Sequence record: PZ445435.1 | Direction: 5' to 3' (one strand) | DNA from: a phage | Length of the DNA: 64,000 nucleotides | In this document: positions 1 through 64,000 of the stretch, in pieces | How the letters are laid out: each line of letters opens with the position of its first letter | Numbering within the stretch: position 1 is the stretch's first letter | The notes under the pieces: generated by a model | What the model saw: the letters and a program-made list of their open reading frames with translations, nothing else | Databases searched by the model: none | What the model was told of the DNA's origin: nothing | Program-made: the position numbers and the translations under genes

Positions 1-8636: not shown

Positions 8637-10814
8637 TTAGGCCGCAAGGGCCTTCATAGTTTTAGCGATTTGGGAAACTTCATCATCACTTAAAGAGTTG
8701 CGATAACCGATGAAGTCGGAAACAATACGGAATTTCTTGGTAAACTCAGCAACCATTTTATCACTATTTTTTGAAGCATTACGTGATAATTCATCAAAGA
8801 GATTAGTTACTGTCCAGATATCATGACCGATGGTATCTTTTCCACCATTGAAATACACACCGCGTAATGAACTAACCATATTACCAAGTCGTGTATATTC
8901 TTCAGAAACTTCATCTGTACTGAAGTACTTCATCATAAAATCTAGTTCAGGATACTTGATAATTTTATCAATATATCGTTGAGCTGAACTTGAATAACCT
9001 ACATACTTATCATAATCTACATCATCAAAAGCATCTACATATAAATCACGCAAAGCTTCAAAAATACATTGGCACTGACCGAGTTCTTTTACCTTTTTCT
9101 GTAAAAGCGGACGAATAACATAAAATTCATTAATGCCAATAAGATTAGCCATACGAATCAAAATATTCATAGATGGATGACAAAGAGATGTAGTACCATC
9201 CATAGAGAAAATATCAGAACGATGCATATACGCTACATAACCAGTAATTTCATCTGCTTCTGATGTGAGCGTAAATAATTCCTCTTTTTCCCAGCGCCCG
9301 TCTTTAATTTCAAACTTAAATGCTGTAGCAGCTTTAGGACGAGGAGCTTTACTTTTAACTACCTTTGGAATATAGCTTTTAACTAAAGCTTCAATTTCTG
9401 ACAAATAATGAATGTTAACTTCATCACTTTCAAACATCGCCATAATATCAGGAAGTAAATCAATCTGCGATTCTACTTCTGGATTAATAAACAGAAGACG
9501 CTCATTATGATGAATATTCAAAGTGTTATTAAATTCACTATCATCTAACGCTCGTGCTAATCCACGAACAATATTAACACGATTTTTAATATTATCAATA
9601 ACAATATTAATTTTTGTTGTATTAATACCAAACAGACGATAACTTGATGCAACAGCTGAAGTTTCATGACTTTGCTTAATGCGCTTCAGTCGAGGGTCAA
9701 GATTTACTTCATACACAACTCCTGCATTGCATAACTTACTATCAGGTTCAAACATGCTTTGCATCTTCTTATATGACAGATTTTTAGTCGTAAATTTGAC
9801 TGAATTACTAATCATATAATCTCGAGCAGAATACCCCATCTTCATCAATTCACGATATGTATGACGAGGAGATGTAGATTCTTTAAATCGTTTTACATCT
9901 TCATTGAATGCCTTCTCACTAAGCTCTTTAACACGCTCAATAATATTTTTACGGGTACGATCATCTAATGAAAGAGCTTCGCGTGATGGAGCAATATCAA
10001 GTGAACCCATTGGAAACTTAATGTAATTCACTTCATTGCGGATGCTTAACCAGTTACGGTCTCTAATAACACCATCGATAGGATAAACAATACCACCATA
10101 GATAGCATACAATCCACCACGATCTGGCCAGTATCTTTCTGGATTTACGCCGTAATAGTCATCAAAATCCGGAAAATAATCAATTTCGCGGTCAAGACCG
10201 TTAATAATAGCCAAATCTTTGAATGGTCGCATGATATAAGAAACTTCATAAGCAAAGTTTCTAAAGTCTTTTTCTTCAACTGGAACTACGATTTCAATAC
10301 CAGTTTTATCATTTGGACCCATTTCTTTTACGAATGTAGGTTTAATTTGTGGACCATCGCCATCCATGTAAGCTACATAACCACGAATTTCGCCTTTATG
10401 ATATGAAGTAATACTAAATGTATCAGTATAACTAAACGGAGATTTAGAACCTAAACCAAATCCGCCAATGAAATCGTTAGATTCAGCCTTAGATGAACTA
10501 AAGTATGAATTATACAACCCAGGAGAATTATCATCACCTTGAATATCAAAATCGCTCATACCCGGACCAAAATCTCGGCAAACAAATCGCGGATCTAATC
10601 GTCCTGGAACTTGAATGATAAATTTTTCAGGATTTCCATTGAGAGCATGGGCATCAATCATGTTGGTAATCAATTCACGGACTACTGCGCGAATCTTGTT
10701 TGTATACAAATCAGATGACAGAATTTTAAATACTTTAGGAGATGCTGTGATGCTAAATGCTTTTGATTTAGAACCATTGCCAAGAATTGTTTCTTTTTCA
10801 GTGGTGATAATCAT
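8637..10814 (-). CDS. rIIA: rIIA protein
   Basis: 725 aa with GHKL-type ATPase-like N-terminus; size matches T4 rIIA. Confidence 0.9.
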
Positions 10815-10824
10815 AATTTCCTCA

Positions 10825-11028
10825 TTAATTCATATTGCGTTTAATAACTTCAGCAACTTCTAGTAGTTCATCTTTAGTTGCGGTGTCGGATTGAATTTTA
10901 TCTCTAATATCCTTAAAGCGGTTTTTAAACTCTTCGGCTTCTCCCATATCGAAAAAGCGTTGAATGATTCTATATTCTCGATGAACTGCTTTATCAAAAA
11001 GTTCTAAATTTACTTTATATGATTTCAT
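10825..11028 (-). CDS. hypothetical protein (rIIA.1 position)
   Basis: 67-aa ORF between gene 39 and rIIA. Confidence 0.55.
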
Positions 11029-11053
11029 TTCAATATCCTCATTTGCCCAATTA

Positions 11054-11083
11054 ATTATACCACATCCTTGTGGTAAAGTAAAC
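11054..11083 (-). promoter_or_regulatory. early promoter
   Basis: Minus strand GTTTAC-spacer (contains palindrome CCACAAGGATGTGG)-TATAAT. Confidence 0.55.
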
Positions 11084-12903
11084 TACTGGCTCATCCATTC
11101 TTTACGAAGGTCAGCATTATCTCCCATGAGCATTTCAAAAAGCTCTTTCCAGTTCTCAGGAAGTTTAACAACATCATATACTGGGTTTTGAATCATCTCA
11201 CGATATTCAGATTTTTCCAAAGAGCCAAGTCCCTTAATATAACGGATGCTATGTTTAGGTAGAGCATCTTTGGCACTCTCATATTCAGCGACTGTATAAA
11301 ACCATTCTTGTTTTTTACCGACCTGAGCGATGATTACAGGAGTTTTGACGAAGCGAATTCTTCCTTGTTCAAACAGTTCTGGCCAATTACTAAAAAATCC
11401 GAGCAGAGAAGGATAAATGCTTCCTAGACCATCGTGGTCAGCATCGGTCATAATAGCAATATTATGATAATTCAAGTTTTCAGCTTTTTCACCAAGAACT
11501 AATCCAGTGATTGCGCAAATATCAAATAGTTCTTTGTTTTTAAGCATATCAGCATATGACATACCCCAACTGTTGAGAACTTTACCACGCAATGGATAAC
11601 CACCATGAAGTTCTTTATCACGAACATCAATAAGATATCCGATAGCAGAATCACCCTCAGTCAAGAAAAGAGTAGTATCAGCATCTTTACCGCACAGATT
11701 AGCTTTAATATGTTTATGAACCTTTGCCTTAGAAGCCTTTTTAGCTGCTTTAGTTTCAGCTGCTTTTTCTGCTGCCAATTTACGAGCTAGTGCAGCTTCA
11801 ATAATTGGCATTAAAATTGCTTCATTATTTAAAATAGCGCGTGAAATCTTTTTAGCGTCAAGTTGAATATGACTACGGATTTCACCAAATGGAGAAGTCA
11901 AACGCTCTTTAGTTTGAGAATCAAATCGCATGTTTTTCATATCACGAAGAAACATAACGATAGTCAAACATTCTTTAACACGTGCTTTAGTTACATCAAT
12001 TTTGAATTTACGTTTGATTTGTGGAATAAGGTCTTCACAAATATCATCCATAACGCAGTCAATGTGATGGCCACCATTCTTAGTGTGAATGTTATTCACA
12101 TAAGTTAATTGACGAAAACCATCCGGTGAACGACCAACCGCAATAGAACAATTTTCTTGTTCTTGAACAATAGCATGTTCATCATACTGTCGTGCATATT
12201 TCTTAAAATTGCCCTGAACCTTTTTACCATTAAAGGTAAATTGAATATCAGGATAAACTACTGCAAGTGTCTGGAGACGATCCAGTGTAATGTCAAGATA
12301 AACTTGGGACAGCTCATTAGTTTCAAATGACATAAAATCTGGAATGAAAGTAACACGAGTTCCTTTCCATTTTCCAGGAATAGTTTCCCAGGATTTATTT
12401 TCCATGCCATTTGAACAACGAACTACAATATTATTTTGACCATCGCCAGTTTCACCGACAAACATCACAGAAAAAATGTTAGTTAAACTAGAACCAACAC
12501 CATTCATACCACCGGTGACACGTTCTTTATCATCACCAAAGTTACCACCCGCTTTTGGAATAGTCCAAGCAGCAACTGGACCAGGAATTTCTTCACCGGT
12601 AGGTGTTTTAACCATCGCTTGTGGAATACCACGACCGTTATCTTCAACTGTTACTTGATTGTTTTTGATAGTAACATTAATTTTATTTGCGAATTTAAAC
12701 TTAGTACGAATACCTTCATCTACTGAGTTATCGATAATTTCATCAATAAGCTTAACAAGACCAGGTACATACTGAACACTTTCCCATTTACCAAACAGAA
12801 AGCGCTCATGCATTTCATTAGCAGAAGAGCCAATATACATGCCGCTACGCTTTTTGATATGTTCAATATCGCTCAGAATTTTAATTTCATTCTTAATCAT
12901 CAC
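11083..12903 (-). CDS. 39: DNA topoisomerase II large (ATPase) subunit, contiguous 39+60 form
   Basis: 606 aa, GyrB-like (GHKL ATPase N-terminus, TOPRIM LFLTEGDSA...DADHDG); single uninterrupted ORF. Confidence 0.95.
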   Translation of the reverse strand: MMIKNEIKILSDIEHIKKRSGMYIGSSANEMHERFLFGKWESVQYVPGLVKLIDEIIDNSVDEGIRTKFKFANKINVTIKNNQVTVEDNGRGIPQAMVKTPTGEEIPGPVAAWTIPKAGGNFGDDKERVTGGMNGVGSSLTNIFSVMFVGETGDGQNNIVVRCSNGMENKSWETIPGKWKGTRVTFIPDFMSFETNELSQVYLDITLDRLQTLAVVYPDIQFTFNGKKVQGNFKKYARQYDEHAIVQEQENCSIAVGRSPDGFRQLTYVNNIHTKNGGHHIDCVMDDICEDLIPQIKRKFKIDVTKARVKECLTIVMFLRDMKNMRFDSQTKERLTSPFGEIRSHIQLDAKKISRAILNNEAILMPIIEAALARKLAAEKAAETKAAKKASKAKVHKHIKANLCGKDADTTLFLTEGDSAIGYLIDVRDKELHGGYPLRGKVLNSWGMSYADMLKNKELFDICAITGLVLGEKAENLNYHNIAIMTDADHDGLGSIYPSLLGFFSNWPELFEQGRIRFVKTPVIIAQVGKKQEWFYTVAEYESAKDALPKHSIRYIKGLGSLEKSEYREMIQNPVYDVVKLPENWKELFEMLMGDNADLRKEWMSQ

Positions 12904-12926
12904 TTATCCTCGTTTGGTTTCGGGAA

Positions 12927-12953
12927 TATTATACTCCGGTAATCATAAAGCTA
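12927..12953 (-). promoter_or_regulatory. MotA-dependent middle promoter for gene 39
   Basis: Minus strand TAGCTTTA-12nt-TATAAT. Confidence 0.45.
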
Positions 12954-12954
12954 A

Positions 12955-12968
12955 AGGCCCGAAGGCCT
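12955..12968 (-). terminator. UUCG-loop hairpin
   Basis: aggcc-cgaa-ggcct; minus strand GGCC-UUCG-GGCC then UUU. Confidence 0.5.
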
Positions 12969-12969
12969 T

Positions 12970-13239
12970 TTATTTAAAACGAATAGTTGAATCCTTAAAG
13001 AACAGCCCAGAACATACTGTTCCTTCTACTTTCTGCCCAGTAGGTCCAACAGCACGAAATCCAGTATGTTGGAAATCATTTTCAGAGCAACCGAACCAGT
13101 TATATCCAGTGATTTCAATATTCGTAAAACCACTTGATGATAAAATTTTAGTTGCATTATCAGCATCAGTGCATCCTACTAAAGATACTGCTAATACTAA
13201 TGCTGCGATAGAACGATTAACATATTTCATAATTTTCAC
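12970..13239 (-). CDS. putative lipoprotein
   Basis: 89 aa; signal peptide plus lipobox MKIMKYVNRSIAALVLAVSLVGC. Confidence 0.6.
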   Translation of the reverse strand: MKIMKYVNRSIAALVLAVSLVGCTDADNATKILSSSGFTNIEITGYNWFGCSENDFQHTGFRAVGPTGQKVEGTVCSGLFFKDSTIRFK

Positions 13240-13607
13240 TTAAATTTAATGGCTTGAAGGAGACTAATAATTCTTAAACGGCTTCTTTCATCTTTAACTG
13301 TAAAAGAAAGAGGGTCGCCAGATTTCATAGTAATAGTGCATTCAAAATCAAAATCTTCAGGAACTTCTTCGAAGAAGTCAAATTCTTCATCATAAATTAG
13401 AACATTACTCTGAAAACTGTGAAGAATTTTTCCATCATTTCCAGATGCTGTACTAATCATTGTAACATTATTACCTTTCATATCTTCAACGATAAATTCG
13501 CTTGTAGATATTACATTACTAATAGAACCATTCCTATAAATAGCAGAAAATAGATATTTCTTTTCTTCGCCTTCGCGAATACGATACTTCTTACCGATTT
13601 TAAACAT
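13236..13607 (-). CDS. hypothetical protein
   Basis: 123-aa ORF, 4-nt overlap with downstream gene. Confidence 0.55.
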   Translation of the reverse strand: MFKIGKKYRIREGEEKKYLFSAIYRNGSISNVISTSEFIVEDMKGNNVTMISTASGNDGKILHSFQSNVLIYDEEFDFFEEVPEDFDFECTITMKSGDPLSFTVKDERSRLRIISLLQAIKFK

Positions 13608-13609
13608 AA

Positions 13610-13786
13610 TTACCCTTTAAGTAAGTCGTAAAAACCGCCATTCACATGCTTAGGAGCAGAAGGCCGACGAGTAGACAGACGATGACATTTAGGGCAAACA
13701 TCATTTTCTCGTTCAGAAATCTTTTTAATTTTTTCATATTCATGCCCGCAATCTTCGGATTGGCATTTATAATCATACATTGGCAT
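13610..13786 (-). CDS. FmdB-like zinc-ribbon small protein (58 aa)
   Basis: Hand-translated MPMYDYKCQSEDCGHEYEKI...CPKCHRL; CxxC...CxxC with MPxYxYxC start typical of FmdB family; below ORF-track size cutoff. Confidence 0.5.
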   Translation of the reverse strand: MPMYDYKCQSEDCGHEYEKIKKISERENDVCPKCHRLSTRRPSAPKHVNGGFYDLLKG

Positions 13787-13788
13787 AA

Positions 13789-14208
13789 TTATTCCTTAAA
13801 GTGTACTTTCAACATCTGATACAAGGACCATGCCTGTTCATTATTTTCAATAGTAACTTTCATGACAGGAAATTCTGTGAAATCTTCTATTTGTTCTTGC
13901 TCTTCCTGCTTTTGCTCTTCGGACGCTTGATATGGATTTCCAACTTCGTCAAAGAACTCTGCTTCATTCGTGGAGAGCCAGATAAAGTTTTCATCAAGGA
14001 TATCACCGCCTGTTGCGTATCCAACCGTGCCAGTAGATGTCACAATTTTAGTAGGACGACTGAGATGGTCAACATCTAAAATTTTAAAAGGTTCCATACC
14101 TAAACGTCGTGCGTAGATTCCGTTATCAATATGGTCTTTAATAAAAGCTTCTTGAGCTTGTTTATTTTTAAATTGATACCATTTATTAACTTCAAATCTA
14201 ATAGCCAT
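13789..14208 (-). CDS. hypothetical acidic protein (goF position)
   Basis: 139 aa, acidic tract [14 protein letters not shown]. Confidence 0.55.
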
Positions 14209-14423
14209 TAATAAATTTCCTTCCAGTAAGTTGTACCGTCTTCAGTGATTTCACGGAATACACCATAAATCGGTTGTTTATCACCAACCTTTTCATACAC
14301 ATAAACCGAAGTCAAGTGAGTAAACTTGATGGTGTGTTCCTTTTGAACTACTACCAAATCTGGATCGAATAATACATCTTCAAATTCGTCATTAGTGCAA
14401 TTCTGAACAATTTTACGTTTCAT
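14208..14423 (-). CDS. hypothetical protein (size and position as T4 cef)
   Basis: 71-aa ORF, stop-start overlap with downstream ORF. Confidence 0.5.
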
Positions 14424-14436
14424 TACAATTTCCTCA

Positions 14437-14718
14437 TTAATTGAACAGTGGAGCGATGCGTTTCAGAAGAGTAGCAGCACCTTTAGCGAATTTTACATCA
14501 TGAAAAACAGTTTCTTCTTCCGTTACAACACGAGCTTTAATGTTTTCACAATCCCAATTTTTGCGAACAATCTTCAAAAGCTGCAGTAAATCTTTACATT
14601 CAGCAATATCGATAACACATCCACGAGAATCTTCCATTATCGCACGATAACCGTAAGCCATACCATAATCATTGAAAGATTGCTCGATGATAATTAAATT
14701 TTCCATTTTATTCTCCAA
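14437..14718 (-). CDS. hypothetical protein
   Basis: 93-aa ORF downstream of early-promoter-like element. Confidence 0.55.
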   Translation of the reverse strand: MENKMENLIIIEQSFNDYGMAYGYRAIMEDSRGCVIDIAECKDLLQLLKIVRKNWDCENIKARVVTEEETVFHDVKFAKGAATLLKRIAPLFN

Positions 14719-14748
14719 GTTGTTTTCTGTATCAGTAGTTGATATTGA

Positions 14749-14782
14749 TATAGTACCATAATCAACTACTGATGTATATAGT
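14749..14782 (-). promoter_or_regulatory. early-promoter-like element (degenerate -35)
   Basis: Conserved -10 block GGTACTATA with A-rich upstream tract; no clear GTTTAC. Confidence 0.35.
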
Positions 14783-14803
14783 TTTATGAAAAAATTTTAA
14801 ACT

Positions 14804-15295
14804 TTATGCATAGCGAGCTTTGCTATAGTGTTTAATCCAACTTTCAGGAATGACTTTGTATGTTCCTAAAAATACCGCGTTGTATAACTTAACGCCATCT
14901 TCTACCCATTGATCAGTAATGTATGCACACATAGCGCGAGTACGGTTAACAACACCTTCCTCACCTTCAGTAAATTCAAACTCATAAGGAGCAACGAACT
15001 TAATAGCCTGACCGAGTTTCCACTTAAAGTCTACACCTACATGCGAAGTATCAATCGTTTCAATTCCTTTAGCAGGAACAGCTTTCAAAAACGCAGATTC
15101 AAGAAATTTCGCACGAACATAGCCAAACTGAGGTTTAGACTTTCCATCTTTAGGAATGATACGCACTTTTACTTCAGAATCTTCATCTTTAACACCGTGT
15201 TTAAGCTGAATGCTTACAACTTCGACCAATTTTCCTGCCGCTTTAGAGCGGGATTTATCAGATACACGAGCTAATTCACCAATATTAATAATCAT
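14804..15295 (-). CDS. motB: MotB-like protein (assigned by position and size)
   Basis: 163 aa; sits where motB does in T4; C-terminal block ITDQWVEDGVKLYNAV shared with the next ORF upstream. Confidence 0.55.
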   Translation of the reverse strand: MIINIGELARVSDKSRSKAAGKLVEVVSIQLKHGVKDEDSEVKVRIIPKDGKSKPQFGYVRAKFLESAFLKAVPAKGIETIDTSHVGVDFKWKLGQAIKFVAPYEFEFTEGEEGVVNRTRAMCAYITDQWVEDGVKLYNAVFLGTYKVIPESWIKHYSKARYA

Positions 15296-15339
15296 AGTTA
15301 TCTCTCACTTGTTAAAAAGATTTTATACTCCACGGGACC

Positions 15340-15369
15340 ATTATACTCTGGTCCCAAGAGTTTGTAAAC
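15340..15369 (-). promoter_or_regulatory. early promoter with inverted repeat flanking the -10
   Basis: Minus strand GTTTACA-17-TATAAT; GGGACCA...TGGTCCC brackets the -10. Confidence 0.55.
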
Positions 15370-15806
15370 TAGCTTACACGAACATTAATCACTGCGCTGC
15401 GAGGAACTACAGAGTACTCTCCAGCATGAACTACGTTCAGAAGTTCAACACCATCTTCAATCCACTGATCAGTCACCCATCCACCCACAGGATTCGCGAA
15501 TGGACGACGAATATAAACTGCCTTACACAGTAGATCAGTTGGATCTTCAGGTTTTTCAATTTCTGTCAATAGACTAAAATCTTTTTCATAAATAATAAGC
15601 GGTGATACCATTCCATAATAGTTTCTAATTTCAATATACATCATACCGATAAGAATTCCGCTATTAACACTAATAACAGTAAAAGGATATCCGCCAGTTA
15701 AACCAAGAAGTTCACAAAACTTATTATGAGCTGTATTAGACAGTACCGAAAAATTCTTAATTTCATCAAATTTTTTCAATTGATAAACAGCATTATTTTT
15801 AATCAT
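15369..15806 (-). CDS. MotB-paralog protein
   Basis: 145 aa; shares VTDQWIEDGVELLNVV block with the motB-position ORF. Confidence 0.55.
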   Translation of the reverse strand: MIKNNAVYQLKKFDEIKNFSVLSNTAHNKFCELLGLTGGYPFTVISVNSGILIGMMYIEIRNYYGMVSPLIIYEKDFSLLTEIEKPEDPTDLLCKAVYIRRPFANPVGGWVTDQWIEDGVELLNVVHAGEYSVVPRSAVINVRVS

Positions 15807-15816
15807 AATTTTCTCT

Positions 15817-16320
15817 TTAATCTAAGGTAATAAAGCCTTTTAATTCGGCATGTGACTTGCGGAACATTACTTGATGCCCACCAATGATAACTTTATCTTC
15901 AGGTACTTCGTATACAGCGAGATAAAATCCTTTAGAAGCTAATTCTTCACGCTCTTCTCGTGTGAACCATCTCATCATATCATATTCACTAGCAAAAGCA
16001 AAATGATAAAGAGCTATAAACCATCCTGGAATATAGTGATCTACGCCTACATATTCTTCTTTCTCAAAATTAGTATTAATTGCTATATTAGCATTTTTAA
16101 CTAATAGTTTGTCTTCGTGCGGAAGAGGAATTCTTTTATTATCATTACTATGATGCATAAAATTAGGTCTGTCATAACCTACGTGTAATAACCACTCTTC
16201 GCTCCATGAATCCATTATACTCCTGTACGGCGTTATTTGAACACAAAGATCTCGACGTATTGTTATAGCATCTTCATAATTAAGAATACTAAATGATGAT
16301 TCAACACGATAAATTTTCAT
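15817..16320 (-). CDS. hypothetical protein
   Basis: Start refined to MKIYRVESSF downstream of early promoter (track ORF extends into promoter). Confidence 0.5.
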   Translation of the reverse strand: MKIYRVESSFSILNYEDAITIRRDLCVQITPYRSIMDSWSEEWLLHVGYDRPNFMHHSNDNKRIPLPHEDKLLVKNANIAINTNFEKEEYVGVDHYIPGWFIALYHFAFASEYDMMRWFTREEREELASKGFYLAVYEVPEDKVIIGGHQVMFRKSHAELKGFITLD

Positions 16321-16346
16321 TTTATTATCCTCAGTAGCTATGGTGT

Positions 16347-16377
16347 TATAATACCACAACTAACCGAGGAAGTAAAC
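16347..16377 (-). promoter_or_regulatory. early promoter
   Basis: Minus strand GTTTAC...TATTATAA. Confidence 0.5.
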
Positions 16378-16383
16378 AACTTT

Positions 16384-17067
16384 TTATCGTTTTGTTGGAA
16401 GAGATAGAGGATCGCACTCTTCCTCTGACGGAGCATCTTCAAGACCCATAGCATATCGCAAAGCATACTTCATCATCAGGATGTCTTTCGCACAATCATG
16501 AATAGAATCATGCGCAACGAATCCATCTAAAGTTCCCTTTGGAAGAGGACATGTAGTCATATCACGAACAAGCAGAAGTGCTTCAATTCTGGTACGAATA
16601 TCACGCTGATTCCAGAATTTACAAGGTTCTAACTTAAACGTATCAAGCTCATTCTCAGAAACGCCATTAAGACGTTGAATATCGCGAATGAGATCGACTA
16701 AAATTGGAAAATCAAACGACATTCCACGGCACCAACCTTGAGATTTCCAAGGATCGATATTATGTGCATTGATGTAATCGTTGAATTTTGCAATACCATC
16801 AATGGTGCTTACATCTTCATCGGATGGTGCAATATTTTTTCGAGCTTCAGGAGACTGATTTTTCCACCATTCGATAGTGCTTTTAGTAAAAAGACGATGT
16901 CCTTTTTGGCTTTTTAAATCAAATTTGATTTTAATGCCACGTGAAACTAATTCATCAAATGTTTCAACAACTTCTGGGTTAGGGTCAAAGGCAATAACAG
17001 CCAAATCAATAACCGCTGCTTTTTCACCGCTTCCCATTGTTTCAAAATCTATAATAAAATCAAACAT
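16384..17067 (-). CDS. dexA: exonuclease A (DnaQ-like 3'-5' exonuclease)
   Basis: 227 aa, N-terminal FDFIIDFETMG exonuclease motif; size matches T4 DexA. Confidence 0.85.
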   Translation of the reverse strand: MFDFIIDFETMGSGEKAAVIDLAVIAFDPNPEVVETFDELVSRGIKIKFDLKSQKGHRLFTKSTIEWWKNQSPEARKNIAPSDEDVSTIDGIAKFNDYINAHNIDPWKSQGWCRGMSFDFPILVDLIRDIQRLNGVSENELDTFKLEPCKFWNQRDIRTRIEALLLVRDMTTCPLPKGTLDGFVAHDSIHDCAKDILMMKYALRYAMGLEDAPSEEECDPLSLPTKR

Positions 17068-17309
17068 TAAATTTTCCTCGCTAAATCGCGAATTTGACCT
17101 ACAGTATAATCTTGGATATAAACTTTATTAATGGGCTCATCAATAAATTTTGCCATAGATTCAATATCTTTTTGTATCTCTTCAAGACTGTATACTATCT
17201 TTAAAGCTTTTTCGCGAATAGTAACATTATCAGGTCCTGGATTTTCCTCAATGACAGCTTTGACATTTGTCATAAGAGATTTAAACTGATGCAAACTTAA
17301 TTCAATCAT
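17067..17309 (-). CDS. hypothetical protein (paralog pair, member 1)
   Basis: 80 aa; similar layout to adjacent 86-aa ORF. Confidence 0.5.
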   Translation of the reverse strand: MIELSLHQFKSLMTNVKAVIEENPGPDNVTIREKALKIVYSLEEIQKDIESMAKFIDEPINKVYIQDYTVGQIRDLARKI

Positions 17310-17562
17310 TAATAATCGCCTTATAAAGATAGCTAATTTCGCCTAAAACATAATCATTAATTGTAACAGTTTTCACTTCACCGCAAAAGAATTCTAACGC
17401 AATTAAATCTCGTTCAATTTCTTCTAATTGAAGCATCAACTTACTAGATTCAATTTTTACAGTTTCACGATTTTTACCATGAGCAATTTCATAAATTTCG
17501 CTAACTTTATCCTGAAGAAGATAAAACTGATCTTTAGTTATTTCCACGAATAGCTTCCTCAA
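17302..17562 (-). CDS. hypothetical protein (paralog pair, member 2)
   Basis: 86 aa. Confidence 0.5.
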   Translation of the reverse strand: MRKLFVEITKDQFYLLQDKVSEIYEIAHGKNRETVKIESSKLMLQLEEIERDLIALEFFCGEVKTVTINDYVLGEISYLYKAIIND

Positions 17563-17568
17563 ATTTAA

Positions 17569-18888
17569 TCATACGTAAAACACATCATAACGACCACGAG
17601 TGACACCAACATAAAGAAGCTGCTGAGCTAATTCAGCATCTGCATAATGAATACAAGGCGTATAGATGAAAGCACGGTCTACAGACATACCCTGCGCTTT
17701 ATGGAATGTTGATGCAGGAAGTGCTTTCACTTTACTAAACTGTGATTTAGCATCCCAAAAATCACTCCATGGAGCTTTTCCGCCTTTATTCCAATTTTTA
17801 TAAGTTTCTGCGGTTTTACCTAAAAATAGGTTAAACTTATATAGCTCTTCATCGGATGAAATTATTTTAATCTTTTCACGATAATATTCATCATCGCCAT
17901 AAGTTTCTACTGTTAAATCCCAATGACGAATTAGATATTCTCCAGGAACACCACGAGCTTTAACAAAGGTTGATGTATACTCTGCTTCTATAATACGAAC
18001 TAATTGTCCGTTATTAAAAATAATTTCTGACACAGGCTTTCCATCAATTTTATATGTTTTAATTAATGGTTCCTGCATTACAATAATTTCACCGACAATA
18101 AAATCTTTATCAGTTTCAAAAATCTTTTTACGAATAATGCTATTTAACTTGTCAACAGATTTATTCGTAAATGCCATTACGCGATTTTCAAACAAATCAT
18201 CTAGTGATTTGACGATTGAAAAATAATTTACCATAAAATCGCGTAAAGCGGTATCACCGGTAAATCCACGTACTCCATGACCGTCAACAACTTTATCATA
18301 AATCCACTTACCGTTACGAACGTCAGTAGCTACATCAATAATAGGAGCATTACTGCGTTTAACTTCAGTGAGTTCACACTGATAAAAATCTTTGTGTGTA
18401 AAGAATGGACTGATATAAGCAGTATTTTCTCCTGGGTCAACAGGTCTAATTTGCTTATTATCACCTATTCCAATTATAGTACACCAAGGTGGAATGGTTG
18501 AAAGCAGAATTTTAAATAGCTTTCTATCATACATTGACACTTCGTCGCAGATTAATACCCTGCATTTAGCTAAATCTGGTACTTCTTTTTGTTCAAAAAG
18601 AACGTTTTCTTCATATGTTACTGGGTTAATTTTGAGAATACTGTGAATAGTACTTGCTTCTTTCCCAGATAGTTTTGAAAGAATCTTTTTAGCTGCATGA
18701 GTAGGAGCTGCTAAAATAATACCAGTTTCACCTGTAGATATTAGGGCTTCAATAATGAACTTAGTAAGAGTAGTCTTACCAGTACCAGCAGGTCCATTAA
18801 TAGTTACATGGTGTTTCTTTTCTTTGATAGCCCTCATAACGATGTTAAAGGCATTTTTCTGGCCTTCGGTCAAATCATCAAATGTCAT
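17569..18888 (-). CDS. dda: Dda DNA helicase (SF1B)
   Basis: 439 aa, Walker A GPAGTGKT, Walker B LICDEVSM; size matches T4 Dda. Confidence 0.9.
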   Translation of the reverse strand: MTFDDLTEGQKNAFNIVMRAIKEKKHHVTINGPAGTGKTTLTKFIIEALISTGETGIILAAPTHAAKKILSKLSGKEASTIHSILKINPVTYEENVLFEQKEVPDLAKCRVLICDEVSMYDRKLFKILLSTIPPWCTIIGIGDNKQIRPVDPGENTAYISPFFTHKDFYQCELTEVKRSNAPIIDVATDVRNGKWIYDKVVDGHGVRGFTGDTALRDFMVNYFSIVKSLDDLFENRVMAFTNKSVDKLNSIIRKKIFETDKDFIVGEIIVMQEPLIKTYKIDGKPVSEIIFNNGQLVRIIEAEYTSTFVKARGVPGEYLIRHWDLTVETYGDDEYYREKIKIISSDEELYKFNLFLGKTAETYKNWNKGGKAPWSDFWDAKSQFSKVKALPASTFHKAQGMSVDRAFIYTPCIHYADAELAQQLLYVGVTRGRYDVFYV

Positions 18889-19196
18889 CGTAAATTCCCT
18901 GCAATTGGTATACTAACAATACGCCCAGTATCTAAAATTCGCTGATATAATCTTTGCGTGTCTACGTCAGGCTTAACATGTTTAACTTCTATTTTATTAA
19001 ACCAAAACTTACGTGGAGTCTCAACTAATCTTGGAATTCCCTTACCTAAAGCTAGTCGATACTGCTCTTTAAGAGTAGTAAATACTTTATCAGCAATATT
19101 CCATTCAAAAAATACAGCAGGACGATGTTCATCAAGTGGAACTGGCGCTGTAAATCCGTCTTTGTCTCGGTAAACTATCGCATATACATAAACCAT
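18885..19196 (-). CDS. hypothetical protein (dda.1 position)
   Basis: 103-aa ORF, 4-nt overlap with dda. Confidence 0.55.
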   Translation of the reverse strand: MVYVYAIVYRDKDGFTAPVPLDEHRPAVFFEWNIADKVFTTLKEQYRLALGKGIPRLVETPRKFWFNKIEVKHVKPDVDTQRLYQRILDTGRIVSIPIAGNLR

Positions 19197-19197
19197 A

Positions 19198-19944
19198 TTA
19201 TCCTCGGATAAGTTTAAAAATTGAACAATTTAGCGGGTATCCTCTTTTCAGTTTAAGTTTATCAATAAAAGACAAATTTTGATACCGCTCTACACCTTGA
19301 ATAATTTTATCACACATATCATATTGCATTTCTGCTTCTGACAGCTTTTTCACAATTTTCCAATCCGAGCCTTTAAGAAGAACGTTCAGTTTAACAACTT
19401 CAGCGCCTTCTGCTATGCGAGAACCATCAATACGAGCTTTAAGTGCTATAATCCTTAGCTTAATGTCAGAGGTCTGTTTTGATTTAGAAAGCTGAGAAAT
19501 GTGTTCAATTCGATTTTCACGTTTTTTCTGTATAGCTTTAATTTGATTATAAGTCTTTTTGATTTTAGCCCATTTCTTTTCATCTAAATTTAGTTTATGA
19601 ACTTTTTTCGCAGATGAACGACCAATTCGCAAAGCAAATAAATCCCGTTTTTCAATCAACTCTTCTAAAGTATAATCAGAACGAAATGTATTATACTTTT
19701 TCTTTACTGCAATAACATTCCCTTTAATATATCCAATGTTATTATCAAAACGTTCTAATGATAATTTCTCTCCTTCAATACGATTATCAAAAGGTTCTCC
19801 CGAGTAAGCACAAACTTTTTGATCTAAAATGTTCTTAATGTAATTGAAGTCTAAGTTAAAATCTTTAGAACGTCTTTTAGCAGATGCCTGAGTGTGCTCT
19901 AAACGACGTTTAATTTTACGAATTTGATTATTAGACAGTTTCAT
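19198..19944 (-). CDS. srd: Srd-like basic protein (assigned by size and synteny)
   Basis: 248 aa, Lys/Arg-rich; located between dda and modA as in T4. Confidence 0.55.
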   Translation of the reverse strand: MKLSNNQIRKIKRRLEHTQASAKRRSKDFNLDFNYIKNILDQKVCAYSGEPFDNRIEGEKLSLERFDNNIGYIKGNVIAVKKKYNTFRSDYTLEELIEKRDLFALRIGRSSAKKVHKLNLDEKKWAKIKKTYNQIKAIQKKRENRIEHISQLSKSKQTSDIKLRIIALKARIDGSRIAEGAEVVKLNVLLKGSDWKIVKKLSEAEMQYDMCDKIIQGVERYQNLSFIDKLKLKRGYPLNCSIFKLIRG

Positions 19945-19979
19945 ATTTTTCTCACATCTTACGGACGATTGACTACTAT

Positions 19980-20009
19980 ACTATAACATTTTTACTTCAG
20001 ATTGTAAAC
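19980..20009 (-). promoter_or_regulatory. early promoter for srd
   Basis: Minus strand GTTTACA-17-TATAGT. Confidence 0.5.
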
Positions 20010-20024
20010 AACTTTATGCAAAAA

Positions 20025-20049
20025 TGCTTTAAAACTTTCGTGGTATAAT
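20025..20049 (+). promoter_or_regulatory. plus-strand MotA-box / -10 module facing antisense into modA
   Basis: Plus strand AAATGCTTTA-12nt-TATAAT (GTGGTATAAT); no plus-strand ORF downstream. Confidence 0.3.
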
Positions 20050-20066
20050 GAATCTAAGTCCTTCCA

Positions 20067-20669
20067 TTATAGATTAAATCCTTCAAAATCAAGAGTATAG
20101 ATAGTATATGTTGAATACTTTTTATACTCATATCTATCTGCAATTCTAAATACACTTCCAGCTGGTATCATTACTTCTTGTTCATCTGAAACTAATTCCA
20201 TATTACGATAACGATGGCTATCCGGAAACTTAAAGTTTGGATTGTATTCTTTACAGCGTAGAGCTTTTATGGCATACTCCTGGAAATTGAATACCATAGG
20301 AGCTTTGAATTCAAAAATAACCTGTGTGTTATACTCTAAACCGGAAGCAAAATGTAGAGCTATATTTTTATCATATGAAGCTGATACGACTTTATCAAAT
20401 GTAATAATATCAATTCCTTGATTTAACACCTGCTTAGTCTCAGCTGGAACACCTCTCCAAAGAGGTTTATCGTTTGGAACCAAACGAGATTTGATTATTT
20501 CATTTAACCAAGTATGGTCATCTGGTTTGTTGGTAATACAATGAATTAAAAGTTCAATTTCAGATAAATTAAACCCTTCAGAAAGTAATTCTTCACGAAT
20601 AGAAGCACGCACCGATGCATCCATTGATTTTATTTTAAAATCTTTTAGTTGCATTACTGAGTATTTCAT
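20067..20669 (-). CDS. modA: ADP-ribosyltransferase ModA-like
   Basis: 200 aa; size and position match T4 modA. Confidence 0.7.
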   Translation of the reverse strand: MKYSVMQLKDFKIKSMDASVRASIREELLSEGFNLSEIELLIHCITNKPDDHTWLNEIIKSRLVPNDKPLWRGVPAETKQVLNQGIDIITFDKVVSASYDKNIALHFASGLEYNTQVIFEFKAPMVFNFQEYAIKALRCKEYNPNFKFPDSHRYRNMELVSDEQEVMIPAGSVFRIADRYEYKKYSTYTIYTLDFEGFNL

Positions 20670-21289
20670 TCAACTACCTCAATATCATAAACTTTAAATG
20701 TTCCAAATGAATCGTGTAATTTTTCTTTTGAAATAGAAGTTATTCTATACTTTCCAATTGGAATCATCCATTCCTGTTCACGCACAATCATCATTAAGTT
20801 ATCAGTACGCTCTGAATCTAGCCCATCAGTATCTTCATACGTATACTTAAACTCAGTATTAGGAGAAGAAAGTATAATATCGCTGATATGGTCAGAATAA
20901 TTAAAAGCTTTATCAGTTTTTAAGCGAAGTATTATTTTAGTAAAATATTCAGCATAAGAAAAAGAACATGCTGTGAGCAAACTAGTAGTAAATGAATCTA
21001 CTCTATTCGTTGAAAACACTTCTCCAACTTGTAAATCTTTAATAAGTTCTTCTGTTGATTTTGATATACCACGATATAACTGATAAGGCGATTTAGTTAA
21101 ATGCTTTTTAACGATTTTATTCAACTGCTGATGAAGAGCTTCATTCTTTTTAGCTTCCATACATTGCCAAAGAATTGACTGCTCAAAGTCAGTAAATTTT
21201 TCACAGACTTTTTTATACATATCATATTGAAAATCAACGCTTTCAGCTTTTATAGATAACTGTTCAACATCTGCAAGATTAATAATCAT
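20666..21289 (-). CDS. modB: ADP-ribosyltransferase ModB-like
   Basis: 207 aa, 4-nt overlap with modA; size and position match. Confidence 0.7.
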   Translation of the reverse strand: MIINLADVEQLSIKAESVDFQYDMYKKVCEKFTDFEQSILWQCMEAKKNEALHQQLNKIVKKHLTKSPYQLYRGISKSTEELIKDLQVGEVFSTNRVDSFTTSLLTACSFSYAEYFTKIILRLKTDKAFNYSDHISDIILSSPNTEFKYTYEDTDGLDSERTDNLMMIVREQEWMIPIGKYRITSISKEKLHDSFGTFKVYDIEVVE

Positions 21290-21314
21290 GATAGCCTCCG
21301 TATACTTCAGAAGC

Positions 21315-21345
21315 TATCATATCATTGTTAGGAAGGAAAGTAAAC
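21315..21345 (-). promoter_or_regulatory. early-promoter-like element
   Basis: Minus strand GTTTAC-18-TATGAT. Confidence 0.4.
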
Positions 21346-21356
21346 AACTTTTTGAA

Positions 21357-21539
21357 TTATTTTGCCCAGGGAGCCCAGGGCGGAGGGTCAAGATGGTATG
21401 AAGCTAGTTCTTCTAGAAGAGCATCTGGGGCTTCAATTCCATAATTCTGTAATACTATACGGTACTCTTTCTTATAATCACTAGAATCATTCTGGATATT
21501 CGTAGAATGATTATCTTCTAACATCTCAAATAAATCCAT
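21357..21539 (-). CDS. hypothetical protein
   Basis: 60-aa ORF. Confidence 0.45.
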   Translation of the reverse strand: MDLFEMLEDNHSTNIQNDSSDYKKEYRIVLQNYGIEAPDALLEELASYHLDPPPWAPWAK

Positions 21540-21547
21540 ATTAATTC

Positions 21548-22018
21548 CTAGCGATAAAAACCAAAATGACGATTAGCTTCAGCAATCTTTCTTTCTTCTT
21601 CGGACATTCTCCATCGTAGTCCAACATCAAAATGAGCCCAGACCATCCTAACAAATGCATTTATATCTTTAATATCTTCAATAATGAATGTTTTACTTTT
21701 AGAAGGTTGACTCGCTAATTTAACTTTATCGTCTTCAAACATGTCAAAAAGACCATATTCATGAGCTCTTTTATAGCCTTTAATAGTTAAAGCTTCAGAA
21801 GAAGAAAATGGTGAATCTGTATTCTGCAAAATATCTTCAGTATGCTTTATAATTAGAATAATATTTTCTGGATATTTTCTTTCTTTTATATCTTTAATTA
21901 AAATATCCGGATTTTCTGCTAAAGGAATAATTAATGAGCATTTTTTATCAAGTGTATTTACTGATTTACCTTCTTTAGACATAAATTCTATTGAATAATG
22001 TTTTGCTACTTCAATCAT
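21548..22018 (-). CDS. hypothetical protein
   Basis: 156-aa ORF. Confidence 0.55.
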
Positions 22019-22171
22019 GGGATTTCCTTTTGCCTACTAATGGACCATCGGGAATTTTGTTTTCCTGGATATATTTCTCATTTTCTTCCATCATTTTACT
22101 GCCAATTTTAAGAAGCAAATCTAAGGCTTCATTTGCTTTAGCTTTAGCCTCTTCTAACGTCATGTTCTTGT

Positions 22172-22375
22172 TCATGATTTATCCCCATAGATGTCTCTCA
22201 TCAATTTAAGTGCTGAGCGTTCTAATTTCTTTTCTTTCTCAGCACTAATCATTGATTTCATCCATTCTTCCGATTCGTTCTGCATTTCTTTATTTGCCTG
22301 TTCAACCCAACCATCGTCAATATACATTGAGTTTGGTCTATTGAACCATTCAAGCATTTTCTTCAGAACTTTCAT
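22172..22375 (-). CDS. hypothetical protein
   Basis: 67-aa ORF. Confidence 0.45.
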
Positions 22376-22847
22376 TTGTTTTACCTAAAACAATAGTAGG
22401 AGCATCGTCAAATTCATGAATTTTTAGCAATTTTGGATTTAAATTATTCCATACATAATAAATAAAGTATGATAAAGCATCTTCACTCGCAATTATAAAT
22501 TTATTTCCTTCATTTATTTTCCAGTCATATACTGAATCGTACGAATAAAAAGATAAAGGATTACCATTATATTGTTCTGCGCTAACATTAATGTATTCGG
22601 ATTTAGTAAATGCTTCAATTGCTCTAAACGGACTATTTGGCACAGTTTCAATAATTCCGATCTTTTTAAGTTTTATTTCAACATCTTCTGGAACTGGCAT
22701 TGAAACGAAATTTTCTACGAGATACATAGGGTTACAATAACCCTTATCAATCACTACGGCTACAGTAATTGGAACATCTTTAGCAAACGACATGCTATTA
22801 CTGCTAATATACATTTCAAACAAAATTGCTTCCATAATTTTCCTCAA
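22350..22847 (-). CDS. hypothetical protein
   Basis: 165-aa ORF. Confidence 0.55.
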
Positions 22848-23185
22848 TCACAAGATGTAGATGAACAGCTAGAATCACAAGAACTTCCGCATGAATCACC
22901 TGCCCATACATGAACAGGGACATTTGTATCATATGAATCAGAACTAGACTGTGTATTCTGTGCATTAGATGATGTAGTAGGTACTGACCAGCGCCAAGGA
23001 TTTTTATAATATTCTTGGGCTTCTTCATAAGTCATAGTAACTGCTTCTACTGTTCCATCTCCCATATAAACATACTCAACTACAGTTAAAGGAAGGTAGT
23101 CATTTGAAATAGGAACTACACCTTCTCCCGGAGTTGTAGAGAAAAAATCTGTAAAGAAATTTTTAAACCAATTAAAGATAAACAT
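22844..23185 (-). CDS. hypothetical protein with Cys/Ser-rich C-terminal tail
   Basis: 113 aa ending [19 protein letters not shown]. Confidence 0.55.
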
Positions 23186-23397
23186 TACAAAAAGCCTCTT
23201 TGAAATTCGACTCTTTGAAATCCACCCCAGTCAGTATATCGCATTTCAGCATTGAACTCGACTGAACCATCTGCATGCATCATGAATGAATGCGTGACGA
23301 CATCACAATCCCAGCTTTTCATACCCCATTTATCAGAGATAGCTTTATCAAGAACCTTCTGAAGGTCTTCATTTGGTTTAATCCAACGATTTAACAT
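23185..23397 (-). CDS. hypothetical protein
   Basis: 70-aa ORF downstream of early promoter. Confidence 0.5.
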   Translation of the reverse strand: MLNRWIKPNEDLQKVLDKAISDKWGMKSWDCDVVTHSFMMHADGSVEFNAEMRYTDWGGFQRVEFQRGFL

Positions 23398-23423
23398 AGT
23401 GTTCTCCTCTATAAGATATTTTT

Positions 23424-23453
23424 ATTATACCACACTCATTTTGACATGTAAAC
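23424..23453 (-). promoter_or_regulatory. early promoter
   Basis: Minus strand GTTTACA...GTATAATA. Confidence 0.5.
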
Positions 23454-23468
23454 CATAAAATGAAAAAA

Positions 23469-23486
23469 GGAATCCCGAAGGATTCC
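23469..23486 (-). terminator. UUCG-loop hairpin downstream of soc
   Basis: ggaatcc-cgaa-ggattcc. Confidence 0.5.
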
Positions 23487-23495
23487 TTAAATTAT

Positions 23496-23753
23496 TTAAC
23501 CACCTACACCTGGTGTAGGTGTAACAGTCCAAAGACCTTCATTAGCAGTGATCCATTCAGTACGTTGATTTTCTTCATATACTGTAGAATATGCTGCTTT
23601 TTCAGAAGGGAATGTCTGATAATGAGCACCAGAAATTTTGTGAACATCAGAATAAAGAGGGAAAGCTACAGAAATTTCTTTACCCTGAATTGTACCACCA
23701 TCAACTGCTTGGTCAAATGTTTTAATATTAACATAACCGCGAGTACTAGCCAT
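23496..23753 (-). CDS. soc: small outer capsid protein Soc
   Basis: 85 aa, MASTRGYVNIKTF...ISVAFPLYSDVHKISGAHYQTFPSEKAAYSTVYEENQRTEW; matches Soc from memory. Confidence 0.85.
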   Translation of the reverse strand: MASTRGYVNIKTFDQAVDGGTIQGKEISVAFPLYSDVHKISGAHYQTFPSEKAAYSTVYEENQRTEWITANEGLWTVTPTPGVGG

Positions 23754-23769
23754 GTAATTCTCCTTTTAT

Positions 23770-23979
23770 TTAAATTACATGATTATTTATAATAAATTCT
23801 CGCGGAACGTTAAAATACCCGATTTTAGTTAATATAACAACATCGCCGTTAATAATTACCGGAGAATAATCTTCTGGAGCATTAAATTTCCAATGGGCTC
23901 TAATATTATATCCATCAGAACCAAATGCTCGAGTAGCCGGTCTCCCGGCTTTTTGCCACGCGTAGAAATCAAATTTCAT
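23770..23979 (-). CDS. hypothetical protein
   Basis: 69-aa ORF; its 3' end overlaps the soc late promoter. Confidence 0.45.
   Translation of the reverse strand: MKFDFYAWQKAGRPATRAFGSDGYNIRAHWKFNAPEDYSPVIINGDVVILTKIGYFNVPREFIINNHVI
23785..23792 (-). promoter_or_regulatory. late promoter (TATAAATA) for soc
   Basis: Minus strand TATAAATA about 30 nt upstream of soc RBS AAGGAG. Confidence 0.6.
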
Positions 23980-24170
23980 TTTGAATGCTCTATAATTAAT
24001 TTTAAAGCTTCTTCACTGACAAAAATTTCGTCAGGACCTTCTATAACTTCAACCATACGAAGTTGATTAGTTAAGAGCTCACATACGAGCTCCTTGTTAT
24101 AATCTTTAAATAGCTGGTCAATACGTTTCTTATGGGCTTTCTTAAGCTGACGCTTATTTAAACGAGCCAT
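23976..24170 (-). CDS. hypothetical protein
   Basis: 64-aa ORF coupled to gene 56 stop. Confidence 0.45.
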   Translation of the reverse strand: MARLNKRQLKKAHKKRIDQLFKDYNKELVCELLTNQLRMVEVIEGPDEIFVSEEALKLIIEHSK

Positions 24171-24688
24171 TAATAACCTCGGTCTTGACGAGCGAAGTTT
24201 TCAGCATTTTTCAGATAATAAAGTTTAAATATTTCTTCAGCTGACATTCCAAGAGCAATGAATTTATTCATGAAAAAGTGAAATTGATCAATCAGTTCAA
24301 ATTTAATTTCAAGTTGATCTTCAGGAGATAAGTCTTGAATTTTCTTGGATTGCATTTCAGAATAACGTTTCTTCCAAGGTTTCCATACGGCAGAAGCTTC
24401 TTTTTCACCATTACTCATACCACCAAGAGAAGTATATAGCTCGCGAGTTTCATCTGCGATATAATCGTCTTGGTTTCGCAACCAAGCAAGAACTTCTCCT
24501 GCAGTTTCAAGTGAATCGGGATGACGATTTGTTTCTGGTTTATCATTAGCCAAACGAATCTGTAAATGCCGCTGCATATCAAGCATAACCTGCAATGGGT
24601 CAATACTGTGCATAATATACTCAGCATATGCACGATTTGCTTTATCAACACCTTCGATCAAATGAGCACATTCATTAAAGTGAGCCAT
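24170..24688 (-). CDS. 56: dCTP pyrophosphatase gp56
   Basis: Start refined to MAHFNECAHLIEGVDKA (172 aa); MazG-like; track ORF has a 31-codon extension. Confidence 0.8.
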   Translation of the reverse strand: MAHFNECAHLIEGVDKANRAYAEYIMHSIDPLQVMLDMQRHLQIRLANDKPETNRHPDSLETAGEVLAWLRNQDDYIADETRELYTSLGGMSNGEKEASAVWKPWKKRYSEMQSKKIQDLSPEDQLEIKFELIDQFHFFMNKFIALGMSAEEIFKLYYLKNAENFARQDRGY

Positions 24689-24722
24689 TATTTTTCCTTT
24701 CAATTCATGGGTTAGTAGATTA

Positions 24723-24747
24723 ATTATACAATAAATATATAAAGCAA
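24723..24747 (-). promoter_or_regulatory. MotA-dependent middle promoter for gene 56
   Basis: Minus strand TTGCTTTA-13nt-TATAAT. Confidence 0.5.
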
Positions 24748-24759
24748 TAAGGAGGACAT

Positions 24760-24960
24760 ATGGTACAAAAATTAATGGCACTTGTTAATGCCATAAAAGG
24801 TAATAAGAAACGTATAGCTTTTACTATTTCTGCTATGGTAGGAATTTTACTCTGGAACTTTATTTTATCACCTGTTGCAATTGCACATGGTATTAATATT
24901 CCAGTAGTTACTCTTGATACATTCGTAGATTTAGCATTTGCTTTAGTTGGGTTAATTTAA
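24760..24960 (+). CDS. small membrane protein on the plus strand (66 aa), at the T4 dam position
   Basis: Strong RBS AAGGAGG 5 nt before ATG; hydrophobic segments AFTISAMVGILLWNFILSPVAIA and VDLAFALVGLI; convergent with gene 61. Confidence 0.5.
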   Translation: MVQKLMALVNAIKGNKKRIAFTISAMVGILLWNFILSPVAIAHGINIPVVTLDTFVDLAFALVGLI

Positions 24961-25985
24961 ATCTTAGCATATTTAGATAGCCGCATTTTAGCCATCAACC
25001 CCTGGGCAATATTATTTTTCATATATTCCATAATTTGTTCAGGGGTTGCACCTTCCTTTCTAATCATATCATTAACATCTTTTGATTTCCAGGGAGATTT
25101 ATCCCAAAACATAACCCTTTCTCCTGCATCAACTAATTTAGTCATTCGTTTGATAGTGTCAGGGTGACGAGGTTCATTATCTAAAACCCACACTCGTCTA
25201 TCTTTAAATGGAACAACTTCTAGGTCTAATTGACCACCCGTAATAGCTATACCATTTTCAATAAAAAGTGAATCTATAGGTCCTTCTAGAACATATACAT
25301 CACCATCTTTAACTCGTTCGACTCCATATATTTTTGTTGCCTCAGGATAAGCTTTGATGGTGATATATTTTTGAGGAGCATCTTTCTTTAATGCACGTCC
25401 TTGAAAAGACTCAGCTTTTCCATTAGCATTATAAATTGGAATAACAAGACGAGGCTCAGAAATTTCCTTTTTGTATGTTCCCGGTGCTATGCTATTAACT
25501 AATTTAGGCCATTCGGTTGTAAACCAAAGATATTTCCATTTATCCTTTGGAATACAACGAGCTTTTACATATTTTATAATTGGATGGTCTTCCGCCAGTT
25601 TATCTAATCTAACGCATGACGGAAGAGATTTAATTATTTTCTTCTCAGGTTGTTTAGGAAGTTCTTTAGGTTTTTCTACTGGACGACTTTTACCTTTTTC
25701 TTTTCTTATTTCAAAGATATACTCACGATATAAATCAGGTTCAAACTCCTTTAAATATATTCCGATTGGTGCATGATAGTTACAGTTATAACAATGAATA
25801 TTTCCTTCATTATTATCACCATAATACCATCCACGAGCTTTATTCTGGTCGGTTTTTGAATCTCCACAAACAGGGCATCTAAACCGTAATTTAAAAGTTG
25901 AACTATTATTTACTTGTGTGAATTTAGGTAAATGAGCTAATGCACGGTATGCAAACTCATTATCAATCCAAGGTATTGATGACAT
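24957..25985 (-). CDS. 61: DNA primase gp61
   Basis: 342 aa, zinc ribbon CPVCGDS...CYNC; size matches T4 gp61. Confidence 0.9.
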   Translation of the reverse strand: MSSIPWIDNEFAYRALAHLPKFTQVNNSSTFKLRFRCPVCGDSKTDQNKARGWYYGDNNEGNIHCYNCNYHAPIGIYLKEFEPDLYREYIFEIRKEKGKSRPVEKPKELPKQPEKKIIKSLPSCVRLDKLAEDHPIIKYVKARCIPKDKWKYLWFTTEWPKLVNSIAPGTYKKEISEPRLVIPIYNANGKAESFQGRALKKDAPQKYITIKAYPEATKIYGVERVKDGDVYVLEGPIDSLFIENGIAITGGQLDLEVVPFKDRRVWVLDNEPRHPDTIKRMTKLVDAGERVMFWDKSPWKSKDVNDMIRKEGATPEQIMEYMKNNIAQGLMAKMRLSKYAKI

Positions 25986-25987
25986 TT

Positions 25988-26152
25988 TTACTCTTCTTTT
26001 TCTTTAGATTCCTCTTTTTTCTTTTTAGGAATCTGTTCAGGACCTTTATTTACTACAGCGCCTGACGTTGTTCCAGTAGAGATATTTTCAGGATTACCAC
26101 CTGAATCTCCAGCGACCATATCTTCTTTGATAAATTCTTTATATGTTTTCAT
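25988..26152 (-). CDS. small hydrophilic protein (54 aa)
   Basis: Hand-translated MKTYKEFIKEDMVAGDSGGNPEN...; coupled to upstream ORF. Confidence 0.35.
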   Translation of the reverse strand: MKTYKEFIKEDMVAGDSGGNPENISTGTTSGAVVNKGPEQIPKKKKEESKEKEE

Positions 26153-26153
26153 A

Positions 26154-26510
26154 TTAACCTCTATTCATAAAAGCATTAAAAATTTGGTCATCAATAGATG
26201 GTGCAGTAATATTTTCTGCATCATTTAGCAAATCATTAATTTCATCAGATAGCATAACACATGTACCTTTATTTCCTGTAATTGTTACTGCACAATTACG
26301 AACGTTTTCTTTATCAAATTTTAGGTTAATATTTTCGTAGTGAAAATCCTTTAATGCCGAATATATCTTTAAAATAAAATTGTCTTTTACTACAATAAAC
26401 CCAACCTCACTATTAAAACGTGGTTCATGGAAACTGTAATAAACCTTTTCATCTATAAAATCGTATGAAATTTTTTCCATTTTTAAATATGAAAATTCAG
26501 AACTATACAT
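26154..26510 (-). CDS. hypothetical protein, short paralog of next ORF
   Basis: 118 aa; C-terminus SIDDQIFNAFMNRG near-identical to end of 26512-27159 product. Confidence 0.55.
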   Translation of the reverse strand: MYSSEFSYLKMEKISYDFIDEKVYYSFHEPRFNSEVGFIVVKDNFILKIYSALKDFHYENINLKFDKENVRNCAVTITGNKGTCVMLSDEINDLLNDAENITAPSIDDQIFNAFMNRG

Positions 26511-26511
26511 A

Positions 26512-27159
26512 TTAACCTTTATTCATAAAAGCATTAAAAATTTGATCGTCAATAGAAACTTTTACTTTAGGCTGTTCTTCAAACGGTAATTCATATCCAC
26601 ATATTACAATTTTGTGATCGATACCAAAATACACAGAAGCAATATGATTAATATTATTTTCAGTGAAATCTAAATCAACATCAATATCTTTTTGACTAAC
26701 GCTCAAAGGATAATTAATACGAATAATTCGATTATCTTTAACAAAGATTCCACCGACATACTCTGTGTTGCGTTTAAAGTTTACACGTTTCCTAAATGAA
26801 AAATATTCAGGTTCTTTATGAGCCCGACTCATAGGACACAATGAGTAGCTAGAATAAGAGATGTCAAATCCTACACCTTCAATATGAATATGAGCCAACG
26901 TGTCATGATTAAACCAATTATAATCATATGCCAAATCCATTATATTGTAATATGTGAAAGGCACCGGATTAACATCATATGTTGTACCTTTAAAATCTGC
27001 CCAGGCAACGATTTCGTTATCTTTAACAATTACAAAAATTGTGCCAATAAGATATCCACGGTTATTTTCATCAGGTGTTATATTATAACATTGTGCATCA
27101 GGAAATTTACCGTATTTAAACGGTGGATTTTTGTGCATATAATAAATCATATTATTCAC
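26512..27159 (-). CDS. hypothetical protein (61.2 position)
   Basis: 215 aa; C-terminus SIDDQIFNAFMNKG. Confidence 0.55.
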   Translation of the reverse strand: MNNMIYYMHKNPPFKYGKFPDAQCYNITPDENNRGYLIGTIFVIVKDNEIVAWADFKGTTYDVNPVPFTYYNIMDLAYDYNWFNHDTLAHIHIEGVGFDISYSSYSLCPMSRAHKEPEYFSFRKRVNFKRNTEYVGGIFVKDNRIIRINYPLSVSQKDIDVDLDFTENNINHIASVYFGIDHKIVICGYELPFEEQPKVKVSIDDQIFNAFMNKG

Positions 27160-27445
27160 CTGTGATTTCGGTTACGATATTTTTGTTATTAAAGTTTTTA
27201 TCGCAATACAGAACATAATTATACTGCATTACACCACCAGACTTAAGTTGTTTTTGCACTTCAGCTTTCATTTCAGGACGATCGCGCTCAACGATATTCA
27301 TAATATCTGCTTCAATTTGGGTTTCAACTTCAGTCTGATCCGCAGTCATAGACCATTCGCACAAATCTTTATCATAGCCTGCCATAGCAGGCTGAGCAGC
27401 ACAAGAAGCCAAAGTAAAAATTGTAGCAAAAATAAATTTTTTCAT
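27152..27445 (-). CDS. sp: periplasmic protein Spackle-like
   Basis: 97 aa with signal peptide MKKFIFATIFTLASCAAQPAMA; size and position match T4 sp. Confidence 0.7.
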   Translation of the reverse strand: MKKFIFATIFTLASCAAQPAMAGYDKDLCEWSMTADQTEVETQIEADIMNIVERDRPEMKAEVQKQLKSGGVMQYNYVLYCDKNFNNKNIVTEITGE

Positions 27446-27505
27446 GATAATCTCCTCAGTAGTTTATGTTTATATAGTATCTCAATTTCCAACAAAAGTA
27501 AACAG

Positions 27506-27805
27506 CTATTTTAAAACTTCTGCATAATCACATGTTACAAACTGTTTCTCTAGCTTGACGATTTTACGAAAGTATCTTTTGCATTGGCGAATCTGTCGCT
27601 TCGTGGGGCGAACAGCAAACTTAATAAATTCCACTCGACCAAATGGAGGACTTTCTTCTGCTGGAATATCTAACACCAATTCCCACGTATCTGCAATAAG
27701 TGCTTTGAATTGAGTATTTTTCCTGACGTTATACGGAGTAGGTTTAAATAAAACAATATGCATATTATCCTCGGCAATCCACTTCGCACACTTTCTTGTC
27801 ATCAA
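27506..27805 (-). CDS. hypothetical protein (61.4 position)
   Basis: 99-aa ORF between sp and dmd. Confidence 0.5.
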   Translation of the reverse strand: MMTRKCAKWIAEDNMHIVLFKPTPYNVRKNTQFKALIADTWELVLDIPAEESPPFGRVEFIKFAVRPTKRQIRQCKRYFRKIVKLEKQFVTCDYAEVLK

Positions 27806-27947
27806 TGAAAGCTTTAACTAATGCTTTATTAACTTCAGCATATTGAGTAGTAGCCCATTGAACGTCATCTTTCATCATTGTGATTTCTTTAGTAAACATG
27901 CTTTCATTCTTAAACCACCCCATAAAAACTACCTTTACCAATTCCAT
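27765..27947 (-). CDS. dmd: Dmd (antitoxin against RnlA/LsoA)
   Basis: 60 aa, MELVKVVFMGWFKNESMFTKEIT...; immediately downstream of gene 41. Confidence 0.75.
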   Translation of the reverse strand: MELVKVVFMGWFKNESMFTKEITMMKDDVQWATTQYAEVNKALVKAFIDDKKVCEVDCRG

Positions 27948-27975
27948 AACAATCTCCTCATTTAACCAACAAGAC

Positions 27976-28006
27976 TACTATACCATAGTCTTGTCAGCTT
28001 GTAAAC
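27976..28006 (-). promoter_or_regulatory. early promoter for dmd
   Basis: Minus strand GTTTACA...TATAGT; -35 overlaps gene 41 stop. Confidence 0.5.
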
Positions 28007-29433
28007 TAAAATTTTAATTCATTTGCCAAAGCATCTAACTGAGCTCGAGTGGATTCATTTCTTTGATAGCGATTCTGCTCAGCCTGAATCTGTTGTGAAC
28101 CTGCTACTTCACTCACTTCAGTTGGAGTAGAATCTTGTTCAATTTCTACCCATTTTTGATTTCCTTTTTGAACACCCATCAAAAACTTATTCCACTTATT
28201 CTTATCACCATATCGTGATTTGATTTGCTTAATGAGTTGTTGTTCAGCAGCTGCTAGCTCCTCGGTTTCAATGACCGCAAGCATAAAATCAGCTGTTGCT
28301 GGAAGACCAGCAGATTCTGCAATATCGCTCATGTTAACATCGGAAGAGTCCCAAGCTTGTTTACCAACCTGTGCTGCAGTCCAAAGAACAGTTTCGGTTT
28401 CAACAGCCAGAGCACGCAATTCCTCTGCGATAGCTTTAACAGTTGTGTAACTATTTTCTGAATAAACTCTAATGCGGCAAGATTTACAAATACCTAGATA
28501 GTCGACAATAATGATTGTTGGAACAAAATTCTTCTTGAGCTTTAATTCATTTAAAAGTGATCGAAATGTATTAGCGTCTGCTCCACCAGTAGGATATTGC
28601 TTAACGATTAAACGACCAAGGGTAGATTTCTCACGCCATTTTTCCATTTTTCCTTTATACTCAGCGTAAGAAATATGCCCATCATCAATGTCATCAAGAG
28701 AAACATCGAGCATGTTAGCATCAATACGTTTAGCACAGACTTCTTCTGCCATTTCCATGGAGATATAAAGAACGTTATGACCAAGCTGCAAATAATCTGC
28801 TGCCAATGAACACAGACCTAATGACTTACCAACGTTAACGCCAGCCATTAAAACGTTCAGTGTTCCAGTCTCAGCTCCACCTTTCGTAATTTTGTTTAGA
28901 ATTCTGAGTTTAAATGGAACCTTACGAGCTTTATTCATATAAGATAGCCAACGCGCTTCATAGTCATCCATCCAATCATGACCAACGTAGCTATCAAATG
29001 AAATTGATAATGCTTGGCGCATGATGTCAGGAATAGCACCTACATCTGGCATTTTCTTATTTCGTTTTTCCGGAGGAAGCTCAGCATTAGTTTGAATTTC
29101 GATTATTTTAGACGTAGCATTAAACATCGCCCTTTGCTGAACATATTTTTCTGTTTCTTTTACTAACCAGCTGTGGTCTTCTGGAGAATCAGCCAGTTTT
29201 GAAATAAGTGTTTTTACACCAGAATATTCTGTTTCAGTAAATGAACTATTTTCTAATGCAACATTTAACGCATTAATAGATGGAACGCTATGATACTCAT
29301 TAACATGAGATTTAATTAATTTGAATGTATTTTTAGCTGGACCACTTTCAAAATATTCTGAATCCATATATGGCCAAACTTTTGAAAAATAAGCTTGATC
29401 AAATATGAGATGAGAAAGAATAATTTCTACCAC
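28006..29433 (-). CDS. 41: replicative DNA helicase gp41 (DnaB-like)
   Basis: 475 aa, Walker A GVNVGKS; size matches T4 gp41. Confidence 0.9.
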   Translation of the reverse strand: MVEIILSHLIFDQAYFSKVWPYMDSEYFESGPAKNTFKLIKSHVNEYHSVPSINALNVALENSSFTETEYSGVKTLISKLADSPEDHSWLVKETEKYVQQRAMFNATSKIIEIQTNAELPPEKRNKKMPDVGAIPDIMRQALSISFDSYVGHDWMDDYEARWLSYMNKARKVPFKLRILNKITKGGAETGTLNVLMAGVNVGKSLGLCSLAADYLQLGHNVLYISMEMAEEVCAKRIDANMLDVSLDDIDDGHISYAEYKGKMEKWREKSTLGRLIVKQYPTGGADANTFRSLLNELKLKKNFVPTIIIVDYLGICKSCRIRVYSENSYTTVKAIAEELRALAVETETVLWTAAQVGKQAWDSSDVNMSDIAESAGLPATADFMLAVIETEELAAAEQQLIKQIKSRYGDKNKWNKFLMGVQKGNQKWVEIEQDSTPTEVSEVAGSQQIQAEQNRYQRNESTRAQLDALANELKF

Positions 29434-29442
29434 ACTTACTCC

Positions 29443-29799
29443 TTAAAAGAATTTAAATTTTTTCTTTGACCTTTTATTAAATGCATCTTGCAGTTGCATT
29501 GTAATACATTTTTCTACATGAGGAGCTAACTCAGCTTTTCTTTCTTGGTCAAGAACAGCAAAGTCCATTACGACTTTTCCATCAACCCAATCTAATTTTG
29601 TCACATACACAATGTGTGTAGAACCATCTTCTAGTTTAATGACAATCTCCTGGATAACATTTTCCATGGCAGATTTAATTATCTTAAGAGATTCATTAAA
29701 AAGACGTTCTTTTCTTTCTTCTTCCCCCTCCGAAGAGGGGGATTCATCGATAATTTCTAAATCTAAATCATCTTTACTCATTAAATTCTTCCATATCAC
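29443..29799 (-). CDS. 40: gp40-position protein
   Basis: 118-aa ORF between uvsX and 41; contains an internal GC hairpin. Confidence 0.55.
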   Translation of the reverse strand: MIWKNLMSKDDLDLEIIDESPSSEGEEERKERLFNESLKIIKSAMENVIQEIVIKLEDGSTHIVYVTKLDWVDGKVVMDFAVLDQERKAELAPHVEKCITMQLQDAFNKRSKKKFKFF

Positions 29800-30955
29800 T
29801 TAACTGCTCGAGGTCAGTTTCTAAATCAGCAGCTGATTTACTTTTACTTTCTGGAGATTTAAATTTTTCAACCTTTGAGTTAATCAATTCATCAACTTCA
29901 GCTTCAACAATTTCATTACTATCAATAGCACCTAACTGATAAGCACGTTTAATAGCATCTCGGAATGGTTGATGCTTAAATAAAGGACCCCAGAATGTAG
30001 TGCAGTTGGTATCTTTTGCACGCCAAGATTTTTCTTCGCGAATCATCTCGCCGGTTTCTTCATCAAGAAATTCACGAGCATACCAGCCATTTTTAGGTTT
30101 TACCACGAATCCTAATTCTAAAGCCATATCTAACAATCCAGAATAAGGATCGATACCACCGTCAAATTTAACATCAATAAAGAATTTACTTTTTTCTTTA
30201 ACGGTACGAGATTTTTCTACATTTAGAACAAATTGATACCCCTGAAGATCAGAACCATCTTTAATCTGACGCTTACCGATAATGAATACAGTATCAGCCG
30301 AATACATTACGCCTGTACCACCTGTCATCACGGTTTTACTAAACATTTCAATTGTTTCAATTGTATGGTTAACCGCAACACATGGAATATTTTTAATGCT
30401 AAAGTAAGGAGTAACAATACGGAATAATGACTTCAGTGATTTAGCACGAGTCATATCTGCCACAGATTTTTCATTCAAGGCATCTTCAGTTTCTTTCTTA
30501 GAAGCCATATTACCGATTGAGTCGATGAATACAATAACTTTTTCACCACGCTCAATATCTTCAAGCTGATTCACCATATCAATTTTCAGCTGTTCAACTG
30601 ACTGGATTGGCGTATGAATTACTCGTTCCGGGTCAACTCCCATGGATCGCAAATAAGCTGGAGTAATACCAAATTCGCTATCATAGAATAGACAAACCGC
30701 GTCAGGATATTTGTTCAAATACGCCGCAACCATAGTCAAAGACATATTTGATTTAAAGTGTTTAGAAGGCCCTGCGAAAATAGTTAAACCAGACTGCATA
30801 CCACCATCAATCGCACCAGAAATAGCAATATTAAGCATTGGGATTTTTGTACGGATTACATCCTTTTCATTAAAGAATTTAGATGTAGTCAGTTCAGCAG
30901 TCATTTTAGAAGTGGAAGCTTTAATCAAACGGGATTTTAAATCTGCAATAGACAT
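29774..30955 (-). CDS. uvsX: recombinase UvsX (RecA-like)
   Basis: 393 aa, Walker A GPSKHFKS; size matches T4 UvsX. Confidence 0.9.
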   Translation of the reverse strand: MSIADLKSRLIKASTSKMTAELTTSKFFNEKDVIRTKIPMLNIAISGAIDGGMQSGLTIFAGPSKHFKSNMSLTMVAAYLNKYPDAVCLFYDSEFGITPAYLRSMGVDPERVIHTPIQSVEQLKIDMVNQLEDIERGEKVIVFIDSIGNMASKKETEDALNEKSVADMTRAKSLKSLFRIVTPYFSIKNIPCVAVNHTIETIEMFSKTVMTGGTGVMYSADTVFIIGKRQIKDGSDLQGYQFVLNVEKSRTVKEKSKFFIDVKFDGGIDPYSGLLDMALELGFVVKPKNGWYAREFLDEETGEMIREEKSWRAKDTNCTTFWGPLFKHQPFRDAIKRAYQLGAIDSNEIVEAEVDELINSKVEKFKSPESKSKSAADLETDLEQLSDMEEFNE

Positions 30956-31032
30956 TCATTTTTTCCATAGGCATCATTATATTTTCCTCACTGGTTAAAG
31001 ATAGAGTAATTATAACACAATAAATTTAGGCA

Positions 31033-31881
31033 TTAATCAACTGCTATTGGATGAATAGCATTAAACTTATGAAATGCTTCTGATTTTTCTTTGCGCGAAA
31101 CACACATGCGAAGAACCTTTAATGGCTCGTCTTCTTCACCCAACGATTTTCGTTTTTCAATATTAGAAGTTTTCCAACGAGCTTGCTCTGGAAACTCTCT
31201 ATTGATTTGCTCAAGCGCTCTATTATGTTTAGAATTACTACGAATTGAACTGCACCCGCCAGGAGCTTGTGCTTTTCCAGATACAACCAGATATTTGAAC
31301 AAGGCCAAATGCGGATAACCTTGATTAATTAAATTGAGAAATGCATACATATCTTCACATAAATCAATTTTTCCATACCCAATTTGTTCTGTCGTAAGTT
31401 TTCCGAGGTCATACCATGTATTCGTGAATCCATATGAATTTTCACGATAATTACCCCAAGATGAAGTAATTTTAAAAATAGGTAGACGAGCATGGCCATG
31501 ATAATACCCGCAATCCATAGCATCTTCAACGTATTGAATCAATTCGTAGAATTGTTCACGGGTTAATTGATTGACTTTATCTACACAGCGACGATCATCT
31601 CTTTTTCGCATTGAGCTCATACGAATCGTAGTATCATCGTCAATCATCCAGATTCGTTGACCTGCATACATATCAGTAATTGCTTTACGAGTACCGGCAA
31701 TTCCGTTTACATCATCAGGAATAGTTACAATTTTAGCTCTAGACCCATAGGCGTCATAATAAGCTTTTTCTTCATGTTCACGTACTACAATATGAGGTTC
31801 ATAATCAGTCGGAAACATATCAAGGGCAGAAACTGCCCCTACGCGTTGATAGCTCGGAATTACGAATTGAATCATTTCCAC
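31033..31881 (-). CDS. putative glycosyltransferase at the beta-gt position
   Basis: 282 aa; DxD-like motif IWMIDDDTT; does not resemble T4 beta-gt as recalled. Confidence 0.55.
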   Translation of the reverse strand: MEMIQFVIPSYQRVGAVSALDMFPTDYEPHIVVREHEEKAYYDAYGSRAKIVTIPDDVNGIAGTRKAITDMYAGQRIWMIDDDTTIRMSSMRKRDDRRCVDKVNQLTREQFYELIQYVEDAMDCGYYHGHARLPIFKITSSWGNYRENSYGFTNTWYDLGKLTTEQIGYGKIDLCEDMYAFLNLINQGYPHLALFKYLVVSGKAQAPGGCSSIRSNSKHNRALEQINREFPEQARWKTSNIEKRKSLGEEDEPLKVLRMCVSRKEKSEAFHKFNAIHPIAVD

Positions 31882-32612
31882 TCACCGTTATAATCTTTTT
31901 TCACAATATGAGTTTCGCCAGTATTCCACCAATGATCAACCAAGTAAAAATGACGAGAATATACATGAAGACTTCCAACATTCCATATAATAGAACCTGC
32001 TTTATACTGACGAGTTGAATCGCCTGCATTCAAATCAGATACTAATTTATCTAATACGTATTTTTGCCATGCATAATCATTACGGAATCCGAAGACCACG
32101 TCATTTGAGCGCATGCTTACTACTGCATTGACTTTCTTATCACGAATCAGGTATTGTACTGTATTCGTACACATGAAATCTGACATGCCATCTTTATTGT
32201 AGTCAAACTGCATGGATGGACGAGTATAAATCATGATACCACGCCGAGAATCAGGATTTTGACCGAGTTCAGCTAAACACATATCATACTGGGCATAGTT
32301 ATCTTCTGACCAAATAGCCCAACCATAATTCGAGTTAATTTCGCCTTTAGAAGATGCTACCTGCTGCCAAATCTTTGGTGTTTCACCTGGAATATCTTTA
32401 ACAAACAAGCTCTTAGATTTATACCATTCAAGTTCACGCTGAATGTATTCATCATTAAGAGCGCCAAAAATAAACGGTTCATCTGCTACAAATGATGCGC
32501 CAATAATTTCAATAGTTTTAACGCCAGTTTTATCAACTACGAAATCTTTTTCCTTTAATGCAGTTCCCAAATAAAAACGGATTTCTTCAACTGTCATAGA
32601 GTCATTAATCAT
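31872..32612 (-). CDS. 42: dCMP hydroxymethylase gp42
   Basis: 246 aa, thymidylate-synthase-like; sequence matches T4 gp42 from memory. Confidence 0.9.
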   Translation of the reverse strand: MINDSMTVEEIRFYLGTALKEKDFVVDKTGVKTIEIIGASFVADEPFIFGALNDEYIQRELEWYKSKSLFVKDIPGETPKIWQQVASSKGEINSNYGWAIWSEDNYAQYDMCLAELGQNPDSRRGIMIYTRPSMQFDYNKDGMSDFMCTNTVQYLIRDKKVNAVVSMRSNDVVFGFRNDYAWQKYVLDKLVSDLNAGDSTRQYKAGSIIWNVGSLHVYSRHFYLVDHWWNTGETHIVKKDYNGEWK

Positions 32613-32619
32613 TTAAACC

Positions 32620-32769
32620 TCAATTGATACATTCATATTTAACTTGTAACAGTAATAAACTCCAACCTAAAATAATAGTTGGAATCATAAGAGGAACCGT
32701 TACACTATAGTATATACTTATTATAACCATCAAGATTAAAAGCAATGCTGCTATAATTTTGCTTTTCAT
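32620..32769 (-). CDS. small membrane peptide (49 aa)
   Basis: Hand-translated MKSKIIAALLLILMVIISIYYSV...; ATGA overlap with imm stop. Confidence 0.35.
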   Translation of the reverse strand: MKSKIIAALLLILMVIISIYYSVTVPLMIPTIILGWSLLLLQVKYECIN

Positions 32770-33017
32770 TCCTTCTCTCTGATGATAATTACCTGATTTG
32801 GCTGTGCAGACTTTTTAGTTTCACCAGCAATTGACCAAATAAATGTAATAAACCAACCAATAATTGACCAGTTAAACAGTAAAGATGTGAAAAAGATTCC
32901 TACTGTCGATTTTGACCCACGCATCAAGGCGATAAACCATGGAAGCATGTATATAATAATAGCCAACACACCTGAAACTAAAACCATAAAAATTGAACCT
33001 GCTACTAAAGTTTCCAT
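32766..33017 (-). CDS. imm: immunity protein Imm (superinfection exclusion)
   Basis: 83-aa membrane protein with two hydrophobic segments; size and position match. Confidence 0.7.
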   Translation of the reverse strand: METLVAGSIFMVLVSGVLAIIIYMLPWFIALMRGSKSTVGIFFTSLLFNWSIIGWFITFIWSIAGETKKSAQPNQVIIIREKE

Positions 33018-33024
33018 GTTTTCC

Positions 33025-33405
33025 TCACTTAGTCAAATTTTTTACACATGAATTATAAGAATTCACTACATACTCCATCGGAGCATTTTTACCAGTACGC
33101 CATTGGTAATTATTAGCCCAATTAGCCCAAATTTCGGCGCAGTAGTTTTCAATTTTTTCTTCGCGTGTAATTACATCAGAATTACGATATGCTTGAGCAG
33201 ATTCATCTGGACGAATAGCTTCGTCAAAATTCGCCTGCATTTGTTCGACTGTTTGCTTTGGAGCTTCTTTATAACACTTGACATTAGGATTATAAAATTT
33301 GCTTGAACAGTTTACAATTTTTCCTACATCAGACTGATTTACTACCGGTCCTTGAGCTACACAACCAGTAAGACCTAATGCAATAACCAAAATAGCGATT
33401 TTCAT
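33025..33405 (-). CDS. putative lipoprotein
   Basis: 126 aa, MKIAILVIALGLTGC lipobox. Confidence 0.6.
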   Translation of the reverse strand: MKIAILVIALGLTGCVAQGPVVNQSDVGKIVNCSSKFYNPNVKCYKEAPKQTVEQMQANFDEAIRPDESAQAYRNSDVITREEKIENYCAEIWANWANNYQWRTGKNAPMEYVVNSYNSCVKNLTK

Positions 33406-33415
33406 AATAATTTCC

Positions 33416-33664
33416 TCAAATGCAAGTAGTAATTACTCCAGTAGTGCTTATGCAGGTATTACCCATTTGCACACCTAAAGATCCATTTGTATTCACATGA
33501 AGATTATCATCAATTTTAACTGATATTTTACCATTAGTGTGAATAACGGTGCTAGATTCAATCACAGGTTGAGTATCATTTTCAACACTAACAAATGGAA
33601 CTGCTGCTAATGCAACTAAACAAACTGCTAAGCATCCCATAACAATTTTCATTTTATTCTCCAA
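33416..33664 (-). CDS. secreted/membrane small protein
   Basis: 82 aa, N-terminal signal-like MKIVMGCLAVCLVALAAVPFVSV. Confidence 0.55.
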   Translation of the reverse strand: MENKMKIVMGCLAVCLVALAAVPFVSVENDTQPVIESSTVIHTNGKISVKIDDNLHVNTNGSLGVQMGNTCISTTGVITTCI

Positions 33665-33688
33665 ATCTGTATCAGTAGTTGATAGTTG

Positions 33689-33720
33689 TATAGTACCACA
33701 GAGGAACAGTCTTGTAAAAC
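33689..33720 (-). promoter_or_regulatory. early promoter
   Basis: Repeated element; minus strand GTTTTACA-17-TACTATA. Confidence 0.55.
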
Positions 33721-33808
33721 AGTTTTGTGAAAAATTTTTTAGGGAATTCTAAAGGTCCAGAATCATCTGTTTTTCATAAGTATAGATTTATATTACTTGT
33801 ATGAAAAA

Positions 33809-33824
33809 GGGACCCGGAGGTCCC
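33809..33824 (-). terminator. hairpin downstream of gene 43
   Basis: gggacc-cgga-ggtccc; minus-strand UCCG loop. Confidence 0.5.
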
Positions 33825-33837
33825 TAGATTTATTCTA

Positions 33838-36534
33838 TCAGCCAAACAGGAAGTCTAACGAAGCTTTTTCTTCATAGTCCATACCAGCCGATTCACACAT
33901 GCCTGCAAGCGGTTTAACAAACGATTTTTGGAACAAAGTTGAGTAGTCAATCCAAGACAGTACGTCAGAACGAATTTCTTTTGGAAGTTCTGTACCCGAC
34001 GGCCAAGCAATGCATTTGTCACCAAATGGATTTCCTTCACGCAATGGAAGAACCATTACTTTATTTCCATCCAAAATTGGAGCTACACCTAAACCGCTAA
34101 CAGCTCGACGATAAGTTAGCACACCACGAATATGGAACGGACATTTAAATCCTGGCCAACCTTTATCATCATATTTCGCTATATCGTTCGCAGTTTTTAC
34201 TTCAGCAATAACTTTATAGTCAAGTTGACGATATTCTTTCTCGAAGTTCTTGTAATATTCTTGGACAGACTCTTCACCTTCCTGAAGAATACGACGAATA
34301 CTTTCTTCGAGAGCTTCTTGGACCGCTTTAGGCGTTGAACTCTGCTGAGTTTCCATACCCATGATTTTTAGATGCGGTTCAGCAAATCGCTTATCTTCCA
34401 TATCATATACGTTCAGAGCATAACGCTTTTTCGCTTTCCAAAATCCACCAACGCCCTTTGAACCAAGTGGAGGGCAAGAAATAGCTTCACGGTCCATATG
34501 CATCAGATGCTCGCGGTTATTCATATAATCACATAACTCACGATATGCAACATCAATCATAGGTTCCATCTTTTTCTTACCGAACTGATTCATGAATTCA
34601 ACTAAATCGTTCTGCTCTTTGAATCGGTCAAGACCAACTTTTTCAATAACTTTATCTACACAAACATATACCGAATCAGTATCACCTGCTGCAATGAAAT
34701 CTTCGCCATTAGTTCCGCATACTTTATTCAGATATTCATTAATTTTACGAGCAATCCACTGAATACCAACTTGGCCGAAAATTGTGATAGCAGTAGCATT
34801 TCGCAAATCATAGTAACGGAAATGAATATTACCAAGAGCACCGTAAAGGCTGTTAATAAGAATTTTACGGTTCAGCTGATTTGTATTAGCAAGTGTAGCC
34901 GCTTTTTCACATTCTTCAATCAAACTATTGAGAACAGATTCAGTATAATTCGATAGTTCATTTAAGAAATCATCACTGAACTTAACATATCGTTCAACTT
35001 CAGGTTTAGTTGAACAAGACCCTACGCCTTTCATAATAATCTTTTTAATAGCTTCGGCATTCATTTCTTCAGCGAACATTTTCTTTTTCCAATCTTTACG
35101 CTGGAAAAATACTTTAGCGATTTCCTTTGGAATGATACCTTCTTGATGCTTATCATACATCCATCCATTCGGAGAACAAGAATATTCATCACTCGGTTTA
35201 GGAGCTGTTCCTGCGATATATTCATGAATTGGATGAACTTTAAACTGACCACGAATAGTCTCAGGACTAATGTTAACCTGACGAATAATGCTCGGATACA
35301 GAGACGTCAAGTCAAAACTCATAATATATCGACGAGCAATTGGTTTAGGTTCAAATACAAATGCACCCGGAAAACTTTGTTTAACGTGCGAACCTTGTTG
35401 AGGAATAACCTTGTGTTCACCTTTCAATGAGTTAAAAATAATAGCATCCCAAGTTTTAATAGGACTCATTACACCAGAAAAAGGCATTTTAGCGTAATAA
35501 GACATACTTAAAACTAGATCAATAAACCCGCGAATTTTATCAATTGCTTGAACTGATTCTACGTCAATGATGTTATAACTAATGTATCGTTGATGATTAG
35601 TCTCACGAAGTTTATTAATAGGACCGTCGTATGGTAATTTACCTTTTTTGGTTTCATGTTGAGCAACTGATTCCAAAGAGAATGACGGCAAATTAGTAAA
35701 AGCAAATTTCTTGTACAAATCTAAATAATCAAGAATAGATACACCATCAATAGAATAAATTTCTTTGCTGCCGTACATATTTTGAATTAGTTTAGATTTT
35801 ACTCGACCGATTGGAGAGAAGCGTTTCATACTACGTTCACCGAGAACCATTTTAACGCGATTCATGATATACGGAACGTCAAATCCCTCAATATTCCAAC
35901 CAGTAAAAATAGCAGGTCGTTTCTGTTCCCAGAGATTGATATATTCCATGAGCATATCACGCTCATTATCGAATGGCATATAAATTACTCGGTCAAGAAT
36001 TTCTTGAGGAACTTCATCACCACCTTCACAGTCAAGCTTAGCAGCTAACTTTGCATCCCATTTTGATACTGAACCATACATTGAATTCAAAAGGTCGAAA
36101 ACATAAAAACGATCATCAATTGAATCGTAATGAGTGATAGCATCAATTTCATATTCAGCTTTCATTGGGTCAGGAAATTTATCACCAGTAACCTCAATGT
36201 CACAGTTAGCTACACGAACAAATTTTCGGTCATAAACAATTTCTGAACCGTATGTATCACTGATATAAGCGAGTTTAAAATCGTTCATACCGAGAGCTTC
36301 GAGACCGATGTCTTCCATTCGTTTCATCCAATCTCGAGCATCTTTCATTGATGGAAATTTTTGAGGAGCGCAGTTTTTACCATAGATGTCTTTGTACTTT
36401 GACTCTTCCTTACAATGCCTAAACATAGTTGGAAGATATTCTACTTCACGAGTACGTTCCTTTCCATTTTCATCAATATAACGTTCAACAATATTATTTC
36501 CGACTGTTTCAATAGAGATATAAAATTCTTTCAT
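33838..36534 (-). CDS. 43: DNA polymerase gp43 (family B)
   Basis: 898 aa; exo motifs (FDIE...), polymerase motif YGDTDS; size matches T4 gp43. Confidence 0.95.
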   Translation of the reverse strand: MKEFYISIETVGNNIVERYIDENGKERTREVEYLPTMFRHCKEESKYKDIYGKNCAPQKFPSMKDARDWMKRMEDIGLEALGMNDFKLAYISDTYGSEIVYDRKFVRVANCDIEVTGDKFPDPMKAEYEIDAITHYDSIDDRFYVFDLLNSMYGSVSKWDAKLAAKLDCEGGDEVPQEILDRVIYMPFDNERDMLMEYINLWEQKRPAIFTGWNIEGFDVPYIMNRVKMVLGERSMKRFSPIGRVKSKLIQNMYGSKEIYSIDGVSILDYLDLYKKFAFTNLPSFSLESVAQHETKKGKLPYDGPINKLRETNHQRYISYNIIDVESVQAIDKIRGFIDLVLSMSYYAKMPFSGVMSPIKTWDAIIFNSLKGEHKVIPQQGSHVKQSFPGAFVFEPKPIARRYIMSFDLTSLYPSIIRQVNISPETIRGQFKVHPIHEYIAGTAPKPSDEYSCSPNGWMYDKHQEGIIPKEIAKVFFQRKDWKKKMFAEEMNAEAIKKIIMKGVGSCSTKPEVERYVKFSDDFLNELSNYTESVLNSLIEECEKAATLANTNQLNRKILINSLYGALGNIHFRYYDLRNATAITIFGQVGIQWIARKINEYLNKVCGTNGEDFIAAGDTDSVYVCVDKVIEKVGLDRFKEQNDLVEFMNQFGKKKMEPMIDVAYRELCDYMNNREHLMHMDREAISCPPLGSKGVGGFWKAKKRYALNVYDMEDKRFAEPHLKIMGMETQQSSTPKAVQEALEESIRRILQEGEESVQEYYKNFEKEYRQLDYKVIAEVKTANDIAKYDDKGWPGFKCPFHIRGVLTYRRAVSGLGVAPILDGNKVMVLPLREGNPFGDKCIAWPSGTELPKEIRSDVLSWIDYSTLFQKSFVKPLAGMCESAGMDYEEKASLDFLFG

Positions 36535-36551
36535 AGATATTCCTTAGTTTA

Positions 36552-36571
36552 TAGCCCGAGTTATTAGGCTC
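36552..36571 (-). promoter_or_regulatory. gene 43 translational operator hairpin
   Basis: Minus strand GAGCC-UAAUAACUC-GGGCU just before RBS AAGGA and gp43 ATG; loop AAUAACUC is the known gp43 autoregulatory site. Confidence 0.7.
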
Positions 36572-36592
36572 TTGATATATTATACTCCAAAT

Positions 36593-36610
36593 AAGGGGCC
36601 GAAGCCCCTT
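36593..36610 (-). terminator. UUCG-loop hairpin
   Basis: aaggggccgaagcccctt. Confidence 0.5.
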
Positions 36611-36614
36611 TGCT

Positions 36615-36851
36615 TTAAATTTCTATTGTACGACGCGATATAACGGACTTGCCATCTGTATTTGTGGTTTTGATAATCGCATGAAATGCGCGTTGGCGTG
36701 GGTAAACTAATCGTTGGAATTCTTTTTGGAATTCTATTTGTTTATCTTCCGGGAGGTCAAAAACCAGTTGGGTAGAAGACAGACCATATGTTTGTTTTAG
36801 ATTTTCGAATATTAGAAAAGCTTCGGTAAACTGAATCTCTGATTGTGTCAT
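36615..36851 (-). CDS. hypothetical protein (78 aa) between regA and 43
   Basis: Start refined to MTQSEIQFTE with RBS AAGGTAA; track ORF extension overlaps regA. Confidence 0.45.
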   Translation of the reverse strand: MTQSEIQFTEAFLIFENLKQTYGLSSTQLVFDLPEDKQIEFQKEFQRLVYPRQRAFHAIIKTTNTDGKSVISRRTIEI

Positions 36852-36861
36852 ATAATTTACC

Positions 36862-37230
36862 TTAATTACCAATCGTATATTTAGGAACGAGTTTCCATTC
36901 ATGTTTTTGTTTAAAAGAAATAACTCGGAAGTTATTAGTTAAATCTTTCATAAAAGTTCTTTGACCAGGAACGATTTCAATCAGTCCCCAATCTTCTAAT
37001 AGCCATGCAATCGAATCACGACGAACTTCATCTTCTTCTGTCATTTCAACTTGACGGCCATCCATACGAAGCATTTCTTTAAAATGAACGATATAGTATA
37101 GTCCTTTTTTCTGAAGAATATGACAGGACTGATACAGAACTTTATCTTTATTATTAGCAATTCCCATACGAGTCAAAGTTTCTTTTACTTTCAGAAAATC
37201 TTCAGGTTTTTTAAGAGTAATTTCAATCAT
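36862..37230 (-). CDS. regA: translational repressor RegA
   Basis: 122 aa, MIEITLKKPEDFLKVKETLTRMGIANNKDKVLYQSCHIL... Confidence 0.9.
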   Translation of the reverse strand: MIEITLKKPEDFLKVKETLTRMGIANNKDKVLYQSCHILQKKGLYYIVHFKEMLRMDGRQVEMTEEDEVRRDSIAWLLEDWGLIEIVPGQRTFMKDLTNNFRVISFKQKHEWKLVPKYTIGN

Positions 37231-37231
37231 T

Positions 37232-37795
37232 TTACCATTCCAATGCTAGTTTTTTGAGTTGTTTCTGTTCTTTTACGTTCTTAGTCACTTCTTTCAAAAA
37301 ATCATCCGTGACTAAACCTTTTAGTTCTTTTAATACTAAAGGAAGTTTTCCATTTTTAGTAAGAATTGATTTATAGTTAATTGCATCATTTGTATTAACT
37401 TGATACCGCTTAGCAAGTAACTTAATAATCAATACTTCGGTGGAATCTTCAACTAGTTTTGCCCATTTACCATATCTTTTACCACGAGGAACTGCAGCCA
37501 TTAGATAATTAAAATGGGCTTCATCACTTAAGCCTGATCCAATTAAATTCATAGCATATACAGCTGGCATGCACTCTGGAAATTGTGATAATGCATTTTC
37601 GACCATGAATTTTGAATAATCTTTTTGAGCAATTGAGCATTTAGTTTTATTATTGATAGCTCCAATTATTTCAAAAAATTCATTTTCAGCTTTTTCTTTA
37701 AAAGAATCAGCAGCGGATTGGACAGCTGTCCAATCTTTTGAATACCAAGCAATTTGATGCTCGTTTAATTGAATATCATCTTCAAATAAGCTCAT
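37232..37795 (-). CDS. 62: clamp loader subunit gp62
   Basis: 187 aa, coupled between regA and 44. Confidence 0.85.
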
Positions 37796-37796
37796 A

Positions 37797-38756
37797 TCAC
37801 TTCCACTGCATTTCGCATGCTAATTGAATGAAAAGATAAGCTAAATGCAATTCAGTATTAGCTGCAATACCATGATACTGATTATTTTCGCCGACAATTT
37901 CGTACATACGAATAATACTTTGTGGAGTTACACGTGAATAGATTTCTTCGGCAAGTTTACCCACGAACCACGAATAATCGGCTGCATATTTTGGTGCTAA
38001 AGCTCTGAGTTGTTTAACATCTTTATTTTTGAGAGACTCAAGAACATCATCAATAGCACCACGATCGTTAGTAACCAGTGATAAAATACCAGCATCCAAA
38101 ACACCTTTAGATGAATAACTATCGAGCTCGCCAATAGTTTTACGAAAATCAGGAAAATTCTTTTTAACCAAAGCTGCTACAACTTTCATATCAGCTATAG
38201 CAATACCTTCATGTTTACAGATTTCAGTCAATCGACGAATCATCTGCTTCATCATTTCAATTTTATCTTCATCGGTCGGTTGACCGAATGTAATAACTCG
38301 GCAGCGTGACTGAAGTGGTTTAATAATACCATCAATATTGTTAGCAGTAATAATAATACTACAGTTTGAGCTGTAAGCTTCCATAAAGGAACGAAGATGA
38401 CGCTGAGACTCTGCTAACCCTGAGCGGTCAAATTCATCAATAACGATTACTTTTTGACGACCATCAAATGAAGCTGCACTGGCAAAATTAGTCAAAGGAC
38501 CACGAACGAAATCAATTTTACAATCTGACCCATTCACAAACATCATATCAGCATTTACATCATGACACAATGCTTTTGCCACAGTTGTTTTACCTGTTCC
38601 TGGAGAAGGAGAATGAAGAATAATATGTGGAATCTTACCTTTACTTGTAATAGATTTAAAGGTTTCTTTATCAAAGGCGGGAAGAATACATTCATCGATA
38701 GTAGATGGACGATATTTCTGTTCAAGAATGTGTTCTTTTTCATTTACGGTAATCAT
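37797..38756 (-). CDS. 44: clamp loader ATPase gp44 (AAA+)
   Basis: Start refined to [17 protein letters not shown] (319 aa); Walker A GTGKTT, Walker B VIDEFD. Confidence 0.9.
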
Positions 38757-38790
38757 AATTTCCTCATTCAAGTTTTAGTGTAAATTATAA

Positions 38791-38804
38791 AGGGCCGAAG
38801 CCCT
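38791..38804 (-). terminator. UUCG-loop hairpin between 45 and 44
   Basis: agggccgaagccct. Confidence 0.5.
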
Positions 38805-38807
38805 CTA

Positions 38808-39494
38808 TTAAAAATCATGGGTAGAATCAGCTTCAAGAGCTACTACATAATTCGCGTGTTCACCTTCAAATTTAGCAGCACCTTGTTTACCTTTTGCCCA
38901 GAGCAGAAGTTTATAATTTCCTGGTTGCATTTTCATATTTGCCATATTGATAATGAAATTAAATGTATTTTCACCATCATAATCACCAAGAGTCAAAGAA
39001 TATTTAACACGGGTCAGAGCAGAATCTTCTACTTTATTAAAACCGTTAATTACGATTTTACCTTCTTTTACCGTGATAGCAATTGTATCAATCTGCAGAC
39101 CACGAGATACACGTAACAGCTGTTGAAGGTCTTCAGCTTTAATTTCAGTAACAACAGATGCTACCGGGAATGGAATTGGTTTATTAGGAGCAACTACTGT
39201 ACTCGGATCGGCTGCTGGCCAAAAAATTGTTGAACGAGCATCAGCAATTTTAATATTTCCATCTTCTGACTGGGAAATTTCTGCATCATCATTAACTAGA
39301 GACAGAATACCAAGAAAACCGTTTAAATCGTAAATTGCTACATCAAAATCAATAACGTCAGAAATATTTGCTTCCGCATAAGTTGTACCATTAACTGCGC
39401 GAGTCATAATAAATTGACCGGATTTAAGCATAATACCGGAGTTAATAGTAGCGAAATTTTTAAGCAGAGCAGTAGTATCTTTAGACAGTTTCAT
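38808..39494 (-). CDS. 45: sliding clamp gp45
   Basis: 228 aa; size and synteny. Confidence 0.9.
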   Translation of the reverse strand: MKLSKDTTALLKNFATINSGIMLKSGQFIMTRAVNGTTYAEANISDVIDFDVAIYDLNGFLGILSLVNDDAEISQSEDGNIKIADARSTIFWPAADPSTVVAPNKPIPFPVASVVTEIKAEDLQQLLRVSRGLQIDTIAITVKEGKIVINGFNKVEDSALTRVKYSLTLGDYDGENTFNFIINMANMKMQPGNYKLLLWAKGKQGAAKFEGEHANYVVALEADSTHDF

Positions 39495-39523
39495 GTAATT
39501 TCCTTCAATTCAAATGAGATTTA

Positions 39524-39549
39524 ATTTTATAACTAATTTAATAAAGCAA
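39524..39549 (-). promoter_or_regulatory. MotA-dependent middle promoter for gene 45
   Basis: Minus strand TTGCTTTA-12nt-TAAAAT. Confidence 0.45.
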
Positions 39550-39939
39550 TTAACGATTAAAATCAGCCGCAATTGTTTCCGCAACAATTTGAGCAGCAAC
39601 AATTAGACGTTCATCTGCATTACCACAATAATCATCTTCAAGGCGTTCACCACATGAAGTCATAATAAATTTAGCACCGGCGTTTAGGGATTCTGTAGTA
39701 TGTTTGCGCATTAGTTCAATCCATTTATTACTTACTTCACGATCGATAGCTTCATAATACGCATGACGAGCAGGTGCAGATTTAATTTTGTTCTGAATAA
39801 CTTCCATTGCGTTATCAGAAAGAGACAAAACCCATGCGCGACGAATTTTATTTTGGTTTTGCGGATTTGAGTCAGAACGCACGTGTTTTGGCTGAATATC
39901 TTTTACATCAACGTTATAATTCACAGTAATTTTAGTCAT
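39550..39939 (-). CDS. rpbA: RNA polymerase binding protein RpbA (by size and position)
   Basis: 129-aa ORF immediately upstream of gene 45. Confidence 0.6.
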
Positions 39940-39948
39940 AATACACCT

Positions 39949-40137
39949 TTAGTCATAATAATCAGTAACAGTCCAAGCTTCATTTCTATTGGACATTATT
40001 TTTGTATATTCTGCTTTAAATGCATTCCTAAGCATAGATTCAGTAACTATATGCTCTTCATTAGAAAAATTATTTCTCAGAATATATCGTTTTATTTCAG
40101 GAATAGTTAATAGATGCTGTCCAGTTGAATATTCCAT
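39949..40137 (-). CDS. hypothetical protein
   Basis: 62-aa ORF. Confidence 0.45.
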   Translation of the reverse strand: MEYSTGQHLLTIPEIKRYILRNNFSNEEHIVTESMLRNAFKAEYTKIMSNRNEAWTVTDYYD

Positions 40138-40192
40138 GTTTTTCCTCCATAGAGATTATACTCTAATAAATTAAAGCATAATCTCTTATAAA

Positions 40193-41875
40193 TTAAACCA
40201 TTACAGTAAATCGACCAACTTTCTTCATTTGAAGATGCTGACCGTATGCTTGTGGGTCATGGTCTCTATGCGAAATAACAAAAACATTAGTATTTTTTAA
40301 ACTATCTAAAATAGTTGAAATAGCTTTTACACCTTCAACGTCGGTCGCTGAATCAAAAACTTCATCAAGAATTAGTGTGTTTATTTTAACACCTGAAACT
40401 TTTTCAGCAATATCACGCCAAGTAAATAAAAGAGCAATATCAATTCGTGCTTTTTCACCTTGACTGAATGAAGCATAACTAAAATCTTCACGACCACGGG
40501 ATTTAATTGTCTCATTAAATTCTTCATCTAATGTAAACACATAATCCGCTTCCATTATTTTAAGATAATGGTTAATCTGCTTATTAAATAATGGAATGTA
40601 CTTTTTAATAATAGCACCTTTAATACCAGAATCTTTGAGCATATCAGTCAAAATTCCTCGGTGGTATTTTTCCATTACTAAATTAGTTTTTGTCTTAACA
40701 ATTTTATCAAGTTCTTCTTGAAGCAGTGCTATTTCATCAGCATGGTCAATAAACTCAGAAGATGCTTTTTCTATAGCTGCTTTAACTTTTTTAGCTTTAT
40801 CTACCGTCGTGATTAGAGATTGCTTTTTATTGCGAATATCATTTGCCAACGACTGCTGAGTTTTAATATTATCTCGGTATTCATCAACAAGAACTTTTAA
40901 ATTATCACGATGTGTTGAAAGCTGTTCAAACGAATGCGTACATTCAGAAACTTTATCTTTAATTTTAGAAACAACTTTATCACCGGAACTTAATTGTGAC
41001 AAACAGGTTGGACATAATCCACCTTCGTGATACATATTAATGACTTTATTATACGAGTCAATTTTTGATTTAATTAAAACTGCTTCTTGACCGATTTTAT
41101 TAAATGCATCAGTCGGGTCTTCATCTAAAACAATATTAACTAATCTTTCATTAGCTTCTTCTATTTCCGATTTTAGCGTTCTAGCTTCTTTTGCCAAATC
41201 ATCATACATATTTTGCAGACGAGTAAGGTTGTCACCAGTTAATTTTTTCTGGCGTTCAACGTTATCATTATATATTTTAATTTGTTGGATAATACTATCT
41301 TTTTTAACATCAAGCACTTGGTTTTGTGAATTTAATTCGCGTATTAGTGCTTTGTTAAGCTTATCCATTTCAGCTAATGTTCCTACCTCAAGCAGGTCTT
41401 CCACAAGCTTTCTTCGCGCAGGGGTCGACAAACCCATGAAAGGGGTATACCCTGCTGTACCAAGAACAACAATCTGCTTGAAACTGGCATATGACATTCC
41501 GATAAGCTGTTCAAATTCTGCTTGGAAATCTTTACTGCTGGCAGATTCATTAAGACGTGTACCGTTAACGGTGATTTCGAAAACGTTTGGTTTTTGTCCT
41601 CTTTTGATATAGTACTTTTTCTCATCATATTCCATCCACAGTTCAACTAAAAGTTCTTTCTTATTTGTGCTGTTTATTAATTGACCTTTCTTTACATCAC
41701 GGAATGGCTTGCCAAAAAGCCCAAATGTGATGGCTTCTAACATAGTAGACTTACCACCGCCATTTCGTCCAGTAATAAGAGTTTTTTGAACCTTATCTAA
41801 TTGAATGTCAATAGGATTTCCACCTACTGACATTATATTTTGATACCTAACTCGGTTTAGTTTAAAATTCTTCAC
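40193..41875 (-). CDS. 46: recombination endonuclease subunit gp46 (Rad50/SbcC-like)
   Basis: 560 aa, Walker A GRNGGGKST, central coiled coil, C-terminal ABC signature/D-loop. Confidence 0.9.
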   Translation of the reverse strand: MKNFKLNRVRYQNIMSVGGNPIDIQLDKVQKTLITGRNGGGKSTMLEAITFGLFGKPFRDVKKGQLINSTNKKELLVELWMEYDEKKYYIKRGQKPNVFEITVNGTRLNESASSKDFQAEFEQLIGMSYASFKQIVVLGTAGYTPFMGLSTPARRKLVEDLLEVGTLAEMDKLNKALIRELNSQNQVLDVKKDSIIQQIKIYNDNVERQKKLTGDNLTRLQNMYDDLAKEARTLKSEIEEANERLVNIVLDEDPTDAFNKIGQEAVLIKSKIDSYNKVINMYHEGGLCPTCLSQLSSGDKVVSKIKDKVSECTHSFEQLSTHRDNLKVLVDEYRDNIKTQQSLANDIRNKKQSLITTVDKAKKVKAAIEKASSEFIDHADEIALLQEELDKIVKTKTNLVMEKYHRGILTDMLKDSGIKGAIIKKYIPLFNKQINHYLKIMEADYVFTLDEEFNETIKSRGREDFSYASFSQGEKARIDIALLFTWRDIAEKVSGVKINTLILDEVFDSATDVEGVKAISTILDSLKNTNVFVISHRDHDPQAYGQHLQMKKVGRFTVMV

Positions 41876-42135
41876 AAAAGATTCCTTTTAATGTATCTTT
41901 TAGACCATTCTATCATATCATCATAATCTAAAAAGTATTCATCAAATTCAGCCATGCAAACAACACCTTGTGCTGCTTTTGATGTGATATAAATTATTCC
42001 AACATATCTAGAATCTTCTTCGGTATAATCAATATTTGCTATGAATTCATCATTAATGTCAAATGTCGAAAACTTCACAGTATGCATCCTTAATACAAGA
42101 TACAGCCATATCTTGTAATGATTTAGGTGTGTCAT
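41872..42135 (-). CDS. hypothetical protein
   Basis: 87-aa ORF. Confidence 0.5.
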   Translation of the reverse strand: MTHLNHYKIWLYLVLRMHTVKFSTFDINDEFIANIDYTEEDSRYVGIIYITSKAAQGVVCMAEFDEYFLDYDDMIEWSKRYIKRNLL

Positions 42136-42322
42136 TATCTAAAATGTTGAAGTTAAAAGATACAGCCCAGTCAGTGCAGACCGTAACCTTTTTAATACAA
42201 TTATCTTCAACCTCTAGCGGTTCAAACCAGTATTCAATAATTTCTTTATGCCCAATATCATCTTTTACTTCGCATTCAAAATGCTGACTCATCATAACAT
42301 TTTTAAATTCATCAAAAGTCAT
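42059..42322 (-). CDS. hypothetical protein
   Basis: 87-aa ORF overlapping previous ORF in another frame; real start may be internal. Confidence 0.4.
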   Translation of the reverse strand: MTFDEFKNVMMSQHFECEVKDDIGHKEIIEYWFEPLEVEDNCIKKVTVCTDWAVSFNFNILDNDTPKSLQDMAVSCIKDAYCEVFDI

Positions 42323-43338
42323 TGTGTTGCCTCTACATATAACTGATTTGCATATTGAATAAGTGCTTCACGGTCAGAATCAGTGATGTCTGGAATTGCA
42401 TTAATATACTCTTCCATTAATGTCTGAAGCGATTGAACTTCAACTTCTTCACTGTCATCTGACTCGACAGAGTTATCAATCTTTGACACAACTCGTAATG
42501 AATGCACAACTTTTTCTAGTTCAGATTCGAACTTCGTTAGATTTTTATCTACTTCAGTTACTATAACACGTACTGATAGATTTGTAAAATCTTTATAGTC
42601 AATTTTTCCTTTAAATGGATAATGAATTCTACGATGCCAGGTAGTATTGTTTGGAATAAATTCCATTCGTTCTGTTTCTGTATCAAACATCCAGAACCCA
42701 CGAGGGTCATTCTCGTCACCTGCAGTTAGTGTCCATGGTGTCCCAATATATCTGACGTTAGCAGCCTCAGAGATAGTATGGAAGTGACCAGACCACACCT
42801 CTTTATAAGTCTTAAGGAAATCAGGTTCAAGACCGTGAGATTTCATTCCTTTATAAAAATAAAATCCATTCAGTTCCCAGTGACCAACACAAAAAGAAGC
42901 AGATGAAGTTTTGATGTGTTCAAGAATTTCACCAGTATTTTCTTCACACATCCAAGGAATTAAATCAATCAAACATCCGTCAAAATCTACTGTAGTAGGC
43001 TTATCATATACTTTAACATTAGGATATTTAGCCAAAAGCTCAGTAGAAGCATTTGGAGTTAAAGTATTTTTAAAGTGCATATCATGGTTTCCTACAACAG
43101 TATGCAGGGTAATACCAGCATCATCAAGCATTTGAACTATTTCACGGGCGAATTCCATAGTTTTATGTGTGATTGCTTTTCGCACATCAAAAATATCGCC
43201 GTATTGAATCCATGTAGTAATTCCATTTTTCTTAGAATATTCTATTGCTTGTTTAATTCCATCCAACTGAATGGATTGAACCCACTCATCATCGGCTTTA
43301 ACACCTAAATGCCAATCACCTAAATTTAAAATTTTCAT
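42319..43338 (-). CDS. 47: recombination endonuclease subunit gp47 (Mre11/SbcD-like)
   Basis: 339 aa, phosphoesterase motifs (DWHLG, GNHD, GHWE/GHFH). Confidence 0.9.
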   Translation of the reverse strand: MKILNLGDWHLGVKADDEWVQSIQLDGIKQAIEYSKKNGITTWIQYGDIFDVRKAITHKTMEFAREIVQMLDDAGITLHTVVGNHDMHFKNTLTPNASTELLAKYPNVKVYDKPTTVDFDGCLIDLIPWMCEENTGEILEHIKTSSASFCVGHWELNGFYFYKGMKSHGLEPDFLKTYKEVWSGHFHTISEAANVRYIGTPWTLTAGDENDPRGFWMFDTETERMEFIPNNTTWHRRIHYPFKGKIDYKDFTNLSVRVIVTEVDKNLTKFESELEKVVHSLRVVSKIDNSVESDDSEEVEVQSLQTLMEEYINAIPDITDSDREALIQYANQLYVEATQ

Positions 43339-43473
43339 ATATCAAGAACCGTCATTGAAATGCAAAATAAAATTATTGAAATAAATCCATCTGGAGTACT
43401 AAAGAACCCAATCCAACATGCTCTAGTGAATAGATAAAATGCGAGAAAAAGTATCACATATCCAAGAAATATC

Positions 43474-43499
43474 ATTATATCAAGCTCCGTATAAAGCTA
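43474..43499 (-). promoter_or_regulatory. MotA-dependent middle promoter upstream of gene 47
   Basis: Minus strand TAGCTTTA-12nt-TATAAT. Confidence 0.45.
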
Positions 43500-43500
43500 A

Positions 43501-43514
43501 AGGGCCGAAGCCCT
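43501..43514 (-). terminator. UUCG-loop hairpin at alpha-gt 3' end
   Basis: agggccgaagccct. Confidence 0.5.
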
Positions 43515-44717
43515 TTATTTTGTAATAATGTCAAACTGCTCTTTAAAGCAGAAGCTTGAATCTTGATGTTGATACAAAAATTCATAAGCTTTTTCGCGTT
43601 CACGGTCATAAAGAGCTCGGTCAGATGACAGTTCTTTAATACGTTCAAATGTTGATTCCATGTCATTTTCATCAAACCAAACGATACCGCTATCATGAGA
43701 AATTAACGGAGTATTATCAACACGGAATTTTAAATTTTCGCCAGTAGATTTCCAAAATACCGGAATTGTTCCACATGCACCAAGCTCGAGATGAGTGTAT
43801 TCTAAAGAACGTTGTAGATATTTTTTATCTAATTTACTCAGCTGATAACCAAATCCGGATTTACTCATGCGTTCAAGCATTTCGCTATTTACATAACGGT
43901 CGAGAATTTGCGTTGGCAAATTAGGAGCAATTTTAATTTGGTCTACTTGATGAAGACGATAATACTCGTATGGAATTCCTTTTTCTTTAATAGGAATGAA
44001 CGCTGGAGAACGTTCCAGACCTTCCATAATAGTACTCAATCCTGCAGGTTTAAGATGTTTTTCATGAAAATCAAACATCTGATAAAAGCCTTTCCATGTA
44101 GTAGTACGACCAATCCAACGGTTGATATTCATGTTAATTTCAGAAACATCTTTCCAGTAGGTTGATCGAACCTTCGCAATATCCATAGGAGGCTGAAAGT
44201 TATATACGGTCGGTGCTTCTTCAATATCATCAAACAGAGAAACTGTTTCTGGATACCATTCTTTCATTAAAACTTTATTAAAATCGCCATTATCAGAATG
44301 ACTAAAAATAACATCAGCTCGACGAACAGTTTCTTCTAATCCCAAATTTCGGCGCAAAGAAAGAGAAGAATGGTCATGCTGATAAACTACAACACGAACA
44401 GAAGGTTTAATGTTATCAATAATTTTTTTATAGTTATTAATAGTGTCTTCTTCAACCGAAGTAGCAGGAACTGAATTGATAATTAGAATATCACAATCAT
44501 TTACCAGCTTAAGTGTTTTATCATATTCTTTTGCCAATAAAACCGGAATTGAAAATGATTTATAATCATGCGCGCAATTACGAGTAAATGATTTATCTTT
44601 AGCATAAACCAAAGTTACTTCATGACCATTTTTAATAAACCAATCACGTTGCTCGAGTGAGAATTTTGTTACACCACAACCTTCAAGACCTCGAGCCATA
44701 AAAATACATACTTTCAT
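43515..44717 (-). CDS. agt: DNA alpha-glucosyltransferase
   Basis: 400 aa, MKVCIFMARGLEGCGVTKFSLEQRDWF...; matches T4 alpha-gt from memory. Confidence 0.85.
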   Translation of the reverse strand: MKVCIFMARGLEGCGVTKFSLEQRDWFIKNGHEVTLVYAKDKSFTRNCAHDYKSFSIPVLLAKEYDKTLKLVNDCDILIINSVPATSVEEDTINNYKKIIDNIKPSVRVVVYQHDHSSLSLRRNLGLEETVRRADVIFSHSDNGDFNKVLMKEWYPETVSLFDDIEEAPTVYNFQPPMDIAKVRSTYWKDVSEINMNINRWIGRTTTWKGFYQMFDFHEKHLKPAGLSTIMEGLERSPAFIPIKEKGIPYEYYRLHQVDQIKIAPNLPTQILDRYVNSEMLERMSKSGFGYQLSKLDKKYLQRSLEYTHLELGACGTIPVFWKSTGENLKFRVDNTPLISHDSGIVWFDENDMESTFERIKELSSDRALYDREREKAYEFLYQHQDSSFCFKEQFDIITK

Positions 44718-44741
44718 TTAATATCCTCTTTGTTTTGGTTT

Positions 44742-44766
44742 ATTTTACCAAAAATTTATAAAGCAA
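44742..44766 (-). promoter_or_regulatory. MotA-dependent middle promoter for alpha-gt
   Basis: Minus strand TTGCTTTA-11nt-TAAAAT. Confidence 0.4.
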
Positions 44767-44770
44767 TATA

Positions 44771-44784
44771 GGAGCCGAAGCTCC
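44771..44784 (-). terminator. UUCG-loop hairpin
   Basis: ggagccgaagctcc. Confidence 0.45.
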
Positions 44785-44960
44785 TATCCACATAATACGC
44801 CATACAGAGGCTCGTTAGAACTTTTAAATTTTATGCGCTTATATTTTATAGTTCCTTCTGCTTTAGCTTTATCATGAGACTCTTTAAAGCGTCTCATCAT
44901 TTCCTCTTTAGAGGAACGAATTTTATTATAATCTATTTCAGAAGTCTGGGTGTTCATCTT

Positions 44961-45167
44961 TCATAACTGCCACCATTTTTTGACTTGATAAGAATCAACC
45001 CACACTTTCATATTAGGGTCTGCTCTTACAATAGGAGGATTAACTTCTTTAATTGAACTATCATGGTATTCTTTTTCAGAAATTTTCACACAAAGATGAC
45101 CATTCAAAGATTCAGTAAATCCTGCATTAATTTTAAGACGCTTGAATTTTACGTGTGTAAGCATCAA
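44961..45167 (-). CDS. hypothetical protein
   Basis: 68-aa ORF. Confidence 0.45.
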   Translation of the reverse strand: MMLTHVKFKRLKINAGFTESLNGHLCVKISEKEYHDSSIKEVNPPIVRADPNMKVWVDSYQVKKWWQL

Positions 45168-45450
45168 TCATATCCTCAATTTGCGATCTAGTAGTCTTCC
45201 AAAGAATACTGATGAGTTCATCGTTATATGGCTGTTTTAGAATATCCCGACTTTTCTTGATAGCATATTCGTATTGAGCAAAATTATTATTTTCAGCTGC
45301 AATCTGAGCGTGCTTATAAAGACGATTCAGTTCGCGTTTGTTTTTAGACAATAACTTATTTGCTTTTCTTTCTGCTTCAAGACGGTTCTTTTCTTCAATA
45401 GAAGAAATAAGCTTTTCCACTTCATCATTAATTTCGGGTTTATCAGTCAT
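45133..45450 (-). CDS. hypothetical protein
   Basis: 105-aa ORF. Confidence 0.5.
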   Translation of the reverse strand: MTDKPEINDEVEKLISSIEEKNRLEAERKANKLLSKNKRELNRLYKHAQIAAENNNFAQYEYAIKKSRDILKQPYNDELISILWKTTRSQIEDMIDAYTRKIQAS

Positions 45451-45451
45451 A

Positions 45452-45670
45452 TTATTTCTCTAATATAAAATAAAAATCATCATCTGTTAAATGATACCGA
45501 TAGTTTAATTCTACACCATTAGATTTAAAAGCGGTATCATACGGATTTTCTGGATCAATATCAATGTCAAGAGCTAAAACTTCCCTGAGATACATTTTAA
45601 GTAAATAGGGAATAGCTTCAACTTCAGGTATTTCTTCCAAGAATCCGGAGAGGTTAATCGTTAGCCTCAT
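45452..45670 (-). CDS. hypothetical protein
   Basis: 72-aa ORF. Confidence 0.5.
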
Positions 45671-46211
45671 ATAAAAAATCCAAACTAGGAGAATCGTCTA
45701 CAACACTTTTCTTTTCAGCCCCCGGTGTTCTATAGGTTGATTCTTCGTAATGCGTCATTTTATCGTAGATGTCTTGAATAAAAGTTTCATCTACTAACGC
45801 AACCATATCGTCGTCACGACTGTCATAGACATTGTGAACGAAGTAACTATATTTCTTTGCAACTTCCTTACGTTCTTTTTTAATACGTTGGACGAATGCA
45901 TTAAAACAAGCTTGAGTTATATACGCATGTGGGTTTTTATATTTCGTTTCATCAAAATTGTGAAGCCCCTTAATAGAAGCTTCTATACCATCTGCAATCA
46001 TTTCTTGTTTCCAAGACTGGGTGTATCCTGAAAAGTTGAAACGTTTAGATAAGCCTTCTGCAATAAGCATAATGGCTAATCCGATAGTATCATTCTGACG
46101 AACTACTTTATTTGGGTCTTTATTATTTGCTAATTCTGTTTTCCAATCAATAATAGCTTGTAAAAGCTCTTTATTGTTTACGTAATTATATTTAGGCTTA
46201 GTTTCTGACAT
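45654..46211 (-). CDS. 55: late sigma factor gp55
   Basis: Start at [23 protein letters not shown] (185 aa); matches T4 gp55 from memory. Confidence 0.85.
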
Positions 46212-46289
46212 TTTCACCTCTTAGCTCAATTCATAGATCTATTATATCATAATATTTGAAGATCTATCTTAAAGCATAGAGAATATCAG

Positions 46290-46559
46290 TTATCTAAGTA
46301 AACAGTATGCTTGGAATACTTTCTCCATCATCTTTTTAAATTCATGAATATCTATATAATGACTAGTTAGATCAGCATGATATAAAAAGTCTAAAAACTT
46401 TTCATGTGTACTAACATATTCACTTTCATTTAATTCAGAAACATGGCTTTCCCAATATCCAACACCAGTCTTATTTGGGAAAAATGAAATTTTCATGTAT
46501 TGGTCAACATAGAAAATGCCATAATTTTCAATAGTAATAGAAATATTAATAAATTTCAT
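46290..46559 (-). CDS. hypothetical protein
   Basis: 89-aa ORF. Confidence 0.5.
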   Translation of the reverse strand: MKFINISITIENYGIFYVDQYMKISFFPNKTGVGYWESHVSELNESEYVSTHEKFLDFLYHADLTSHYIDIHEFKKMMEKVFQAYCLLR

Positions 46560-46771
46560 ACATTCATCAACTTAGCCGCTTCAAGAGCTGCATCTAGTGA
46601 ATCAAATTGGTCAACGTATTCAATCAATTCGCCATAATTGGCATATAACCACCATTGGCTAAATTCATACTCAAGGATGAATCCGTTTCCTTCAATTTGA
46701 GTTAAACCAATGCCATTTGTATTTACTTCATATCCAGCAAGACGCAAATCGTTAATAAGAGCTTCGTTCAT
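46556..46771 (-). CDS. hypothetical protein
   Basis: 71-aa ORF. Confidence 0.5.
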   Translation of the reverse strand: MNEALINDLRLAGYEVNTNGIGLTQIEGNGFILEYEFSQWWLYANYGELIEYVDQFDSLDAALEAAKLMNV

Positions 46772-46773
46772 AA

Positions 46774-47100
46774 TTATACCTTAGTAATTTTCAGGTCTGC
46801 AAATTTTTTCTTGCGTTGATTTTTCATGCGACGAATAGTTTTATCGGAAATTTCATGCTTTTGATAAGCTTTAGATTCTACACCAAAAGCTTTAACATCA
46901 AATTCTGACAAGATATATTGAACCAACAATTCACGGACAGTATTGCGTCCAATCTTCTGATCATTCTGTTTCATCGTCTGATGAAGCTCTTTTTCCCATT
47001 TATCCAAAATTTGAGGAGTTACAATATCGCCTTTTTCTAGCAAAGAAACTACTTTATCATATGCGTAAGAATTGATGGCGTTTTTAATTTGAATAGTCAT
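46774..47100 (-). CDS. hypothetical protein
   Basis: 108-aa ORF. Confidence 0.5.
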   Translation of the reverse strand: MTIQIKNAINSYAYDKVVSLLEKGDIVTPQILDKWEKELHQTMKQNDQKIGRNTVRELLVQYILSEFDVKAFGVESKAYQKHEISDKTIRRMKNQRKKKFADLKITKV

Positions 47101-47138
47101 ACATTATCCTCAATTGCGTTAAAATTTTATTATCCAAA

Positions 47139-47154
47139 AAGGGCCGAAGCCCTT
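47139..47154 (-). terminator. UUCG-loop hairpin
   Basis: aaagggccgaagccctt. Confidence 0.5.
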
Positions 47155-47353
47155 AGCTAAACTTTTTGGCACCCTTCCAGCCTTCATACATCATTGCGGC
47201 TGATATTAATATTGCTCCTGAGCAACTTGAATATTTGTGATTCCAAAACCAGTTTAGAAAAACTTCGTCATCAATACCTTGTGCTATCATATTTTCAAAG
47301 AACTGACGACGAGCTTCGGCAATTCGCTGCGATAATTTAGATTCAGGATTCAT
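47153..47353 (-). CDS. hypothetical protein
   Basis: 66-aa ORF. Confidence 0.45.
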   Translation of the reverse strand: MNPESKLSQRIAEARRQFFENMIAQGIDDEVFLNWFWNHKYSSCSGAILISAAMMYEGWKGAKKFS

Positions 47354-47485
47354 TTAAATTTTCCAATTACCGTTTTCATCAATGAATTTAATCCAGTCAT
47401 TTACTGACCACTTAGTTGTATCGCCTTTTGGAGTAACATTTAAAGTATATAGCCCTTGCTTAAAAAGCATTCGTTTGATATTCAT
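47354..47485 (-). CDS. hypothetical small protein
   Basis: Start refined to MNIKRMLFKQ (43 aa) to avoid overlap with upstream ORF. Confidence 0.35.
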   Translation of the reverse strand: MNIKRMLFKQGLYTLNVTPKGDTTKWSVNDWIKFIDENGNWKI

Positions 47486-47492
47486 ATTTTCC

Positions 47493-47825
47493 TCAGATGT
47501 AACGATAACACTCGTTTGATTTACGTTTAGCAACTCGTTGAGAAGTATTATAATCAAAATCATCGTCAATGTAAACTGATTTTTTCAACTTTCTTACTTC
47601 ACCACGTAATTGGCGATTTAGCTCATCTTTAACTTCTGAATCAATACCTTTCATTCTACGCCATTTATCTGAGCGAAAAATGTTTTCAACCATATCTTTA
47701 TGACTTACCCCATCAGGAGCTTTACGCTTTCCGAAATAGTCATAATCACGAACTTTCAAGTCTTTACGACGATACGTTTTACCCATGGAGTTTAATTTCC
47801 TTAGCAACTGAACTAAATGCAGCAC
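47493..47825 (-). CDS. hypothetical basic protein
   Basis: 110-aa ORF. Confidence 0.5.
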   Translation of the reverse strand: MLHLVQLLRKLNSMGKTYRRKDLKVRDYDYFGKRKAPDGVSHKDMVENIFRSDKWRRMKGIDSEVKDELNRQLRGEVRKLKKSVYIDDDFDYNTSQRVAKRKSNECYRYI

Positions 47826-47961
47826 GATCGCAAATCATGCGTTTATGTAACTTGAGTATAATATAGCAAACTTCAAAACTATTTACATGAGTAACACGAA
47901 CAGCATTACCATTAATGAGATAATACTGTCCCTTTTTAATTTCTTTATCAACCATAACCAT
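47779..47961 (-). CDS. hypothetical protein
   Basis: 60-aa ORF downstream of early promoter. Confidence 0.45.
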   Translation of the reverse strand: MVMVDKEIKKGQYYLINGNAVRVTHVNSFEVCYIILKLHKRMICDRAAFSSVAKEIKLHG

Positions 47962-47990
47962 ATCAATTCCTCAAAGGTAATTCATATGTT

Positions 47991-48021
47991 AATAATACCA
48001 CGGTTTGAACTTGTTGTAAAC
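47991..48021 (-). promoter_or_regulatory. early promoter
   Basis: Minus strand GTTTACA-17-GTATTAT. Confidence 0.5.
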
Positions 48022-48102
48022 AACTTTGTGAAAAATATTTCAGGGAATGATAAGAAAGGAACGATAGCTTAGAATGGTAATATACAGAATGTAAGAAAGA
48101 AA

Positions 48103-48116
48103 GGCCCAGAGGGCCC
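48103..48116 (-). terminator. GC hairpin downstream of nrdH
   Basis: ggccc-aga-gggcc. Confidence 0.4.
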
Positions 48117-48119
48117 ATC

Positions 48120-48443
48120 TTAGTCTTCTATGATATCTCTATCATATCCAAGTGAAATGAGAGTTTCTTTGAAGTGTTTAATGTTCTTTTGCCTAGAATC
48201 ATTAATGAAAATGACCGGATACCGAATATTAAGAGATGTGAATCCGGCGCGTTTGGCAAGAGATACAATCAGTGGACGATCATACTCAATCTTACCATTA
48301 TTAGTAAGAACTTTATAGAAAGTAAAAGGAGCATTGAGCTCCTTTAGAAGTTTTGTAACTGATTGACATCCAGGACAACGACCTACTTCATCTGGAATTC
48401 CATAGACTTCAATCTTATTCTTTAAGTTCGAGTTTTGTTCCAC
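48120..48443 (-). CDS. nrdH: glutaredoxin-like NrdH, proposed GTG start
   Basis: CPGC active site; proposed start GTG at 48443 with AAGGA RBS, overlapping upstream ORF; track ORF N-terminal 43 codons look non-coding. Confidence 0.55.
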   Translation of the reverse strand: MEQNSNLKNKIEVYGIPDEVGRCPGCQSVTKLLKELNAPFTFYKVLTNNGKIEYDRPLIVSLAKRAGFTSLNIRYPVIFINDSRQKNIKHFKETLISLGYDRDIIED

Positions 48444-48726
48444 GAGAAATAATTCCTTGGTAAGCCCAATAAGGAGGATTAACAGAATCCTCACCAGAGT
48501 TTTCTTCAGGAAAATAAACCTGGATAACGAAGCCGGATTCATCAAAGGTAAAATAAACCGTAGGCAGTTCACCTAACAAATCGGCACGAGCGTTGATTTC
48601 TTCGAGGTCTTGTTCACGTCCAGCCCAGAAGCTTGGGTTCAGACTACATTCATAGAAATAATAGTCATTACCGAACATATCAAAACCATTCCAACTCTCT
48701 ACTACATACCGCTCAAAACTAATCAT
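48415..48726 (-). CDS. hypothetical protein
   Basis: 103-aa ORF. Confidence 0.5.
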   Translation of the reverse strand: MISFERYVVESWNGFDMFGNDYYFYECSLNPSFWAGREQDLEEINARADLLGELPTVYFTFDESGFVIQVYFPEENSGEDSVNPPYWAYQGIISRGTKLELKE

Positions 48727-48728
48727 AA

Positions 48729-48944
48729 TTAATCCTTTTTATCAAGAACCGCATTCAGCTTGTTAGTAATTTTATCCAGACGCTCATTGAACTCACTAGA
48801 AGATAAGCCCTTTTCCGGAGAAATTAAACTAATCACGAAAAATACAACAATAAAAGGAATAAGAAAAATAGCTCCAACTGCCATAAACAGAAAGAACGTT
48901 ACAGTTGTAAGAAAATCAGCTAAACCTTTACGAAATTTATACAT
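48729..48944 (-). CDS. hypothetical membrane protein
   Basis: 71 aa, hydrophobic segment FFLFMAVGAIFLIPFIVVFFVISLI. Confidence 0.5.
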   Translation of the reverse strand: MYKFRKGLADFLTTVTFFLFMAVGAIFLIPFIVVFFVISLISPEKGLSSSEFNERLDKITNKLNAVLDKKD

Positions 48945-49059
48945 ATTTTACCCTTAATTGATTAACCAAGCATTGATAAGCACTAAACTATATTGCGAAT
49001 AAAATTCTGGACCAAAATGAAAAATCATATCATTTATAGTATCCATAATGCAATTCAAT

Positions 49060-49530
49060 TTAATCATGTTTCCACACCCCATCGGTATTTGACCAAAGTC
49101 GCTGATTATCTGATCCTCGCCACAGCTTTTTAGTCGGAAGATTTTTCTCATACTTCCCATCAATAATAACATCAACATATTTAAGCATTTCTAGTTGTTT
49201 AATATCTTCAAACTTATATCCTGTCCACAACCAAATGCTTTTATTGGGATAAAGATTTTTTACTGTTTGAACAATGCAATGAATAACATCTCGGTTATCA
49301 GGATAGAGAGGGTCTCCTCCAGTTATAGTCAATCCTTCTATATAATCATTATTCAAACATTCAATTAATTGTTCTAGCGTTTCACCGGTGAATGGAATAC
49401 CATTTCTAGCATTCCATGTTGATTTATTATAACACCCTTCACATTTATGCAAACAACCTGTAACGAAAAGAACGACCCTGCAACCAGGGCCATTCACAAA
49501 ATCGCAAGGATAAAATCTATCATAATTCAT
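49060..49530 (-). CDS. nrdG: anaerobic ribonucleotide reductase activase NrdG (radical SAM)
   Basis: 156 aa, Cys cluster CLHKCEGC. Confidence 0.85.
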   Translation of the reverse strand: MNYDRFYPCDFVNGPGCRVVLFVTGCLHKCEGCYNKSTWNARNGIPFTGETLEQLIECLNNDYIEGLTITGGDPLYPDNRDVIHCIVQTVKNLYPNKSIWLWTGYKFEDIKQLEMLKYVDVIIDGKYEKNLPTKKLWRGSDNQRLWSNTDGVWKHD

Positions 49531-51344
49531 TGGTGTTTAACCCTATGCATGATTTCTTTATTTTTACCGAGATTAAATCCGCGCTCGTTCGGATTTCCCA
49601 AATAACCACATGTTCTTCTTATGGTATTCATCTTTTTAGGATCAGTTTCTCCACAAATAGAACAAACAAATCCGTTTTCAGTAGGAGTCATTTCATGGGT
49701 ACTTCCGCATGTAAAACATTTATCTACTGGCATATTAACACCAAAATAATCTAAATGTTGTGCAGCATAATCCCATACGGCCTCAAGACCTTTTAAGTTA
49801 TTTTTCATATCAGGAAGTTCAACATAAGAAATGTGACCACCTGTCGCAATGAAATGATATGGCGCTTCACGGGAAATCTTTTCAAACGGAGTAATATTTT
49901 CTTCTACTGAAACATGGAAACTGTTAGTGTACCAACCTTTATCGGTAACATCTTTTACGCTTCCATATTTTTCTGTATCGAGTTTACAGAAGCGATAACA
50001 AAGGTTTTCAGCAGGAGTCGAATATAAACTAAAAGCAAATCCGGTTCTTTCAGTCCACTGTTTAAGATGAGCATTCATTTTAGTTAAAATTTCTCGTCCA
50101 ATATCACGACCGACAAGAATATTCAATTCGTGAATACCAATGTATCCTAAAGACACTGAACTTCTACCGTTTTTAAATAACTCAATTATGTCGTCATCAG
50201 GTTTAAGACGAACCCCGAATGCACCTTCTTGGTAAAGAATAGGAGCAACAGTAGCTTTAACTCCTTTTAAGGAACTAATTCTACACATCAAAGCTTCAAA
50301 ACACAAATCCATTCGTTCATTGAACAATTCAACAAATTTCTGTTCATTGAATTGTGTTCCAATATAAGAATCTAACGCGATACGAGGAAGATTCAGTGTT
50401 ACAACACCGAGATTATTACGTCCATCAAGAATTTCATTGCCAGTCGAATCTTTCCATACGCCCAAGAAACTACGACAACCCATTGGAGAAACAGGAATAG
50501 ATGAGCCGGTGATAGCTTTATTGTTCTTAGCTGAAATAATATCAGGATACATTCTTTTGCTTGCGCACTCTAGAGCAAGCTGTTTAATATCATAGTTCGG
50601 ATCGTCTTTATAAAGATTAACACCTTCTTCAACAAACATAACAAGTTTAGGGAAAATAGGAGTTATCCCATCACGACCAAGACCTTTAATACGATTTTTC
50701 AGAATTGCTTTCTGAATCATTCGTTCAGTCCAGTCAGTTCCCGTACCAAATGTAATTGTTACAAAAGGCGTTTGTCCGTTTGAACTAAAGAGAGTATTTA
50801 CTTCATATTCATAAGCTTGGAATGCATCGTATACATCTTTTTCTGTTTTAGATTGAGCATAATTCAGTGCATCGGCGATTTGCCATTTTTCTGCATCCTC
50901 AATATGTTTTGCATAGGTGCGTTTAACATAAGGAGAAAGTACTTTATCTACATTAGCAAAAGTCGTTCCGCCGTATTGATGGGAAGCAACCTGTGCAGTA
51001 ATTTGTGCCATAATTGCAGTAGCAACTCCAATTGATTTAGGAGTTTCAATCTGCGCATTACCAAGCTTAAATCCATTCTCAAGCATTCCTTTTAAATCTA
51101 CTAAACAACAATTAGTAAATGGAAGAGCAGGGGAATAATCAATATCGTGGAAATGGATAATTCCGCTTTCATGCGCTTTCATAATAAAAGACGGGACCAT
51201 ATTTTTGGCAATGTGTTTAGACACAATACCAGCCATAAGGTCCCGTTGAGTTGGAAAAACACGAGAATCTTTATTAGCATTCTCGTTTAAAAGGTCTTTA
51301 TTAGTTTTATGAATCAATCCTTCAATTTCTTTTTCAATTGTCAT
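49527..51344 (-). CDS. nrdD: anaerobic ribonucleotide reductase NrdD, uninterrupted
   Basis: 605 aa, C-terminal zinc-ribbon CFTCGS...CSICG and glycyl-radical region; no intron. Confidence 0.9.
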   Translation of the reverse strand: MTIEKEIEGLIHKTNKDLLNENANKDSRVFPTQRDLMAGIVSKHIAKNMVPSFIMKAHESGIIHFHDIDYSPALPFTNCCLVDLKGMLENGFKLGNAQIETPKSIGVATAIMAQITAQVASHQYGGTTFANVDKVLSPYVKRTYAKHIEDAEKWQIADALNYAQSKTEKDVYDAFQAYEYEVNTLFSSNGQTPFVTITFGTGTDWTERMIQKAILKNRIKGLGRDGITPIFPKLVMFVEEGVNLYKDDPNYDIKQLALECASKRMYPDIISAKNNKAITGSSIPVSPMGCRSFLGVWKDSTGNEILDGRNNLGVVTLNLPRIALDSYIGTQFNEQKFVELFNERMDLCFEALMCRISSLKGVKATVAPILYQEGAFGVRLKPDDDIIELFKNGRSSVSLGYIGIHELNILVGRDIGREILTKMNAHLKQWTERTGFAFSLYSTPAENLCYRFCKLDTEKYGSVKDVTDKGWYTNSFHVSVEENITPFEKISREAPYHFIATGGHISYVELPDMKNNLKGLEAVWDYAAQHLDYFGVNMPVDKCFTCGSTHEMTPTENGFVCSICGETDPKKMNTIRRTCGYLGNPNERGFNLGKNKEIMHRVKHQ

Positions 51345-51814
51345 TTTAAACTCTTTCTAAGCTGCTTCTTGAATGAAGCTATTAACTGTGTTTTGGTGTC
51401 AGATTCATTATATTCAAATCCTCTTTGAAGCATCTCGGCCATCATTTCCTCTTTTCCTAAACGAGAAAATTCCTTTGATTTATCTCCAACAAAGTTAGGG
51501 TGAATATTATTTTGGGTGTAATCGGATTTTAAATAAGTAAGTAAATTTTCTAACCATTCAAGATAATCAACACCTTGTCCCTTTAAGCCAGAACGATTAA
51601 ATTTATGCTTCATTTGACCTTCTGCGGCATTGCAGAGATTACAAAGCAATCCACGTACCTTTCCAGCTTTCGGTCCGTTTAATTCATGGTCATGGTCGAG
51701 GTGATTAGCTTGAACATCAGGATTTAGTTCTCGTTGGCAAATTAAGCATTTACCGTTTTGCGCATCATAAAATTTCTGTTTTTCTTCTTTATATAATTTG
51801 CCAGTCAATAACAT
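51341..51814 (-). CDS. 49: endonuclease VII gp49 (Holliday junction resolvase)
   Basis: 157 aa, zinc-binding CLIC...HLDHDHELNGPKAGKVRGLLCNLCN; size matches. Confidence 0.85.
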   Translation of the reverse strand: MLLTGKLYKEEKQKFYDAQNGKCLICQRELNPDVQANHLDHDHELNGPKAGKVRGLLCNLCNAAEGQMKHKFNRSGLKGQGVDYLEWLENLLTYLKSDYTQNNIHPNFVGDKSKEFSRLGKEEMMAEMLQRGFEYNESDTKTQLIASFKKQLRKSLK

Positions 51815-51855
51815 AATAAACCCTTACCTTAAATAGATAAGGGTATTTATTATTT

Positions 51856-52341
51856 TCAAGTATTGTAAAACATTTGATTCAATCGCTTATATTGCCGAAT
51901 CTTTTGGTCAGAAAAAGAAATTTGGGTTTCAAGCCATTCAATATATTCTGCCGCAGCTTGCATCAAATTTCCTTCATAGCCATCGTTATTTTCTTGTGCA
52001 GCTAATTTAGCTAATGCGTATGAAATACGTTCACCTTGAAAATCGGCTTTAGGCTTCTGAACAACTTGATTAGTTCGCTCTACAACTTCTTCAATTTCGT
52101 CATTTTCAACGGATTCAGTATTCCACAAGCACCAATACGTAATTGGCTTATCGTAGATGTTAATAATTTTTCCATCAGAAAGTTCAATTTCAATAATTCC
52201 AGTATCAGATTCTATATCATCTTCACATTCTTTTGCAAGTTCACGAACTTTAAAGACAGTACCTGCACTAAGTTCCGGCCAGTAATTACATAGCCCTGTA
52301 TCAGCACGATTAATTCTAAACCACTTATCTACTGTAATCAT
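51856..52341 (-). CDS. pin: Pin-position protein (Lon protease inhibitor assigned by position)
   Basis: Start taken at MITVDKWF (161 aa). Confidence 0.55.
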   Translation of the reverse strand: MITVDKWFRINRADTGLCNYWPELSAGTVFKVRELAKECEDDIESDTGIIEIELSDGKIINIYDKPITYWCLWNTESVENDEIEEVVERTNQVVQKPKADFQGERISYALAKLAAQENNDGYEGNLMQAAAEYIEWLETQISFSDQKIRQYKRLNQMFYNT

Positions 52342-52463
52342 GTCCCATCTCCATATCAATTAAGTCATTTATCGTTGGTTCATTATACACCGTTTCTTCA
52401 TCAGTGTAAACCGGTTCTTCCGGCTCTGGCTCTACAGTTTCCCATCTAGCCGCCCACCAAGGT

Positions 52464-52673
52464 TTAACCCCGAAGCTTATTAAGTTCTTCATAATCAATC
52501 CAGGATTCTAATCCTGATGGCAAATCAGATTCAATTTCCCAAAGAAGTTCTTCAATTTTCTGAAGACGATCTAGTTCTTCGGCTGGAATAGTAACCATTG
52601 ACGGAGCTCGTGATACACTAATATCGTAAATCATATTTACCCCAGTTTGACCATGCAATCGCCGTATTTCCAC
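52464..52673 (-). CDS. hypothetical protein
   Basis: 69-aa ORF. Confidence 0.45.
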   Translation of the reverse strand: MEIRRLHGQTGVNMIYDISVSRAPSMVTIPAEELDRLQKIEELLWEIESDLPSGLESWIDYEELNKLRG

Positions 52674-52852
52674 TTAGAAATAGACTTTTCACCGTTAGAA
52701 TAATAAACTTCGAGTTTAGCACGATTATTTTTAATTTGAATAACCTTGGCTGTCATCAAAGTTCCATACCCATAGTAAACTGCAACTTCATCACCTACAT
52801 ATACCGCGCTTCCGCGGTAATCGTGAATATAGTCAGTTCCTTCGAGCATCAT
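52637..52852 (-). CDS. hypothetical protein
   Basis: 71-aa ORF. Confidence 0.45.
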   Translation of the reverse strand: MMLEGTDYIHDYRGSAVYVGDEVAVYYGYGTLMTAKVIQIKNNRAKLEVYYSNGEKSISKWKYGDCMVKLG

Positions 52853-53112
52853 TTAAAATATTCTCGCAGTTGGTCAAATCCACCAATATGACTTCCATCA
52901 GGAGCAAATACCTGAGGCATTGTCAAGCCGATTTGAGTATCACGACCTAGTTTCGTTAGAAGCTCAGCGATTTTCTCATCATCAAAAACACCTTTTTCCG
53001 GCATAATGTTGATAAATTCAAATGGCTGTTTCTTCACGGTCAAAAGACGTTTTGCATTATCGCAATACACACATTTGTGGATGTTGCTATCATAGCCATA
53101 TACTTTAAACAT
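52849..53112 (-). CDS. nrdC: thioredoxin/glutaredoxin NrdC
   Basis: 87 aa, MFKVYGYDSNIHKCVYCDNAKRLL with CVYC active site. Confidence 0.85.
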   Translation of the reverse strand: MFKVYGYDSNIHKCVYCDNAKRLLTVKKQPFEFINIMPEKGVFDDEKIAELLTKLGRDTQIGLTMPQVFAPDGSHIGGFDQLREYFK

Positions 53113-53113
53113 A

Positions 53114-53356
53114 TTATTCCTTAATTCCTAGTACTTGTTTAAAAGTCTCGTCGTAATCAAGACTTTGGCCCGTTTGTTCTTTATGTTTGTATATAATATC
53201 ACTTACTTCTGATAGCATATTTTTATATGAACGAGTTAAAGCAGATTTAAGCACGCTGTATCTATCAGGAAATTTACCATGTTCATTATAATAAGCTATT
53301 GCTAATTCACGGACTGCCTTTTCAGCAGCCTCCATATATTCTTTACGCTTGGTCAT
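53114..53356 (-). CDS. hypothetical protein
   Basis: Start refined to [13 protein letters not shown] (80 aa). Confidence 0.45.
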
Positions 53357-53660
53357 TTTCTTCTCGGTCAAATCGGTGTTTACAATGGCGGCATTTATAA
53401 CGAAGATTACTAGTCTGCCAATGGACCAATTGCACCTGTTCAGTTCCACATTCAGGGCAATTAGGAACGTTTTTAGAAGCCCTTTCGCGACGTTTAACCA
53501 TAGCCATAATGGCATCCCATGCTGGAGGTTTAAAATCTAAATCGTCACAACCATGAATCTTTCCACGCATTTCCATATCATCTTCCTCACCAGCCATAAT
53601 AATTTTAATTAAACTGGAATTACTTGAAGCTGCAATGTCTTCTAATAGACGCTTTTTCAT
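53343..53660 (-). CDS. zinc-ribbon protein
   Basis: 105 aa, CPECG...CRHCKH. Confidence 0.5.
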
Positions 53661-54586
53661 TTCAATACCTCAATAGCATTACGTAAACCATTTGCTTTTG
53701 CATTAAGAGCTTTTAACAATTTGGTGTGTTCTGCAATTTGGGCTTCAACTTCAATCAAACGAGCATTGAGATATTCGCGTTCTTCACTCAGATTATCAAC
53801 CTTTTCTACTTTAGGCTCTTTTACAACTGTCTTATATGTATTAGGGTTCTTCAGTTTAATTAGAATGCGTGAACTGTATAACATTGAACCATTATCTTCG
53901 GTTTCGTCATACATTTCTACTACATCCATAATTTTTAACATCATGCGGAGTTTATAAGACAACGAACGAATAGTTTTGTTGTGCTTATTAATTTCTTTAG
54001 CTGTCATGGTGCCGAGATTACGTGAGTAATAATAAGGAACCTGGATATTAATTAATACTGATGAACCACCTGGCTTGTGTGTTACTTCATCAGCAATAAC
54101 CCAATCCTTAACATGAACTGTATTTGTACGGTCATCGCCCGCGGTAAATAGTTTGCGAGCATGCTTAAAAAGCATATTCACTTGGTCATTGAATTGACAA
54201 GCAAATTTATCAGCAAATTTAGTTTCAGGAATGGTAGATAACCAATCAGCCAAATGAGTCTTTTTAACATCGTTAACAATAGTAAATTCAACCAAATCGG
54301 TTATAGATGTCTCAGATTTAATAAAGCTCGGCTTCATAAAGTTTTTAATGTTATCGCGAGCTACAGTAGAAGATAACATACGAGAACGTTTAAACCATTC
54401 AAGCAAATTGCCTAACGAATGAGAATAAGCGTTTTGAGTATCTTTACAGATATGATTTTCCTGGCCAACATATTGAAGGAAATCACGAAGAATATTATTG
54501 ATTACTGCTCTGTGTCCTATCTGATAATTACGATGTTTAGTAATAAGACTGTCAAAATAATCAATATAATGTTTACGAGTTTTCAT
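53657..54586 (-). CDS. paralog family member A (coiled-coil C-terminus)
   Basis: 309 aa; N-terminus MKTRKHYIDYFDSLI, mid-block KIMDVVEMYD, C-terminal heptad-rich tail. Confidence 0.6.
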   Translation of the reverse strand: MKTRKHYIDYFDSLITKHRNYQIGHRAVINNILRDFLQYVGQENHICKDTQNAYSHSLGNLLEWFKRSRMLSSTVARDNIKNFMKPSFIKSETSITDLVEFTIVNDVKKTHLADWLSTIPETKFADKFACQFNDQVNMLFKHARKLFTAGDDRTNTVHVKDWVIADEVTHKPGGSSVLINIQVPYYYSRNLGTMTAKEINKHNKTIRSLSYKLRMMLKIMDVVEMYDETEDNGSMLYSSRILIKLKNPNTYKTVVKEPKVEKVDNLSEEREYLNARLIEVEAQIAEHTKLLKALNAKANGLRNAIEVLK

Positions 54587-54638
54587 GTTCTTCTCACTTG
54601 GTTAATGATTTATGCTCCGAGCCATCCTTGGCTTTAAA

Positions 54639-55640
54639 TTACTTAATTAACTGTAAAGCTTGTTCAAGACGATCCAAGCGATTGACAGATTCTTCCCAAA
54701 TCTTTTTAGCCTGCTCATATTCTTTCTGCGCTTTATTAGAAATTTCTAGAACTTCTTTATAAGCTTTTTCTAATGCAATAACTTCTGGACGAATTTCTGC
54801 CGGTTCAGGCGAATCATCAAGATTATCCATTAGTTCCTCAAGGGTAGTTTCTTCTTTAGAAGTATTCACAATTTCCTCACATTTTTGTTGATAAATTTCT
54901 TTATCAGTAGGTGAATAAGCACATTTCACTTCACGAAGACTAATTACAATTTTATATCCTTCCCATCCGCATATATTCTTAAAAGGATATGTATGAATAT
55001 TTTCTACTGTTTCCATACAAAGTAATGCAGTCTCTAACTGACGAGTTATAGTGCTAGCAATTGAGAAAAATTTATTAATATTCTTTTGGTTAGCGTTTGG
55101 TGTAAAAAATCCATAATTCACAAAAATAGCTACTTTATTTTCATCAAGCTCATATTCTTTTACGATAATCATATCAGAAGCCAAAGGATGAATTTGACGA
55201 TAATCGCCATAACATAATTTAGAAGCTGATTTTAGAATTTGTCCTTTGAAAAGTCTGAAATTACTAATCCAACGACGAGTAAAAATATTCTCAGGGTCTT
55301 CTTTATTATTAAGATGATAAGAATTAACATCACCGAACCAATTATATCCTACTACATCTTTGGTTCGTTTAATTTCTTTCCCAAAATTACCAAGAATATC
55401 CCGATTAACTAAATATGAAAGAAGACGAGACTCTTTAAAGGTTTTCTTGATAACATCTTTATCTACACGGCTAGAAATTTTACGAATTTCATGAATAAAT
55501 TTAGTAGAAGAAACAATACTTGCATCAACACTATTGAGCCATTGATTGATAATAGAAAGAACGATATTTTGACCAAACATCGGTATAGCTTTATCATCAA
55601 TAACGCTATTGAATGATTTGATATATTCGTTACGAGTCAT
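54639..55640 (-). CDS. paralog family member B
   Basis: Start refined to MTRNEYIKSFNSVI (about 333 aa), which aligns with the N-terminus of A; C-terminal coiled coil. Confidence 0.6.
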   Translation of the reverse strand: MTRNEYIKSFNSVIDDKAIPMFGQNIVLSIINQWLNSVDASIVSSTKFIHEIRKISSRVDKDVIKKTFKESRLLSYLVNRDILGNFGKEIKRTKDVVGYNWFGDVNSYHLNNKEDPENIFTRRWISNFRLFKGQILKSASKLCYGDYRQIHPLASDMIIVKEYELDENKVAIFVNYGFFTPNANQKNINKFFSIASTITRQLETALLCMETVENIHTYPFKNICGWEGYKIVISLREVKCAYSPTDKEIYQQKCEEIVNTSKEETTLEELMDNLDDSPEPAEIRPEVIALEKAYKEVLEISNKAQKEYEQAKKIWEESVNRLDRLEQALQLIK

Positions 55641-55668
55641 ATTAATCTCCTCATTAGAAAGTAAGAAC

Positions 55669-55698
55669 ATTATACCACATCCTTGTGGCGAAGTAAAC
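55669..55698 (-). promoter_or_regulatory. early promoter inside the paralog array
   Basis: Minus strand GTTTAC-CCACAAGGATGTGG-TATAAT. Confidence 0.5.
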
Positions 55699-56723
55699 TA
55701 GTTTAGTGCATTTAGTGCATTGTTCAGTTTAGAACGTTGCTTTGTCAGATTTTGAACCCTTGACTGAGCTTGTTCTAACACCTTTTCAGCTTCTAGCACT
55801 TCATTGGTCGCTTTAACGAGTTCATCATCTACTGCCTTAAGAGACTTCTCAATCGCGTCAGCGTGCCATTTTTCTACAGGTTTAAGACTCGGATTTTCAA
55901 CAGGAAGAAAATTCACTTTATTGAATTTCCATGCATCATTATTACCTGAACTATACATCCAAAATTTAGAATCGTTTGATGAGTAATTGGATAAATTTAA
56001 ATTTAAGTTATCTTGCACTTCTTGCTTTTTCTCTTGCGGGACTTCGTCCTTTCTCAAAAAATCGTATTTAAATGAAACGATCATATCAAGTTCATATGTT
56101 GTCGTATCTAACTTAAATCGTTCAAAACGAGGTAAAATCTTAGATTGAACAGCAGCAACAACATCCATATACTTAAATGCTTCTGTCAACTGCGATTTAA
56201 GGCATTCACAAATTGAAAGAGAATTTTTTGTATTAGGTTTAAAGCTAATTCGTGCAGTTCTATTATTTTCTTTTAACGGTCTTACTTCCATCTGAAGAGT
56301 ATAACCATCAAATTTCAGATTCTTTAAGTTAATATCAGAGCCTTTTAATCGACTAGCAGTAGACAAAATTTGCTTTAATTGTTTACGAAATAGAGCAATA
56401 AATCTCCATTCAATACGATAATGATTTGGATTAAAAAATCCTGTTGATAAATCAACCTTACTCTGACCAACGCCTTGAACAAATAGAGGATTTTTATAAT
56501 CAATAGTTTTACAGAAATCGGTGAGCTGCTCACGAGCAGTCATTTGTGTAATATATCCCGCTTTACTAAAATGACATAACCATTCACTGCTATTCATATA
56601 CTTAAAGTGAATATCACGATTAACTTTATCAGGGTCTAAATTATTTTGGCACAAAAATGTCATAACATTACGGGTATAGCTGGCATTACGAACCATATCT
56701 TCAATTTGAGAACGAGTTTTCAT
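55698..56723 (-). CDS. paralog family member C
   Basis: 341 aa; N-terminus MKTRSQIEDMV, mid-block KYMDVVAAV, C-terminal coiled coil. Confidence 0.6.
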   Translation of the reverse strand: MKTRSQIEDMVRNASYTRNVMTFLCQNNLDPDKVNRDIHFKYMNSSEWLCHFSKAGYITQMTAREQLTDFCKTIDYKNPLFVQGVGQSKVDLSTGFFNPNHYRIEWRFIALFRKQLKQILSTASRLKGSDINLKNLKFDGYTLQMEVRPLKENNRTARISFKPNTKNSLSICECLKSQLTEAFKYMDVVAAVQSKILPRFERFKLDTTTYELDMIVSFKYDFLRKDEVPQEKKQEVQDNLNLNLSNYSSNDSKFWMYSSGNNDAWKFNKVNFLPVENPSLKPVEKWHADAIEKSLKAVDDELVKATNEVLEAEKVLEQAQSRVQNLTKQRSKLNNALNALN

Positions 56724-56731
56724 AGTGTTCC

Positions 56732-57640
56732 TTAAGATTTAAGTAAATCAACAATTTTAATTAATTTTTCACGCTCAGATTTAGCTTTACTACTCAATCC
56801 AGATAGTCTGAAAATTTCATCGTCATACTGTTGAATAGAAATATTCAGCTCTTCAATTTGCTTATTAAAATAATCAATTTGCTCAGAATGTTTTTCATTA
56901 CTGCGAACTGGTACAGGTTTTGTAGGCAATTTAGTTAAACTGGATTCATCCGGGCGATAAATTAAAATGCAATTTGAACCAATCGGGCATTTAGCACCAG
57001 ACACATATTCTAATGTTCCGGCTTCTTTTAAAACTTCAAAAGCTAAACAGAGATGATGCCCCATATTAACATAATCTGTAGAGTGAGCTCTGATGTAATA
57101 ATCATCTCCACGAATACTAAATTTAAAGCATTTAAGGTCTTCTGTATTATTGGTCTTAAAAATCATTTGTTTATCTAGACCTTTAGCTAATCGAGCGCCT
57201 AATGCTAATAATCGGCGTTGATTTTCCCACAAATCCGCAATCATTTGATCGAATGATAATTTCGGCATTAGTCGACCATAAAGGTCATATCCTTTATTAT
57301 AATTGCGAAGGATTTCACTCGCATTAATACGAGACAACGCTCCAATTTTATTAAGGGCTTTCATGATGCGATTAGATAAACCCATTCCAGACCCGTTTGT
57401 TCGTTGTAAATGTTTATCTAATCCAAACCCAATATCAACTTTAAATTTATCTAAAATTTCAGCATGAACATCTCTGTCAATAACATTCAAATCCAAAGTT
57501 GGGTTAAATCTATGAAAAAATTTATCTGGCTCTCCACGACGAAGTACAGTCCATTCATTCAATTTTTTATTAACTAAAGATTTAATTACTGCATTGACAT
57601 TATTAATTACTACTGACATATTTTCCTCACTCAATTTCAA
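56732..57640 (-). CDS. paralog family member D (divergent)
   Basis: 302 aa; C-terminal coiled coil IEELNISIQQYDDEIFRL. Confidence 0.55.
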   Translation of the reverse strand: MKLSEENMSVVINNVNAVIKSLVNKKLNEWTVLRRGEPDKFFHRFNPTLDLNVIDRDVHAEILDKFKVDIGFGLDKHLQRTNGSGMGLSNRIMKALNKIGALSRINASEILRNYNKGYDLYGRLMPKLSFDQMIADLWENQRRLLALGARLAKGLDKQMIFKTNNTEDLKCFKFSIRGDDYYIRAHSTDYVNMGHHLCLAFEVLKEAGTLEYVSGAKCPIGSNCILIYRPDESSLTKLPTKPVPVRSNEKHSEQIDYFNKQIEELNISIQQYDDEIFRLSGLSSKAKSEREKLIKIVDLLKS

Positions 57641-58034
57641 TTTTACTAAATATACAGAATAAGATGGAACAGACTATATAAGCACCACACACAGATTGAA
57701 CTAATACCATTCCAAAGAACCAAACAATATTATCAAACAATGTCTGTTTTACGTCGAAAGGACGTAAACTTACAGTAATATTATCACCTTTTTCTATTGA
57801 AGAATACATCTCTGGGGAAATATATTCACTAAATCTATAACCGTCTTTGAGTTCATATACAGCAATAAACGATAAACTAGACCCCTTTCCTTGAGTTCCT
57901 GTAAGGGTATTAACTACAGTAACATCATAATCTTTATAATGCATATAATCATTAATAGCATAATAACCATATGCAATTACTATACATAAACAACATATCA
58001 ATAAATTCAATCTTTTAATTATCAACTGTTTCAT
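57627..58034 (-). CDS. two-pass membrane protein
   Basis: 135 aa; N-terminal and C-terminal hydrophobic helices around a hydrophilic domain. Confidence 0.55.
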   Translation of the reverse strand: MKQLIIKRLNLLICCLCIVIAYGYYAINDYMHYKDYDVTVVNTLTGTQGKGSSLSFIAVYELKDGYRFSEYISPEMYSSIEKGDNITVSLRPFDVKQTLFDNIVWFFGMVLVQSVCGAYIVCSILFCIFSKIEIE

Positions 58035-58063
58035 AATAATCTCAATTAAAAGGGCTTAGAACC

Positions 58064-58090
58064 ATTATACCATCCTTGGTATAAAGCGGT
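58064..58090 (-). promoter_or_regulatory. middle-type promoter (MotA-box-like) heading the membrane protein and paralog operon
   Basis: Minus strand GCTTTATA-10nt-TATAAT. Confidence 0.4.
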
Positions 58091-58617
58091 TATGCGAGTA
58101 CCGTCTTTAACCGTTCTTCAAACTTCCGAAGAGTATTCTGGCGTTCAGCTCTTTGCTTTTTATAAGTTTCAATACGCTCTGAAATGAGAGTGTATCGTTC
58201 ATTTACTGATTCTTTCATAAAATCAGGAATTTCACGAGAAGCTTTAATCTCGTCAAATTTATCAATAACAGCTTGCTCTTCAGCAATTAAGTTATCATAC
58301 ATCAAAATATCTTTCTTGATGAACTCAATATCTTCTTGAGTTACACGAGATAATTTAGATGCTTTATCCTTTTTGTACTGTTCATTAGTATCACGAGACC
58401 AGTGTAATGTACGATTTTTATTCGTATTCTTGTAAATTTCTACAATACCAATCTCATCGATAATAACGATCCAATTCCAACGAGATTTGTAAATTTGTCC
58501 TCCGTCAACCGTGATTTCACCTCCGATTGAGATGTCATTAAAGAACTTGCTTTGTGCTTCAGATTTAAATTTACCATCGTTGTAATTTACCAGGTTGAAA
58601 ATATCTTTAGCGTTCAT
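58090..58617 (-). CDS. hypothetical protein
   Basis: Start refined to MNAKDIFNLV (175 aa). Confidence 0.5.
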   Translation of the reverse strand: MNAKDIFNLVNYNDGKFKSEAQSKFFNDISIGGEITVDGGQIYKSRWNWIVIIDEIGIVEIYKNTNKNRTLHWSRDTNEQYKKDKASKLSRVTQEDIEFIKKDILMYDNLIAEEQAVIDKFDEIKASREIPDFMKESVNERYTLISERIETYKKQRAERQNTLRKFEERLKTVLA

Positions 58618-58644
58618 TTTGTGTTCCTCCGTAGTTGATAGTTG

Positions 58645-58675
58645 TATAGTACCACAGAGGAACGGTCTTGTAAAC
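58645..58675 (-). promoter_or_regulatory. early promoter
   Basis: Repeated element; GTTTACA-17-TACTATA. Confidence 0.55.
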
Positions 58676-58677
58676 AA

Positions 58678-58992
58678 CTAAAAGAAACTTCTTTCACAAT
58701 TTTTTCCACTGAACCACGCACTCACTGCTTTCTTAGTCTCAGGAGCAGTGTTATCCATAAACCATTCAAAGGCAGCCTTTTTATGATTCTGGAGGGCTTC
58801 TCGGGCTTTAATCTGCTCACGGTCTATTAACACTAACATATGAGCCTTTCTTGCCACCAGGGGCTTCTTATGATTTTTTGAATACTCCCAATCATTTGTC
58901 CATCGCATCGTTGTTGCGAACTGAAATACTGCTTCTTTAATTTTAGTTTCGTAAATTTCACGAGCCTTTGAGTATAACATCATTACCTCCAT
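58678..58992 (-). CDS. hypothetical protein
   Basis: 104-aa ORF. Confidence 0.5.
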   Translation of the reverse strand: MEVMMLYSKAREIYETKIKEAVFQFATTMRWTNDWEYSKNHKKPLVARKAHMLVLIDREQIKAREALQNHKKAAFEWFMDNTAPETKKAVSAWFSGKNCERSFF

Positions 58993-59081
58993 TTACCAGT
59001 TTAATTCTAGTCATCTTTTTGATGGCAGTCCATATAATCTATTTCTGAACTGCCTTTTTATCTTAGAAGGCCTCTTATGAA

Positions 59082-60050
59082 TTATTTCAGAAGAGTAACC
59101 TCAGCGATTTCTTCCCAACCGTTTTTGTCGGTCATAATAAAGTCAGCAAGATAAAGAGCAGTACGCAGTGAAACATTGCGTAAACGATTAACATTGACTT
59201 TCATCCATGATAATGCTTTATAAGTTTCTTCATCAGAAAGACCGCGCTTTTGCATCATGTCAGTTGAAAGAATAACATCTTCAACCCTGACCATAATTTC
59301 TTCATTAGTGTGAACACCCAAATCCAAATAAACTGAGCGGGAAACTAATGCTTGTAAATGTGGAGCAAGTTTAGTACCACGATCTAATTCGCGGTCAATA
59401 TCAACGTTTGTGATAAAAACAATCGTTCCTTTAAATTCAAACTCACGCTCAATGCCTTTTTCTTCTAAGTAAGAAGATGCAGTGCTCCAGCAGACTTTAC
59501 GGGTCTCTCCAGTGTCCAGAGCAGCTTTTAGAAGATTAAGAATGTCCATATCAGAGAAAACATCCACATCATCAATCAAAAGGACAGAATTCTCTTCACG
59601 ATTATTCCAAAGCTGTTCATAAAGACCGATACCGGAGATTTTACCGTTAATGCTTTTATATTCAATGTATCCAATATCATTTGCTTTATTTAAAGCTTTA
59701 TCTAAAGAATACGTTTTACCAATACCTGCCGCACCAGAGATAATTAATGAACGAATGTTTCCGTTAATAATACCATTCGTCATCATTCCCATAACATTAA
59801 ATCTTTTATTAATGCGGGTTTTCATATCTTCATACGATTCTTTAACTTCTTCAACTTTTACACCATCATATGAAATGTCTGATTTGTAAACCCAAACACC
59901 GCGACGTTTACCGTCAATTTCAACAAAAACTTTACCATCTCCTTGTGCATCTACCGGAGCATTATCTGGGAACCATTCGCCTAAGAGCTCAAAAGTTCCA
60001 GAGATTTCTTTACCGAAGTAGATACCCTTATTGATAGTTACAGTTTTCAT
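59082..60050 (-). CDS. P-loop NTPase of unknown function
   Basis: Start refined to MKTVTINKGIYFG (322 aa); Walker A GAAGIGKT, Walker B VLLIDDVD. Confidence 0.6.
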   Translation of the reverse strand: MKTVTINKGIYFGKEISGTFELLGEWFPDNAPVDAQGDGKVFVEIDGKRRGVWVYKSDISYDGVKVEEVKESYEDMKTRINKRFNVMGMMTNGIINGNIRSLIISGAAGIGKTYSLDKALNKANDIGYIEYKSINGKISGIGLYEQLWNNREENSVLLIDDVDVFSDMDILNLLKAALDTGETRKVCWSTASSYLEEKGIEREFEFKGTIVFITNVDIDRELDRGTKLAPHLQALVSRSVYLDLGVHTNEEIMVRVEDVILSTDMMQKRGLSDEETYKALSWMKVNVNRLRNVSLRTALYLADFIMTDKNGWEEIAEVTLLK

Positions 60051-60083
60051 TTTATTCTCCAAATCCGTATCAGTTGATAGTTG

Positions 60084-60114
60084 TATAGTACCATAAAGCT
60101 TTATGCTTGTAAAC
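60084..60114 (-). promoter_or_regulatory. early promoter for the P-loop NTPase gene
   Basis: Repeated element; GTTTACA...TACTATA. Confidence 0.55.
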
Positions 60115-60145
60115 AACTTTGTGAAAAATTTTTGAAATAAAAAAA

Positions 60146-60163
60146 GGGAGCCCGAAGGCTCCC
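60146..60163 (-). terminator. UUCG-loop hairpin after the nucleotidyltransferase gene
   Basis: gggagcc-cgaa-ggctccc. Confidence 0.5.
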
Positions 60164-60165
60164 TA

Positions 60166-61179
60166 TCATTTATAATAACTTCGGTGGTTTTCAAGATAAA
60201 CCTGTTCGAGGAAATTATTCCAAAAGCTCATATCTACTGTTTTAGGCATACCATTCTTAGAAGCTTCAGTAGATGCTGCTTCTACTTGATCGACCACATC
60301 TTCCAAAAACTCTTGAACCGTTTTAAATGGATGTTTACCCAACTTCACGTCGAGAATAAATGGAGCGTCTTGAAGTGGATAAACCAAGTCACCAGTTTTG
60401 TAAATTTCCAATAGTTGAAGTCCACCACGACAAGCATGGCTCAGAGCTTTCCAGTCAATGCCTTCATTGGCTTCGGCCTTTCGAGCGCGTTCACCATATT
60501 CAGCATCTAATTTGTTCAGTGACTGCTTAAGCTCAATAAGAGAAAGCGTTGTCTGATATTTACGACCCAACACTGTGTAAAACGTCTGTGGGCCTGTTTT
60601 CTCATGATTATGGAACACCCATTCACAGAATTCGTTTTCTGGAAGACGATGCTTAATATCTTCAACTTTAGTACGACGCTGCTTAATGGAACCGTCTTCT
60701 TGGTAATCAACCCATTGCTCAGGGATTTGATTAACTACTTTCAATACATCACGTAATGCAGCCAAACGAGAACCCTTGACACCGTATTTAGAAGCTTGCT
60801 TGCGGACATATCCTAAATAGGATTTCATGTTAGTCGTATAAAAACGAGAACGGTTGTCTTGAATAAACTTCCACACATCAGGCAAATCTGATTTAACTAC
60901 TAGCTCAGGTGGAGTGTGAAGCATATCCAATGCTACGGTTTCACCATCTGCTGCTAATTTAAAGAAATATTTAAGACTGTATAGTTCATGGTCAATATCA
61001 TCTTTAGTGTTTTTAGATGATGTATTGTTAGTATTTTTACTCATGTGCTCTTTGACATTTCCGATAAGAATATCGCGAGCAGGAGGAACAAAAATTTCTT
61101 TAAAATCTACATCAGATTCTGGGGTAGAAGTTCCATAAAGATGACTACCAAAATAGCTTTTCATTACTGTTTTCATCAT
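60166..61179 (-). CDS. nucleotidyltransferase-fold protein (Pol-beta superfamily)
   Basis: 337 aa; N-terminal motif YFGSHLYGTSTPESDVDF (GS...SDxD) and downstream VALDMLH. Confidence 0.6.
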   Translation of the reverse strand: MMKTVMKSYFGSHLYGTSTPESDVDFKEIFVPPARDILIGNVKEHMSKNTNNTSSKNTKDDIDHELYSLKYFFKLAADGETVALDMLHTPPELVVKSDLPDVWKFIQDNRSRFYTTNMKSYLGYVRKQASKYGVKGSRLAALRDVLKVVNQIPEQWVDYQEDGSIKQRRTKVEDIKHRLPENEFCEWVFHNHEKTGPQTFYTVLGRKYQTTLSLIELKQSLNKLDAEYGERARKAEANEGIDWKALSHACRGGLQLLEIYKTGDLVYPLQDAPFILDVKLGKHPFKTVQEFLEDVVDQVEAASTEASKNGMPKTVDMSFWNNFLEQVYLENHRSYYK

Positions 61180-61637
61180 TCAGCCTTATATTCAATAACA
61201 GGACATACTTTAGCTTTACGAGCTTTTAAAAATTCGACGATAATCGATTTCTTGGGTTGAATAGGAGGTAAACCTTTATACGCTCTATCAATATTTTCTA
61301 CGTGTAAAGCATAATCCTTTTTCCATTTATAATCTTTATATTTTTCACGCAAATGTGCAGGAATAACAAATGAACCGATAATAAGTAAAACAACCAAAAG
61401 TGCAAGTATAAATGCCGATGGAAGAAGAGTCCATAAACTACCGAAAATAAGCCAACGTTGTAGGCTTTCTGCACAAATAATTGTTAACCCTACGAGTATA
61501 GCACACCCAAAAATAGAAACGAAAAATGTAGGAATGGCAATAGACCAAAAATATGCGCATAATGTCTTAGGTCGTTGCCATTCATCGTTAAACAATTTGA
61601 ATAATTTATAGTGCCAAGAGTTTTCATTAATAATCAT
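61176..61637 (-). CDS. membrane protein coupled to the nucleotidyltransferase
   Basis: 153 aa; two long hydrophobic helices; 4-nt overlap with NTase start. Confidence 0.55.
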   Translation of the reverse strand: MIINENSWHYKLFKLFNDEWQRPKTLCAYFWSIAIPTFFVSIFGCAILVGLTIICAESLQRWLIFGSLWTLLPSAFILALLVVLLIIGSFVIPAHLREKYKDYKWKKDYALHVENIDRAYKGLPPIQPKKSIIVEFLKARKAKVCPVIEYKAE

Positions 61638-61639
61638 AA

Positions 61640-62161
61640 TTATCCTTTCATTGAAGGTGTAATGGTTGTTAAATACTTAATCATAGCTTCAGCTTCTGAT
61701 TTTGATAATGAAATTTCTCCATTGTTTTGACGAATAGAAATAAAATCCGGATGACGGTCACCACCAGCTTTTAAAACACACATATAAGTATCAACTTCAC
61801 CTTCAATATTTGAAATGATTGAAGCAGTTCCACATGAATGTGGTTTTTGATAAATCAATGCAGCTTTTCTTCCACCATTTGACTGTTCATAGGCTTTTAA
61901 TACATCAAACAAATCAGTTCTTTTATCAATAGCTAAAATGTTATTTTCATCTTCAATGTTAAATCCTTCGGATACTTCATAAAGCGTTACCCATAAATCA
62001 CCGATGTCAATAACAGCATTTACTTTTCCACGGCTTTCAAGAGTATGACAAATTTTCTTGATTTCGTCATAACTCATTTTAATAATATCATCTCCTTGAC
62101 TAAGGAAGATGTCATTTTTAAATTCAACACGAATTAAACCACTTTCACTTGAAATAAACAT
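61640..62161 (-). CDS. hypothetical protein (paralog pair, member 1)
   Basis: 173 aa; C-terminus SKSEAEAMIKYLTTITPSMKG. Confidence 0.55.
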   Translation of the reverse strand: MFISSESGLIRVEFKNDIFLSQGDDIIKMSYDEIKKICHTLESRGKVNAVIDIGDLWVTLYEVSEGFNIEDENNILAIDKRTDLFDVLKAYEQSNGGRKAALIYQKPHSCGTASIISNIEGEVDTYMCVLKAGGDRHPDFISIRQNNGEISLSKSEAEAMIKYLTTITPSMKG

Positions 62162-62167
62162 ATTTCC

Positions 62168-62713
62168 TCACTTTGAAATCATAGTTGGAATAACAGAATC
62201 AAGATAAGTCTTTAGTGCAATAGCTTCGTCTTTGGTAAATGTGACAATATGTGCTCGAAAATCATCAATTTGACGAATAGTTAAGACATCTCCATCTTCA
62301 TAACATTTTGATACGTTTAAAACAGTTTCATCATTCTGATTGCAAGCGTTAGTAATAATAGCATTGCAATTTTTAAACCATTTTAAACTATGTTTTCTTT
62401 CATTAGAATAATAAAAATATTTAATCTTATCTATAAAACTATCCCAATGGATAACTGATAAGCATATTGACTCGCTTTCAATATTAAATCCTGGGCATGA
62501 AGAATAAAAATGAATTTTATGCTCATCATTAATGCTTACAATTTTATCAGTATAAGGATTTTCAATTTTGGTTAAATGAATGATTTCACTAGGCGTAAAA
62601 TACAGCATATCGTCTTCTTGTGTCAAACGATACATATTATTTACTTTTTCTATAGCCAATTCACCAAAAAGTGAACTAACTTCTAATACTAATCGTTTCG
62701 CCGCTACCGTCAT
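62168..62713 (-). CDS. hypothetical protein (paralog pair, member 2)
   Basis: 181 aa; C-terminus TKDEAIALKTYLDSVIPTMISK. Confidence 0.55.
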   Translation of the reverse strand: MTVAAKRLVLEVSSLFGELAIEKVNNMYRLTQEDDMLYFTPSEIIHLTKIENPYTDKIVSINDEHKIHFYSSCPGFNIESESICLSVIHWDSFIDKIKYFYYSNERKHSLKWFKNCNAIITNACNQNDETVLNVSKCYEDGDVLTIRQIDDFRAHIVTFTKDEAIALKTYLDSVIPTMISK

Positions 62714-62845
62714 TACATACTCCTCTGAATCATATCAATAATGTTGTTCACCAGATTATAAGTAAACATTGGGTAATTATATTGAATCACCACATACACA
62801 ACAAACAAAACTTTCATTCTCTTCTCCTTGGCAGTTGACAAGATT

Positions 62846-62875
62846 ACTATACCATAACCTTGCCAACTTGTAAAC
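62846..62875 (-). promoter_or_regulatory. early promoter heading the paralog-pair / membrane / NTase operon
   Basis: Minus strand GTTTACA-17-TATAGT. Confidence 0.5.
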
Positions 62876-63040
62876 CATTAAATGACGTTTTCGATAAAAT
62901 TCTGAAGCTTTGTATGAGCATCAACCATGATTTTCATTTCTTCCTTTGCGAAAGCTGTACCTCTTTCACGAGAAGAACATTCATAGTCAGAAACTGCATT
63001 AGCATATTCTTCAATTAGCTTCATTAAAAACATCTGCTTT

Positions 63041-63235
63041 TCAGTTTTCATTATTCCACCTAATCATTTCAAGATATTGAACTAACTTAGCTTTGGATTT
63101 ATCCAAATCCTTTTTAGCTGCTTCTATACCGTCGTATGAATATCCTTCACAATGCTCAACTGCTAATTGATATGAATCTATTTCAATATCACGTGCTAAT
63201 TTAATGATTTTTTCAAACTGTTCGCGTGTTAGCAT
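63041..63235 (-). CDS. hypothetical protein
   Basis: 64-aa ORF. Confidence 0.45.
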   Translation of the reverse strand: MLTREQFEKIIKLARDIEIDSYQLAVEHCEGYSYDGIEAAKKDLDKSKAKLVQYLEMIRWNNEN

Positions 63236-63237
63236 AC

Positions 63238-63477
63238 TTAAACTCTCGTATTATGATCGATAATTTCATCAAGAAACATATCTAACGCTTCTACAGCATT
63301 ATTAACTTTATCTTCAAGTTCTTCAATACTTTTATTTGCAATGCCTGACGAAAACCAAGCAAAGTCACTAAGTTCCTCATCTGCTTTACGAATTAAAGCT
63401 ACCAATTCCTTAATTTTATCCGCTTGTTCGATACTAATCATTATTCCACCACATATGAAAGAGAGAATATTGCACAC
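63238..63477 (-). CDS. hypothetical protein
   Basis: 79-aa ORF. Confidence 0.45.
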
Positions 63478-63629
63478 GCCATGTGAGTTGCAACTTCATC
63501 ACACATATTATAACGTTTCTTAAGAAATTCTACAAGTTCTTCACTAGTAACTTCATCCATGTCGACGAAAAAATCACCATTAATGATGACGTAGATATTT
63601 CCTTCTTGATTAAGTGCTTCAATTTTCAT
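63441..63629 (-). CDS. hypothetical protein
   Basis: Start refined to [10 protein letters not shown] (62 aa) downstream of early promoter. Confidence 0.45.
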
Positions 63630-63656
63630 GATGTTCTCCTCTTTATCCGATAGTTG

Positions 63657-63687
63657 TATAGTACCACAGCTCAAACGGAAAGTAAAC
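63657..63687 (-). promoter_or_regulatory. early promoter
   Basis: GTTTAC...TACTATA. Confidence 0.5.
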
Positions 63688-63702
63688 CGGTAAAATGAAA
63701 AA

Positions 63703-63720
63703 AGTCTCCCGAAGGAGACT
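63703..63720 (-). terminator. UUCG-loop hairpin
   Basis: agtctcc-cgaa-ggagact. Confidence 0.5.
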
Positions 63721-63724
63721 AATG

Positions 63725-63958
63725 TTATTCGAGGGAAAGAAGATACTTACTCTGGTAAAACATTCCAGTAATATCATCTATCGTGCTTTGGATGGCTGGA
63801 GGCATTTCTTTATAAATGCTGTTAGATTGGTCTAGTATGCGATCAATCATTTTAATTGTGTCGGTAGGAAGTTTACTGGCATCTGGAATTGAAGGTGTGT
63901 ATTTTCTACCAGAATACCCCAAATATTGCTCACCAAATTTATCAATCAAATCTGGCAA
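63725..63958 (-). CDS. hypothetical protein
   Basis: 77-aa ORF; a further minus-strand ORF appears to run off the window end. Confidence 0.45.
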
Positions 63959-64000
63959 CTCGGAGAAAATAAAATCGTATGCTTTGTGTCTAGCATAACT

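Follow-up and report, generated by a model that had tools for sequence, protein, structure and literature searches.

A conserved, putatively late gene for a small membrane protein, dam.1, beside the primase gene of T-even phages, and its remote likeness to three-TM holins

In coliphage T4 the dam methyltransferase gene is located between genes 56 and 61, as the reference record NC_000866 confirms. In the window discussed here, by which we mean the whole 64,000-nucleotide stretch of phage DNA that was analysed (sequence record PZ445435.1), this interval contains a small open reading frame (ORF) on the opposite strand, and a preliminary description of the DNA took this to be a gene for a membrane protein which had replaced dam. 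Has such a replacement taken place and, if not, what is this small gene and what might its product do? Over bases 24100-25600 the window matches Escherichia phage PaulHMueller (Bas45, MZ501098.1, Tequatrovirus) with 100% identity, and position 65689 of MZ501098.1 corresponds to the window's first base. The features of the locus are as follows.

24170-24688, minus strand: gene 56 (dCTPase), the left neighbour
24748-24755, plus strand: Shine-Dalgarno sequence TAAGGAGG, read from the sequence, 4 nt before the ATG
24760-24960, plus strand: dam.1-type ORF of 66 aa (bas45_0141; phrog_2024; equivalent to RB69ORF029w)
24957-24960: tail-to-tail overlap of 4 nt (TTAA) between the stop codon of the ORF and that of gene 61
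24957-25985, minus strand: gene 61 (DNA primase), the convergent right neighbour

The 66-codon ORF, its position on the plus strand and its convergence with gene 61 are as previously described, and the interval of about 270 bp measures 268 bp between genes 56 and 61. No Dam homologue was detected by tblastn with T4 Dam as the query, whether in this interval, in the window or in the entire 170-kb genome of PaulHMueller; relocation of dam to another part of that genome was considered and is rejected on the same result. The ORF had been called the sole convincing plus-strand gene, and the annotation of the record does indeed list no other plus-strand CDS within the window (feature tables of 104 and 26 rows). 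The strong ribosome-binding site was also correctly recognized, but its spacer to the ATG is 4 nt (ACAT) rather than 5 nt. A GGAG or GGAGG sequence is found upstream of the ORF in all homologous loci, and both the Shine-Dalgarno sequence and the ATG are kept in every lineage compared. Judged from start and end coordinates, the 4-nt overlap with gene 61 recurs in T4, Mosigvirus, Klebsiella phage Potts1 and one further locus (L028). By tblastn the window's products share 99% (gp61) and 97% (66-aa ORF) identity with their T4 counterparts and only 70% in the case of gp56; on these values the junction between gene 56 and the ORF is mosaic, with the ORF and gp61 close to the T4 versions and gp56 divergent.

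Comparison of the interval between genes 56 and 61 in T2, T4, T6 and RB69 does not bear out the idea of a replacement: the ORF is present in all four phages, and dam in T4 and T2 only. The order in T4 (NC_000866) is 56, dam (16846-17625), a 310-bp stretch without any annotated feature, and 61; this gap between dam and 61 contains the same 66-aa ORF (17738-17938, plus strand), with two amino-acid substitutions and the same Shine-Dalgarno sequence. In T2 the order is 56-dam-T2_31-ORF-61, the ORF carrying the remark "similar to RB69ORF029w; RB32030w". T6 has the order 56-ORF-61 without dam, the ORF being named dam.1, and RB69 likewise lacks dam and reads 56-RB69ORF029w-61. A local tblastn survey of 22 loci recovered the ORF both with and without dam, the two genes occurring together in T4, T2 and two further loci (L012 and L013). 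ORFs of the Tequatrovirus type (at least 90% identity) are present in approximately 502 phage records and T4-type Dam (at least 90% identity) in 182, and about two thirds of the Tequatrovirus records have 56-ORF-61 without dam.

Since the ORF is found in some 502 records versus 182 for Dam, the gene order and these counts identify dam as an accessory insertion to the left of a constant block made up of the ORF and gene 61, and there is therefore no gene replacement that requires explanation. The arrangement without dam is simply the common state among T-even phages. The reading from which we started, that a new plus-strand membrane-protein gene took the place of dam in PaulHMueller, draws on the presence of dam between genes 56 and 61 in T4 and its lack in PaulHMueller; with the ORF occurring together with dam in four of the loci above and elsewhere without it, and the dam-less arrangement being the commoner one, it is hardly credible, and the coexistence of the two genes in T4 and T2 refutes it.

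The coding status of the ORF is indicated by several lines of evidence. The window's translation matches phrog_2024 with an E value of 1.4e-31, residues 2-66 aligning with positions 1-65 of the 65-position profile, and this profile is matched by all 20 of the 20 diverse family members scanned. Using tblastn, 692 phage records were seen to contain the ORF, and in 686 the query cover was at least 80%; identities are 44-100%, and the gene is nearly always convergent with that of the primase. Identity exceeds 90% within Tequatrovirus and is 44-57% in Mosigvirus and Gaprivervirus. Throughout the T4-like loci the family maintains its synteny, on the plus strand between gene 56 (or dam) and gene 61, and further T4-like contigs keep the gene in its place beside the primase. 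A profile search of a collection of 5.8 billion proteins added a second subtype, "type B". In Klebsiella phage Potts1 no copy other than type B was found at the locus, and in Gaprivervirus type B forms a second copy in tandem. When 1.84 billion representative proteins were searched exhaustively with HMMER, only 17 clusters were obtained, all of 33-70 aa. Following a basic N-terminus, the family alignment shows the motif W-N-[FYL]-x3-P-x5-G-x3-P-x-[VI]-x-[LMI]-[DE].

Variable alignment columns number 45, 21 and 56 at codon positions 1, 2 and 3, respectively, second positions thus varying least. Within Tequatrovirus and within Mosigvirus dN/dS is 0.07-0.22; for Gaprivervirus, where changes are few, it is 0.34-0.55. 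Together the codon-position and dN/dS patterns indicate that the ORF is under purifying selection. That the ORF encodes a real and conserved protein, and has no connection with the loss of dam, we consider very probable. Among relatives it is a conserved annotated gene, an outcome which the preliminary description had itself named as one that would refute its reading, being a hypothetical protein in nearly all, dam.1 in T6 and RB69ORF029w in RB69. In the databases every homologue is named "hypothetical" or "uncharacterized" apart from one UniProt entry, "Holin", and two entries, "DNA packaging ATPase"; the latter label is not credible for a membrane protein of 66 aa.

For a gene on the plus strand, its expression is a matter of interest. 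Two sequence elements that bear on transcription were noted near or within the ORF.

24730-24737, plus strand: putative T4-type late (gp55) promoter AATAAATA, with an ATAAATA core and A at -13
24765-24794, minus strand: terminator-like hairpin ATGGCATTAACAAGTGCCAT followed by a T-run, within codons 2-12 of the ORF and downstream of gene 61

The end of AATAAATA lies 22 nt before the ATG of the ORF, so that a TATAAATA-type element, as expected of a late gene, is found shortly upstream. The 11 T4-like loci examined come from Tequatrovirus, both with dam and without it, from Mosigvirus including RB69, from Gaprivervirus, from Klebsiella phage Potts1 and from three contigs that are unclassified. 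In all 11 N-ATAAATA occurs 15-33 nt upstream of the ATG, in flanks which have otherwise diverged; the copy in Potts1 is a perfect TATAAATA. The base at -13 is A, G or C in most lineages, versus T in the consensus. Nolan et al. (2006; PMC1524935) found the late-promoter T at -13 to be poorly conserved, A or T being common, and predicted no late promoter upstream of RB69ORF029w. The heptamer ATAAATA is about five-fold depleted in the window, a region of early genes, with seven copies observed on the two strands versus 39.4 ± 6.5 expected from dinucleotide shuffles. Four copies are on the plus strand, and the one in AATAAATA is alone in being followed by a ribosome-binding site and an ORF. The other three, at 13536, 15588 and 22458, were considered as promoters of hidden genes and rejected, no ORF of at least 20 aa being found behind any of them. 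On the minus strand there are three copies, and downstream of one of them, TATAAATA at 23784-23791, lies soc, a late gene.

In the late region of T4 itself, 15 of 29 ATAAATA copies are situated no more than 60 nt upstream of a start codon on the same strand, at 12-35 nt from the ATG, and AATAAATA also precedes genes 15 and inh. No sigma-70-like promoter for the ORF was found on the plus strand. Because N-ATAAATA is conserved, and because its spacing and the variants at -13 match those of real T4 late genes, dam.1 is likely to be a late gene. There is no convincing plus-strand terminator after the ORF, the first being a weak one at 29520-29540 and the next at 33808-33825, and for want of a nearby stop signal the transcript would run antisense into gene 61. 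Any collision with early or middle transcription of the primase gene would be avoided by their separation in time.

These signals invite two readings in which the peptide is of little or no account. One is that the ORF is a chance frame whose apparent conservation is due to minus-strand signals, namely a terminator for gene 61 and promoters for gene 56 or dam. The hairpin ATGGCATTAACAAGTGCCAT inside the ORF would fit this, as would P(E) 17.40, a putative promoter of dam which the 1984 T4 record locates a short way upstream of where the ORF begins, and the middle promoter for gene 56 predicted in the spacer between 56 and the ORF in RB69 (Nolan et al. 2006). The hairpin, however, is confined to Tequatrovirus loci and is found in none of the other genera, and we reject it as a real conserved element; moreover, the frame is intact in 686 of the 692 records, variation is lowest at second codon positions, the Shine-Dalgarno sequence and ATG persist in every lineage, and homologues recognizable as protein extend to other types of phage. 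A chance frame is thus very improbable. The other reading is that the locus serves to make, from the late promoter, a regulatory antisense RNA which enters gene 61 and silences the mRNA of early or middle replication genes late in infection, the peptide being secondary. The 4-nt tail-to-tail overlap with gene 61 in several genera and the lack of a convincing plus-strand terminator behind the ORF speak for it. What such an RNA does not account for is an amino-acid motif conserved at 20-50% identity with dN/dS below 1, the retention of a tandem paralogue in Gaprivervirus, the other genes which sit between the ORF and 61 in DK-13 and at another locus (L021), and the homologues in unrelated contexts where there is no primase nearby. 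We regard it as improbable that the RNA is the principal product.

The predicted protein has the following features, all on the plus strand.

24805-24885: predicted transmembrane (TM) helix, codons 16-42, after the basic stretch KGNKKR (codons 13-18), N-in
24853-24918: family motif W-N-F-x3-P-x5-G-x3-P-x-V-x-L-D, codons 32-53, common to the C-terminal part of PF11351 holins
24913-24948: short hydrophobic, acidic C-terminal helix, codons 52-63, predicted to be periplasmic

An AlphaFold2 model of the 66-aa protein, based on an alignment of 22 sequences, has a mean pLDDT of 79 and contains helices at residues 2-12, 16-42 and 52-63, the N-terminal one (2-12) being amphipathic and basic. Two hydrophobic helices had been proposed; the model retains one long TM helix (16-42), but the second (52-63) is short, and two full membrane spans are not seen. 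In RB69ORF029w, one of the novel ORFs of Nolan et al. (2006; PMC1524935), these authors predicted residues 21-41 to be a TM segment. The net charge is +5 for the N-terminus and -2 for the last 24 residues. There is neither Lys nor Arg in residues 19-66, which would thus yield one hydrophobic tryptic peptide, so that untargeted mass spectrometry would probably miss the protein. The distribution of charge and the TM prediction, taken together, indicate that the product is a bitopic inner-membrane microprotein with its N-terminus in and its C-terminus out.

A search against small phage membrane proteins had originally been proposed; weak matches to holins were obtained for the family, and none to the Imm or Sp families. 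The window's protein has no match in Pfam at E <= 1 and nothing significant in Pfam, NCBIfam or PDB sequences, and a Foldseek search of BFVD returned its own orthologue plus noise only. Among the 20 family members, three weakly match PF11351 ("holin of 3 TMs"; best E 0.03) and two weakly match phrog_3427 ("holin"; best E 5e-4). The best members reach 13.6-15.3 bits, below the PF11351 gathering threshold of 24.8; in P0115 and P0120, two of them, the conserved Trp is aligned with one and the same position of the PF11351 profile. One homologue is labelled "Holin" in both UniProt and BFVD.

For comparison we assembled six genuine PF11351 holins from phage genomes, four of the six being encoded beside a peptidase, muramidase or GH108 gene. 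The four scanned against PF11351 match it at 1e-20 to 1e-25, and the five scanned against phrog_3427 match it at 1e-31 to 1e-45. Alignment of the dam.1 family with these six holins by hhalign gave a probability of 94.2%, an E value of 1.1e-7 and a score of 43.2, family columns 18-67 aligning with columns 72-128 of the 148 holin columns and WNF-x3-P falling on [WY]-[NQHE]-[FY]-x3-P. Control scores were approximately 11 for reversed alignments, 10.4 on average (maximum 17.6) for 200 column shuffles, and 12.4 ± 3.5 (maximum 28.5) for 200 block shuffles in which the hydrophobic segment was kept in place. T4-type sequences alone produced the same register with a score of 31.6 and a probability of 74%.

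Similarity between TM segments can be convergent. The alignments nevertheless suggest that dam.1 is probably homologous to the C-terminal membrane part of the PF11351 holin family. It is not a member of PF11351 in the strict sense because the Pfam threshold is not reached, parts of the holin are absent and there is no lysis cassette.

In three contigs from outside the T4-like phages the homologue is a late-strand gene at the far end of a cluster of tail genes; two of these contigs have it behind an endonuclease VII-like gene and a gene for a protein with a TM segment plus a coiled coil. In one short contig it precedes a gene with a RelA/SpoT domain. No classical holin-endolysin pair was found in any of these contexts or in those of the further T4-like contigs. 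We also considered a "split holin", the TM-plus-coiled-coil neighbours of 81-94 aa supplying the missing N-terminal half, and rejected it on an hhalign probability of 0.1.

Considered as a whole, the observations suggest the following course of events. Late in infection gp55-directed RNA polymerase would start at N-ATAAATA, approximately 22 nt upstream of the ATG and on the strand of most late genes, and the short leader with its perfect Shine-Dalgarno sequence would allow efficient translation. The 66-aa product would enter the inner membrane and cross it once by its TM helix, with the basic N-terminus in the cytoplasm and the short acidic helix on the periplasmic side. The part made up of the TM helix and the C-terminus would have a common ancestor with the C-terminal membrane segment of the PF11351/phrog_3427 holins, and it is because of this proposed shared ancestry with 3-TM holins that self-association in the membrane seems the most likely activity; dam.1 would then act as an accessory envelope or lysis-timing factor. 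To this composite reading, of a late, holin-derived inner-membrane microprotein with an accessory role in the envelope or in lysis, we assign a probability of about 0.55. That its function is related to lysis in particular is a tentative suggestion and somewhat doubtful.

PaulHMueller encodes a canonical lysis set consisting of holin T, endolysin e, rI, rIII and spanins. T4 defective in gene t does not lyse, and for this reason dam.1 cannot be the principal holin or a sufficient one, the main holin of T-even phages being T. A more specific proposal is that dam.1 is an overlooked element of lysis control in T-even phages, a late single-TM derivative of a 3-TM holin which oligomerizes and either tunes T or depolarizes the membrane. 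The timing of T, its all-or-none triggering or lysis inhibition might be tuned in this way, or the membrane depolarized late in infection. We think this version unlikely; were it true, the best-studied of phages would still be short of one lysis or envelope player, one absent from the T4 reference annotation. Alternatively, dam.1 might be an envelope protein for superinfection exclusion or immunity, comparable to Imm or Sp of T4 or to cor/llp, which blocks the entry of secondary DNA by altering the inner membrane or periplasm such that the DNA of a second phage is kept out. The part of the genome which encodes this small membrane protein also contains sp and imm, and its non-T4 homologues belong to contigs that look temperate, where they come last in operons of tail genes; the distal end of tail operons is a frequent site of accessory genes and is associated with exclusion genes (cor/llp). 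The genes imm and sp are, however, early genes and the promoter motif of dam.1 is of the late type; in addition, the PHROG scans returned phrog_2024 and weak holin matches with nothing for the Imm or Sp families, and the specific profile similarity points to a holin family. We therefore regard an exclusion function as unlikely.

The gene itself is already known, as a hypothetical protein in PaulHMueller, where MZ501098 (GenBank) carries the 66-codon ORF as bas45_0141, and in hundreds of relatives. What is new is that the T4 reference annotation lacks it, that a late-promoter signal is conserved upstream of it, and that there is a specific remote link to 3-TM holins. No paper on the dam.1 gene was found in literature searches covering T4 ribosome profiling, unannotated ORFs, RB69ORF029w, dam.1 and late promoters. 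The exact protein variant of T4 was found only in raw Logan assemblies and has no NCBI or UniProt record. Because the gene is unannotated in T4 and this variant is absent from NCBI and UniProt, proteomic, transcriptomic and knock-down screens based on T4 are blind to dam.1. Should late expression and descent from holins be confirmed, a small membrane factor would be added to the late programme of T4.

How, then, does dam.1 compare with known systems? The PF11351/phrog_3427 holins have in common with it a TM segment with [WY]-N-[FY]-x3-P followed by G...L-P-x-[VI]...G-L, and both families occur in late-gene settings of phages. The archetype of PF11351 (GTA_holin_3TM) is the putative holin of the Rhodobacter capsulatus gene transfer agent (PMC3423380). 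The dam.1 protein is about half the length of a PF11351 holin, and in all members of its family the first ~70 residues of the holin, its invariant GWRPxxGW and the basic tail at its C-terminus are missing. Nor is dam.1 adjacent to an endolysin gene, its neighbours encoding dCTPase and primase, with endolysin e approximately 50 kb away.

Within the lysis pathway of T4, holin T and antiholin RI are inner-membrane proteins, and both are encoded in PaulHMueller. Neither has detectable sequence similarity to dam.1, for which the PHROG scans give phrog_2024 only; T is, furthermore, a protein of 218 aa with a large periplasmic domain, whereas dam.1 has 66 aa, about 24 of which are predicted to be periplasmic. 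T4 Imm and Sp are small envelope proteins from the same early-gene region as dam.1 but, unlike it, they are encoded on the minus strand, and they show no family match. By far the closest counterparts are in the relatives themselves: RB69ORF029w, dam.1 of T6 (annotated there as a 61-aa version beginning at the second ATG), the T2 ORF "similar to RB69ORF029w; RB32030w" and phrog_2024 are the same gene as bas45_0141, the proteins being 49-100% identical, with the same position, strand and convergence with the primase gene in RB69, T6 and T2, and they differ from it in nothing material.

The dam.1 ORF, which encodes a predicted membrane protein of 66 residues, is conserved in T4 and carries no annotation there, either in the reference sequence NC_000866 or in KJ477684, the one further record of a T4 strain that was examined. 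The exact T4 variant of the protein is absent from the NCBI and UniProt sources of the protein collection, the raw Logan assemblies being the only place in that collection where it is found. The position in T4 and that of a structure lying beneath the ORF in the window are as follows:

NC_000866 17738-17938, plus strand (also 4739-4939 of locus L003): the 66-aa dam.1 ORF of T4
24765-24794, minus strand: terminator-like hairpin with T-run, downstream of the primase gene and contained in the initial codons of the dam.1 ORF on the plus strand

The hairpin is confined to Tequatrovirus; a "terminator" feature is annotated beneath the match to the ORF in two Yersinia phage records.

The core of the T4-type late promoter, ATAAATA, is depleted approximately five-fold across the 64-kb window, an early-gene region (7 copies observed versus 39.4 ± 6.5 expected), which suggests that stray late promoters are selected against in this region. 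A perfect TATAAATA is present on the plus strand:

13535-13542, plus strand: TATAAATA, within the minus-strand gene bas45_0114 (13236-13607)

It is not followed by any ORF of 20 aa or more and could be an antisense late promoter.

In some phages an additional gene is located between the dam.1 ORF and the primase gene, breaking the usual 4-nt overlap of the two:

L006 1872-2621 (Escherichia phage DK-13): homing endonuclease gene
L021 4204-4578 (a related locus): 124-aa ORF

Elsewhere in the window, the replication-gene cluster contains two inserted genes (39491-40378 and 44141-44764), one after gene 45 and one after gene 47, whose annotation in each case is putative homing endonuclease.

Gaprivervirus members possess two tandem dam.1 paralogues before the primase gene, type A followed by type B:

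L008 1495-1692: first paralogue
L008 1701-1901: second paralogue

The same is seen in loci L014, L015 and L018. The type B copy of UPEC01 and Klebsiella phage SAKp28 is labelled "DNA packaging ATPase" in the databases, an identity that lacks credibility for a membrane protein of 66 aa.

The family extends to phage-like contigs that are not of the T4 type, where its member lies at the distal end on the strand bearing the tail genes:

L024 3260-4210: dam.1 family region
L026 2777-5213: dam.1 family region
L027 4272-5159: dam.1 family region

In all three a protein of 81-94 aa with a TM segment and a coiled coil is encoded upstream of the family member, which in L024 and L027 also follows an endonuclease VII-like gene; the tail-end family member and its neighbours are a recurring module. 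On a short contig of metagenomic origin (L025 129-1383), a distant member of 59 aa is located directly upstream of the gene for a RelA/SpoT-domain protein of 352 aa.

The gp56 of the window is only 70% identical to that of T4, the adjoining dam.1 product and gp61 being 97% and 99% identical, respectively. A mosaic junction lies between two segments of the window:

24170-24688: gene 56
24760-25985: block adjoining gene 56

On the other side of gene 56, at 23770-24170, are soc.1 and soc.2 ORFs of the T2/T6 type, in the place occupied by segF in T4. The T6 record (MH550421; L041 2142-3957) likewise has no dam in the interval between genes 56 and 61, and its arrangement is the same as that of the window.

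Follow-up and report, generated by a model that had tools for sequence, protein, structure and literature searches.

A shared 3' coding tail of adfA and its half-length paralogue carries the middle promoter P61 and a probable recombination junction in a T-even phage

The results presented here indicate that the phage gene adfA is followed by a gene for a half-length paralogue, and that both genes end in a short module in which a conserved peptide, the middle promoter P61 and the Shine-Dalgarno and stop/start signals of the next gene lie on the same DNA. In the reading that we favor, with a probability of about 0.7, this tail module is kept by selection on its peptide, on P61 and on the Shine-Dalgarno/junction signals, and it acts as a homology arm.

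The window analysed in this work is the whole 64-kb stretch of record PZ445435.1. A 1.6-kb region of it matches Escherichia phage PaulHMueller (BASEL phage Bas45, MZ501098.1) with 100% identity, and the window phage can be assigned on this evidence to PaulHMueller, a Tequatrovirus. All genes of the locus lie on the minus strand, in the order gene 41 helicase, dmd, a DUF7279 gene, sp, the long ORF, the 118-aa ORF, 61.1 and gene 61. The upstream neighbor of the long ORF is sp (spackle, 27152..27445, minus strand; Pfam PF25676, E = 5.8e-45). At the other end, gene 61.1 (25988..26152, minus strand; 54 aa, phrog_1823) is annotated in both T4 and Bas45 and is followed by gene 61, the DNA primase gene served by P61 (24957..25985, minus strand; from the ORF list and annotation, the promoter name from PMC2988021). 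The preliminary description had placed small anti-defence genes of T-even phages between gene 61 and gene 41. This agrees with the Pfam matches to Dmd, Spackle and AdfA and to a DUF7279 protein at the T4 61.4 (tifA) position adjoining dmd, and with the study of Srikant et al. 2022 (PMC9391042), who named the region the "anti-TA island" and explicitly flagged its remaining genes as candidate anti-toxin factors.

Two further observations concern this island. Besides the DUF7279 gene upstream of sp, Gaprivervirus-like phages have another TifA-like DUF7279 gene, of 73 aa, after the tail-bearing genes (L010:3065-3286, L005:3359-3580, L006:3311-3532), so the tifA family is also duplicated within the island. 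Moreover, several GenBank records give implausible product names to the small genes between sp and gene 61, the 118-like genes and a 145-aa family described below included ("major capsid domain-containing protein", "serine/threonine protein kinase", "DUF2528 domain-containing protein", "nucleotidyltransferase"). Pfam scans of 61.1, of the 118-aa and 145-aa families and of the 73-aa DUF7279 gene gave no support for such names.

The long ORF can be identified by its sequence as AdfA (gp61.2). It matches the Pfam AdfA profile (PF23813) over its full length (E = 1.4e-136, 453 bits), is 73% identical to T4 gp61.2 and has the two-domain architecture of about 210 aa; T4 gene 61.2 is known to encode anti-DarT factor A (PMC9391042; PMC11257639). 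A mechanical ORF list starts it at GTG 27159, which yields 215 aa, whereas the GenBank CDS (bas45_0145; 26512..27150, minus strand) starts at ATG 27150 and yields 212 aa. With the latter start, the sp stop and the adfA start form a TAATATG junction, as at the other two gene boundaries. The R164H switch lets RB69 AdfA bind DarT1, and two-hybrid binding of AdfA(R164H) to DarT1 has been reported (Johannesman et al., PMC11257639). The window AdfA carries a His at this specificity position (NINH, residue 169 of the 212-aa form). Its AlphaFold2 model is of moderate confidence (pLDDT 68.6), and the tail helices are low in pLDDT. Comparisons of its N-terminal half gave z = 2.0-3.9 (z = 2.2 for an internal duplication of the two halves), a common VKDN motif and a repeated strand-helix pattern; on this weak evidence, the domain may exist in a third copy, older than the others, at the N terminus of AdfA. 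Neither a sequence search of solved structures with the AdfA profile nor NCBIfam returned anything relevant, the latter giving no family match.

The gene is also a mosaic. T4-type and Bas45-type adfA are very different over the first ~190 nt (window 26960-27150) and about 90% identical from codons DVNPVPFTYYN onward, which suggests a second recombination breakpoint within adfA. A 6-nt tandem duplication (CATATT twice on the coding strand, window 26881-26892) adds an extra His-Ile to AdfA (AHIHIEG) and is missing from its closest relatives.

The 118-aa ORF (26154..26510, minus strand) belongs to phrog_4122 (E = 2e-72), the RB32ORF033c family, and is annotated under this name in RB51; no paper in the searchable literature mentions RB32ORF033c. 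Its match to the Pfam AdfA profile reaches 31.9 bits (cut-off 27), covers profile positions 113-211 only and is largely driven by the tail, which is why the tail was cut off before the bodies were compared. Without it, residues 1-104 align to AdfA 109-198 with a Smith-Waterman score of 59 (z = 5.5), a score reached by 0 of 2000 shuffles. Thus, the proposal of tandem paralogues in the preliminary description holds for the tail-free bodies, and the Pfam AdfA profile matches both ORFs. Outside the tail the two proteins are about 27% identical, and they have in common the hairpin motif VGxIxVKDNxI, the helix that follows it and the predicted order of strands and helices. The 118-aa protein forms one domain, in contrast to the two-domain AdfA architecture, and at the aligned specificity position it has an Asn (NVRN), neither His nor Arg. 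AlphaFold2 predicted its fold with good confidence (pLDDT 83.4, pTM 0.72): five strands, a helix, a strand and a helix, then a flexible linker and a separate tail helix (residues 106-115).

This short gene is under selection. Compared with its orthologues, dN/dS is 0.15-0.33 and dS reaches saturation. By tblastn, the gene was found in 337 phage records, with its length conserved there and in another genus, and orthologues in Gaprivervirus are 46% identical. The 118-aa ORF is therefore a real, selected gene and a paralogue of the C-terminal half of AdfA. A HMMER search of 1.84 billion representative proteins returned three related clusters only, which makes the family tiny and a deep alignment impossible, and word-index searches returned close relatives only; the 118-aa/AdfA family is tiny and confined to phages. 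A distant member of 125 aa, 42% identical, lies directly after sp in a Logan assembly (L037:3001-3378, SRR23924977). It keeps the peptide tail and lacks both the TAATATG junction and the -10 box, so the peptide is conserved more deeply than the promoter.

The 3' ends of the two ORFs, SIDDQIFNAFMNRG in the 118-aa ORF and SIDDQIFNAFMNKG in the long ORF, had already been noted as nearly identical, and the DNA beneath them as an imperfect direct repeat of ~40 nt about 360 bp apart (26161-26200 and 26519-26560). The repeat is real and slightly longer than these positions indicate: it measures 49 nt (26150-26198 and 26508-26556), with 46/49 positions identical (94%), a shared 14-codon tail and a start-to-start distance of 358 bp. 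With up to 3 mismatches allowed, the whole window holds exactly two copies, against 0.00 expected from 100 shuffles. On the coding (minus) strand the repeat reads TCT ATT GAY GAY CAA ATT TTT AAT GCT TTT ATG AAT ARA GGT TAA T ATG, i.e. the last 14 codons of a gene, its TAA stop, one T and the ATG of the next gene. Copy 1 (26150..26198, minus strand) joins the tail of the 118-aa gene to 61.1, which lies directly downstream, and copy 2 (26508..26556, minus strand) joins the tail of adfA to the 118-aa gene. The copies differ at three positions (GAC GAT in copy 2 vs GAT GAC in copy 1, and AAA vs AGA). Over the last 15 codons, the stop, the T and the ATG, the sequence at copy 1 matches that of T4 at the end of gene 61.2 without a difference. 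Given the shared peptide and the codon usage of the genome, 11/13 codons are identical where 7.6 would be expected (P about 0.04). Within this window alone, the DNA repeat is thus mostly explained by conservation of the peptide.

A broader view was obtained by searching viral and metagenome contigs with the back-translated tail and then reading the neighborhoods of the matches. One and the same tail was found on three protein bodies, namely AdfA (208-216 aa), the 118-aa family and a family of roughly 145 aa (phrog_8539). Every viral or metagenome match whose neighbors were examined lies at this locus, downstream of sp and ahead of 61.1. In Gaprivervirus, the 145-aa gene and a 118-like gene stand in tandem, both with the tail. 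The 145-aa body has no significant sequence similarity to the AdfA and 118-aa bodies; it was also considered as a homologue of the AdfA N-terminal domain and rejected, since z was at most 2.3 and the Foldseek match was weak and included the tail. The tail pattern was absent from 185,579 bacterial and archaeal genomes. The tail consensus is S[IV]DDQIFNAFM[NK][RK][GD], and over 22 distinct tails the core DDQIFNAFM shows zero amino-acid changes while 6/9 of its codons vary synonymously. The tail peptide is under purifying selection, and the repeat is the conserved 3' module of this family, not a recent duplication. The 118-aa model shows the tail as a separate amphipathic helix behind a low-confidence linker; this suggests a tethered interaction element that may be shared by the family.

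A property of the repeat that was absent from the preliminary description is that it coincides with the mapped T4 middle promoter P61, which depends on MotA and AsiA. The start site of P61 in T4 is 19122 (Hinton 2010, PMC2988021 Table 1, citing Marshall, Sharma and Hinton 1999). Given the T4 coordinates of 61.2 (19132-19758) and 61.1 (18966-19130), transcription starts at the ninth base of the 61.1 ORF and positions -12 to -7 fall on TAATAT. The -10 box therefore consists of the 61.2 stop codon, the T and the AT of the 61.1 ATG. In the window, the orthologue of P61 spans 26151..26178 (minus strand), with the MotA box at 26178-26169, the -10 box at 26156-26151 and an expected start at about 26144; from the MotA box to +1 this copy is identical to T4. 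The MotA box, TAATGCTTTT, matches wwwTGCTTtA at 9/10 positions, lies within the codons N-A-F and is the same in both copies of the repeat. The 12-nt spacer of copy 1, ATGAATAGAGGT, holds the GAGG Shine-Dalgarno, which accounts for the rare AGA/CGA Arg codons at the end of the tail.

In both copies a spacer of 12 nt separates the MotA box from TAATAT, in agreement with the arrangement by which middle promoters were recognized here (a TAnnnT -10 box at a spacing of 12 +/- 1 bp). The second, candidate P61-type promoter (26509..26536, minus strand) lies in the adfA tail, with the same MotA and -10 boxes and one change in the spacer. Its predicted start, at about 26502, is inside the 118-aa ORF, so it cannot express the 118-aa gene; the latter presumably depends on early transcripts and on translational coupling at the TAATATG junction. 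In the record of phage Lutter (MT682714), each of the two tails bears a 27-nt promoter feature annotated by the depositors. The window has 24 occurrences of the pattern TGCTTYW-N11-13-TANNNT, vs 5.35 expected, and both tails are among them. The repeat would thus have duplicated the promoter in Bas45, and we infer that the second copy fires. In Mosigvirus and Gaprivervirus the MotA box of the tails is degraded (GCA TTT, GCC TTC), and the promoter layer may for this reason be specific to Tequatrovirus.

Other observations were made on these signals. The sites that fit the pattern are mostly on the minus strand (24723-24746, 22093-22117 and 32720-32744, for example) and are candidate MotA-dependent middle promoters. 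Tail copies that precede a 118-type gene always end in AAA GGT, AGA GAT or CGA GAT, and the endings AGA GGT and CGA GGT never stand before such a gene (window 26512-26520; L034, L050, L005, L006, L036, L038). The GAGG Shine-Dalgarno ahead of the 118-aa gene is thus weakened each time, via three different substitutions.

The comparison of related phages points to the tail as a place of exchange. The arrangement is sp-adfA-61.1 in T4, sp-adfA-118-61.1 in Bas45, RB51 and slur03, and sp-118-61.1 in T2, Bas44 and IME339. About 486 records carry AdfA, 337 the 118-aa gene and about 120 the short gene only, as inferred from BLAST summaries; among the sequenced Tequatrovirus-like records, about half have the 118-aa gene, T2 and several BASEL phages being examples. 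The tail adjoining 61.1 has an identical sequence after a T4-type AdfA body or a 118-aa body. T4 differs from both slur03 and L050 by an indel of exactly 358 bp that is delimited by the repeat; the left flank shows 95-96% identity and the right flank 98%. In T2-type phages, a one-mismatch remnant of the tail end, TAGAGGTTAGTATG, lies between the sp stop and the 118-aa gene, which points to a loss of adfA. The same 12-nt sp/118-aa spacer with this remnant is found in T2, Bas44 and IME339 (L002:2489-2500; L053 and L054:761-772); it keeps a TAnnnT hexamer and has no MotA box, so these phages have a single copy of P61. In the neighboring dmd-tifA locus, microhomologies of 6-10 bp are known to suffice for recombination in T4 (Srikant et al. 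2022, PMC9391042). These data support the notion that gains and losses of these genes among related phages go through recombination at the tail.

The tails of paralogues within one genome differ on average at 3.9/42 nt (1 nt in slur03 and L050), whereas for tails of one family compared between genera the figure is 7.0/42 nt, and the bodies show the opposite pattern. This indicates concerted evolution of the tails within a lineage. If the promoter and the Shine-Dalgarno were selected in parallel, that could mimic part of this signal, and such selection may contribute to it.

Taken together, the model that we favor would work as follows. Both proteins would combine a fast-evolving beta-sheet body with an invariant C-terminal helix. 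The 49-nt repeat is the DNA of the tail, on which several signals overlap: the conserved peptide, the MotA-dependent P61, and the Shine-Dalgarno and stop/start junction that would couple translation to the next gene. Selection would hold the module nearly identical on different bodies, and it would for this reason become a portable homology arm. Bodies could then be inserted, deleted or swapped, and the copies homogenised, by homologous recombination from one copy to another. The 118-aa protein would bind or inhibit a defence toxin, though not DarT1, the one that has been tested. It is also possible, if rather doubtful, that the tail is a portable module with two jobs, a common interaction helix on interchangeable bodies and a promoter-bearing homology arm, in which case the locus would be a natural counter-defence cassette system and the 118-aa protein an inhibitor of another toxin or defence system.

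Simpler explanations have to be weighed against this model. An invariant peptide combined with an AT-rich codon bias could leave a DNA repeat as a mere by-product, without any role in recombination or transcription; the codon agreement within the window is only mildly unusual under this assumption, and across genera the peptide is invariant while synonymous sites differ. Nevertheless, peptide constraint does not explain why the full tail (15 codons, stop, T and ATG), its rare AGA included, is identical on two bodies, why synonymous sites co-vary within a lineage, why the 358-bp indel between phages is bounded exactly by the repeat or why a mapped promoter lies inside the tail, and we consider this explanation unlikely. 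Conversely, the module might be kept purely for P61, the ribosome-binding site and the stop/start junction, the peptide being incidental. The position of P61 in the T4 tail and the rare terminal xGA GGT codons, which suit the GAGG Shine-Dalgarno, speak for such a DNA constraint. However, upstream of the MotA box the codons S-I-D-D-Q-I-F vary synonymously but never in amino acid, other genera alter the MotA box and keep the peptide, and the distant L037 member retains the peptide without the TAATATG junction, which leaves an incidental peptide scarcely probable.

The preliminary description had suggested a recent partial duplication or recombination. Recombination at the repeat is supported by the 358-bp indel, the shared tail and the remnant in T2-type phages, and this part of the suggestion stands. 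If the duplication were recent, the 118-aa gene would be a partial copy of recent origin, made from the 3' half of adfA, with the repeat as its undiverged part; the tandem position of the genes, the alignment of the 118-aa protein to the C-terminal half of AdfA only and the 94% DNA identity of the tail are what one would expect. However, the bodies are only about 27% identical outside the tail, dS is saturated between 118-aa orthologues, the same tail sits on the unrelated 145-aa body, and the 46%-identity Gaprivervirus orthologues, which stand beside a different tail-bearing gene, show that the duplication is old. A recent event is thus very unlikely, and the tails are similar because they are conserved (DDQIFNAFM unchanged in 22 tails) and homogenised within lineages. 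The least probable of the alternatives is that the 118-aa ORF is a decaying remnant without a function of its own. T4 does without the gene, and T2 lacking adfN is sensitive to DarTG1 despite carrying it, but a remnant would hardly show a dN/dS of 0.15-0.33, a length kept across the 337 records and another genus, and a confidently predicted fold.

With regard to the function of the 118-aa protein, T2 has been described as having no adfA homologue (Johannesman et al., PMC11257639), the 118-aa gene thus not being counted, and T2 without adfN is unable to plate on DarTG1 (PMC11825919). Since this phage still has the 118-aa gene, the DarTG1 toxin is probably not the target of the protein; T4 AdfA is equally dispensable on DarTG1. 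Given that AdfA binds DarT1 through a determinant in its C-terminal half, our best guess is that the 118-aa protein may be a stand-alone binder of a toxin other than DarT1.

The dmd-tifA-sp-adfA island is the store in which T-even phages keep inhibitors of toxin-antitoxin defences. The 118-aa gene, as an uncharacterised relative of adfA within it, is an obvious anti-toxin candidate that has been overlooked when phages such as T2 were scored "adfA-negative". Moreover, one short sequence appears to encode a peptide and to act simultaneously as mapped promoter, ribosome-binding site and junction for recombination. This overlap of roles would explain the presence/absence pattern of adfA and the 118-aa gene, and it predicts measurable rates of deletion and duplication in the phage stocks used for defence screens. 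If the cassette reading were true, T-even phages might shuffle, stack or drop bodies to diversify their counter-defence.

To conclude, the gene family and the promoter were already known; in the searchable literature we found neither a widespread single-domain AdfA paralogue nor a common coding tail that is at the same time the P61 promoter and a recombination junction. The 118-aa protein resembles AdfA (PF23813) in its locus, its C-terminal domain (the VGxIxVKDNxI hairpin and the following helix) and its identical tail. It differs in having one domain instead of two and an Asn in place of His/Arg at the specificity position, and in that its gene evidently gives T2 lacking adfN no protection against DarTG1. 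Copy 1 of the promoter is the T4 P61 from the MotA box to +1 and copy 2 has the same MotA and -10 boxes; unlike in T4, the element is present twice in this phage, 358 bp apart, and the second, candidate copy would start transcription in the 118-aa ORF. The closest described analogue is the PeSL cassettes, which consist of intergenic early sigma-70 promoters with a terminator stem-loop (Arbiol et al. 2010, PMC2839356). In both cases, short conserved regulatory sequences flank non-essential genes, and recombination inserts, deletes or replaces these genes. However, the tail module does not belong to the PeSLs, since its promoter is of the middle type and lies within coding sequence, and no stem-loop accompanies it (0 terminator-like hairpins in 25800-28100). 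The dmd-tifA events described in the same island (PMC9391042) are likewise gains and losses of counter-defence genes driven by recombination. They took place in the laboratory at microhomologies of 6-10 bp, whereas the tail module is a naturally maintained repeat of 49 nt whose copies are 94-98% identical.

Follow-up and report, generated by a model that had tools for sequence, protein, structure and literature searches.

A T2/T6-type beta-alpha glucosyltransferase gene between gene 42 and uvsX in phage DNA

The ba-gt gene and its neighbours

We analysed a 64-kb stretch of phage DNA (hereafter the window; PZ445435.1) taken from a genome of ~167 kb. An open reading frame had been predicted between uvsX and gene 42, and this arrangement was confirmed by the six-frame ORF list together with the match of uvsX to PHROG 97 and the thymidylate-synthase-like gene 42. 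The gene at this position, referred to below as ba-gt, and the features relevant to its interpretation are listed here.

29774..30955, minus strand: uvsX, 393 aa, downstream neighbour of ba-gt (PHROG 97, E 5e-110)
31033..31875, minus strand: ba-gt (ggt, TAGT) coding sequence, 280 aa from ATG (PHROG 842, PF20691, identity to Bas45)
31351..31356, minus strand: E174-D175 (LCEDMY), D175 invariant and E174 nearly invariant in the alignment
31633..31641, minus strand: DDD (D79-D81), DxD-type motif in the N-terminal half, invariant in the alignment, block pLDDT 84-95
31872..31886, minus strand: junction with an SD-like GGTGAG (31886..31881), the ba-gt ATG and the gene 42 TGA, read from the sequence
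31872..32612, minus strand: gene 42, thymidylate-synthase-like dCMP hydroxymethylase, 246 aa, directly upstream of ba-gt (PHROG 160, E 5e-67)
43515..44717, minus strand: alpha-gt, DNA alpha-glucosyltransferase, 400 aa (PF11440, E 2.4e-236, profile 1-355/355; PHROG 2888, E 4e-222)

The mechanical ORF extends over 31033..31881 on the minus strand and encodes 282 aa from a GTG start, which is the length originally predicted; the real start, however, is probably the ATG at 31875..31873, giving a protein of 280 aa. This shorter form is favoured because the ATG is the annotated start in Bas45, T2, teqskov, Bas44, 303Ecol101PP and EH2, and because of the SD-like motif and the ATGA overlap at this position. 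The start region reads GTG GAA ATG A, and the ba-gt ATG and the gene 42 stop codon (TGA, 31874..31872) together form a 4-nt overlap, ATGA, which is also annotated in the same six phages and through which translation of ba-gt is probably coupled to that of gene 42.

Gene 42 is named dCMP hydroxymethylase in the T6, T2, T4 and Bas45 records. On the other side, only a 77-nt spacer, identical in T2 and T6 and lacking segA, separates ba-gt from uvsX. Base composition is unremarkable, with a GC content of 0.375 for ba-gt and 0.36 for its neighbours. The alpha-gt of the window had been described as intact, and it indeed encodes 400 aa covering the full PF11440 profile.

Around ba-gt, a scan with a sigma-70 model, which leaves T4 early, middle and late promoters outside its range, returned 15 promoter-like sites in comparison to 10.7 ± 3.3 expected, and a terminator scan returned one terminator-like hairpin in comparison to 1.1 expected; neither count is above chance. 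No conclusion was drawn from these scans, as the counts are close to chance and the T4 promoter classes are unmodelled. Just past the ba-gt stop, at 31009-31032 on the minus strand, TGCCTAA is followed after 11 nt by TGTTATAAT, which we take to be a MotA-box-like TGCnTnA before an extended -10, i.e., a candidate T4-middle-promoter-like element for uvsX; this site was absent from the sigma-70 scan output. A 9-bp GC-rich hairpin, TAGGGGCAG-TTT-CTGCCCTTG, occupies 31821-31841 on the minus strand, within ba-gt codons 12-18 and ~35 nt past the start codon. It is kept in T6 and scored as terminator-like, with a count no higher than in shuffled sequences.

Two small reading frames on the minus strand were observed nearby. 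The first, at 32620..32769, encodes a 49-aa hydrophobic protein with two helices; it lies between imm and gene 42 and overlaps the imm stop. The Bas45 record lists it as hypothetical, and it is intact in T4, T2 and T6, whose records leave this 153-nt "spacer" unannotated. The second, at 33416-33664 between imm.1 and gene 43, encodes 82 aa and represents another small variable slot, being present in Bas45 and T2 (RB51ORF048), with no such ORF annotated in this interval in T4 or T6.

Family, fold and close relatives

Analysis with hmmscan assigned ba-gt to PHROG 842, "beta-glucosyl-HMC-alpha-glucosyltransferase" (E 1.1e-89; residues 2-277 against profile positions 3-269/270), and to Pfam PF20691, TAGT (TET-associated glycosyltransferase), at 38.1 bits with a cut-off of 27.5 and coverage of profile positions 2-205/205. 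PF20691 was the only Pfam match at E<=1, and no generic GT2 or Glycos_transf_2 model was matched. Compared with the TAGT profile, ba-gt has an extra C-terminal extension of ~70 aa, which is poorly modelled. The PHROG name is easily misread: ba-gt transfers a beta-glucosyl unit to HMC-alpha-glucose and is not an alpha-transferase on beta-glucosyl-HMC; the literature describes the transfer of a beta-1,6 glucose to alpha-glucosyl-hmC.

The proposal that the gene encodes the T2/T6-type beta-glucosyl-HMC-alpha-glucosyltransferase was borne out by 97.9-100% identity to the annotated genes of T6, T2, RB14 and Bas45. The 20 kb around ba-gt are 98.9% identical to BASEL phage PaulHMueller (Bas45), and the protein is identical over 280/280 residues to bas45_0152, "hmC beta-alpha-glucosyltransferase ba-gt". 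The T2, T6 and Bas45 genes share with the window gene the length of 280 aa, the order 42, ba-gt, uvsX and the ATGA overlap, with no difference of substance. The enzyme of EH2 differs by V50I only, while that of Geo carries six substitutions (M89I, R95K, C97R, V101I, A202S and Q203H). Three differences separate ba-gt from T2 ggt (R11H, V50I and P251S; 98.9% identity), the window protein having R11, V50 and P251, of which positions 11 and 251 correspond to the family consensus. In comparison to the T6 record, MH550421.1 (region 4001-4849 of the extracted T6 locus), there are four differences (Y40N, V50I, D55G and R106H) and a nonsense codon, with 98.2% identity to the T6 reading frame; the window protein has Q10, Y40, V50, D55 and R106.

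The nonsense codon in the T6 record is an in-frame TAG at ggt codon 10, where the window has CAA (Gln), and the annotated T6 CDS is shortened to 261 aa from an internal Met. It may be either a nonsense mutation of the stock or a sequencing error, and it is odd to find it in T6, the reference phage for 72% gentiobiosyl-hmC.

Among 50,697 phage records searched by tblastn, 688 contain a ba-gt homolog. In 472 of these, mostly Escherichia, Shigella and Yersinia Tequatroviruses, the homolog is at least 90% identical, and ~200 records from Klebsiella and Enterobacter phages are 60-80% identical. A scan of viral contigs returned only five ba-gt loci, all 98-100% identical, which adds little beyond allele sampling.

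The original prediction also implied a glycosyltransferase fold, and a GT-A fold next to CAZy GT2 was found for ba-gt in a predicted model; the resemblance to GT2 is at the level of fold only. The AF2 model is of moderate confidence, with a mean pLDDT of 69 and values below 50 for residues 126-151 and the C-terminus. A PDB sequence search returned two non-significant matches (E 1.6-2) and no solved structure of a relative, and the fold assignment therefore rests on the predicted model. The DxD-like motif IWMIDDDTT is present as previously noted, and its DDD codons (31641..31633) are invariant across the 10 homologs aligned, down to 32% identity. By analogy, D79-D81 would be expected to bind the diphosphate of UDP-glucose and a metal ion, and E174-D175, in parallel with GT2 enzymes, may be the region that supplies the catalytic base of an inverting GT-A enzyme. 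A beta product formed from UDP-alpha-glucose would imply an inverting mechanism, which fits a GT-A enzyme with a DxD motif.

Expected glycosylation and the contrast with T4

Based on these assignments, ba-gt would take the last step of a short pathway. The gp42 protein would make hmdCMP, and hmC would be built into DNA; alpha-gt would add a glucose, in alpha linkage, to 5-hydroxymethylcytosine in newly replicated phage DNA; and ba-gt, as a UDP-glucose-dependent, DxD-containing and presumably inverting enzyme of GT-A fold, would add a second glucose, beta-1,6, to alpha-glucosyl-hmC to give gentiobiosyl-hmC. The acceptor of ba-gt is thus a sugar already on DNA, which differs from a free glycan or lipid.

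Identity, family, fold, synteny and the presence of alpha-gt were established in the present analysis, and activity is taken from the literature on orthologs. T6 without ba-gt loses gentiobiosyl-hmC, retains only alpha-glucosyl-hmC and becomes more sensitive to the glycosylase Brig1 (PMC11078745), and its DNA becomes a substrate of BapA (PMC13160076). Durham Tequatroviruses that carry alpha-gt and TAGT and lack beta-gt contain alpha-gentiobiosyl-hmdC and no beta-glucosyl-hmdC according to HPLC/MS; in EH2 DNA, ~1/3 is hmdC and ~2/3 gentiobiosyl, with a trace of the alpha-monoglucosyl form (PMC13390438). The composition of EH2 and the loss in T6 delta-ba-gt indicate that ba-gt extends alpha-glucosyl-hmC by a glucose in beta-1,6 linkage. 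The different hmC glucosylation pattern suggested originally is therefore documented in orthologs, both in T6 and in the Durham phages.

We are highly confident that ba-gt is a T2/T6-type beta-alpha glucosyltransferase acting after alpha-gt and giving gentiobiosyl-hmC, and the interpretation of ORF 31033..31881 as this known enzyme is supported. Since the window encodes alpha-gt and ba-gt and no beta-gt, a T6-like pattern is expected: mostly gentiobiosyl-hmC, some bare hmC, little alpha-monoglucosyl-hmC and no beta-glucosyl-hmC. The difference of V50I only from the EH2 enzyme is the basis for predicting a T6/EH2-like pattern. The ratios vary among near-identical enzymes (Geo in comparison to EH2, T2 in comparison to T6), and the T6-like proportion is accordingly a prediction.

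In T4, a 351-aa beta-gt occupies the same locus, as had been stated, accompanied by segA, which the window lacks. T4 beta-gt and ba-gt have in common this genomic slot, UDP-glucose, the beta linkage and hmC-containing phage DNA as the target; however, T4 beta-gt is unrelated to ba-gt in sequence and fold, and the acceptor is bare hmC for T4 beta-gt but alpha-glucosyl-hmC for ba-gt. The T4 protein is longer (351 aa, gene GC 0.309) than ba-gt (280 aa, gene GC 0.375). The shared gene 42/uvsX slot is the one point in favour of a diverged T4 beta-glucosyltransferase, placing a single beta-glucose on bare hmC. Against this reading, the absence of resemblance between the two proteins noticed originally held in BLASTP, which gave only fragments of 8-35 residues at E 2.2 or above; PF09198 was not among the Pfam matches of ba-gt at E<=1; and the families differ, with PF09198 and PHROG 7922 for T4 b-gt and PF20691 and PHROG 842 for ba-gt. 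In addition, the fold of beta-gt is GT-B (PMC13216743) in contrast to GT-A here, and phages carrying ba-gt are without beta-glucosyl-hmdC. A tblastn search with T4 b-gt, covering the whole 64-kb window, gave a best E of 1.4 and detected no beta-gt. To our knowledge, no beta-gt is known outside the gene 42/uvsX locus. Based on BLASTP, the whole-window tblastn and the differences in family and fold, the diverged beta-gt was rejected, its probability being close to nil.

Two further alternatives concern how much gentiobiosyl-hmC the enzyme makes and whether its donor and acceptor are those of T6. The ba-gt could be a low-activity enzyme as in T2, leaving the DNA mostly alpha-monoglucosyl-hmC with a few percent gentiobiosyl. 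The T2 gene is 99% identical, yet only ~5% gentiobiosyl-hmC is present in T2 in comparison to 72% in T6, and Geo-type phages are intermediate, with ~1:2:2 hmdC, alpha-glucosyl and gentiobiosyl in Geo DNA in comparison to ~1:0:2 for the EH2 type (HPLC/MS; PMC13390438); the presence of ba-gt alone thus does not set the gentiobiosyl proportion. However, the window allele has neither the T2-specific R11H and P251S nor the Geo-type substitutions, and it lies one conservative residue from the enzyme of EH2, the DNA of which is ~2/3 gentiobiosylated, so that this alternative appears improbable. A TAGT enzyme with another donor or acceptor, i.e., another sugar or direct action on hmC, is less probable again, to the point of being hardly credible. 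PF20691 is a broad family, and the 288 phage genomes (of 753) in which a TAGT homolog stands alone, with neither alpha-gt nor beta-gt, together with some TAGT homologs paired with beta-gt, suggest functional diversity (PMC13216743); this diversity nevertheless concerns distant members, and ba-gt is 98-100% identical to the T6, Bas45 and EH2 enzymes, the gentiobiosyl product of which is genetically or analytically documented.

The combination of alpha-gt and ba-gt assigned to this phage is the majority state in Tequatrovirus, and the alpha-gt and beta-gt of T4 are the rare exception. A published survey of 753 phage genomes found alpha-gt together with beta-gt in only 6, those of T4 and its close relatives, and most GT-bearing phages paired alpha-gt or beta-gt with TAGT (PMC13216743). 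The 3' region of T4 b-gt matched only 36 records, many of which are re-sequencings of T4, and this number, compared with ~472 close ba-gt records, agrees with the survey. The gene, its position, fold class and product have already been described for T2, T6 and the BASEL and Durham phages, and current understanding is unchanged, as the alpha-gt and ba-gt type is the one already described for the majority.

The hmC glycoform sets which host defences can act on a phage; examples are Brig1, which attacks alpha-glucosyl-hmC, Brig3/BapA, GmrSD/BrxU, and CRISPR or restriction-modification systems. The alpha-gt and ba-gt type predicts gentiobiosyl-hmC DNA, which is useful for predicting host range and sensitivity to defences.

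The T2 allele and the T4 b-gt/segA junction

Comparison of the window gene (31033-31875) with T2 ba-gt (MH751506.1, positions 4286-5128 of the extracted T2 locus) showed that R11H falls in an invariant column of the family and P251S in a near-invariant one. H11 and S251 were seen in T2 only, the comparison covering 13 close orthologs and 9 homologs that are more distant, and the T2 ba-gt is identical in seven T2 records and SV76. It is possible, judging from this distribution, that R11H and P251S are the cause of the ~5% gentiobiosyl level of T2; if so, the window allele, with the consensus residues, would be a fully active T6-type enzyme.

In T4 (NC_000866), the start of segA is immediately preceded by a copy of the ba-gt 3' end that matches at 24/25 nt (TTCATCGAATAGCAGTTGATTAATG; E 4.5e-7). 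This copy comprises the last seven ba-gt codons and the stop, and it matches 31031-31055 of the window (positions 6239-6263 of the extracted T4 locus). In a group of phages that includes PD112 and ESh36, segA follows a complete ba-gt with exactly the junction of T4, and b-gt phages that lack segA, for example Pu-Krd-SF1, match T4 no further than the 13-nt TTCATCGAATAGC. The T4 sequence is accordingly of the beta-gt type up to TTCATCGAATAGC and of the ba-gt and segA type from TTCATCGAATAGC on. Replacement of an ancestral ba-gt by beta-gt in the T4 lineage was considered and dropped after the comparison with Pu-Krd-SF1 and PD112; arrival of the ba-gt tail together with segA is more likely than such a simple replacement. 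With these three phages compared, T4 reads as a microhomology recombinant, and its junction looks like the product of a b-gt cassette joined at the 13-nt microhomology to a donor carrying the ba-gt tail and segA. The junction is consistent with segA homing in which a ba-gt phage was the donor and a b-gt phage the recipient. Neither the ba-gt tail nor the recombinant junction in T4 is mentioned in the 2026 NAR paper. Taken jointly, the two proposals, that the ba-gt allele of T2 itself causes the gap between T2 and T6 and that the T4 b-gt/segA junction is a segA-homing recombinant, are tentative, and we regard their both being correct as somewhat less probable than the contrary.

Downstream of b-gt, Pu-Krd-SF1 contains a short ORF with a hydrophobic product (MLGPLLLIIGLGLFAFLGLFVMLVRKERISSNSQTPS) and an SD-like GGTGGA (positions 1371-1480 of the extracted locus). 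This unannotated ORF seems to belong to the b-gt cassette. Its T4 version is frameshifted and truncated (MLGPLLLIIGLGLFAFWDFFCYID; positions 6290-6350 of the extracted locus).

Follow-up and report, generated by a model that had tools for sequence, protein, structure and literature searches.

Four consecutive genes of about 1 kb on the minus strand of a T4-like phage genome raise two questions: whether they are copies of one another, and what the phage does with them. They lie in the window analysed here, a 64,000-nucleotide stretch (sequence record PZ445435.1). An earlier note, made from its letters alone, had described them as a tandem array of diverged paralogs with coiled-coil C-termini, shaped by host-range or defence pressure. 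Judged by sequence, the genes are the Tequatrovirus (T4-like) orthologs of T4 nrdC.3, nrdC.4, nrdC.5 and nrdC.6, which are non-essential accessory genes. The region is 98% identical in nucleotide sequence to Tequatrovirus genomes annotated with nrdC.3 to nrdC.7, and the nrdC.5 homolog, which occupies the genome position of T4 nrdC.5, shares 94% amino-acid identity with T4 NrdC.5. The genes are:

53657-54586, minus strand: nrdC.3 homolog, 309 aa (open reading frame; phrog_1435, E=1e-116; BLASTP against nrdC.4, E=1e-7)
54639-55640, minus strand: nrdC.4 homolog, 333 aa (open reading frame; phrog_1435, E=6e-169; ATG preceded by GGAG)
55698-56723, minus strand: nrdC.5 homolog, 341 aa, DUF7235 (PF23882; phrog_2351)
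56732-57619, minus strand: nrdC.6 homolog, 295 aa from ATG (phrog_2257, E=1.4e-152, residues 1-295)

The list of open reading frames places all four where the earlier note had them, but the 302 aa given there for nrdC.6 count from a TTG at 57640, whereas annotated relatives use the ATG start (295 aa).

The four proteins are divergent paralogs, as the earlier note had supposed, of ancient origin, and belong to a single superfamily. Pfam and PHROGs, in contrast, divide them among three separate families (PHROGs 1435, 2351 and 2257), treated as unrelated and without an assigned function, which are joined here on profile, intermediate-sequence and structure evidence. Full-length family-profile matches assign nrdC.3 and nrdC.4 to PHROG 1435 and nrdC.6 to PHROG 2257. 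The nrdC.5 homolog matches PF23882 over its full length (residues 1-341; 400.6 bits, cutoff 30); since the Pfam search returned no match to PF23882 at E up to 1 for nrdC.3, nrdC.4 or nrdC.6, these fall outside that family. Close homologs of nrdC.4 carry PF26897 (the nrdC.3/nrdC.4 type), and nrdC.6 homologs carry PF26899. Among the four proteins, BLASTP reaches significance only for the nrdC.3/nrdC.4 pair (25% identity over 226 aa, E=1e-7), and between nrdC.4 and nrdC.5 it gives no signal except in the tail. Profile comparison with hhalign joins nrdC.3 to nrdC.4 (97.9%, E=4e-13) and nrdC.4 to nrdC.5 (93.7%, E=2e-7, colinear over 249 columns). For nrdC.6, family profiles alone align weakly (E=3e-4, score 36 against at most 23 for shuffles), and the value becomes E=0.007 when the family-only profiles are stripped of their tails. 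One could argue that only coiled-coil composition and short chance motifs make nrdC.6, and perhaps nrdC.5, look like kin of the others, the array being made of two or three unrelated families; the single significant BLASTP pair, the three database families and the E value of 0.007 all lean that way. However, when the combined nrdC.3/4/5 profile is compared with a nrdC.6 profile extended by three significant nrdC.6-like relatives (metagenomic intermediates), the match is decisive (97.3%, E=1.7e-11, with a score of 87 where the reversed profile reaches 13.5 and column shuffles at most 16) and sits in the globular part, outside the tail. Tail-less HMMs score higher than all shuffles, and intermediate sequences independently match several family HMMs. 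Single-copy relatives in Kanagawavirus and Marfavirus likewise match family HMMs that were built separately: the Marfa (Marfavirus) protein those of nrdC.4 (2e-12) and nrdC.5 (3e-11), and the IME523 protein those of nrdC.6 (1e-9), nrdC.5 (9e-8) and nrdC.4 (8e-5). With the agreement of structural models described below, the artefact is already largely refuted, and we hold it to be very improbable. Within the superfamily, nrdC.6 is the most divergent paralog, and the closest paralog of nrdC.4 is nrdC.3.

The motifs picked out in the earlier note stay in register across MAFFT and hhalign alignments. Its N-terminal block, M(K)TRxEYI, is common to nrdC.3, nrdC.4 and nrdC.5 but missing from nrdC.6. 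At the C-terminus, the last residues of all four follow one pattern, (A/I)-h-x-x-L-K. The coiled-coil C-termini are borne out by the long helices of the AlphaFold models (nrdC.5 and nrdC.6; 50-56 residues) and by a simple heptad a/d score that peaks in the tails:

53660-53812, minus strand: nrdC.3 predicted coiled-coil tail, residues ~259-309, ending ...NAIEVLK (heptad score; tail alignment)
54642-54782, minus strand: nrdC.4 predicted coiled-coil tail, residues ~287-333, ending ...QALQLIK (heptad score; alignments)
55701-55871, minus strand: nrdC.5 predicted long C-terminal helix, residues 285-340 (AlphaFold; heptad score 283-341)
56735-56896, minus strand: nrdC.6 predicted C-terminal helices (tail), residues 242-294, ending ...IVDLLKS (AlphaFold helices 242-271 and 277-294; heptad score)

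The nrdC.5 and nrdC.6 models (pLDDT 73.8 and 78.6) both begin with a helical N-domain and continue through a beta-beta-alpha-beta-beta domain and a disordered linker to a long C-terminal helix; in nrdC.5 the linker (residues 227-282) is hypervariable. Comparison of the secondary-structure order in these two independent models, which is distinct from a superposition, gives the same succession of elements; aligned by sequence only, the models agree to 68%, where shifted controls average 41% and reach at most 53%. In BFVD, both models match one and the same protein of Acinetobacter phage Acj61 (E=7.8e-6 and 1.1e-4). The models thus suggest a plan in which each protein would carry a variable helical N-subdomain, a conserved helix pair, the beta-beta-alpha-beta-beta unit, a linker and an amphipathic helix of 45-55 residues. 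Of the ordered parts, the helical N-terminal subdomain varies most, and the tails rank among those conserved best.

T4 injects anti-defence proteins (IPI*), and the N-termini of the array proteins bear a short resemblance to the leader of IPII and IPIII (MKTYQEFIAE in the T4 record). One could envision, then, that M(K)TRxEYI is a capsid-targeting sequence and that the proteins are packaged and injected with the DNA. We give this almost no credence: most members lack the (L/I)xE cleavage site of the leader, the block is entirely missing from nrdC.6 and in the nrdC.5 model folds as a tightly packed N-domain helix (AlphaFold pLDDT 89), and nrdC.5 has been described as an early gene (PMC9391042). 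Membership in the T4 internal-protein family was considered and rejected, as the common ground is limited to M-(K)-T-x-x-E-Y/F-I and the N-terminus of nrdC.6 differs.

The family has only 28 matches among 1.84 billion representative proteins, and all relatives of nrdC.3-nrdC.6 whose source can be traced come from T4-like phages. The copy number is one in distant genera, three in other T-even genera and four in Tequatrovirus, the latter being the only genus in which nrdC.3 and nrdC.4 occur together. Genomes of Tequatrovirus, of Mosigvirus and of the Dhakavirus-like group preserve the order nrdC.6, nrdC.5, nrdC.3 or nrdC.4. This trio is old across the T-even genera, and the idea of a recent diversification of the array has to be abandoned.

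As to function, T4 nrdC.5 overcomes the Dsr1 (SIR2, sirtuin) defence and, supplied alone from a plasmid, lets a T4 deletion clone plate again on MG1655 with dsr1 (PMC9391042, Srikant et al. 2022). The sensor of Dsr1 recognises the phage major capsid protein (PMC13581612). The literature searched yielded no publication on the mechanism of NrdC.5. The array lies ~1 kb away from the gp49.x cassette, and gp49.2, a neighbour of nrdC, is an anti-OLD inhibitor in T6 (PMC13096335), so that the pin-nrdC region has the character of an anti-defence island. The window carries the ortholog of T4 NrdC.5, whereas the three other genes are its remote paralogs, with probably the same architecture; because nrdC.5 disarms Dsr1, they are good candidates for anti-immunity functions. 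We favor, with a probability of roughly 0.6, the reading that the array encodes coiled-coil-oligomerised inhibitors of host immune sensors, with counteraction of a defence demonstrated for one member and proposed for the other three. We infer that the tail would turn each protein into an oligomer, whose globular head would directly bind and block an immune sensor of the host ahead of the late phage proteins. The target of nrdC.5 would be the SIR2-type NADase Dsr1, through whose C-terminal sensor the capsid protein is detected, and the products of nrdC.3, nrdC.4 and nrdC.6 would be related inhibitors directed at different host targets. Weighing against this reading are an experimental phenotype for only one gene of the four, the purifying selection described below and the need for intermediates in the link to nrdC.6. 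A functional analogy may be drawn between NrdC.5 and DSAD1, the inhibitor of the DSR2 sirtuin defence, a phage protein that blocks a SIR2-NADase system activated by a phage structural protein (PMC10973363, PMC10981675, PMC11087589); a check for similarity in sequence or fold between DSAD1 and the array proteins found none. The dmd-tifA-adfA cluster (PMC9391042) and the gp49.2 region (PMC13096335) are likewise clusters of small genes that are non-essential, variable between close relatives and directed at one defence each; however, their genes are unrelated, whereas the array is built of ~300-aa paralogs on a probably common scaffold.

The nrdC.3-nrdC.6 proteins evolve faster than their flanks, under selection that is purifying overall: in a sample of only 7 genomes, dN/dS lies at 0.19-0.30 in nrdC.3, nrdC.4 and nrdC.5 and at 0.10 in nrdC.6, while nrdC, nrdC.1 and nrdC.8 to nrdC.10 have values of 0.01-0.07. 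The variation clusters in the N-terminal 20-60 residues and in the linker. Two alleles of nrdC.3, ~60% identical, occur in genomes whose flanking genes are 97-100% identical; the window has its own allele type rather than the T4 type. Individual members are also lost or fused in natural phages: nrdC.6 is disrupted in Pinarejo, nrdC.4 is frameshifted in locus L006, ACG-C40 is without nrdC.5, nrdC.4 and nrdC.3, and Manna has a nrdC.6::nrdC.4 chimera and no nrdC.5. Such losses are expected for accessory genes that act independently. These rates, alleles, deletions and chimeras, together with the anti-Dsr1 and anti-OLD activities, speak for the defence pressure suggested in the earlier note, although the evidence for a defence role within the array concerns nrdC.5 only.

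The strictly conserved order of nrdC.6, nrdC.5 and nrdC.3/nrdC.4 would suit proteins acting jointly as well. The paralogs might form one hetero-oligomeric complex through their C-terminal helices and serve a single function, and the well-conserved tails with their common end are in keeping with this. Yet plasmid-borne nrdC.5 suffices to rescue the Dsr1 phenotype (PMC9391042), the four natural phages just listed do without one or more members and distant genera manage with a single copy, which makes such a complex unlikely. Somewhat less remote, if still doubtful, is the view that nrdC.5 is the sole anti-defence protein and that nrdC.3, nrdC.4 and nrdC.6 put this scaffold to different early uses in host takeover, such as the binding of host proteins of transcription or associated with DNA. 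Functional divergence is frequent among paralogs, nrdC.6 evolves more slowly (dN/dS 0.10) and nrdC.3 has weak matches to the SAM-like N-domain of tyrosine recombinases (Pfam E=0.08, NCBIfam E=0.002). However, these matches are all sub-threshold and cover just 50-77 residues, nrdC.3 and nrdC.4 are as fast-evolving and allele-rich as nrdC.5, and the region holds two proven anti-defence genes. Returning to the sensor inhibitors, it is tempting to speculate, as a bolder and rather tentative extension, that the NrdC.3-6 scaffold works as a modular blocker of bacterial pattern-recognition sensors, each paralog and each divergent allele, the two types of nrdC.3 among them, being tuned to a different immune receptor of capsid or other structural proteins, such as members of the Dsr1/Avs7-type sensor family. 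In this scenario, T-even phages would carry a small panel of sensor-blocking paralogs that tracks host receptor diversity, and chimeras like the nrdC.6::nrdC.4 gene of Manna would be raw material for new specificities.

The earlier note had put a two-pass membrane protein gene at the head of the array, with a middle-type promoter of its own, and an early promoter inside the array. The corresponding features are:

57627-58034, minus strand: nrdC.7 homolog, 135 aa, two hydrophobic segments (phrog_2547)
58064-58088, minus strand: MotA-box-like GCTTTA, 12 nt, TATAAT, 5' of nrdC.7 (consensus match only)
55669-55697, minus strand: sigma-70/T4-early-type promoter-like site in the nrdC.5-nrdC.4 gap (consensus match only)

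The first of these placements fails, since nrdC.7 is absent from the head of the array in Dhakavirus-like loci and adjoins nrdC in Mosigvirus (SQ17); it is missing between nrdC.8 and nrdC.6 in loci L007-L015. The membrane gene is a neighbour, and no conserved member of the nrdC.3-nrdC.6 unit. The site upstream of nrdC.7 is present but has one mismatch to the TGCTT core, for which reason it is missing among exact TGCTT matches; it is possibly a middle or an extended -10 promoter. The internal site (GTTTAC/TTTACT, 17 nt, TGgTATAAT) is also there, a putative promoter with 10/12 consensus positions and an extended -10. An alternative ATG for nrdC.4 at 55670 (343 aa) falls inside its -10 box, which makes the 333-aa form the likelier product.

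The four minus-strand ORFs described in the earlier note are all present. The region is 92-98% identical in nucleotide sequence to hundreds of Tequatrovirus (T4-like) genomes, whose annotated members name the genes nrdC.3, nrdC.4, nrdC.5 and nrdC.6. Two gene starts, and the place given to nrdC.7, need revising. Annotated relatives begin nrdC.6 at the ATG at 57619, giving 295 aa, rather than at a TTG at 57640; and the membrane protein gene nrdC.7, taken as the head of the array, is not conserved as its neighbour across related loci. The start of nrdC.4 is most likely the ATG at 55640, which is preceded by GGAG and yields a product of 333 aa, because the upstream ATG at 55670 falls within the -10 box of a good early-type promoter-like site (GTTTAC-17-TGgTATAAT). 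The features referred to below are as follows.

53343-53660: nrdC.2, a small protein whose C-terminus carries a CxxC...CxxC zinc ribbon (matches to DUF7129 and zinc ribbons are weak)
54542-54586, minus strand: N-terminus of nrdC.3, with the M(K)TRxEYI block
55596-55640, minus strand: N-terminus of nrdC.4, with the same block
56691-56723, minus strand: N-terminus of nrdC.5, with the same block
57627-58034: nrdC.7, membrane protein, upstream of the array and followed by nrdC.8 in annotated relatives
59082-60194 and 60145-60164: nrdC.10, with the Walker-A-like motif GAAGIGKT, and the hairpin and promoter-like site near it

In direct comparison of the four proteins, BLASTP supports only the nrdC.3-nrdC.4 pair (25% identical across 226 residues, E=1e-7); all remaining pairs have E>0.2, with weak matches lying mostly within the coiled-coil-like C-terminal tails. 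The PHROGs and Pfam groupings agree with this picture, placing nrdC.3 and nrdC.4 in phrog_1435/PF26897, nrdC.5 in phrog_2351/DUF7235 and nrdC.6 in phrog_2257/PF26899. Profiles reach further. When family alignments were enriched with sequences from related loci, hhalign joined nrdC.3 to nrdC.4 (97.9%, E=4e-13) and nrdC.4 to nrdC.5 (93.7%, E=2e-7, colinear across 249 columns). HMMs stripped of the tails still scored across families at 19.9 bits, against at most 8.5, and 16.4 bits, against at most 10.3, for all shuffled and reversed controls. The outlier is nrdC.6, which aligned to the merged nrdC.3/4/5 profile with E=3e-4 (score 36, column shuffles at most 23).

A search of 1.84 billion representative proteins with the merged profile returned 28 matches, several of which are intermediates. 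Two of these proteins, P0239 and P0240, are clearly of the nrdC.6 type (2e-14 and 2.5e-15) and are also matched by the nrdC.5 HMM (about 1e-8), while P0233, from a Klebsiella Marfavirus, is matched about equally by the nrdC.4 (5e-12) and nrdC.5 (4e-11) HMMs. Enterobacter phage IME523 has a single copy, and its protein is matched independently by the HMMs of nrdC.6 (1e-9), nrdC.5 (9e-8) and nrdC.4 (8e-5). When the nrdC.6 profile was extended with the nrdC.6-type intermediates, hhalign gave 97.3%, E=1.7e-11 and a score of 87 in the globular region, with controls at 13.5 (reversed) and at most 16 (shuffled). No bacterial or non-T4-like relatives were found in the database-wide HMM search. The neighbouring nrdC.8, whose tail looks alike, was considered as a fifth, truncated member and ruled out (hhalign E of 0.1 or worse).

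Structural models point the same way. AlphaFold models of nrdC.5 (pLDDT 73.8) and nrdC.6 (78.6), each built from an alignment without the other's family, follow one order: helices at the N-terminus, then a pair of helices, a beta-beta-alpha-beta-beta unit, a linker modelled with low confidence (residues 227-282 and 226-241, respectively) and a long C-terminal helix. On a sequence-only MAFFT alignment their secondary structures agree at 68% of positions, against 41% on average and 53% at most in circular-shift controls. In BFVD, both models match one protein of Acinetobacter phage Acj61 (E=7.8e-6 and 1.1e-4), and the nrdC.6 model further matches uncharacterised proteins of ~300-346 aa that many more T4-like phages encode. 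Profile, intermediate-sequence and model evidence thus bear out the proposed paralogy: we conclude that nrdC.3, nrdC.4, nrdC.5 and nrdC.6 form one superfamily, with support that is weakest, still good, for nrdC.6.

The motifs said to be shared by the four proteins are real and align in register, and all four have a common extreme C-terminus (NAIEVLK, QALQLIK, NALNALN, IVDLLKS); the N-terminal M(K)TRxEYI block, however, does not extend to nrdC.6. This block bears a faint likeness to MKTYQEFIAE, the capsid-targeting leader of T4 IPII and IPIII; capsid targeting was rejected because most members lack the leader's protease cleavage motif. Scans of Pfam, NCBIfam and PADLOC gave nothing informative besides DUF7235; sub-threshold matches to PHL, the SAM-like domain of phage integrases, XerD, BrxC and PgrA were short or reflected coiled-coil composition. 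Neither a solved structure nor an informative fold match for the family came from the searches, among them one of PDB sequences with the superfamily profile. Matches in the PDB to helical-repeat proteins designed de novo are an artefact: the E-value of 7e-11 arose because six weak matches to repeats, none with an independent E below 0.09, were summed. Profile searches with helical N-domains call for caution over such values.

The superfamily grew from one to four copies within T4-like phages. It is single-copy in Marfavirus and Kanagawavirus, where it adjoins an nrdC.2-like gene. Mosigvirus has, in this order, genes of the nrdC.6, nrdC.5 and nrdC.3 types; in Dhakavirus-like and related genomes an nrdC.6-type gene is followed by a 71-aa ORF, a gene of divergent nrdC.5 type and one of nrdC.4 type; Tequatrovirus has all four. 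From these patterns the triplication is old, and the presence of nrdC.3 and nrdC.4 together is a Tequatrovirus novelty. An ORF of 67-71 aa, absent in Tequatrovirus, is conserved between the nrdC.6-type and nrdC.5-type genes of loci from other T-even genera (L007-L015; about 7670-8045 in locus coordinates) and overlaps the nrdC.5-type start.

Among seven Tequatrovirus genomes, the flanking nrdC, nrdC.1 and nrdC.8 to nrdC.10 show 97-100% protein identity, as against 89-97% for nrdC.4, 90-95% for nrdC.5 and 94-99% for nrdC.6, while nrdC.3 falls into two allele classes that are about 60% identical. In the phage collection, 361 records match with at least 90% identity and 241 with 60-80%. T4 carries the other class; this comparison covers the gene here (53657-54586) and loci L002-L004 and L016. 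The window-type allele has ~85% nucleotide identity to the Mosigvirus gene, suggesting that genera have exchanged it. Pairwise dN/dS values are 0.19-0.30 for nrdC.3, nrdC.4 and nrdC.5, 0.10 for nrdC.6 and 0.01-0.07 for the flanks; the array proteins evolve faster than their flanks, under selection that is still purifying overall. Variability is concentrated at residues 20-60 and, in nrdC.5, also in the linker.

The array is also rearranged in nature, as the following variants illustrate.

Pinarejo: internal out-of-frame deletion in nrdC.6
ACG-C40: nrdC.5, nrdC.4 and nrdC.3 lost, only stubs left
Salmonella phage Manna (L020, 4215-5252): in-frame nrdC.6::nrdC.4 chimera, junction at a DEI/EEI microhomology
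One IMG/VR genome: frameshifted nrdC.4
P0120, a metagenomic protein: nrdC.5::nrdC.3 hybrid
Sf25 (P0122): 83-residue internal tandem duplication in nrdC.6

The junctions read (Manna, Pinarejo and P0120) lie at short microhomologies. As these natural variants show, the array can lose its members singly.

Of the four genes, only nrdC.5 has experimental data. A T4 clone that had lost it failed to plate on ECOR17, and likewise on MG1655 with the ECOR17 dsr1 gene; nrdC.5 on a plasmid restored plating (PMC9391042). Dsr1 is a SIR2 NADase whose sensor domain, common with Avs7, is triggered by the phage major capsid protein (PMC13581612). Our literature search on nrdC.3, nrdC.4, nrdC.6, their Pfam accessions and Dsr1 inhibitors found nothing besides PMC9391042. 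On the favoured explanation, the nrdC.3-nrdC.6 proteins, made early, would inhibit host immune sensors, with the coiled-coil tails oligomerising the inhibitors and the variable N-terminal subdomain serving as specificity surface. An anti-defence role, against Dsr1, is established for nrdC.5; for nrdC.3, nrdC.4 and nrdC.6 we infer such a role from homology, location and evolutionary behaviour. That the paralogs form an obligate hetero-complex is less likely, because single genes are lost naturally and nrdC.5 alone rescues plating. As for the suggestion that the array is under defence pressure, the anti-Dsr1 activity of nrdC.5 and the faster evolution relative to the flanks speak for it, but the overall purifying selection tempers it.

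T4 is the best-studied phage, and about half of its genes are without known function. The genes of the array have long been annotated as T4 ORFs, and the counter-defence role of nrdC.5 is already published; neither is new. What is new is that three separate database families, "families of unknown function", merge into one superfamily, together with its copy-number history (one, three, four), the nrdC.3 allele dimorphism and the catalogue of chimeras and deletions. To a T4 specialist the result will be unsurprising; the analysis supplies testable candidates and a scaffold for mechanism. Homology to the anti-Dsr1 gene makes nrdC.3, nrdC.4 and nrdC.6 concrete, clonable candidates for anti-defence screens, as candidate phage anti-defence proteins rather than a new kind of system. 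The proposed common structural scaffold can serve the study of how NrdC.5 blocks sirtuin defence, and the two nrdC.3 alleles and natural deletion variants are ready material for host-range comparison.

Some observations concern the surroundings. Although gp49.1 is kept in the pin-nrdC interval (52325-52852), T4 gp49.2, a published anti-OLD inhibitor, and gp49.3 are missing; in their place are two other small ORFs, of 69 aa (52464-52673) and 71 aa (52637-52852). The gp49.2 of T6, adjoining the array region, inhibits OLD defence (PMC13096335). The interval looks like a variable anti-defence cassette. The nrdC.2 gene matches the array in variability: its identity across Tequatroviruses is 63-88% and its dN/dS is 0.23. 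It is also the one neighbour that stays beside the family even in single-copy genera. Judging from its Walker-A-like motif, nrdC.10 may be an ATPase. Just upstream of it, a strong GC-rich hairpin runs into a stretch of T and resembles a terminator for the minus strand; a promoter-like site (TTTACA-17-TACTAT) follows.

Follow-up and report, generated by a model that had tools for sequence, protein, structure and literature searches.

The 64,000-nt window analyzed here, that is, the whole stretch of DNA, comes from a Tequatrovirus whose DNA is 99.6% identical to that of slur02/slur04. The genes mobD.2-mobD.1-(RB32ORF097c)-(RB32ORF096c)-nrdC.11 form an early transcription unit with one early-type promoter, five packed genes, and one intrinsic terminator (Table 1). 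The promoter scores 10 out of 12 and is the top site of the region. The T4-early-like motif occurs 21 times across the window, with all 21 copies on the minus strand, compared to a mean of 5.7 in shuffled sequence for both strands combined. The ATG of nrdC.11 (61179-61177) and the TGA of the 153-aa gene (61178-61176) share an ATGA (61179-61176), and RefSeq records start NrdC.11 at a second ATG, one codon later, giving 336 aa. The initial annotation had described an early promoter, four tightly packed co-directional genes with a 4-nt overlap, and a UUCG hairpin at the end of the unit. The promoter, the tight packing on the minus strand, the overlap, and the hairpin all hold, but the gene count is five, because the 34-aa mobD.2, which is annotated at the same position in T4 and slur02, had been overlooked. 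The terminator has a folding energy of -17.5 kcal/mol (z -3.7) and carries a terminator annotation in phage wV7. The sole Rfam match over this hairpin is a sub-threshold L20-leader, judged to be due to chance. The promoter immediately downstream marks the boundary of the unit; nrdC.10 encodes an AAA-ATPase-like product.

Table 1. Features of the mobD.2-nrdC.11 early unit and its downstream boundary (window coordinates)
Feature	Position	Strand	Description
Promoter, T4-early-type sigma-70	62874-62846	minus	TTTACA, 17-nt spacer, TGgTATAGT
mobD.2 ORF, 34 aa	62817-62713	minus	between promoter and MobD.1; AAGGAG ribosome-binding site
MobD.1, 181 aa	62713-62168	minus	Pfam T4_y05I_N and T4_y05I_C
RB32ORF097c, 173 aa	62161-61640	minus	paralog of MobD.1; no counterpart in T4
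RB32ORF096c, 153 aa	61637-61176	minus	inner-membrane protein; no counterpart in T4
NrdC.11, 337 aa	61179-60166	minus	long-form RlaP-family Pol-beta nucleotidyltransferase, as assigned by profile (Pfam PF10127, phrog_388)
Intrinsic terminator	60164-60138	minus	GGGAGCC-UUCG-GGCUCCC then U7; 8-bp GC-rich stem
Next early-type promoter	60113-60085	minus	opens the separate nrdC.10 unit

The initial annotation could not place the unit in the T4 gene set and proposed a check of its conservation across T-even genomes. At least 80% of the region is covered in 428 phage records, and the unit is unremarkable, one of the early gene clusters already on record for T4-like phages. The nucleotidyltransferase is T4 NrdC.11 (NP_049709, UniProt P39242; annotated 'nucleotidyltransferase'), with 97% amino acid identity over 336 residues; the two proteins are separated by ten substitutions and are otherwise essentially the same. 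The T4 gene has the same terminator and occupies the same place, with the mobD.1 side on one flank and the nrdC.10 side on the other. The first paralog is T4 MobD.1 (82% identity). The unit looked unfamiliar only because T4 has a homing endonuclease at the site of two extra genes. Homology to T4 stops at window position 62146 and restarts at 61187. In T4 the free-standing HNH homing endonuclease mobD lies between nrdC.11 and mobD.1, with flanks as in this phage, whereas the phage studied here carries an endonuclease-free allele containing the genes for the 173-aa and 153-aa proteins, which are missing from T4 only because mobD replaced both. Exactly this replacement is found in 47 records (T4 and 46 others), compared to 422 records with the endonuclease-free two-gene allele, which is thus the commoner form; RB32ORF097c and RB32ORF096c are found in more than 420 phage records. 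The region illustrates cleanly how a homing endonuclease can take the place of two accessory genes.

The 153-aa product is an inner-membrane protein conserved among T-even phages. It matches phrog_944 ('membrane protein'), and its hydropathy profile contains two hydrophobic stretches, at approximately residues 25-60 and 62-98, in agreement with the two membrane segments first described, followed by a basic C-terminal tail. RB69-like phages and phages of Klebsiella and Acinetobacter encode homologs in the vicinity of nrdC.11. The initial annotation also suggested that the nucleotidyltransferase is coupled to this membrane protein. An obligatory coupling is unsupported, since nrdC.11 is retained in T4 and the 46 other records although the membrane gene is missing there, and NrdC.11 occurs in 1564 records versus 918 for the membrane protein; the membrane gene is therefore dispensable for nrdC.11 retention. 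Record counts differ among the genes of the unit (1564 for NrdC.11, then 918, 728, and 449), and the unit of phage wV7 holds two extra genes. The genes of the unit are co-transcribed, yet do not constitute an obligatory functional module.

NrdC.11 contains an intact Pol-beta nucleotidyltransferase signature, as originally noted from GS-x9-SDVD and a downstream acidic residue. G11-S12 is followed by nine residues and S22-D23-V24-D25, which fits the hG[GS] and [DE]h[DE]h pattern with its spacing of 9-13 residues. The third catalytic carboxylate, completing the triad D23/D25/D63, lies on a neighboring strand of a mixed alpha/beta core. G11, S12, D23, D25, and D63 are invariant across 61 homologs, down to 34% identity, and at least 90% of that set also share D85. 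Profile comparison places NrdC.11, as a long-form member, in the RlaP (PF10127) branch of the Pol-beta nucleotidyltransferases. It matches PF10127 with 43.9 bits (cut-off 23, E 3e-11) over residues 7-135, which correspond to profile positions 23-142 of 249, and matches phrog_388 with an E value of 3e-138. Profile-profile comparison with canonical RlaP gave a match (probability 92%, E 5e-7) limited to the N-terminal 120-135 residues; no alignment of the C-terminal half of NrdC.11 to that of canonical RlaP was obtained. Searching the window with an HMM built on the short RlaP of bacteria found NrdC.11 and no second RlaP.

The AF2 model of NrdC.11 (pLDDT 94) consists of an NTase core, a long helix, a 55-residue beta insert (155-209), and a helical C-terminal domain (214-336) in which R231, K244, H248, and R251 are invariant. 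The Pseudomonas enzymes PfRlaP and PaRlaP (PMC12776372) share with NrdC.11 a GS...SDxD...D core and a two-part layout, with a helical domain after the NTase domain; the crystal structure of PfRlaP shows the last helix of its C-terminal helical domain packed on the NTase domain. NrdC.11 is approximately 80 residues longer, with a loop at 40-60 and the beta insert, the latter absent from the description of PfRlaP. It also belongs to a different sequence cluster of RlaP, cluster 5, whereas the Pseudomonas enzymes belong to cluster 1a.

The Pol-beta signature is generic, and it is the only feature that favors the earlier idea that NrdC.11 synthesizes a nucleotide signal in the manner of CD-NTases, cGAS, or OAS, or acts on CBASS, Thoeris, or Pycsar signaling as a sponge or decoy. 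Neither a PAP/OAS1 C-domain fold nor a match to a defense or anti-defense profile was found for NrdC.11, and searches of NCBIfam and PADLOC returned zero matches for all five proteins of the unit. A signal role has no support and is extremely improbable; family membership and bacterial gene neighborhoods point instead to RNA 3'-end repair. It is also very unlikely that NrdC.11 and the membrane protein form a Hailong-like or anti-Hailong pair, in which NrdC.11 would make template-independent oligo-deoxyadenylate like HalB, and thereby gate the membrane protein or keep a host HalA channel closed, allowing the phage to evade Hailong defense. HalB (PDB 9dbh; 217 aa) is 15% identical to NrdC.11 with no sequence-level relationship, and the likeness is at the level of the NTase-core fold, for which KNTase and 3c18 score similarly. 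Searches of the PDB with the NrdC.11 protein and with the 61-sequence profile matched no chain, and PADLOC recognized neither NrdC.11 nor the membrane protein. HalB makes protein-primed poly-dA in bacterial defense. The phage enzyme is kept in 47 records that lack the membrane gene. Moreover, the bacterial homologs of NrdC.11 adjoin RNA-repair genes, and a search of the neighboring ORFs of 80 bacterial loci found no homolog of the membrane protein, MobD.1, or NrdC.10.

Those neighborhoods provide evidence for the function of NrdC.11. Canonical RlaP accounts for 15 of the 201 same-strand neighbors of NrdC.11-like genes sampled at 67 bacterial and archaeal loci. The other neighbors include AAA_33 kinase (5), PNKP_ligase (4), HAD_PNKP (2), RtcB (2), RtcA (2), T4-type RNA ligase (RNA_lig_T4_1; 2), and Ro60/TROVE (2). 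The bacterial NrdC.11-like genes thus show the association with RNA ligase and repair genes that is typical of RlaP, and the distribution of RlaP in jumbo phages was likewise found to mirror that of RNA ligases (Iyer et al. 2021, PMC7824862). In the phage window, no ligase or Pnkp gene lies beside nrdC.11, which adjoins neither pseT nor rnlA. The bacterial long form is often directly upstream of the canonical short RlaP, suggesting that the two are probably not redundant.

A 2025 preprint (PMC12776372) named T4 NrdC.11 as a member of RlaP cluster 5 and reported that the two Pseudomonas enzymes add one or two NMPs to the 3'-OH of RNA, and not to DNA or protein. These enzymes use all four NTPs, label rRNA-sized, tRNA-sized, and fragment RNAs, favor the 3' end at the break over the acceptor end in a cleaved-tRNA mimic, and rescue the aminoacylation of a tRNA from which one nucleotide of the anticodon loop is missing. 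Based on the PF10127 assignment and the bacterial gene neighborhoods, which together indicate RNA 3'-end repair, NrdC.11 probably extends damaged RNA ends with added nucleotides, and we infer that it most likely restores nucleotides on RNA ends in phage tRNA repair.

Two other roles were considered for the enzyme. NrdC.11 could nucleotidylylate a protein, for example by AMPylation of a host factor or a toxin as MNT antitoxins do to HEPN toxins, or a small molecule such as a metabolite in the manner of ANT, KNTase, or Lnu. This is improbable: identities to such enzymes are only 4-16%, and the RlaP enzymes assayed in PMC12776372 left proteins unlabelled. The bacterial neighbors are RNA-repair genes, not toxin-antitoxin pairs. 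Assignment to the MNT/HEPN (AbiEii-like) class was rejected, as the Pfam NTP_transf_2 match (13.6 bits) is below the 21-bit cut-off and no Rx4-6H HEPN motif lies near the conserved C-domain residues. Alternatively, NrdC.11 could act on RNA 3' ends to some end besides repair of the anticodon loop, by restoring the CCA of trimmed tRNAs or by tailing host or phage transcripts. RlaP labels varied RNAs with all four NTPs, and nothing in the phage locus specifies a substrate; however, the preference for the break rather than the acceptor end and the halt after one or two additions, which makes RlaP ill-suited to tailing, render this unlikely, though somewhat less so than action on proteins or small molecules.

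T4 Pnkp/Rnl1 tRNA repair is the classic counter-defense against the anticodon nuclease PrrC, and RloC has been proposed to defeat this repair through excision of the wobble nucleotide. In tRNA repair by NrdC.11, the enzyme would act soon after infection, extending broken RNA at its 3'-OH by one or two nucleotides without a template. The likeliest targets would be tRNA halves that lack one nucleotide removed by an RloC-type host anticodon nuclease; T4 Pnkp and RNA ligase 1 would then reseal a full-length tRNA. If NrdC.11 does restore the nucleotide, T-even phages would gain a further layer in the anticodon-nuclease arms race, and NrdC.11 is conserved in approximately 1,560 phage genomes. Weighing against this role, along with the unaligned C-terminal half, the beta insert, and the lack of adjacency to pseT and rnlA, the nrdC.11-mobD.3 region of T4 can be deleted, and the phage stays viable on laboratory hosts. 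Taken as a whole, the reading of the locus as a mobD-less T-even early unit, with NrdC.11 as an RNA 3'-end repair enzyme of the RlaP branch and with genes that are co-transcribed but form no obligatory module, has about an even chance of being correct. The RNA-repair hypothesis was already published by others, so little new is added to it here.

MobD.1 and the 173-aa protein are paralogs that share a C-terminal motif, as first described. BLASTP aligned them over 176 residues (29% identity, E 1e-10), the aligned motif is IRQ...K.EA.A...YL....P.M, and the 173-aa protein matches the same two Pfam families as MobD.1. A word-indexed search found only 12 clusters of relatives of the 173-aa paralog. 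MobD.1 is modeled as three beta-beta-beta-beta-alpha repeats, the third with low confidence, and such repeated units, found for both paralogs, characterize PUR/Whirly-like proteins. This fold is typical of single-strand nucleic-acid binders. Identities to Pur-alpha, Whirly (PBF-2, StWhy2), and MRP1/MRP2 are 5-13%, and the MobD.1 family is phage-specific, unlike these proteins. On the strength of the modeled fold, MobD.1 and its paralog probably bind single-stranded nucleic acid.

A more elaborate proposal is that long-form RlaP is a mechanistically distinct enzyme, which in bacteria would form a cassette with the downstream canonical RlaP and in the phage would partner with the co-transcribed MobD.1 proteins, making the unit a counter-measure against RloC-type nucleases. 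The MobD.1 proteins would keep the halves of a broken tRNA in place or anneal them, in the way MRP1/MRP2 act on guide RNA, and the long-form enzyme would put the excised nucleotide back before ligation. The chance that this proposal is correct is small. The bacterial tandems of long and short RlaP and the PUR/Whirly-like fold of MobD.1 sharpen the experiments that can be designed for this unit.

The locus is real, yet previously catalogued, and the window belongs to a Tequatrovirus. Over its 2.8 kb, the region shares 99.6% identity with phages slur02 and slur04, and 428 phage records cover at least 80% of it. All features listed in the initial annotation were recovered where it placed them, on the minus strand. 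It described four genes, and these ORFs are present; the 34-aa mobD.2 was overlooked. With mobD.2, which lies downstream of the promoter and ahead of the first paralog, the unit has five genes. The mobD.2 stop codon and the MobD.1 ATG overlap by one base, and the expected 4-nt overlap between the 153-aa and NrdC.11 genes is ATGA. The early promoter, predicted at about 62846-62875, is the top-scoring promoter match in the region, and the predicted UUCG hairpin ends the unit. The motif TTTAC[AT]-N16-18-TAYWNT has 21 minus-strand and no plus-strand copies in the whole window (shuffle mean 5.7, both strands together), which fits a long leftward early region. GTGGTA precedes the -10 element in many of the 21 copies. 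The downstream nrdC.10 encodes a P-loop/AAA-like protein with weak AAA_14, AAA_22 and nSTAND3 matches, and is kept downstream of nrdC.11 out to Acinetobacter phages (E 1e-136).

Features of the transcription unit and domains of the NrdC.11 AlphaFold model
Feature	Position	Strand	Remarks
Early-type promoter	62874-62846	minus	TTTACA, 17 nt, TGgTATAGT; top promoter match of region
mobD.2, 34 aa	62817-62713	minus	AAGGAG ribosome-binding site
MobD.1, 181 aa	62713-62168	minus	first paralog
173-aa paralog of MobD.1	62161-61640	minus	ORF
153-aa membrane protein	61637-61176	minus	ORF, two hydrophobic segments
NrdC.11, 337 aa	61179-60166	minus	ORF, NTase
Hairpin GGGAGCC-UUCG-GGCUCCC + U7	60164-60138	minus	-17.5 kcal/mol, z -3.7
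nrdC.10, 322 aa	59082-60050	minus	own early-type promoter, 60113-60085
NrdC.11 NTase core	residues 1-110		
NrdC.11 long helix	residues 119-150		
NrdC.11 beta insert	residues 155-209		
NrdC.11 helical C-terminal domain	residues 214-336		

The 337-aa protein is a nucleotidyltransferase of a described family, RlaP (Pfam PF10127; 43.9 bits, cut-off 23, residues 7-135 only), and matches PHROGs phrog_388 'nucleotidyltransferase' over its full length. Across Straboviridae, 1564 phage records carry homologs, with KVP40 lowest at 29% identity, and there are also homologs in 3502 clusters (50% identity, from a library of 1.8 billion proteins), including 830 at E <=1e-30 that are mostly full length. The GS-x9-SDVD signature is indeed present as G11-S12, nine residues, then S22-D23-V24-D25, and the downstream acidic residue is D63. 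Invariant among 61 sequences of at least 34% identity are G11, S12, G16, S22, D23, D25, N57, D63, Y132, R231, K244, H248, R251 and P268. The AlphaFold model is confident (pLDDT 94.1). A PDB sequence search returned no similar chain. The comparison with CD-NTases that had been proposed found no CD-NTase, cGAS or OAS structure among the structure matches; CD-NTase-like signalling is highly improbable. Profile-profile comparison with canonical short RlaP gave a probability of 92% (E 5e-7) over the N-terminal 118 columns only, and no alignment of the C-terminal halves was obtained. NrdC.11 thus represents a distinct, long-form RlaP branch. This is consistent with the published RlaP sequence-similarity network (PMC12776372), where it falls in a separate cluster.

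Relatives of NrdC.11 lie in RNA-repair neighborhoods. Among 80 bacterial and archaeal loci with NrdC.11-like long proteins (33-53% identity), a canonical full-length RlaP lies directly downstream in nine of ten tested, often overlapping (E ~1e-80), and an HMM scan found about 15-19 such tandems (L012, L014, L024, L026, L030, L038, L054, L063, L075 and other fetched loci, at ~6000-7800 in each). In the bacterial loci, the stop codon of the long gene and the start codon of the 250-280-aa RlaP frequently overlap. A keyword search of the RlaP preprint (PMC12776372) found no mention of this tandem, and the HMM scan found no second RlaP in the 64-kb window. The 201 same-strand neighbors at 67 loci include canonical RlaP (15), AAA_33 kinase (5), PNKP_ligase (4), and RtcB, T4-type RNA ligase, HAD_PNKP, RtcA and Ro60/TROVE (2 each). 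These neighbors support the view that the long form in particular acts in RNA repair, and the bacterial neighborhoods suggest that the two forms are not redundant. Homologs of the phage membrane protein, MobD.1 and NrdC.10 were absent from the 80 loci.

The name RlaP is credited to Burroughs and Aravind, for linkage to RNA ligases. In jumbo phages the distribution of RlaP mirrors that of RNA ligases, and RlaP was predicted to put back nucleotides taken out by nucleases such as RloC (Iyer et al., PMC7824862). In a December 2025 preprint (PMC12776372), two RlaP enzymes from Pseudomonas were shown to extend RNA 3'-OH ends by one or two NMP, with a preference for Mn2+. Neither DNA nor protein is a substrate; nucleotidylylation of a protein or small molecule by NrdC.11 is quite improbable. 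RlaP favors the break of a cleaved-tRNA mimic, and its activity rescues aminoacylation of a tRNA lacking one anticodon-loop nucleotide. The preprint includes T4 NrdC.11 in the family, describing it as 'of unknown function'. The fold, catalytic residues and family membership of NrdC.11 are shown, as are the RNA-repair neighborhoods of its relatives; its substrate, product and biological target are inferred. The likeliest reading, at roughly even chances, is that soon after infection it puts back one or two nucleotides at RNA 3'-OH ends. Such addition would supplement the action of T4 Pnkp and Rnl1 against anticodon nucleases that excise nucleotides. Other RNA 3'-end roles are unlikely. The repair hypothesis has already been published; worth keeping are the bacterial long/short tandem, the putative MobD.1-family fold and the exact mobD replacement breakpoints.

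The initial annotation could not place these genes in the T4 set because two are absent from T4 and the remaining two are numbered ORFs about which little is known: the 337-aa protein is T4 NrdC.11 (97% identity) and the 181-aa protein MobD.1 (82%). The T4 order is instead mobD.2, mobD.1, mobD (an HNH homing endonuclease), nrdC.11, terminator, nrdC.10. T4 homology ends at window position 62146 and restarts at 61187 (61187-62146 versus T4 56456-57261); in T4, mobD thus stands precisely in place of the 173-aa and 153-aa genes (RB32ORF097c and RB32ORF096c). Both are present in 422 records and mobD in only 47, so the endonuclease-free arrangement is the commoner allele. All 47 mobD copies are at least 99% identical, which suggests that mobD spread recently. 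In GenBank/RefSeq, MobD.1 and other mobD.x ORFs are mislabelled 'molybdopterin-guanine dinucleotide biosynthesis protein MobD'; many records call NrdC.11 'thioredoxin', and one (P0005) calls it 'HNH homing endonuclease'. These are name-propagation errors.

As proposed, the 181-aa and 173-aa proteins are genuine paralogs (29% identity, E 1e-10, two Pfam domains in common), and their shared C-terminal motif is conserved in the alignment. MobD.1 occurs in 728 phage records, and its family is predicted to have a PUR/Whirly-like fold. A metagenomic 179-aa protein (P0281) is a hybrid, with ~125 N-terminal residues of MobD.1 type and a C-terminus of the 173-aa type, probably a deletion via recombination between the tandem paralogs. 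The 153-aa protein has the two long hydrophobic segments ascribed to it, at ~25-60 and 62-98, and its C-terminal tail is basic. Its gene, found in 918 phage records, adjoins or is near nrdC.11 in RB69-like, Klebsiella and Acinetobacter phages and is absent from T4-type mobD+ phages and KVP40. In phage T2 (MH751506.1, 53422-53799; H123) only residues 28-153 match, and the record contains two matching places, suggesting a truncated or rearranged copy. Between mobD.2 and MobD.1, phage wV7 (L088, 487-940) has another two small genes, coding for 61 and 88 aa; with such extras there and in some other Tequatroviruses the unit is plastic. Together with uneven gene presence, the wV7 extras indicate a variable accessory gene set on one promoter rather than a fixed module. 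In the T4 variant OL964745.1 (49712-50056; H104, H166; P0314), MobD.1 residues 1-108 are fused to the last ~39 of NrdC.11; the deletion takes out mobD and most of nrdC.11, in agreement with the reported deletability of the T4 region nrdC.11-mobD.3.
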